Notes under the pieces: generated by a model
Seen by the model: only the letters and a program-made list of their open reading frames with translations
Database searches by the model: none
What the model was told of the DNA's origin: nothing
Origin: a virus
Length of the DNA stretch: 22,740 nt
Reading direction: 5' to 3' (one strand)
Virus record (IMG/VR): IMGVR_UViG_3300030493_000264
Span: 1 to 22,740 of that record
In this document: piece by piece, positions 1-22,740 of the stretch
Position numbering within the stretch: the first letter of the stretch is position 1
How the letters are laid out: each line of letters begins with the position of its first letter
Translations under genes and position numbers: made by a program

Positions 1-204
1 ACGTAAAGATGATGGTTACTGCATTCGCCTTTAACTTATATCAGCTCTGTACACTGAAAAATGCAAATGTCATCTGAATATAGCGGACGCCATCGAAGGA
101 TGGCTGGATATGATGGATAATTCAAGAGATTTGGGCACGAAAATGGCGAAAAATGGACGAATTTTTAAAAACTACTGCCATCACTCCGGTTAATAGGAAT
201 CCTC
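1..204 (+). mobile_element. Right end of a probable IS5-family insertion sequence (transposase C-terminus plus candidate terminal inverted repeat)
   Basis: Frame 3 (3-77) reads VKMMVTAFAFNLYQLCTLKNANVI*, resembling the C-terminus of methanogen IS5-type transposases. GGTTAATAGGAATCCTC (188-204) followed by TAAA is a candidate right TIR and target. The left end is outside the window, so the TIR cannot be paired. Confidence 0.5.
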
Positions 205-875
205 TAAAAGCTCTATTAATAATTCTATCTTTGATTATACCTCTCACAATGGCGGCGCCAAATGAGGCGAGCGGCAATGTAACCCAGGTTGTAGATGCCG
301 ATACTCTCTATATCCAAAGTATCGGTAAGGTGAGGCTTGCTGACATATATTGCCCCGAGTCAAACAGGCCGGGTGGCCCGGAAGCAAAAGCCTATGTTGA
401 AGAGCGGATGCTTGGGAAAGAGGTATGGCTCGATATTGATAATAAATCGAGGATAGATAACAACGAGTTTAAGCGCCTTGTTTGCGTAGTCTATTTAAAG
501 GCCGGTAATGGCTCGCTGCAGAATTTCAACCGAGTGCTAGTGGATTCTGGCCACGCCTGCATCCAGAATTATAAGAACAACGAGTTCGACCCAGCTGGCT
601 GGTGGGTCGGCGGCATTCCAGACTCGGCCTGCATAGAATCGACCAATGGCTCTATGATACGTGGCGATGTGAGAACATTGGGCCTCATTCAACCCATAGG
701 CAAAAAGTTCATTGGCTCAATAAAGACCAAAAAATATCATAATCCTAAATGTAAGCATACGCGGGCAATTAAGCCAGAGAACACAATTTGGTTTGCAAGC
801 GCCGATGAAGCTAAAGCGCAGGGGTATGAACCATGTGTGATCTGTAGCCGCGATTTAGACAAGGATGCCTCTTAA
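153..875 (+). CDS. Secreted or membrane-anchored thermonuclease (SNase-like) with C-terminal Ada-type metal-binding domain
   Basis: Hydrophobic N-terminal segment (ALLIILSLIIPLTMAA). SNase-like motifs VTQVVDADTL, KVRLADIYCPE, KRLVCVVYL and NFNRVLVDSGHA. C-terminal KFIGSIKTKKYHNPKC...FASADEAKAQGYEPCVIC is typical of the Ada Zn-binding-like domain fused to such nucleases. The true start is uncertain because it overlaps the IS end. Confidence 0.8.
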   Translation: MDEFLKTTAITPVNRNPLKALLIILSLIIPLTMAAPNEASGNVTQVVDADTLYIQSIGKVRLADIYCPESNRPGGPEAKAYVEERMLGKEVWLDIDNKSRIDNNEFKRLVCVVYLKAGNGSLQNFNRVLVDSGHACIQNYKNNEFDPAGWWVGGIPDSACIESTNGSMIRGDVRTLGLIQPIGKKFIGSIKTKKYHNPKCKHTRAIKPENTIWFASADEAKAQGYEPCVICSRDLDKDAS

Positions 876-920
876 AATGAGGATGCCAGCGAGGAGAATA
901 CCTGGCGGTCTACCAGTGCA

Positions 921-956
921 TATATAGGCTCTTGACTCGTTAGTCATGACTCATGA
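921..956 (+). promoter_or_regulatory. parA promoter: TATA box plus palindromic operator-like site overlapping the start codon
   Basis: TATATA at 921-926, about 27 nt upstream of the ATG at 953. Perfect palindrome AGTCATGACT at 942-951 runs into CATGA containing the ATG. Confidence 0.55.
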
Positions 957-1699
957 AGGTCATCTCCATAGCCAACCAGAAGGGGGGATGTGGCAAAACC
1001 ACAACAGCCGTCAACCTTGCCACCTACCTTGCCCTCAAAGGCAAGCGCGTCCTCCTCTTAGACTTGGATCCCCAGGGCGCCGCGACTGAAGGTGTGGGGG
1101 TAGATAAGTGGAAGCTGGAAAAGAGCATCTATGACGTCATGGTCGATGAGACGCCTATCCAGGAGGTCGTAAAGCCTACTGCGATCCCGGGCCTTGACAT
1201 CGTGCCTTCTAACCTGGACCTCTCAGGGGCTGAGATGGAGCTCGCCAGCACCATGGCCCGGGAGTTTATCCTGAAAGAGAAGCTTGAGCCTCTGGACTAC
1301 GATTATGTGCTCATAGACTCACCACCGTCCTTAGGCCTTCTGACCATCAACTCTCTGACTGCCTGCGATACGCTCATTATTCCCCTGCAGTGCGAGTACT
1401 ACGCTCTTGCTGGCATGTCCATGCTCCTCAAGGTAGTGGAAAGGGTGGCAGTCAAGCTTGGCAACAAGCCACAGCGCTGGGTTCTTCTCACCATGTACGA
1501 TGCACGAACAAGCCTGAGCAAGCAGATAGCTGACCAGGTAAAGGACTACTTCAAAGGTGAGGTATTTCGGACCGTCGTCCCACGTAACGTGAAGCTGGCC
1601 GAGGCTCCCAGTTTTGGCAAGCCCATTCAACTATACGACCCATCTTCTTCTGGGGCTATTGCTTATGAGCAGCTTGCCGAGGAGGTCTTAAATGGCTAA
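953..1699 (+). CDS. parA: ParA/Soj family partitioning ATPase
   Basis: Deviant Walker A ANQKGGCGKTTT, DLDPQG, Walker B region YVLIDSPPSLG, PLQCEYYAL and C-terminal PRNVKLAEAPSFGKP, all characteristic of Soj. Confidence 0.95.
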   Translation: MKVISIANQKGGCGKTTTAVNLATYLALKGKRVLLLDLDPQGAATEGVGVDKWKLEKSIYDVMVDETPIQEVVKPTAIPGLDIVPSNLDLSGAEMELASTMAREFILKEKLEPLDYDYVLIDSPPSLGLLTINSLTACDTLIIPLQCEYYALAGMSMLLKVVERVAVKLGNKPQRWVLLTMYDARTSLSKQIADQVKDYFKGEVFRTVVPRNVKLAEAPSFGKPIQLYDPSSSGAIAYEQLAEEVLNG

Positions 1700-2468
1700 G
1701 AGATCCGTCATGGGCAAGGGGATGGATGCTCTCTTCTCAGATGTCAGGAGTAAAGACTCAGGAGAGACGACTCAGAAGTCAGAAGTAATGAGTCATGACT
1801 CAGGGGCAGAGACTCCTAAGCCAGAGAACCTTAGCCCTGATTCTGGAGTCCTCAGCCAAGAGTCCGCAGTCATGACTACTGAGAGTGAGGCGGCTAGGGA
1901 TGTCAGCAGTCAAGACCCAGTAATACTGAGTCATGACTCAGAAGTAATGAGGCCAGAAAGTGGAGCCCAAACCCTTGAGCCAAGAGTCATTAATCAAGAG
2001 TCTGGAGTAATGACTCATGGGCAAGCGGAGGAGTTGGGGAGCAATACTCATGACTCAGGAGTAATGAGTAATGATTCAGGGGCAAAGAGCTTGACCACAG
2101 AAGTCCTTAGATCTGAGTCAGAAGTCCCTAGTAGGGAATCTGGAGTCATGACTAAGGGGCCAAATGTGGACAAAGAAGTCATTACTCATGAATCTGGAAT
2201 AATGACTCCTGAGTCAGGTCTAATGAGCATTGATCCAGAAGTTCTAAAACAAGCAATCTCAGAAGGTTGCGCTAACCCGCGGATCTCTTTATGGTCGCCA
2301 ATGGTGATGTCAGTACTGCGATATTTACAGCTTACAACGTTTAGGTTCTCTATGAGCCGAGAGGCCAGTACGATCCTAGAGGATGCTTTCAAGGAAAAAT
2401 ACCCAGAGCTATGCAGTGAGATCCAGAAATCGGAGAAGGTACAGAACAGAGATAAGAGGGCTGAGTGA
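1692..2468 (+). CDS. ParA partner protein: ParB-like N-terminal peptide, long low-complexity linker, C-terminal ribbon-helix-helix-like domain
   Basis: Overlaps the parA stop by 8 nt. N-terminal KRSVMGKGMDALF resembles the ParB LGRGLDAL peptide. The linker has SHDS/VMT repeats. C-terminal RISLWS-PMVMSVLRYLQLT-SMSREASTILEDAFKEKY has a strand-helix-helix pattern. Confidence 0.7.
   Translation: MAKRSVMGKGMDALFSDVRSKDSGETTQKSEVMSHDSGAETPKPENLSPDSGVLSQESAVMTTESEAARDVSSQDPVILSHDSEVMRPESGAQTLEPRVINQESGVMTHGQAEELGSNTHDSGVMSNDSGAKSLTTEVLRSESEVPSRESGVMTKGPNVDKEVITHESGIMTPESGLMSIDPEVLKQAISEGCANPRISLWSPMVMSVLRYLQLTTFRFSMSREASTILEDAFKEKYPELCSEIQKSEKVQNRDKRAE
1748..2216. repeat. Intragenic array of palindromic (G)AGTCATGACT(C) sites
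   Basis: Perfect AGTCATGACT at 1791, 1868, 1929 and 2144. A 14-bp palindrome spans 1789-1802 and a 16-bp palindrome CTGAGTCATGACTCAG spans 1926-1941. Variants with 1-2 mismatches at 1749, 2006, 2046, 2067 and 2177. Confidence 0.9.
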
Positions 2469-2761
2469 TTAGAGGAGCTAAGACTACAGCTCCGCCAGCG
2501 GGCCTGGAGTTAGTCGCATCTCTAAGAGCTCTTGGCGTGACTCTAAATGATGCGCTCTTGGTTGTCTATTTATCGGGCGTTGAGGTGGCAACATCAAAGG
2601 AAATCGAGGCTGGAACCGGTCTCAGGCAGCCTGAGGTGACCATGGGCATGAAGATGCTCAGGGAGGAGGAGATCAAAAGTGAGAAGACAGGGGTTGAGAG
2701 AATTGGCACCCTGCCTTTAGCCCAGATGAGGCTTCAGCGATGGCTAGCGAATCCGATGTAA
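2465..2761 (+). pseudogene. Truncated or degenerate winged-helix transcriptional regulator (methanogen TrmB/MarR-like family)
   Basis: ATSKEIEAGTGLRQPEVTMGMKMLRE matches the 'TSxEIExxxxLRQPEVS' HTH of Methanomicrobia regulators. The following GW..GRP wing and C-terminal helix appear missing. Confidence 0.55.
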
Positions 2762-3144
2762 TTGAACGGCGGAAGCAAGTTAATGTGTTCAAGATAGGGA
2801 AGCTCTGGGTCTTCAAGTATTTTTTCGATGACAGGGGGCTCTATGAAGCGCTGCTTGGCTATTATAAGAAAGATACTTACCGGTTCGAGTTCAAATCCAC
2901 GGGCGAGAGAAACAAAGCTCTGAAGCTTCTGGAGTCCGGCGGGATTGATTACTGCCTAGTAGAGGACCTGAAAGGATACCTTGTCTGGCTGGATAAGTCC
3001 AGCAAATATGCCCCAGTTCTGAAGAACTCGGTGGCCTACAAAGAGACGGCCAACGAGAGAATATTCCTCATGAAGGACCTGGCTGCAGTGGAAGAGGCAT
3101 TAAGCTTCGGCGCTAAGATCTATGAGGGCGAGGTCAAATTCTAA
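2740..3144 (+). CDS. Conserved archaeal hypothetical protein
   Basis: Clean 134-aa ORF. The FKYFFDD...YY...YRFEF pattern resembles a conserved euryarchaeal family of unknown function. Confidence 0.7.
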   Translation: MASESDVIERRKQVNVFKIGKLWVFKYFFDDRGLYEALLGYYKKDTYRFEFKSTGERNKALKLLESGGIDYCLVEDLKGYLVWLDKSSKYAPVLKNSVAYKETANERIFLMKDLAAVEEALSFGAKIYEGEVKF

Positions 3145-3404
3145 GGCGGCTTGGACTGGGTCCCTATCTCCGTTTTCCAGTAGGCATTATACCAGAACCT
3201 ATGGCCATCCTCTCTTTGTCTCTGTTCGTAAGCCACCCAGCCCCACCTTATTAGAGATCTCAAGGAGCTGGATAACCGTCTCTCAACCCTGATCCAGTCT
3301 ATGTAGGTGGCAATATCCAGACCCATCGCCTCGGCGATCTCCTTAAGGGACCTTGCCTCCTCCTTGCTATCAGGAAGAGCTGCAAGAATTGCTTCATGGT
3401 TCAT
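3141..3404 (-). CDS. Small winged-helix DNA-binding protein
   Basis: SLKEIAEAMG...RLSSSLRSLIRWGWV...YNAYW has a wHTH pattern. The start is placed at MNHEA (3404) because it forms an ATGA overlap with the upstream gene's stop. Confidence 0.7.
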   Translation of the reverse strand: MNHEAILAALPDSKEEARSLKEIAEAMGLDIATYIDWIRVERRLSSSLRSLIRWGWVAYEQRQREDGHRFWYNAYWKTEIGTQSKPP

Positions 3405-3613
3405 GGGGCGTCCTTGATTCGCCAGAAGCAATGGTATCCATGGCGCCCACCGTAGGCCTTTTCTTTCTGCAATTCCACCAGGTCGAACTTCTCAAGTGCC
3501 AGCAAGGCACGATAGATTGTAGATAGCTTATGCCGAGAGTCAGTTAGCTCCTGGATATCTTCCTGAAGCTCCCTGGTGCTTTTAAGTGCTGACGATTGGC
3601 TCAGTATCTCCAA
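3401..3613 (-). CDS. Small winged-helix DNA-binding protein
   Basis: STRELQEDI...LSTIYRALLALEKFDLVE...FWRI has a wHTH pattern. The frame stays open to 3637, where GCG sits 6 nt from an AGGAGGA SD (3644-3650). Confidence 0.65.
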   Translation of the reverse strand: MEILSQSSALKSTRELQEDIQELTDSRHKLSTIYRALLALEKFDLVELQKEKAYGGRHGYHCFWRIKDAP

Positions 3614-3675
3614 GAGCTTATCCTGCAGTACGCTCGCTTAGTTTCCTCCTACTGCCTATCTGCTAGATCTACGAG

Positions 3676-3683
3676 TATATAAA
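3676..3683 (-). promoter_or_regulatory. TATA box for the two-wHTH operon
   Basis: TTTATATA on the minus strand, about 25 nt upstream of the SD-bearing leader. Confidence 0.5.
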
Positions 3684-3737
3684 TATCGAAGAAAATCAGG
3701 ATAAACATGACAGATTCATGCATTTGTGCCTTCGTTT

Positions 3738-3968
3738 TTAGGTGATCGCACGCGGGAATAAGACCCAAGCATCTTTTGGTAACTCAGCTATTCCAAGGAT
3801 TATGCGAATTTGCTCCTTTCGGAGCGCATCCCCCGGATTATCGAGCCAGAAAATATGCCAGAAGGATAGCGAGGCTAGAGGATAGGGATTTGCCATCAAG
3901 GGCGTGCGGAGGATGAGATCCCTACACCTGTATCCGTACTTGCTAAAAATCATCATAGCATATAGCAA
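3738..3968 (-). pseudogene. Fragment of an unidentified gene (copy A of the flanking duplication)
   Basis: Translation ...KYG(12)MANPYPLASLSFWHIFWLDNPGDALRKEQIRIILGIAELPK aligns without gaps to a stop-interrupted frame at 22269-22466. Confidence 0.5.
3774..3864 (+). repeat. Diverged direct repeat, left copy
   Basis: 73/91 nt identical, ungapped, to 22293-22383 by manual alignment; 16 of the 18 differences are transitions. Confidence 0.9.
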
Positions 3969-3986
3969 CGAATATGCCTATCAATT

Positions 3987-4000
3987 GAGAAAAGTTTAAA
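3987..4000 (+). promoter_or_regulatory. BRE/TATA-like promoter of the gasdermin-like gene
   Basis: Purine-rich GAGAAAAG followed by TTTAAA (3995-4000). An SD AGGTGA lies at 4026-4031, ahead of the ATG at 4038. Confidence 0.45.
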
Positions 4001-4037
4001 GCGAATGATAAACCATTATAATGCCAGGTGACTCTTG

Positions 4038-4916
4038 ATGGGAACGATGGCGGATGATTATACTAAAAGCTTACATGAAGAACACAAGATGTATGCTGCG
4101 TGGCCTCCAAATAGTAATTTTGAGCTTGGAGATTTTGGGATAATGACAGGCGATGAAAAGACGATATTTAATAGATATGGAAATATAGCTGCTACCAAGC
4201 AATTTCCAAAAATTCAATTTGAAACCAGAAGGGGTTCCTCTCCAAAAAGCACGCTGGTATATATATCAAAAGATGCAGTAAAGTATAACTTCGGACCAGG
4301 GATAGATTTGGGAGTTAAAGGCTTAGCTGATATTGTTAAATGTAAGCTTGATGTTAACTTCTCTGAAAGTAATGGTATATTTTTTTATTCTGATAATATT
4401 ACGGTCGAATCTATTGATGATAAAGGCTTCATATTTGAAAAAATAAAATCTCATTATAAAAATAAGTTATGGAGAAAAGAATTTGTTTTAGTAACAGATG
4501 TTATTAAAGCTGGTAATACGACTGTTTGTATTAGCGAGGGTAGAGATGCTTCAGCTTCTTTTGAAGCTAAAGTTCCTGCAATTACTATTCCTGTACCTCC
4601 TGGAATCCCTATAAGTCTTGGAAATGCAGGGATTAAATTAGAAAGTGTATCTAAAACGAACATCGGATATGACCTGACATCAGAACCCGGTCTCACGCCT
4701 TTTATGACGCTTTATGGTATTCGTGAATGGTCACCATGGCGGCCATCAGTACCTGATGGGGATGTTATTCAACTAAGTGCAATGGATCTAAGAAATCAAT
4801 TAACATATGGTCCAGAAATCTTAAATAGCGGAAACACAATTATATCTTTTGATAACATAGATGGCCCAGAATTTAAAATTGTTTATGAATTGCCAAAGCA
4901 AGGAGCTGGGGCATAA
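4038..4916 (+). CDS. Gasdermin-like (pore-forming) protein, putative
   Basis: The motif order YAAWPP..ELGDFG..FNRYGNI, LDVNFSESNGIFF..ITVESID, EFVLVTDVIKAGNTTVCIS, GLTPFMTLYGI plus a ~60-aa C-terminal tail parallels prokaryotic gasdermins (xAF..xxxxF, FFVATSLLRA, FGVKLxxL elements). The gene is visibly AT-richer than the viral operon. Confidence 0.6.
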   Translation: MGTMADDYTKSLHEEHKMYAAWPPNSNFELGDFGIMTGDEKTIFNRYGNIAATKQFPKIQFETRRGSSPKSTLVYISKDAVKYNFGPGIDLGVKGLADIVKCKLDVNFSESNGIFFYSDNITVESIDDKGFIFEKIKSHYKNKLWRKEFVLVTDVIKAGNTTVCISEGRDASASFEAKVPAITIPVPPGIPISLGNAGIKLESVSKTNIGYDLTSEPGLTPFMTLYGIREWSPWRPSVPDGDVIQLSAMDLRNQLTYGPEILNSGNTIISFDNIDGPEFKIVYELPKQGAGA

Positions 4917-4962
4917 TGGGCCGGTTCCAACTTGTATAAGTATGTATAACCTGTAAATTGGC

Positions 4963-4975
4963 TTTTTCATTTTTT
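4963..4975 (+). terminator. Oligo-T archaeal terminator after the gasdermin-like gene
   Basis: TTTTTCATTTTTT about 47 nt after the stop codon. Confidence 0.5.
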
Positions 4976-5373
4976 GTATCTTCAGAGCCAGAGTATTATT
5001 TTATAAATGCCTTCTCCGATCACAAAGGCCTGACTCTGCGCGCCAGATTGCTTTAAAATTCAATAGGCAGAGCTGGAATAGATCAATAGCAGTAGGTAAA
5101 ACTGATCTGTGCCTAGAGTCCATGGAATAGCTTGTTTGCCAGAATGGCAGTTAGGTCGATTTTGAGGCTTGGTTGAATGTTGTATAATTGCCTATGAATG
5201 ACTAGTGGGTTAGATATATACAACTAAGTTATGTGGGCTGACATGCCTATCTAGTCGATCCTTAATATTTTCACATCGCTCCCCCGCCGAACATTAATTG
5301 TCATTGGGGATTAAAGCCCTTTGATAGGAGGTAAGCCAGAACAACATCCCAGCAAGCATAGCCAAATCAATCT

Positions 5374-5400
5374 GGGCGAGATGGGGGCTACATCTCGCCC
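5374..5400. other. Perfect 10-bp hairpin
   Basis: GGGCGAGATG (5374-5383), 7-nt loop, CATCTCGCCC (5391-5400). Confidence 0.85.
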
Positions 5401-5588
5401 GACCTCCTTTACGCTGAAAGCTGTAATCTTCTGCTTATAACTGAATTGTCCCCCCATGGACACGGGGCTAGGGGGCCGTCGGCCTTGAGACGCCCGATAG
5501 TTCGTGCCCCACCTAAAAAGTATCGTATTTTCTGCATCCTTCAGGAACCCGTAAGTTGATGGCTCTGGTCTCCCCCAACACTCCCTTT

Positions 5589-5615
5589 AATTTGCCTATT
5601 ACTCCCAGGCAAATT
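5589..5615. other. Perfect 9-bp hairpin
   Basis: AATTTGCCT (5589-5597), 9-nt loop, AGGCAAATT (5607-5615). Confidence 0.85.
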
Positions 5616-5767
5616 CTCTTTTGCCAGGACCATCAGCCGGGAACTTCCTTAGTGAAGATTGGCCAATGGTAAAGCCTCGGACGCTTTACCTGTCCTAGAC
5701 CTGGAAAAATGTTTGCGCTCACTTGCCCGGGCCGGCCAATGCAAAAAGCGATCCGAGGTGATATATC

Positions 5768-6025
5768 ATTACACCTGATGAGATAATAAAGATAATTACG
5801 GCAATCAGTGACCTATTGGATACTAAGAAACGGGTATTCATAGGACTGGTAGTTCTCTGTATAGCATATTTTGCAACCACGAACCCGGCCATCAATCAGA
5901 CATACACCGGCCAGTGGGTCAACGCGGCAATGATGGTGATCTCATTCTACCTGGGATCCCATACTGAGAAGATGAAGAAGGGAGAGGATCAGGGCGGGGA
6001 TGGCACGGTTGGAGGATCTGGATGA
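5768..6025 (+). CDS. Small two-TM membrane protein, putative holin
   Basis: Two hydrophobic helices (VFIGLVVLCIAYFA and WVNAAMMVISFYLGS) and a charged tail, at the head of the viral operon. The frame is open from an ATT at 5768, 7 nt after SD GAGGTG (5755-5760); the ORF track start is TTG 5816. Confidence 0.55.
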   Translation: MTPDEIIKIITAISDLLDTKKRVFIGLVVLCIAYFATTNPAINQTYTGQWVNAAMMVISFYLGSHTEKMKKGEDQGGDGTVGGSG

Positions 6026-6699
6026 AGCCTATTCATTGGCTCCTGATCTTTGCATTAATTGCCCTGATTCTCGTCTGTCTTGATCTGTCACTGTCCCAGG
6101 CCGAGGTGACTATAGATAAAAACATCCACGTAGGCGGGAACGGCACTCTCTACAGCTCAGCTAAAGCAGACACCGGCATAGGAACGGCAGGAAACCGGAT
6201 AACTGGCCAAGGTGAGCAATATCTTGAAGACAGTGTAGACATGACCGACGAACAGACCACGCTCAACACATCTTACAGCTTGACCTCTGAAACGCCCTGG
6301 TTTCATAACGCCTATATGACCTATACCGCTACATCAAACAGGGACTACAGTCGCTACCTCTCAACATTTGGTAGCAGGACATTCAGAGTCGAGACTGTTC
6401 TCAAGGCCAATGATACCGAACTCAGATCCAACATAGAAGCAATTGGCGATGCGGGCCAGGCAACGGATGTCATAGTCGATGCCACTAAGAAGAAGCCTAT
6501 AGAGCTCTCTAGGACCGTAGTCACAGGCCCTTTCGAGCTGGGGATAAAGTTTGATGCCTTTGTCCCTGCCAAGATTAGTGCAGACTGGCTCCCCTGTCCT
6601 TCGGGCATTCAGCTTGGCAATTCTACCACATGGCGCCCCAGGAACCAGATCGGAAACATGAGCGACATATTCGACGTTGCAAGGGGGAACAGGTCATGA
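6022..6699 (+). CDS. Secreted or membrane-anchored protein of unknown function
   Basis: ATGA-coupled to the previous gene. N-terminal hydrophobic signal (IHWLLIFALIALILVCLDLSLSQA) followed by a Thr/Ser-rich beta-type body. Confidence 0.7.
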   Translation: MKPIHWLLIFALIALILVCLDLSLSQAEVTIDKNIHVGGNGTLYSSAKADTGIGTAGNRITGQGEQYLEDSVDMTDEQTTLNTSYSLTSETPWFHNAYMTYTATSNRDYSRYLSTFGSRTFRVETVLKANDTELRSNIEAIGDAGQATDVIVDATKKKPIELSRTVVTGPFELGIKFDAFVPAKISADWLPCPSGIQLGNSTTWRPRNQIGNMSDIFDVARGNRS

Positions 6700-6875
6700 A
6701 TGAGGATAAGCTGACCTCGGTCCTGGTCCGGGCCGGGCATCGGAGGCGCATCAAGGAGAACTCTGAACGGAGTACGCCAAACATCCGGCCCCAGGTAGCG
6801 TTCAGCCTGGAATGTACCTTGCGGGCATTAGCTGCCCATCGGGCCTCTCAGGGGGTGGAACCAATGGGTCAATGA
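6696..6875 (+). CDS. Small basic hypothetical protein (59 aa)
   Basis: The ATG at 6696 overlaps the TGA of the upstream gene (ATGA). Sequence MNEDKLTSVLVRAGHRRRIKE... Confidence 0.55.
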   Translation: MNEDKLTSVLVRAGHRRRIKENSERSTPNIRPQVAFSLECTLRALAAHRASQGVEPMGQ

Positions 6876-6995
6876 CCCCTCATCCCCAGCCACATCCTTT
6901 CAACATTGATCAGTTACATTGTTCTTGATACTAGCTAAAATGTCACCCAATAATCTGGCCTGTCCAGATCAGTCAATGGCTGGCCTAAATCGGTG

Positions 6996-7053
6996 AATTG
7001 GCTGGGCAGAGGCCAGACAAATTACCCAAAACCCACAGTCAACCCAGCCAATT
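6996..7053. repeat. 11-bp perfect inverted repeat upstream of terS
   Basis: AATTGGCTGGG (6996-7006) and CCCAGCCAATT (7043-7053), 36-nt spacer. Confidence 0.85.
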
Positions 7054-7123
7054 ATGCTTCATGACTGACCTATTCCCTTGTTATTTGCAGGCCTGTAACT
7101 GCTATCTCCTAGCGATGTGACTT

Positions 7124-7768
7124 GTGGTTGAGCCCAGTCAGGCCAAGACACCTCCTATAGGATGCCCAGCCACCATGACTAAGACACCAAATGACCAGTG
7201 CAAGACTTGCAAATCATCCCACCTTCATGATTATGAGCGCTGGTACTTTGTTGAAAAGCTCAGCCCCAGGAAAATGAGTGCCAGGGCAATGCAGGAATTT
7301 CAAGAAAATATCGGCAAGGATTCCTTTTTCAACCATTTTAAGTACCACTCGCAGGTTCCGGCTGAGGTCCAGAAGCGGTACCAGGAACAACAAGCCTCAA
7401 TCAAAGAAACTGCTGGCAAGGTCGTTGATGAGCTGGTCGTCCTGGACCAACTAATCCAGGATGAGATGGAAACTCATGGCCTGATCAAAGCCTGGGTCTC
7501 TGAACTCTTCAGGCCGAGGGTCCCGCACATCGATGAAAGTACAGAATTGCCTTACATCCCCATGGCTTTGGTCACCATGGCTCAGGGCACGATTGCAGAG
7601 ATTCGACAGCTCATAAAAACCAAGTCTGACCTGATGAATGGCGACCTCAAGGGCACTGAGGCGAAGATGATCACTGAAGCGATGAAGAAGGTGCATGAAC
7701 ACAGAAAGCAGCGGCTCAATGGACCTGGCGGAGGCTTACGAGGAGCTGGCTTTGGAGGTAAGAAGTGA
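7124..7768 (+). CDS. Terminase small subunit (probable); alternative start ATG 7175
   Basis: Directly precedes and overlaps TerL. CKTC...SPRKMS...SFFNHFKYH matches the CxxC-HTH-H motif of many TerS-like proteins, followed by helical/coiled-coil segments. Confidence 0.7.
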   Translation: MVEPSQAKTPPIGCPATMTKTPNDQCKTCKSSHLHDYERWYFVEKLSPRKMSARAMQEFQENIGKDSFFNHFKYHSQVPAEVQKRYQEQQASIKETAGKVVDELVVLDQLIQDEMETHGLIKAWVSELFRPRVPHIDESTELPYIPMALVTMAQGTIAEIRQLIKTKSDLMNGDLKGTEAKMITEAMKKVHEHRKQRLNGPGGGLRGAGFGGKK

Positions 7769-9248
7769 TCCCGTCTGGTATGTCGAGACCTTCCTTGACT
7801 CCCATCCCTGGACTGTTCAAGCCCAAATCCTCAAAGCCATCCGAGACTACAAGCGTATCGTTGTCCGGTCCTGTCATGGCATAGGCAAGTCCTGGCTCGC
7901 TGCCCAGGTCATCTTATGGTTCCTCATTGCTTTTTATCCCTCAATCGTTCTCTCCACAGCTCCCACTTTCAGACAGGTTGAGAAGCTGGTCTGGAAGGAA
8001 GTCAGAGCCAGCTTCAACAGGGCGAGTTTCAAAATAGGCCGCCTCCTGCCCAAGGCTCCCGAACTCCAGATCCAGCAAGACCAATGGTATGGTGTGGGCC
8101 TCTCGACCAACGACCCTAACAGGTTCCAGGGATTCCACGAAGAGAACATCCTGGTGGTCATAGATGAAGGCCCGGGGGTGGACGAGGACATTCATGAAGC
8201 CGTAAACGGCGTGATGACCTCCAAGAATGCCAAACTCTTCATGACCGGCAATCCCACGGCCACCACAGGGACATTCTTCAACGCCTTTAACTCCGACCTC
8301 TGGAAGACATTCCATGTCGCAGCCTGGGACACCCCGAACTTCACCGAGTACGGAATAGTCGAGGCAGACATAGCATCTGGTGCCTGGAAGGATAAGATTG
8401 GGGAGAAGCCCCTGGTCAACCCCAACCTTATCACTCCTGGCTGGGCCGCGGAAATGTACCAGCTCTGGGGACCGGACTCCTCAGCCTACCAGGTCCGTGT
8501 TGGAGGAAACTTCCCTAAGAAGGGCCTTGATACCATTATTCCTTATGACTATGTTGAACGGGCAATAGAACGCTATGCCGACCTCGAAGACCAGGGCGTA
8601 CTTGACGACTTGGACGGCCTGGAACCCAGAACCCTGGGCGTAGACGTTGCCAGGTTCGGAGATGATGACTCCGTCCTGGCTCCAAGGATTGGCAATATTA
8701 TCCTGCCACTCGAGTACTACAACGGCCTGGACACCATGGAGCTGACAGGCAAGATCGCCCAGATCATGGACCGACTGAGCCTCGATCATGTGAACGTAGA
8801 CGAGCCAGGCCTTGGCGGTGGTGTAGAGGACAGGCTTAGAGAAATGGATTATGATGTCACCGGCGTAAATACCGGCAACAGCCCCAAGGATCCGACTAAA
8901 TATTTCAATCTCAGGGCTGAGCTCTGGGCCACCTTCAGGGACAAAATTCACCCCAACCCTCGAATTAACGCTAATCCTTACGCCCTTCCTGAAGATGATA
9001 GGCTGAGGGCTGATCTCTGTGCCCCCAAATACAAGAATCTCTCTGATGGTCGCATTCAGTTGGAACGTAAGGAGGACACCAAAAAGAGACTCAGGCGCTC
9101 TCCTGATGCTGGCGATGCCGTAATTCTTGCTAGTGCTGATTCTGAGGATATTGATAATGACGGCACTGTTGTTGATTTTGATGTTATGGAACAAGAGAGC
9201 CGATGGAAAGGCAGCGGGAGACGGAAAGGAAAAGGAAGGAGGAGGTAA
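7695..9248 (+). CDS. terL: Terminase large subunit
   Basis: Walker A VVRSCHGIGKS, Walker B ILVVIDEG, coupling motif MTGNP, and RNase H-like nuclease motifs LGVDVARFGDD and SPDAGDA. An alternative start is ATG 7719. Confidence 0.95.
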   Translation: MNTESSGSMDLAEAYEELALEVRSDPVWYVETFLDSHPWTVQAQILKAIRDYKRIVVRSCHGIGKSWLAAQVILWFLIAFYPSIVLSTAPTFRQVEKLVWKEVRASFNRASFKIGRLLPKAPELQIQQDQWYGVGLSTNDPNRFQGFHEENILVVIDEGPGVDEDIHEAVNGVMTSKNAKLFMTGNPTATTGTFFNAFNSDLWKTFHVAAWDTPNFTEYGIVEADIASGAWKDKIGEKPLVNPNLITPGWAAEMYQLWGPDSSAYQVRVGGNFPKKGLDTIIPYDYVERAIERYADLEDQGVLDDLDGLEPRTLGVDVARFGDDDSVLAPRIGNIILPLEYYNGLDTMELTGKIAQIMDRLSLDHVNVDEPGLGGGVEDRLREMDYDVTGVNTGNSPKDPTKYFNLRAELWATFRDKIHPNPRINANPYALPEDDRLRADLCAPKYKNLSDGRIQLERKEDTKKRLRRSPDAGDAVILASADSEDIDNDGTVVDFDVMEQESRWKGSGRRKGKGRRR

Positions 9249-9251
9249 TGC

Positions 9252-10763
9252 ATGAAGCGGATTAAGAACGTATTTGACCAGGTTGGCAGGACCGGCCTGC
9301 AGCAATACGGCGGCTATATCTATGAGGATTGGTTCCCGCCACTCGTAGGAGCTGCGGGGGCCAGGATCTATAGGATGATGGGCGATAACTCGCCCGTACT
9401 GTATGGCATGCGGTACGCTGTGGATATGATCCTGTCCAAGGTGCCTGTCAAGGTCACCGAAGCCAGCAGCTGCAGGGCTGATAGAGAGGCTAAGGTCTTT
9501 GTGGATTCTCTTTTTAAGGATATGAATCCCTCCTGGCCCGAGACCAAATCCGAAATCTTAACAGATATCGTATTTGGCTGGGCCTACTTCGAGCAACTTT
9601 TCAAGAAGCGTGAAGGCCTTGACCAGGCCGACCCCTTGAGGTACAGTCAGTATGACGACGGCCTTATAGGCTGGAGGTCCTGGGAGATCAGGTCTCAGGA
9701 ATCCCTGGATCACTGGGTATTCGATGAGGAGACAGGCGAGCTTCTGGGCCTGGTCCAGTCCCCGCCTCCAGACTTCCAGCCCCGGTTCGTCCCATATGCC
9801 AAGTCTCTGCTTTTCAGGATTCGATCTTCAAAGGGCAACCCCGAGGGCGAGAGCCTCTTCCGTGGCTGCTACCGGGCCTGGTACAATGTCACCAATGCCG
9901 AGGACATAGAGGGCATAGGCATGGAGCGGGACCTGTGCGGCCTGCCGGTCCTTTACGCTCCTGAGAAAGTGGTCAGTGGCAAGGATGCCAAAAGCCGGTT
10001 AGCAAAACAGAAGTGTATCAAGCTCATCACCGGCCTTAAGAGGGACGAATCCGAGGGCGTCCTTCTACCCTCTACCAGGGACAAATACGGCAACCGCGAG
10101 TACGAGCTGACACTTCTGGCAAGTGCCGGCACCAGGCAGTTCAATATCAACCAGACCATCACCAGGTACACCAGGGATATGGCTATGACCCTCCTGGCTG
10201 ACTTCCTGCTCCTGGGCAGTCAGAAATATGGCTCCAATGCCCTGGCCGTCACCAAGAACGAGCTTTTCCAGGCTGCCCTCCAGACCATCTGCGACCGGAT
10301 GGCGGGCGTTATCAACTCCCAGGCCATACCCCTGGTCATATCCCTGAATCCTTTTGATGAAATAACCGGCCTGCCCAAGGTCTCATTTGGGACTGTTGAG
10401 ACCCCAGACCTGGCCCAGTTAGGCGAGTTCATCAGCAACCTTGCAGGCTCCAAGCAGAACCTGTTCGCTGATGACGTAGAACTTGAGAACTATCTGAGAA
10501 GAGCTGCAGGCCTGCCTTCCGTTCCGCCTAAGCCTACACCTCTACCTACGCCTCTACCTACGCCTCTACCTAAATTTCTACCTGCAGGTGGCCAGGCCCA
10601 GGCTCAGGCCCAACCACGCCCGGAGGCACAGCCCCAGGATGACCAGGCTCAAGCCATGGATGAGCTGCAGAAGGCTTTTGACATGGGCCACTACTCGGCT
10701 AAGGAGATCCAAGACCTGGCCCATCTCCTCATCCGCAGGCCCGAGGGGAGGCTGATAGCTTGA
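9252..10763 (+). CDS. Portal protein (DUF935/Mu gp29-like)
   Basis: Follows TerL. Motifs FGWAYFEQ, GNPEGESLFRGCYRAW, EGIGMERDLCGLPV and LAQLGEFISNL, with a low-complexity C-terminus. Confidence 0.9.
   Translation: MKRIKNVFDQVGRTGLQQYGGYIYEDWFPPLVGAAGARIYRMMGDNSPVLYGMRYAVDMILSKVPVKVTEASSCRADREAKVFVDSLFKDMNPSWPETKSEILTDIVFGWAYFEQLFKKREGLDQADPLRYSQYDDGLIGWRSWEIRSQESLDHWVFDEETGELLGLVQSPPPDFQPRFVPYAKSLLFRIRSSKGNPEGESLFRGCYRAWYNVTNAEDIEGIGMERDLCGLPVLYAPEKVVSGKDAKSRLAKQKCIKLITGLKRDESEGVLLPSTRDKYGNREYELTLLASAGTRQFNINQTITRYTRDMAMTLLADFLLLGSQKYGSNALAVTKNELFQAALQTICDRMAGVINSQAIPLVISLNPFDEITGLPKVSFGTVETPDLAQLGEFISNLAGSKQNLFADDVELENYLRRAAGLPSVPPKPTPLPTPLPTPLPKFLPAGGQAQAQAQPRPEAQPQDDQAQAMDELQKAFDMGHYSAKEIQDLAHLLIRRPEGRLIA
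10533..10583 (+). repeat. 12-bp tandem repeat encoding PTPL x3 in the portal C-terminal linker
   Basis: CCTACACCTCTA, CCTACGCCTCTA, CCTACGCCTCTA, then degenerate CCTAAATTTCTA. Confidence 0.9.
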
Positions 10764-12457
10764 TCTCGGGTGGTAGAAGCGAGGAAGTCAGGAAGTCAAT
10801 CGTCCCCGGCTCTGGCCCAGCTGGTGCTCCCATAGCCTTCATAGCAGCCTCGCCCTCAGAGCTCGAAGGCATAAGGCGTATCCCATTTGTAGGACAGGCG
10901 GGACGTACCTTCAAGGAGCATTACTTAGACCCTCTGGGCCTGACTCGTGACCAGGTCATCCTGGCCCATGTGGTCCCGGAGGTGCTGAAGTCGGACGGGC
11001 GGATAAGAGGCCCGAGCCAGGCCGAGATAGATGCTCACCTGCCATCTCTCCTGAAAGCCCTGGACGATTCAAAGCCCCAGGTCATAATCGCCCTGGGACA
11101 GGTGGCTAAATATGCCCTCGGAGATCGGGCCACCCTGGTACTGCCTCACCCCCTGGCCATAATCTCGAAGGGTGACAGGGGTGAAGTGGCCCGAAAGCTC
11201 AAACAGATCAAGGGCCTGGTCCAAAAAGGGGAGCCGGGCTCAGCCGGGCCCTTTCATCGAATAATAAAGGGCTACTGCACGCTCCACAACTCCAAGGGTG
11301 GGACGTTCGTGGTCAATGCTCCAGGCCTGGACTGCAAGGGCTCTGACAAGTCTTCTCATGTCAGTAGTGCCTCTGGCGGGCCTGGCTCAGACAAACCGAT
11401 TATACCTTCTGGTAGGCCGAGTGTGATAAGACTCTGGCTCAGATCCCACCCTGATGAACAGGCCGTGGTCAGAAGCATAAAAAATGGCGAAGCCGAGGTC
11501 AGACTGGCTGGCAGTGGTGACCTTCTGGGCACATTCTCGACCAAGGATCTGCCTGAGGGCCTGGCTGAAGGTGACCGCCTCTATCCTGTAAGCAGTGGCC
11601 TGATTATAATTAAGCCGAGGTCAGATAGTATCAAGCGACACACTCACGAAGCTTACCACACTCCGGAAGAGAACGCCCTGAATCACGAGCCCAGGCTTGA
11701 AGACGATACCACCTCCTGGCTTGCCAGAGAGATGAGCTCTGATGCTAAAGTTTCAGTTACTCACATAGATCCCCAGACCAAAGAGGCCATCCTGACCTCA
11801 GAGGCCAGGTCCTGGCAGGCCCGGATACCTCTAAACCTCTTGCCCGACCCTCAGGTAGGAGACGTCATTTACGGGGCTTCTGGCAAGCTTAACAATAAGA
11901 GGACTGGAGAATCTACAGATTCGGCACCTCTGATCGACTATATCCTCCATAACACCGAGGCCCCCGGCTACTTCAAGAATCTGATTAAGCCCTATGGAGA
12001 GGGTGGTCCAGACATAAATGCCGTGACTAAGGCCCTTGAAGAACCACGGGTCATAAATATATCTTCTGACATAATGAAGGCTGAAGGCTACGCTACTATT
12101 CTAAAAGCTGATGAAGATAAGCGCATAGTGTGCGGCGTGGTCCTTGAGCCTGGCACCTTCGATCTACAGAGGGATAGGCTCTCCGCCGATGAGATCAGGC
12201 GGTCTGGTGAAGATTACCTAAAGGAATCCAGGATATTCTTTGATAGACACAGGAAGCCTGCCAGAGCTGAACTGGTGAAATTCTGGTTCGCAGAAGACGA
12301 CCAGAAAGTATTGGGCCAGCTCGTTAAGGCCGGTTCGTGGGTGCTCTGCGTTCATGTCTCAGATGATAAGATATGGGACAAAATCAAGCGCGGCGAGTAT
12401 ACTGGATTTAGTGTAGGTGGTAGAGGTGTCCGCATACCCGTCAGGATTGCGGCCTGA
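10760..12457 (+). CDS. Multidomain prohead protease: degenerate family-4 UDG-like domain, two DUF3006-like small beta domains, XkdF-like (S78-type) protease
   Basis: N-terminal PFVGQAG, P..AEI, KPQVIIALGQVA and PHP are UDG-like. LPEGLAEGDRL and LLPDPQVGDVI are DUF3006-like. C-terminal KADEDKRIVCGVVLEP..D..D, H, VKAGSWVL and WDKIKRGEYTGFSVGG are XkdF-like. Confidence 0.8.
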   Translation: MISGGRSEEVRKSIVPGSGPAGAPIAFIAASPSELEGIRRIPFVGQAGRTFKEHYLDPLGLTRDQVILAHVVPEVLKSDGRIRGPSQAEIDAHLPSLLKALDDSKPQVIIALGQVAKYALGDRATLVLPHPLAIISKGDRGEVARKLKQIKGLVQKGEPGSAGPFHRIIKGYCTLHNSKGGTFVVNAPGLDCKGSDKSSHVSSASGGPGSDKPIIPSGRPSVIRLWLRSHPDEQAVVRSIKNGEAEVRLAGSGDLLGTFSTKDLPEGLAEGDRLYPVSSGLIIIKPRSDSIKRHTHEAYHTPEENALNHEPRLEDDTTSWLAREMSSDAKVSVTHIDPQTKEAILTSEARSWQARIPLNLLPDPQVGDVIYGASGKLNNKRTGESTDSAPLIDYILHNTEAPGYFKNLIKPYGEGGPDINAVTKALEEPRVINISSDIMKAEGYATILKADEDKRIVCGVVLEPGTFDLQRDRLSADEIRRSGEDYLKESRIFFDRHRKPARAELVKFWFAEDDQKVLGQLVKAGSWVLCVHVSDDKIWDKIKRGEYTGFSVGGRGVRIPVRIAA

Positions 12458-13346
12458 TCACGACCTTGTCAGGACACGTTGGAGCGAAATCTCTTTCGTG
12501 CCCAAAGGAGCGAATGGAAAAACATTCCTAATATTTAAAGGATTTGATGAAATGGGACTCGAAGAAGATATCTTGAGTGCCATCCTGGGTACCCCTCTCG
12601 ACAAGGAAACCCAGATTGATGGCATCTTCAAGGAGCACAAAGTAGAGGGCGACGCCGCCACGGTGCTCAAGGGAGCTATTAGGCTCATCAAGGCATATGA
12701 GGATGTCCTTCCAAAGGACGTGGCAACGGTCATTGCCAAGTGTTCTGACTATCCGGCCCCTGCTGCAGGTCAGGGTGAGGATACCAAGAAGGAGTGCCCC
12801 AAGGGCGAGAACTGTTACGGCTACCCCATCAAGAAATCTGTAGATGGAGAGTATGACCTCTCAGACGTGCCGCCAGAGATGCAGCCCATCGTAAAGGAGC
12901 TTTGGACTGAGAGAGAGGCGCGTCAGATAGAGAAGGAGGAGCGCCAGAAGCTCCAGGATGCTGCAATAACCAAGGAGCTTGAAGAGGAGATCACCAAGGA
13001 ACTGAGCATGCTGCCTGTGGAGACCAAGCCCTTTGCTCAGGTCCTCAAGCAGTTCAAGGAACTTGACCCTGACGGCTACAAGACAATCATGCCAGTCCTC
13101 AAGGCCGCTAGCAAGGGACTGGCCAAGAGTGAGCTCTTCAAGACCCATGGCAGGACCGGTGCTGGTAGCATGACAGGTAGCGCCTGGGATAGGCTCGTAG
13201 GCATTGCCAAGGGCATGGTAGCCAAGGGAGCTGAGGATCTGACCCTTGAAGAGGCCATCAACAAGGCCATGGACGAGCATCCGGAGCTGGTTGAACAATA
13301 CGAGGCCGAGCATGCCGCCCAGGTCCGGGCTGTGGGGATGGTCTAG
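12426..13346 (+). CDS. Capsid scaffolding protein
   Basis: Lies between protease and capsid genes. Acidic coiled-coil, with C-terminal LEEAINKAMDEHPELVEQYEAE typical of scaffolds and N-terminal EISFVPKGAN. GTG 12426 has AGGTGG 5 nt upstream; the ORF track start is 12417. Confidence 0.75.
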   Translation: MSAYPSGLRPDHDLVRTRWSEISFVPKGANGKTFLIFKGFDEMGLEEDILSAILGTPLDKETQIDGIFKEHKVEGDAATVLKGAIRLIKAYEDVLPKDVATVIAKCSDYPAPAAGQGEDTKKECPKGENCYGYPIKKSVDGEYDLSDVPPEMQPIVKELWTEREARQIEKEERQKLQDAAITKELEEEITKELSMLPVETKPFAQVLKQFKELDPDGYKTIMPVLKAASKGLAKSELFKTHGRTGAGSMTGSAWDRLVGIAKGMVAKGAEDLTLEEAINKAMDEHPELVEQYEAEHAAQVRAVGMV

Positions 13347-14084
13347 ATGGCCACTGAAAAGCCTGTCCAGACCCTCTCTGGCCTCGCTGGAGAGGACCTC
13401 TCTTCCAAGCAGTCCCTGGCCATGAAGTACAACTCATCTGGCAATGTCGTTCTCTGCGGTGCTGGAGAGACCAGCATAGGCATACTCCAGGAGCCTGATG
13501 TGGAGGGCAGGGTCGTCAGCGTAATGGTACTTGGAGAGAGCCCGGCTATATACGGAGGTTCAGTCACAGCCGGGGTGAACCTGGCCGTTGGCTCTGGCGG
13601 GAAGCTGGTAACTGCTACAGCCGGTGATTCTGTCGTGGCCTATGCCAAAGAGTCCGGCAACCTCAATGAGCAGCATACAGTTGTGCTCCTGCCCCGGCTC
13701 TATAGTGGCGCCAAGGGCGAGACCATACTCCAGTTCCACTTCAAGAATACCAGCATTGCAGATGGTGACCTGCTCACGGATATCATACTGGGATTTGCTG
13801 GCACTATCAAGAAGTTCATGGCCATGGCCAATGATCCTGTAACGACCGCTGCCAAGGCCTCGACTCTCCACGTTGAGATCGAGGACACTCCTCTGACGGG
13901 CGGAGTTCTGAGCCTGGCCAGTGCCGGCATGACCCCACTTGGCAAGGTGATCAATGCTACTGCAATCACTGCGGCCAACGTTTTCACTGCCACTCAGAAG
14001 ATCAGCATAGTGGCTGCTTCCACGGTGGCCTTCATCGAGGGAGAGACCACCCTCACTATGGTCATTGAGCCAGCGGTGGCTTGA
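13347..14084 (+). CDS. DUF2190-like capsid cement/decoration protein with an extra C-terminal beta domain
   Basis: N-terminal ~115 aa (AGEDLS..SIGILQE..VSVMVLG..GGSVTAG..GSGGKLV..A.ESG) is DUF2190-like and sits in the usual position before the capsid gene. Confidence 0.75.
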   Translation: MATEKPVQTLSGLAGEDLSSKQSLAMKYNSSGNVVLCGAGETSIGILQEPDVEGRVVSVMVLGESPAIYGGSVTAGVNLAVGSGGKLVTATAGDSVVAYAKESGNLNEQHTVVLLPRLYSGAKGETILQFHFKNTSIADGDLLTDIILGFAGTIKKFMAMANDPVTTAAKASTLHVEIEDTPLTGGVLSLASAGMTPLGKVINATAITAANVFTATQKISIVAASTVAFIEGETTLTMVIEPAVA

Positions 14085-14106
14085 ATTTGTAGGAGGTGAA
14101 TAAGAA

Positions 14107-15087
14107 ATGCCAAATCCAACAAGAGGCGACCTGTATGTTAACAAGCTGCTTGGCAACTTCGCCGTCGGCTGGGTTCAATCGCAGAATGTCTACATAGCAG
14201 GCAAGGTATTCACAAACATACCTGTGGACGATAAGACCGGCAACTACGGCGAGTACAACCGTGCAGACTGGATGAGAGATGAGGCCGAAGAGAGGGCCCC
14301 AGGTAACGAGTCTGCTGGCGGTGGATGGGATATAGATAACTCGGCAGAGTACATCTGCAGGCGCATCTCATACCACTTCGATGTTGATAATGAGAAGCTG
14401 GCCTCCACTCAGAAGCCCTTCAACCTGAAGAAAGATGGGACAAGGTTCGTCTCCCAGAAGCTGCTCATCAACAGGGAGAGGAAGTTTGCCAACAGGTACT
14501 TCGGCGCCAGCAAAGGCTGGAACGATAGGGCTGGAGTGGCTGGGACACCGAGCACAAACCAGTTCAAGCAGTTCAACAAGGACGGCAGCAAGCCAGCAGA
14601 TACGATAATGGCCTACATAGATGAGATCGCCGGCTATGGTTTCAAGCCCAACAAGATAACCTCCTCGCCAGACGTGTACCGCTGTCTCTGCAACCATTCT
14701 GACGTTCTGAGCAGGATCCAGTACAGCCAGAAAGGCATTGTCACTGCTGACCTGCTGGCAGAGCTCTTTGGTGTTGAAGAGTTCCTGGTCGCCAGGGCCG
14801 TGGCCAATACGGCGCCCAAGGGAGCTGCAGAGAATACAAACTTCATCTTCCAGAATGGTCTCTTGATCACCTACTCGGACCCAAACCCAACGATTGAGTC
14901 ACCTACAGCCGGGGCGACATTCTCCTGGCGGGCCTACGCCGGGGCCTCAGACCTGGGATCCAGGATAAAGGAGTTCCCAATCGATGAGAAGGACTGCGTG
15001 AGGATCGAGGGCGATATGGCCTCGGACCAGAAGATGGTCTCAGGCATCCTCGGGACATTCATGGCCAGTGTGCTTGCCGCAGCATAA
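14107..15087 (+). CDS. Major capsid protein (HK97 fold)
   Basis: 326 aa with the strongest SD in the window (AGGAGGTGA 14091-14099). Motifs RAPGNES, KLLINRERKFA, GFKPNKI, LCNHSDVLSRIQYSQKGIVTADLLAELFGVE resemble phage cap-E-type capsids. Confidence 0.9.
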   Translation: MPNPTRGDLYVNKLLGNFAVGWVQSQNVYIAGKVFTNIPVDDKTGNYGEYNRADWMRDEAEERAPGNESAGGGWDIDNSAEYICRRISYHFDVDNEKLASTQKPFNLKKDGTRFVSQKLLINRERKFANRYFGASKGWNDRAGVAGTPSTNQFKQFNKDGSKPADTIMAYIDEIAGYGFKPNKITSSPDVYRCLCNHSDVLSRIQYSQKGIVTADLLAELFGVEEFLVARAVANTAPKGAAENTNFIFQNGLLITYSDPNPTIESPTAGATFSWRAYAGASDLGSRIKEFPIDEKDCVRIEGDMASDQKMVSGILGTFMASVLAAA

Positions 15088-15109
15088 GGCAAGCCCATCG
15101 CCTTTTTTT
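15087..15109 (+). terminator. Hairpin plus T7 terminator/attenuator after the capsid gene
   Basis: AGGC...GCCT followed by TTTTTTT (15103-15109), consistent with reducing expression of the downstream low-copy proteins. Confidence 0.6.
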
Positions 15110-15118
15110 GAGGTTATT

Positions 15119-15535
15119 ATGGCCTGGACCTTTACAGATGATCCTGAACATATCCCTCGGGATGCAGTCAGGGTATTATGTGGTGATGCTGACGAGAATA
15201 ATCAGAAGCTCTCGGATAACCAGATTGCCTACTTCATTTCTCAGAACGATGATAATAATGTAGCTGCAGCTGCAGATGCTGCTGAGGCTATAGCCGCTCA
15301 CTATGCGGATATGGCAGCCATCCATACTGGCGACTTAGGCGAGAACCTGACTTCCAAGCATGATGCATACCTGAAGATAGCCACCAGGCTCAGAGCCAGG
15401 TCTGAAGATGATGGCCCTGATGATACCGATATACCAGCTCCTTTTGCTGGTGGTGTGAGCCGGGAACCAATGTTCTATCGTGGTGTGGGCTATCGCAGAA
15501 GGGACTCCACTGATTACTCGACTGATACCTCATGA
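15119..15535 (+). CDS. Head-tail adaptor (head completion protein)
   Basis: MAWTFTDDP..RDAVRVLCGD..LSDNQIAYFI..AAADAAEAIAAHYA..GDL is the typical adaptor pattern. ATG 15119 follows GAGGT and is preferred to GTG 15068. Confidence 0.8.
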   Translation: MAWTFTDDPEHIPRDAVRVLCGDADENNQKLSDNQIAYFISQNDDNNVAAAADAAEAIAAHYADMAAIHTGDLGENLTSKHDAYLKIATRLRARSEDDGPDDTDIPAPFAGGVSREPMFYRGVGYRRRDSTDYSTDTS

Positions 15536-15546
15536 GGTGGTGATGA

Positions 15547-22740: not shown

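Follow-up and report, generated by a model that had tools for sequence, protein, structure and literature searches.

A heptad array in the linker-coding DNA of a segB homologue is a candidate centromere in Methanotrichales

Results

A ParA-type ATPase and a SegB homologue

The stretch of DNA that we analyzed (the window) is a complete IMG/VR record of 22,740 bases. It carries a two-gene cassette on the + strand. The first gene, segA (or parA; 953..1699, + strand), encodes a Walker-type ParA ATPase of the Soj type (248 amino acids), which matches the Pfam family AAA_31 with E = 6e-63. The best matches in the PDB are bacterial ParA and Soj proteins (E from 1e-61 to 3e-74), and SegA from S. solfataricus (7dut) is more distant than these, with E = 7e-17. 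Judging from these matches, the ATPase is a ParA. With 248 amino acids, it fits the small ParA, free of an N-terminal HTH domain, that is typical of type Ib systems.

The second gene (P0001; 1692..2468, + strand) encodes a protein of 258 amino acids, and its start overlaps the stop of segA by 8 nt. It begins with a conserved N-terminal peptide (..K-G-M-D-A-L-F-S..; 1692..1742, + strand), which is a candidate ATPase-activating tail by comparison with SegB and ParG (PMC8682754). Alignments to SegB place a ribbon-helix-helix (RHH) domain at the C terminus (2223..2468, + strand), which is predicted to bind DNA, and within it a predicted DNA-reading strand, P-R-I-S-L-W-S (residues 196-202, nt 2277-2297, + strand).

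A Pfam search with P0001 gave zero matches, a single-protein search of viral contigs found no relatives, and a search of a phage database showed no homologue. Relatives were reached by profile search; a single sequence was insufficient. The 51 homologues of P0001 are 141-230 amino acids long, and they share the N-terminal peptide (in which F15 and S16 are invariant or nearly so) and the C-terminal 70 residues, with a variable middle. The family profile (52 homologues) matches the SegB structures 7duv_A (E = 3.5e-11) and 7dv2_A (E = 7.8e-10). When we compared the family with 15 SegBs from Sulfolobaceae by using hhalign, the probability was 98.1% (E = 1.1e-13) over the RHH domain, and the N-termini were left unaligned. 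Wherever the flank is present, a ParA gene lies directly 5' of the homologue, and this is true of most Methanotrichales loci.

The structural predictions are less informative. The AF2 monomer has a mean pLDDT of 55 and is confident in the C-terminal domain only; the linker is mostly below 50 and is predicted to be disordered. The model of P0001 consists of helices, and the expected beta strand is absent. In a Foldseek search with this model, SegB chains ranked at the top, weakly (E of about 1). As the support from AF2 and Foldseek is weak, the homology to SegB rests on the profile searches. The residues of the S. solfataricus (Sso) SegB that contact DNA include K52, W56, S57, and S77 (PMC12139799), and these align with R197, W201, S202, and S222 of P0001. 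K75 and K81 of the Sso protein align with S220 and S226, so the DNA-contact residues are partly conserved. On the evidence of the profiles, P0001 is a homologue of archaeal SegB, an RHH centromere binder; a preliminary description of this DNA had already compared the cassette with the systems of RHH adaptors, Sulfolobus SegB among them, and the profile and hhalign matches to Sulfolobus SegB agree with it.

A virion block of 18 kb, bracketed by 90-nt direct repeats (about 80% identical), does not include the cassette. Given this position, the cassette may be borne by a backbone element and may not belong to the virus proper.

Heptads at the start of segA and within segB

An A/T-rich, TATA-like box (ATATATAGG; 920..928, + strand), read from the sequence, lies about 25-33 nt 5' of the ATG of segA and is a putative promoter element. 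Its position would imply a leaderless or near-leaderless segA transcript. Between the box and the gene, and running into the start codon, is a putative operator (930..957, no strand assigned) of four in-phase heptads: TCTTGAC, TCGTTAG, TCATGAC, and TCATGAA. These score 6, 5, 7, and 6 out of 7 against the consensus TCATGAS. In the last two lies TCATGA-C-TCATGA (944-956), a perfect 13-bp dyad, and the ATPase gene starts at the second of its two ATGs. The operator corresponds in position to "site 1" of Sulfolobaceae, which lies next to the segA start and reads ..CTCTAGAC directly 5' of the ATG (PMC8682754).

Far more heptads lie inside the segB homologue. The DNA that encodes the predicted disordered linker (1730..2248, no strand assigned) contains roughly 69-72 TCATGA+S units, grouped into four main blocks that are in phase, and is a candidate segS site, or centromere. 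Laying out the DNA in sevens and segmenting it gave blocks at 1737-1883, 1903-2021, 2027-2159, and 2165-2248, with 69 in-phase heptads. The heptads of the array match TCATGAS at 4.74 of 7 positions on average (background, 2.00), and 29% of them score at least 6 of 7, as compared to 0.5% in the background. Because 7 is not a multiple of 3, successive heptads are read in different frames, and three heptads (21 nt) make up one seven-residue peptide unit, [DE]-S-G-V-M-[ST]-x. If up to two mismatches are allowed, the 13-mer TCATGA-C-TCATGA has 15 copies in the window: 12 in the linker, 2 in the promoter, and 1 elsewhere.

The preliminary description had centered on a 10-nt palindrome, AGTCATGACT. 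In the whole 22.7-kb record, perfect copies are found at 942, 1791, 1868, 1929, and 2144 only, which bears out the claim that the window has no further perfect copy and limits the motif to the promoter and the linker. Copies with one mismatch are at 2006, 2046, and 2177. Eight matches were observed where 1.04 were expected, and none of 100 shuffles reached eight. The earlier figure of about nine palindromes in the gene was slightly generous: the four perfect copies stand, and the rest amount to three copies with one mismatch. A copy cited at 2067 has two mismatches and drops out. Long palindromes had also been claimed, and there is indeed a perfect inverted pair of 15 nt (1789-1803 and 1926-1940). 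As had been described, the motif is read in two frames, as S-H-D-S at 1791 and 1929 and as V-M-T at 1868 and 2144, and never in the frame that contains TGA. The view that the motif is built from heptads was correct but under-described the locus, as the palindromes are islands inside a larger array with a 7-nt period.

The 7-nt pattern belongs to the DNA and not to the peptide

A repetitive stretch of coding DNA could reflect selection for a peptide repeat or for structure in the mRNA, in which case any likeness to the promoter sites would be incidental. Units of the form [DE]SGVM[ST] do recur among the homologues, and the linker RNA folds better than shuffled sequences (z = -5.1). A stable fold is, however, expected from the palindromes, and scans for Rfam families and tRNAs found nothing; the lack of Rfam matches argues against an RNA explanation.

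Another argument comes from resampling, in which the protein was held fixed, codons were drawn from the usage of the flanking genes, and the autocorrelation at lags 7 and 14 was scored. In eight of eight loci, the 7-nt periodicity of the linker was above all 2,000 synonymous resamples (z = 5.7-9.7). For the linker of the window alone, z was 8.1, and 0 of 2,000 resamples were as high as the observed value. A peptide repeat cannot give rise to a 7-nt sub-period, and this period stands out against DNA that encodes the same protein. Codon choice shows the same preference for heptads. The serine codons TCA and AGT account for 96 of 131 cases in linkers and for 32 of 158 in the adjoining coding DNA (p = 5e-20), and the linkers are also enriched in GGA for glycine, CGA for arginine, CAT for histidine, ACT for threonine, and GTM (GTA or GTC) for valine.

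The reading frames give a second line of evidence. In the eight loci of the TCATGA type, counts of the perfect hexamer by reading frame are 24 and 23 for the two frames that are free of a stop and 0 for the frame that would create TGA, where 31 variants of the form TCA[ACG]GA are found instead. In the window, too, this frame is filled with one-mismatch variants (TCAGGA and TCACGA). The protein profile also picks up the other two frames of the linker in one Methanothrix genome, and these contain 5-6 TGA codons. Thus one DNA unit is read in two frames and gives different peptides, which a selected peptide would not explain. Nor would selection on peptide or mRNA account for the exact 13-nt identity with the promoter or for the family-wide covariation with upstream DNA that is described below. 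We reject the peptide-repeat explanation because of the resampling and the frame evidence, and we give almost no credence to the broader proposal of selection on peptide or mRNA structure. The earlier suggestion of selection on the DNA motif is upheld, in that the 7-nt period beats synonymous resampling and the codons that build heptads are kept.

Evolutionary rates are harder to read. The linker has a dN/dS of 0.2-0.6, compared to 0.03-0.12 for the flanks, so the linker peptide is weakly constrained and evolves fast. Synonymous change in the linker was not slower than in the flanks for three pairs of loci at short divergence (dS of 0.71 versus 0.46-0.68 for L014/L019, 0.98 versus 0.36-1.03 for L018/L020, and 0.56 versus 0.42-0.43 for L006/L010), so at short range there is no sign of continuous purifying selection on each site. 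Only in L005/L017 and in highly diverged pairs did linker dS fall short of flank dS, and at high divergence it plateaus. Like the other computational checks that the preliminary description had proposed, the comparison of DNA with peptide among orthologues favored its reading, as the 7-nt pattern is kept while the peptide evolves fast; the short-range test of synonymous rates is ambiguous. The array may be maintained by turnover, through slippage and conversion, together with convergence on the motif, rather than by conservation site by site.

These rates bear on another explanation, which is that the array is a by-product without function: heptad DNA within a tolerant linker is kept operator-like by slippage and gene conversion, and selection maintains only the open frame. 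A fast-evolving peptide and an unreduced dS at short range are what this would predict, whereas the plateau of linker dS below the flank dS at high divergence argues against it.

Upstream sites and linkers covary among relatives

The related loci come from Methanothrix MAGs and from one Bathyarchaeia MAG, and homologues are present in 25 of 105 Methanotrichales genomes. In 11 loci, the 13-mers of the locus's own type are limited to the DNA upstream of segA and the linker of segB; the rest of the 4-22 kb contains no more than one. The 200 nt 5' of segA and the linker of the same locus have 24-41 8-mers in common, while the means for control windows are 0.6-5.7. An all-against-all matrix of upstream regions and linkers is block-diagonal.

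The heptads themselves differ between lineages. There are at least four specificity groups across Methanotrichales genomes and metagenomes, namely TCATGA, TAATTA, TCTAGA, and the TTAAGA type (ASTTAAG heptads), and further Methanotrichales lineages have GAGTCA-n-GACTC types as well. In one clade, TAATTA-S replaces TCATGA-S both upstream and in the linker. In the SegA phylogeny the window falls with this TAATTA clade, yet it has TCATGA in both places. In two other Methanotrichales loci (L057 and L060), the upstream DNA and the linker alike have exactly the TCTAGA type.

Not all relatives have such a linker. The linkers without 7-nt periodicity (L058/L074, L063, L072, and L073) have zero overlap with their own upstream DNA. 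We rejected the homologue on the Methanohalobium plasmid pMETEV01 as a member, as it has an acidic linker without heptads and a non-ParA ATPase, and used it as a negative control; it nonetheless has 7-bp repeats upstream. Since some members of the family have no heptad linker, SegAB function does not depend on the array.

The absence of the heptad linker from some lineages is also compatible with a by-product, and one locus, L020, illustrates how it might arise. Its linker contains nine near-identical 42-nt copies, a sign of a recent expansion, which implies that slippage alone can build such arrays fast. The SegB literature leaves the variable, repeat-rich middle as "function unknown" and invokes slipped-strand mispairing for its expansions (PMC12139799; PMC12284271). 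On the other side, heptad linkers persist between lineages in which the identity of SegA has dropped to about 50%. Linkers have tracked the operator through at least four changes of specificity, which in the absence of function would call for conversion across some 750 bp, repeatedly and always in frame. Furthermore, if the operator is bound, then near-identical sites 750 bp away should be bound as well. Overall, we consider a by-product unlikely.

Comparison to known partition systems

Centromere sites have been found in or around other partition genes. In Bacillus subtilis, a parS lies inside spo0J, that is, within the gene for its own binder. That parS is a single 16-bp site for an HTH ParB, and it is not a repeat array that dictates a peptide as in the window. 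In pB171, the repeat arrays parC1 and parC2 flank the type Ib par2 operon, and parC2 is intergenic.

The closest resemblance is to SegAB of Saccharolobus solfataricus and Sulfolobus acidocaldarius, in which a gene for a ParA-type ATPase is followed by one for an RHH binder (PMC8682754; PMC12284271; PMC12139799; PMC12858884). In S. solfataricus, ChIP-seq and footprints identified the SegB site as TCTAGA-S-TCTAGA, with roughly 84% of such sites inside genes (10.1101/2025.02.07.637068 = PMC12284271); segS of S. acidocaldarius is three 7-bp repeats (PMC12139799). These systems and the window are alike in having an unstructured N-terminal activating tail (here a predicted candidate), a heptad unit in which S follows a 6-bp palindrome, a site that abuts the start codon of segA, many intragenic sites, and a SegB middle region of variable length. 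They differ in the hexamer (TCATGA here and TCTAGA in Sulfolobus), in the ATPase (nearer to bacterial Soj than to Sso SegA), and in their setting (mobile-element contigs here, a chromosomal locus there). Above all, the window has a dense in-phase array within the linker-coding DNA of segB itself, and unlike in the window, the linker and the upstream site of Sulfolobaceae have no k-mers in common.

SegB from Metallosphaera has 14-residue tandem repeats between the N-terminal tail and the RHH domain, which have been put down to slippage at G[A]n tracts or predicted to form a beta-helix (PMC12284271; PMC12139799). The repeat unit of 42 nt corresponds to six heptads, as in L020. Within the repeat DNA we found a sub-period of 7 nt around an AGAGT core, which fits the published AGNGTNN unit; in a 2.2-Mb genome, AGNGTNNAGNGT has 98 matches, 8 of them within segB. 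An extension of our proposal to Sulfolobaceae, Metallosphaera included, is not supported, as the repeats there and the upstream site have no more 7-mers in common than controls do.

The omega/delta (ParB/ParA) system of plasmid pSM19035, of type Ib, is similar in its arrangement, with no sequence homology shown. RHH dimers of omega are reported to bind contiguous 7-bp heptads, direct or inverted, the heptad arrays act both as operator and as parS, and the N-terminal tail activates the ATPase (PMC2441792; 10.1101/2022.05.29.493902). The heptads of pSM19035 are intergenic and 5' of promoters, and are not in the coding DNA of omega. With its small ParA, its RHH adaptor (by homology), and its heptad iterons at the promoter, the cassette fits the type Ib ParA/RHH-ParB class, a class defined by function rather than by sequence, so the fit is one of predicted functions.

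Discussion

The cassette, given what its DNA encodes, is best explained as a partition module of the archaeal SegAB type, borne by a mobile element associated with Methanothrix. Binding of the heptads by SegB and a centromere role for the intragenic array are our inferences. It is likely, in our estimation, that the array is a segS bound by the product of its own gene and that the heptads at the segA start are an operator. One stretch of DNA thus probably serves both as the template for the SegB linker and as the centromere.

We lean, with some reserve, towards a broader proposal: that the segB linker is dual-coded, with the same 0.2-0.8 kb (approximately) acting as an array of segS sites and as the template for a disordered spacer; that the heptads rotate through the reading frames, with one-third of them bent around a stop codon; that this arrangement is widespread in Methanotrichales, on chromosomal contigs as well as on mobile elements; that it co-evolves with the operator through several switches of specificity; and that slippage tunes the centromere and the spacer at once, possibly making incompatibility groups. 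In this scheme, SegB dimers would bind the heptads at the start codon and repress segAB. SegB would also bind cooperatively along the intragenic array and so build the partition complex at segS; the N-terminal tails of SegB would activate the SegA bound to the nucleoid, which would move copies of the element apart. If 21- or 42-nt blocks were gained or lost in frame, the centromere and the linker would change in size together, and changes in heptad type may create new incompatibility groups. The intragenic array might act as a roadblock or by titration in addition.

Regulation might also be its sole role. SegB bound to the array could be a transcriptional roadblock, or the array could titrate SegB and thereby set its level or the SegA:SegB ratio, with no centromere for segregation there. 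The array is 3' of segA and within segB, a roadblock there would yield less SegB per SegA, and some relatives have 8-10 heptads upstream of segA that could be the centromere instead. The window, though, has just four upstream heptads against about 70 in the gene. By analogy with the omega arrays of pSM19035, a large array would make the better platform for a partition complex (PMC2441792). We consider a purely regulatory role improbable, and somewhat more so than a by-product.

What was known is SegAB, or type Ib-like, partition. Our full-text literature search found no account of binding-site arrays in the linker of segB, or in that of any parB-type gene, and we did not find this arrangement, with a binding-site array as the linker DNA of segB, described. 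For one large group, it offers a candidate answer to what the variable middle of SegB is: an array of the protein's own binding sites. If this is true, then a cis-acting array in the DNA would set the sequence of a peptide repeat, a clear example of overlapping codes in nature. The family comes with built-in controls, namely the lineages without heptad linkers and the specificity types, of which there are at least four.

Archaeal segregation by SegAB has been dissected only recently, and Methanothrix is a globally important producer of methane. The cassette is self-contained, with a promoter/operator, the ATPase, the adaptor, and the candidate centromere in about 1.5 kb, and might be of use in stable vectors for methanogens. 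For Methanothrix itself, the family suggests a route by which partition specificity could diversify among co-resident elements.

Genes around the segAB cassette

In the window, an open reading frame at 153-875, directly upstream of segA, encodes a fusion of a staphylococcal-nuclease domain and a zinc-binding domain of the Ada type. The related locus L006 has a comparable gene close to segAB. On the other side, a 98-amino-acid open reading frame (2465-2761) overlaps the segB stop codon by 4 nt and may be the third gene of the segAB operon; it had no match in Pfam. The cassette lies outside the virion gene block, which includes portal (9252-10763), protease, and capsid genes and is flanked by 90-nt direct repeats that are about 80% identical (3774-3864 and 22293-22383). 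Within this block, a single open reading frame (10760-12457) encodes both a uracil-DNA-glycosylase-superfamily domain and a prohead protease domain of the XkdF type.

Repeats in segB relatives

The segB relative on an IMG/VR contig (L020:3085-3462) contains nine near-identical tandem units of 42 nt, each of which encodes 14 amino acids and comprises six TAATTA-type heptads. The array matches the upstream array of the same locus and looks like a recent expansion. The published 14-amino-acid SegB repeats of Metallosphaera (M. tengchongensis, L022:1543-1920; similar in L024 and L025) also have a unit length of 42 nt; within the unit, a 7-nt substructure (AGAGTGC AGAGTGG ...) agrees with the AGNGTNN unit reported for segS of S. 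acidocaldarius. For these three loci, a k-mer comparison found no 7-mers common to the repeats and the upstream site above the control level. In the Methanohalobium evestigatum plasmid pMETEV01 (L053:1233-2758), the SegB-like RHH protein is preceded by a non-ParA "ATP-binding protein" gene; there are three upstream AGTATAA heptads, and the linker lacks heptad coding.

Variation in the RHH domain

Some homologues from Methanotrichales genomes (L058, L064, and L074) have two RHH-strand motifs in a single open frame of 274-326 amino acids. These may be tandem RHH proteins, with the DNA-binding unit formed within one chain.

Across the compared loci, the DNA-reading strand varies with the heptad type: P-K-[IL]-G-V-[WY]-S occurs with TCTAGA (Sulfolobus, L057, and L060), P-R-I-S-x-[WY]-S with TCATGA and TAATTA, P-K-I-S-L-Y-S with GAGTCAnGACTC, and P-R-I-G-I-Y-S with the TTAAGA-type unit. 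The strand differences may determine specificity.
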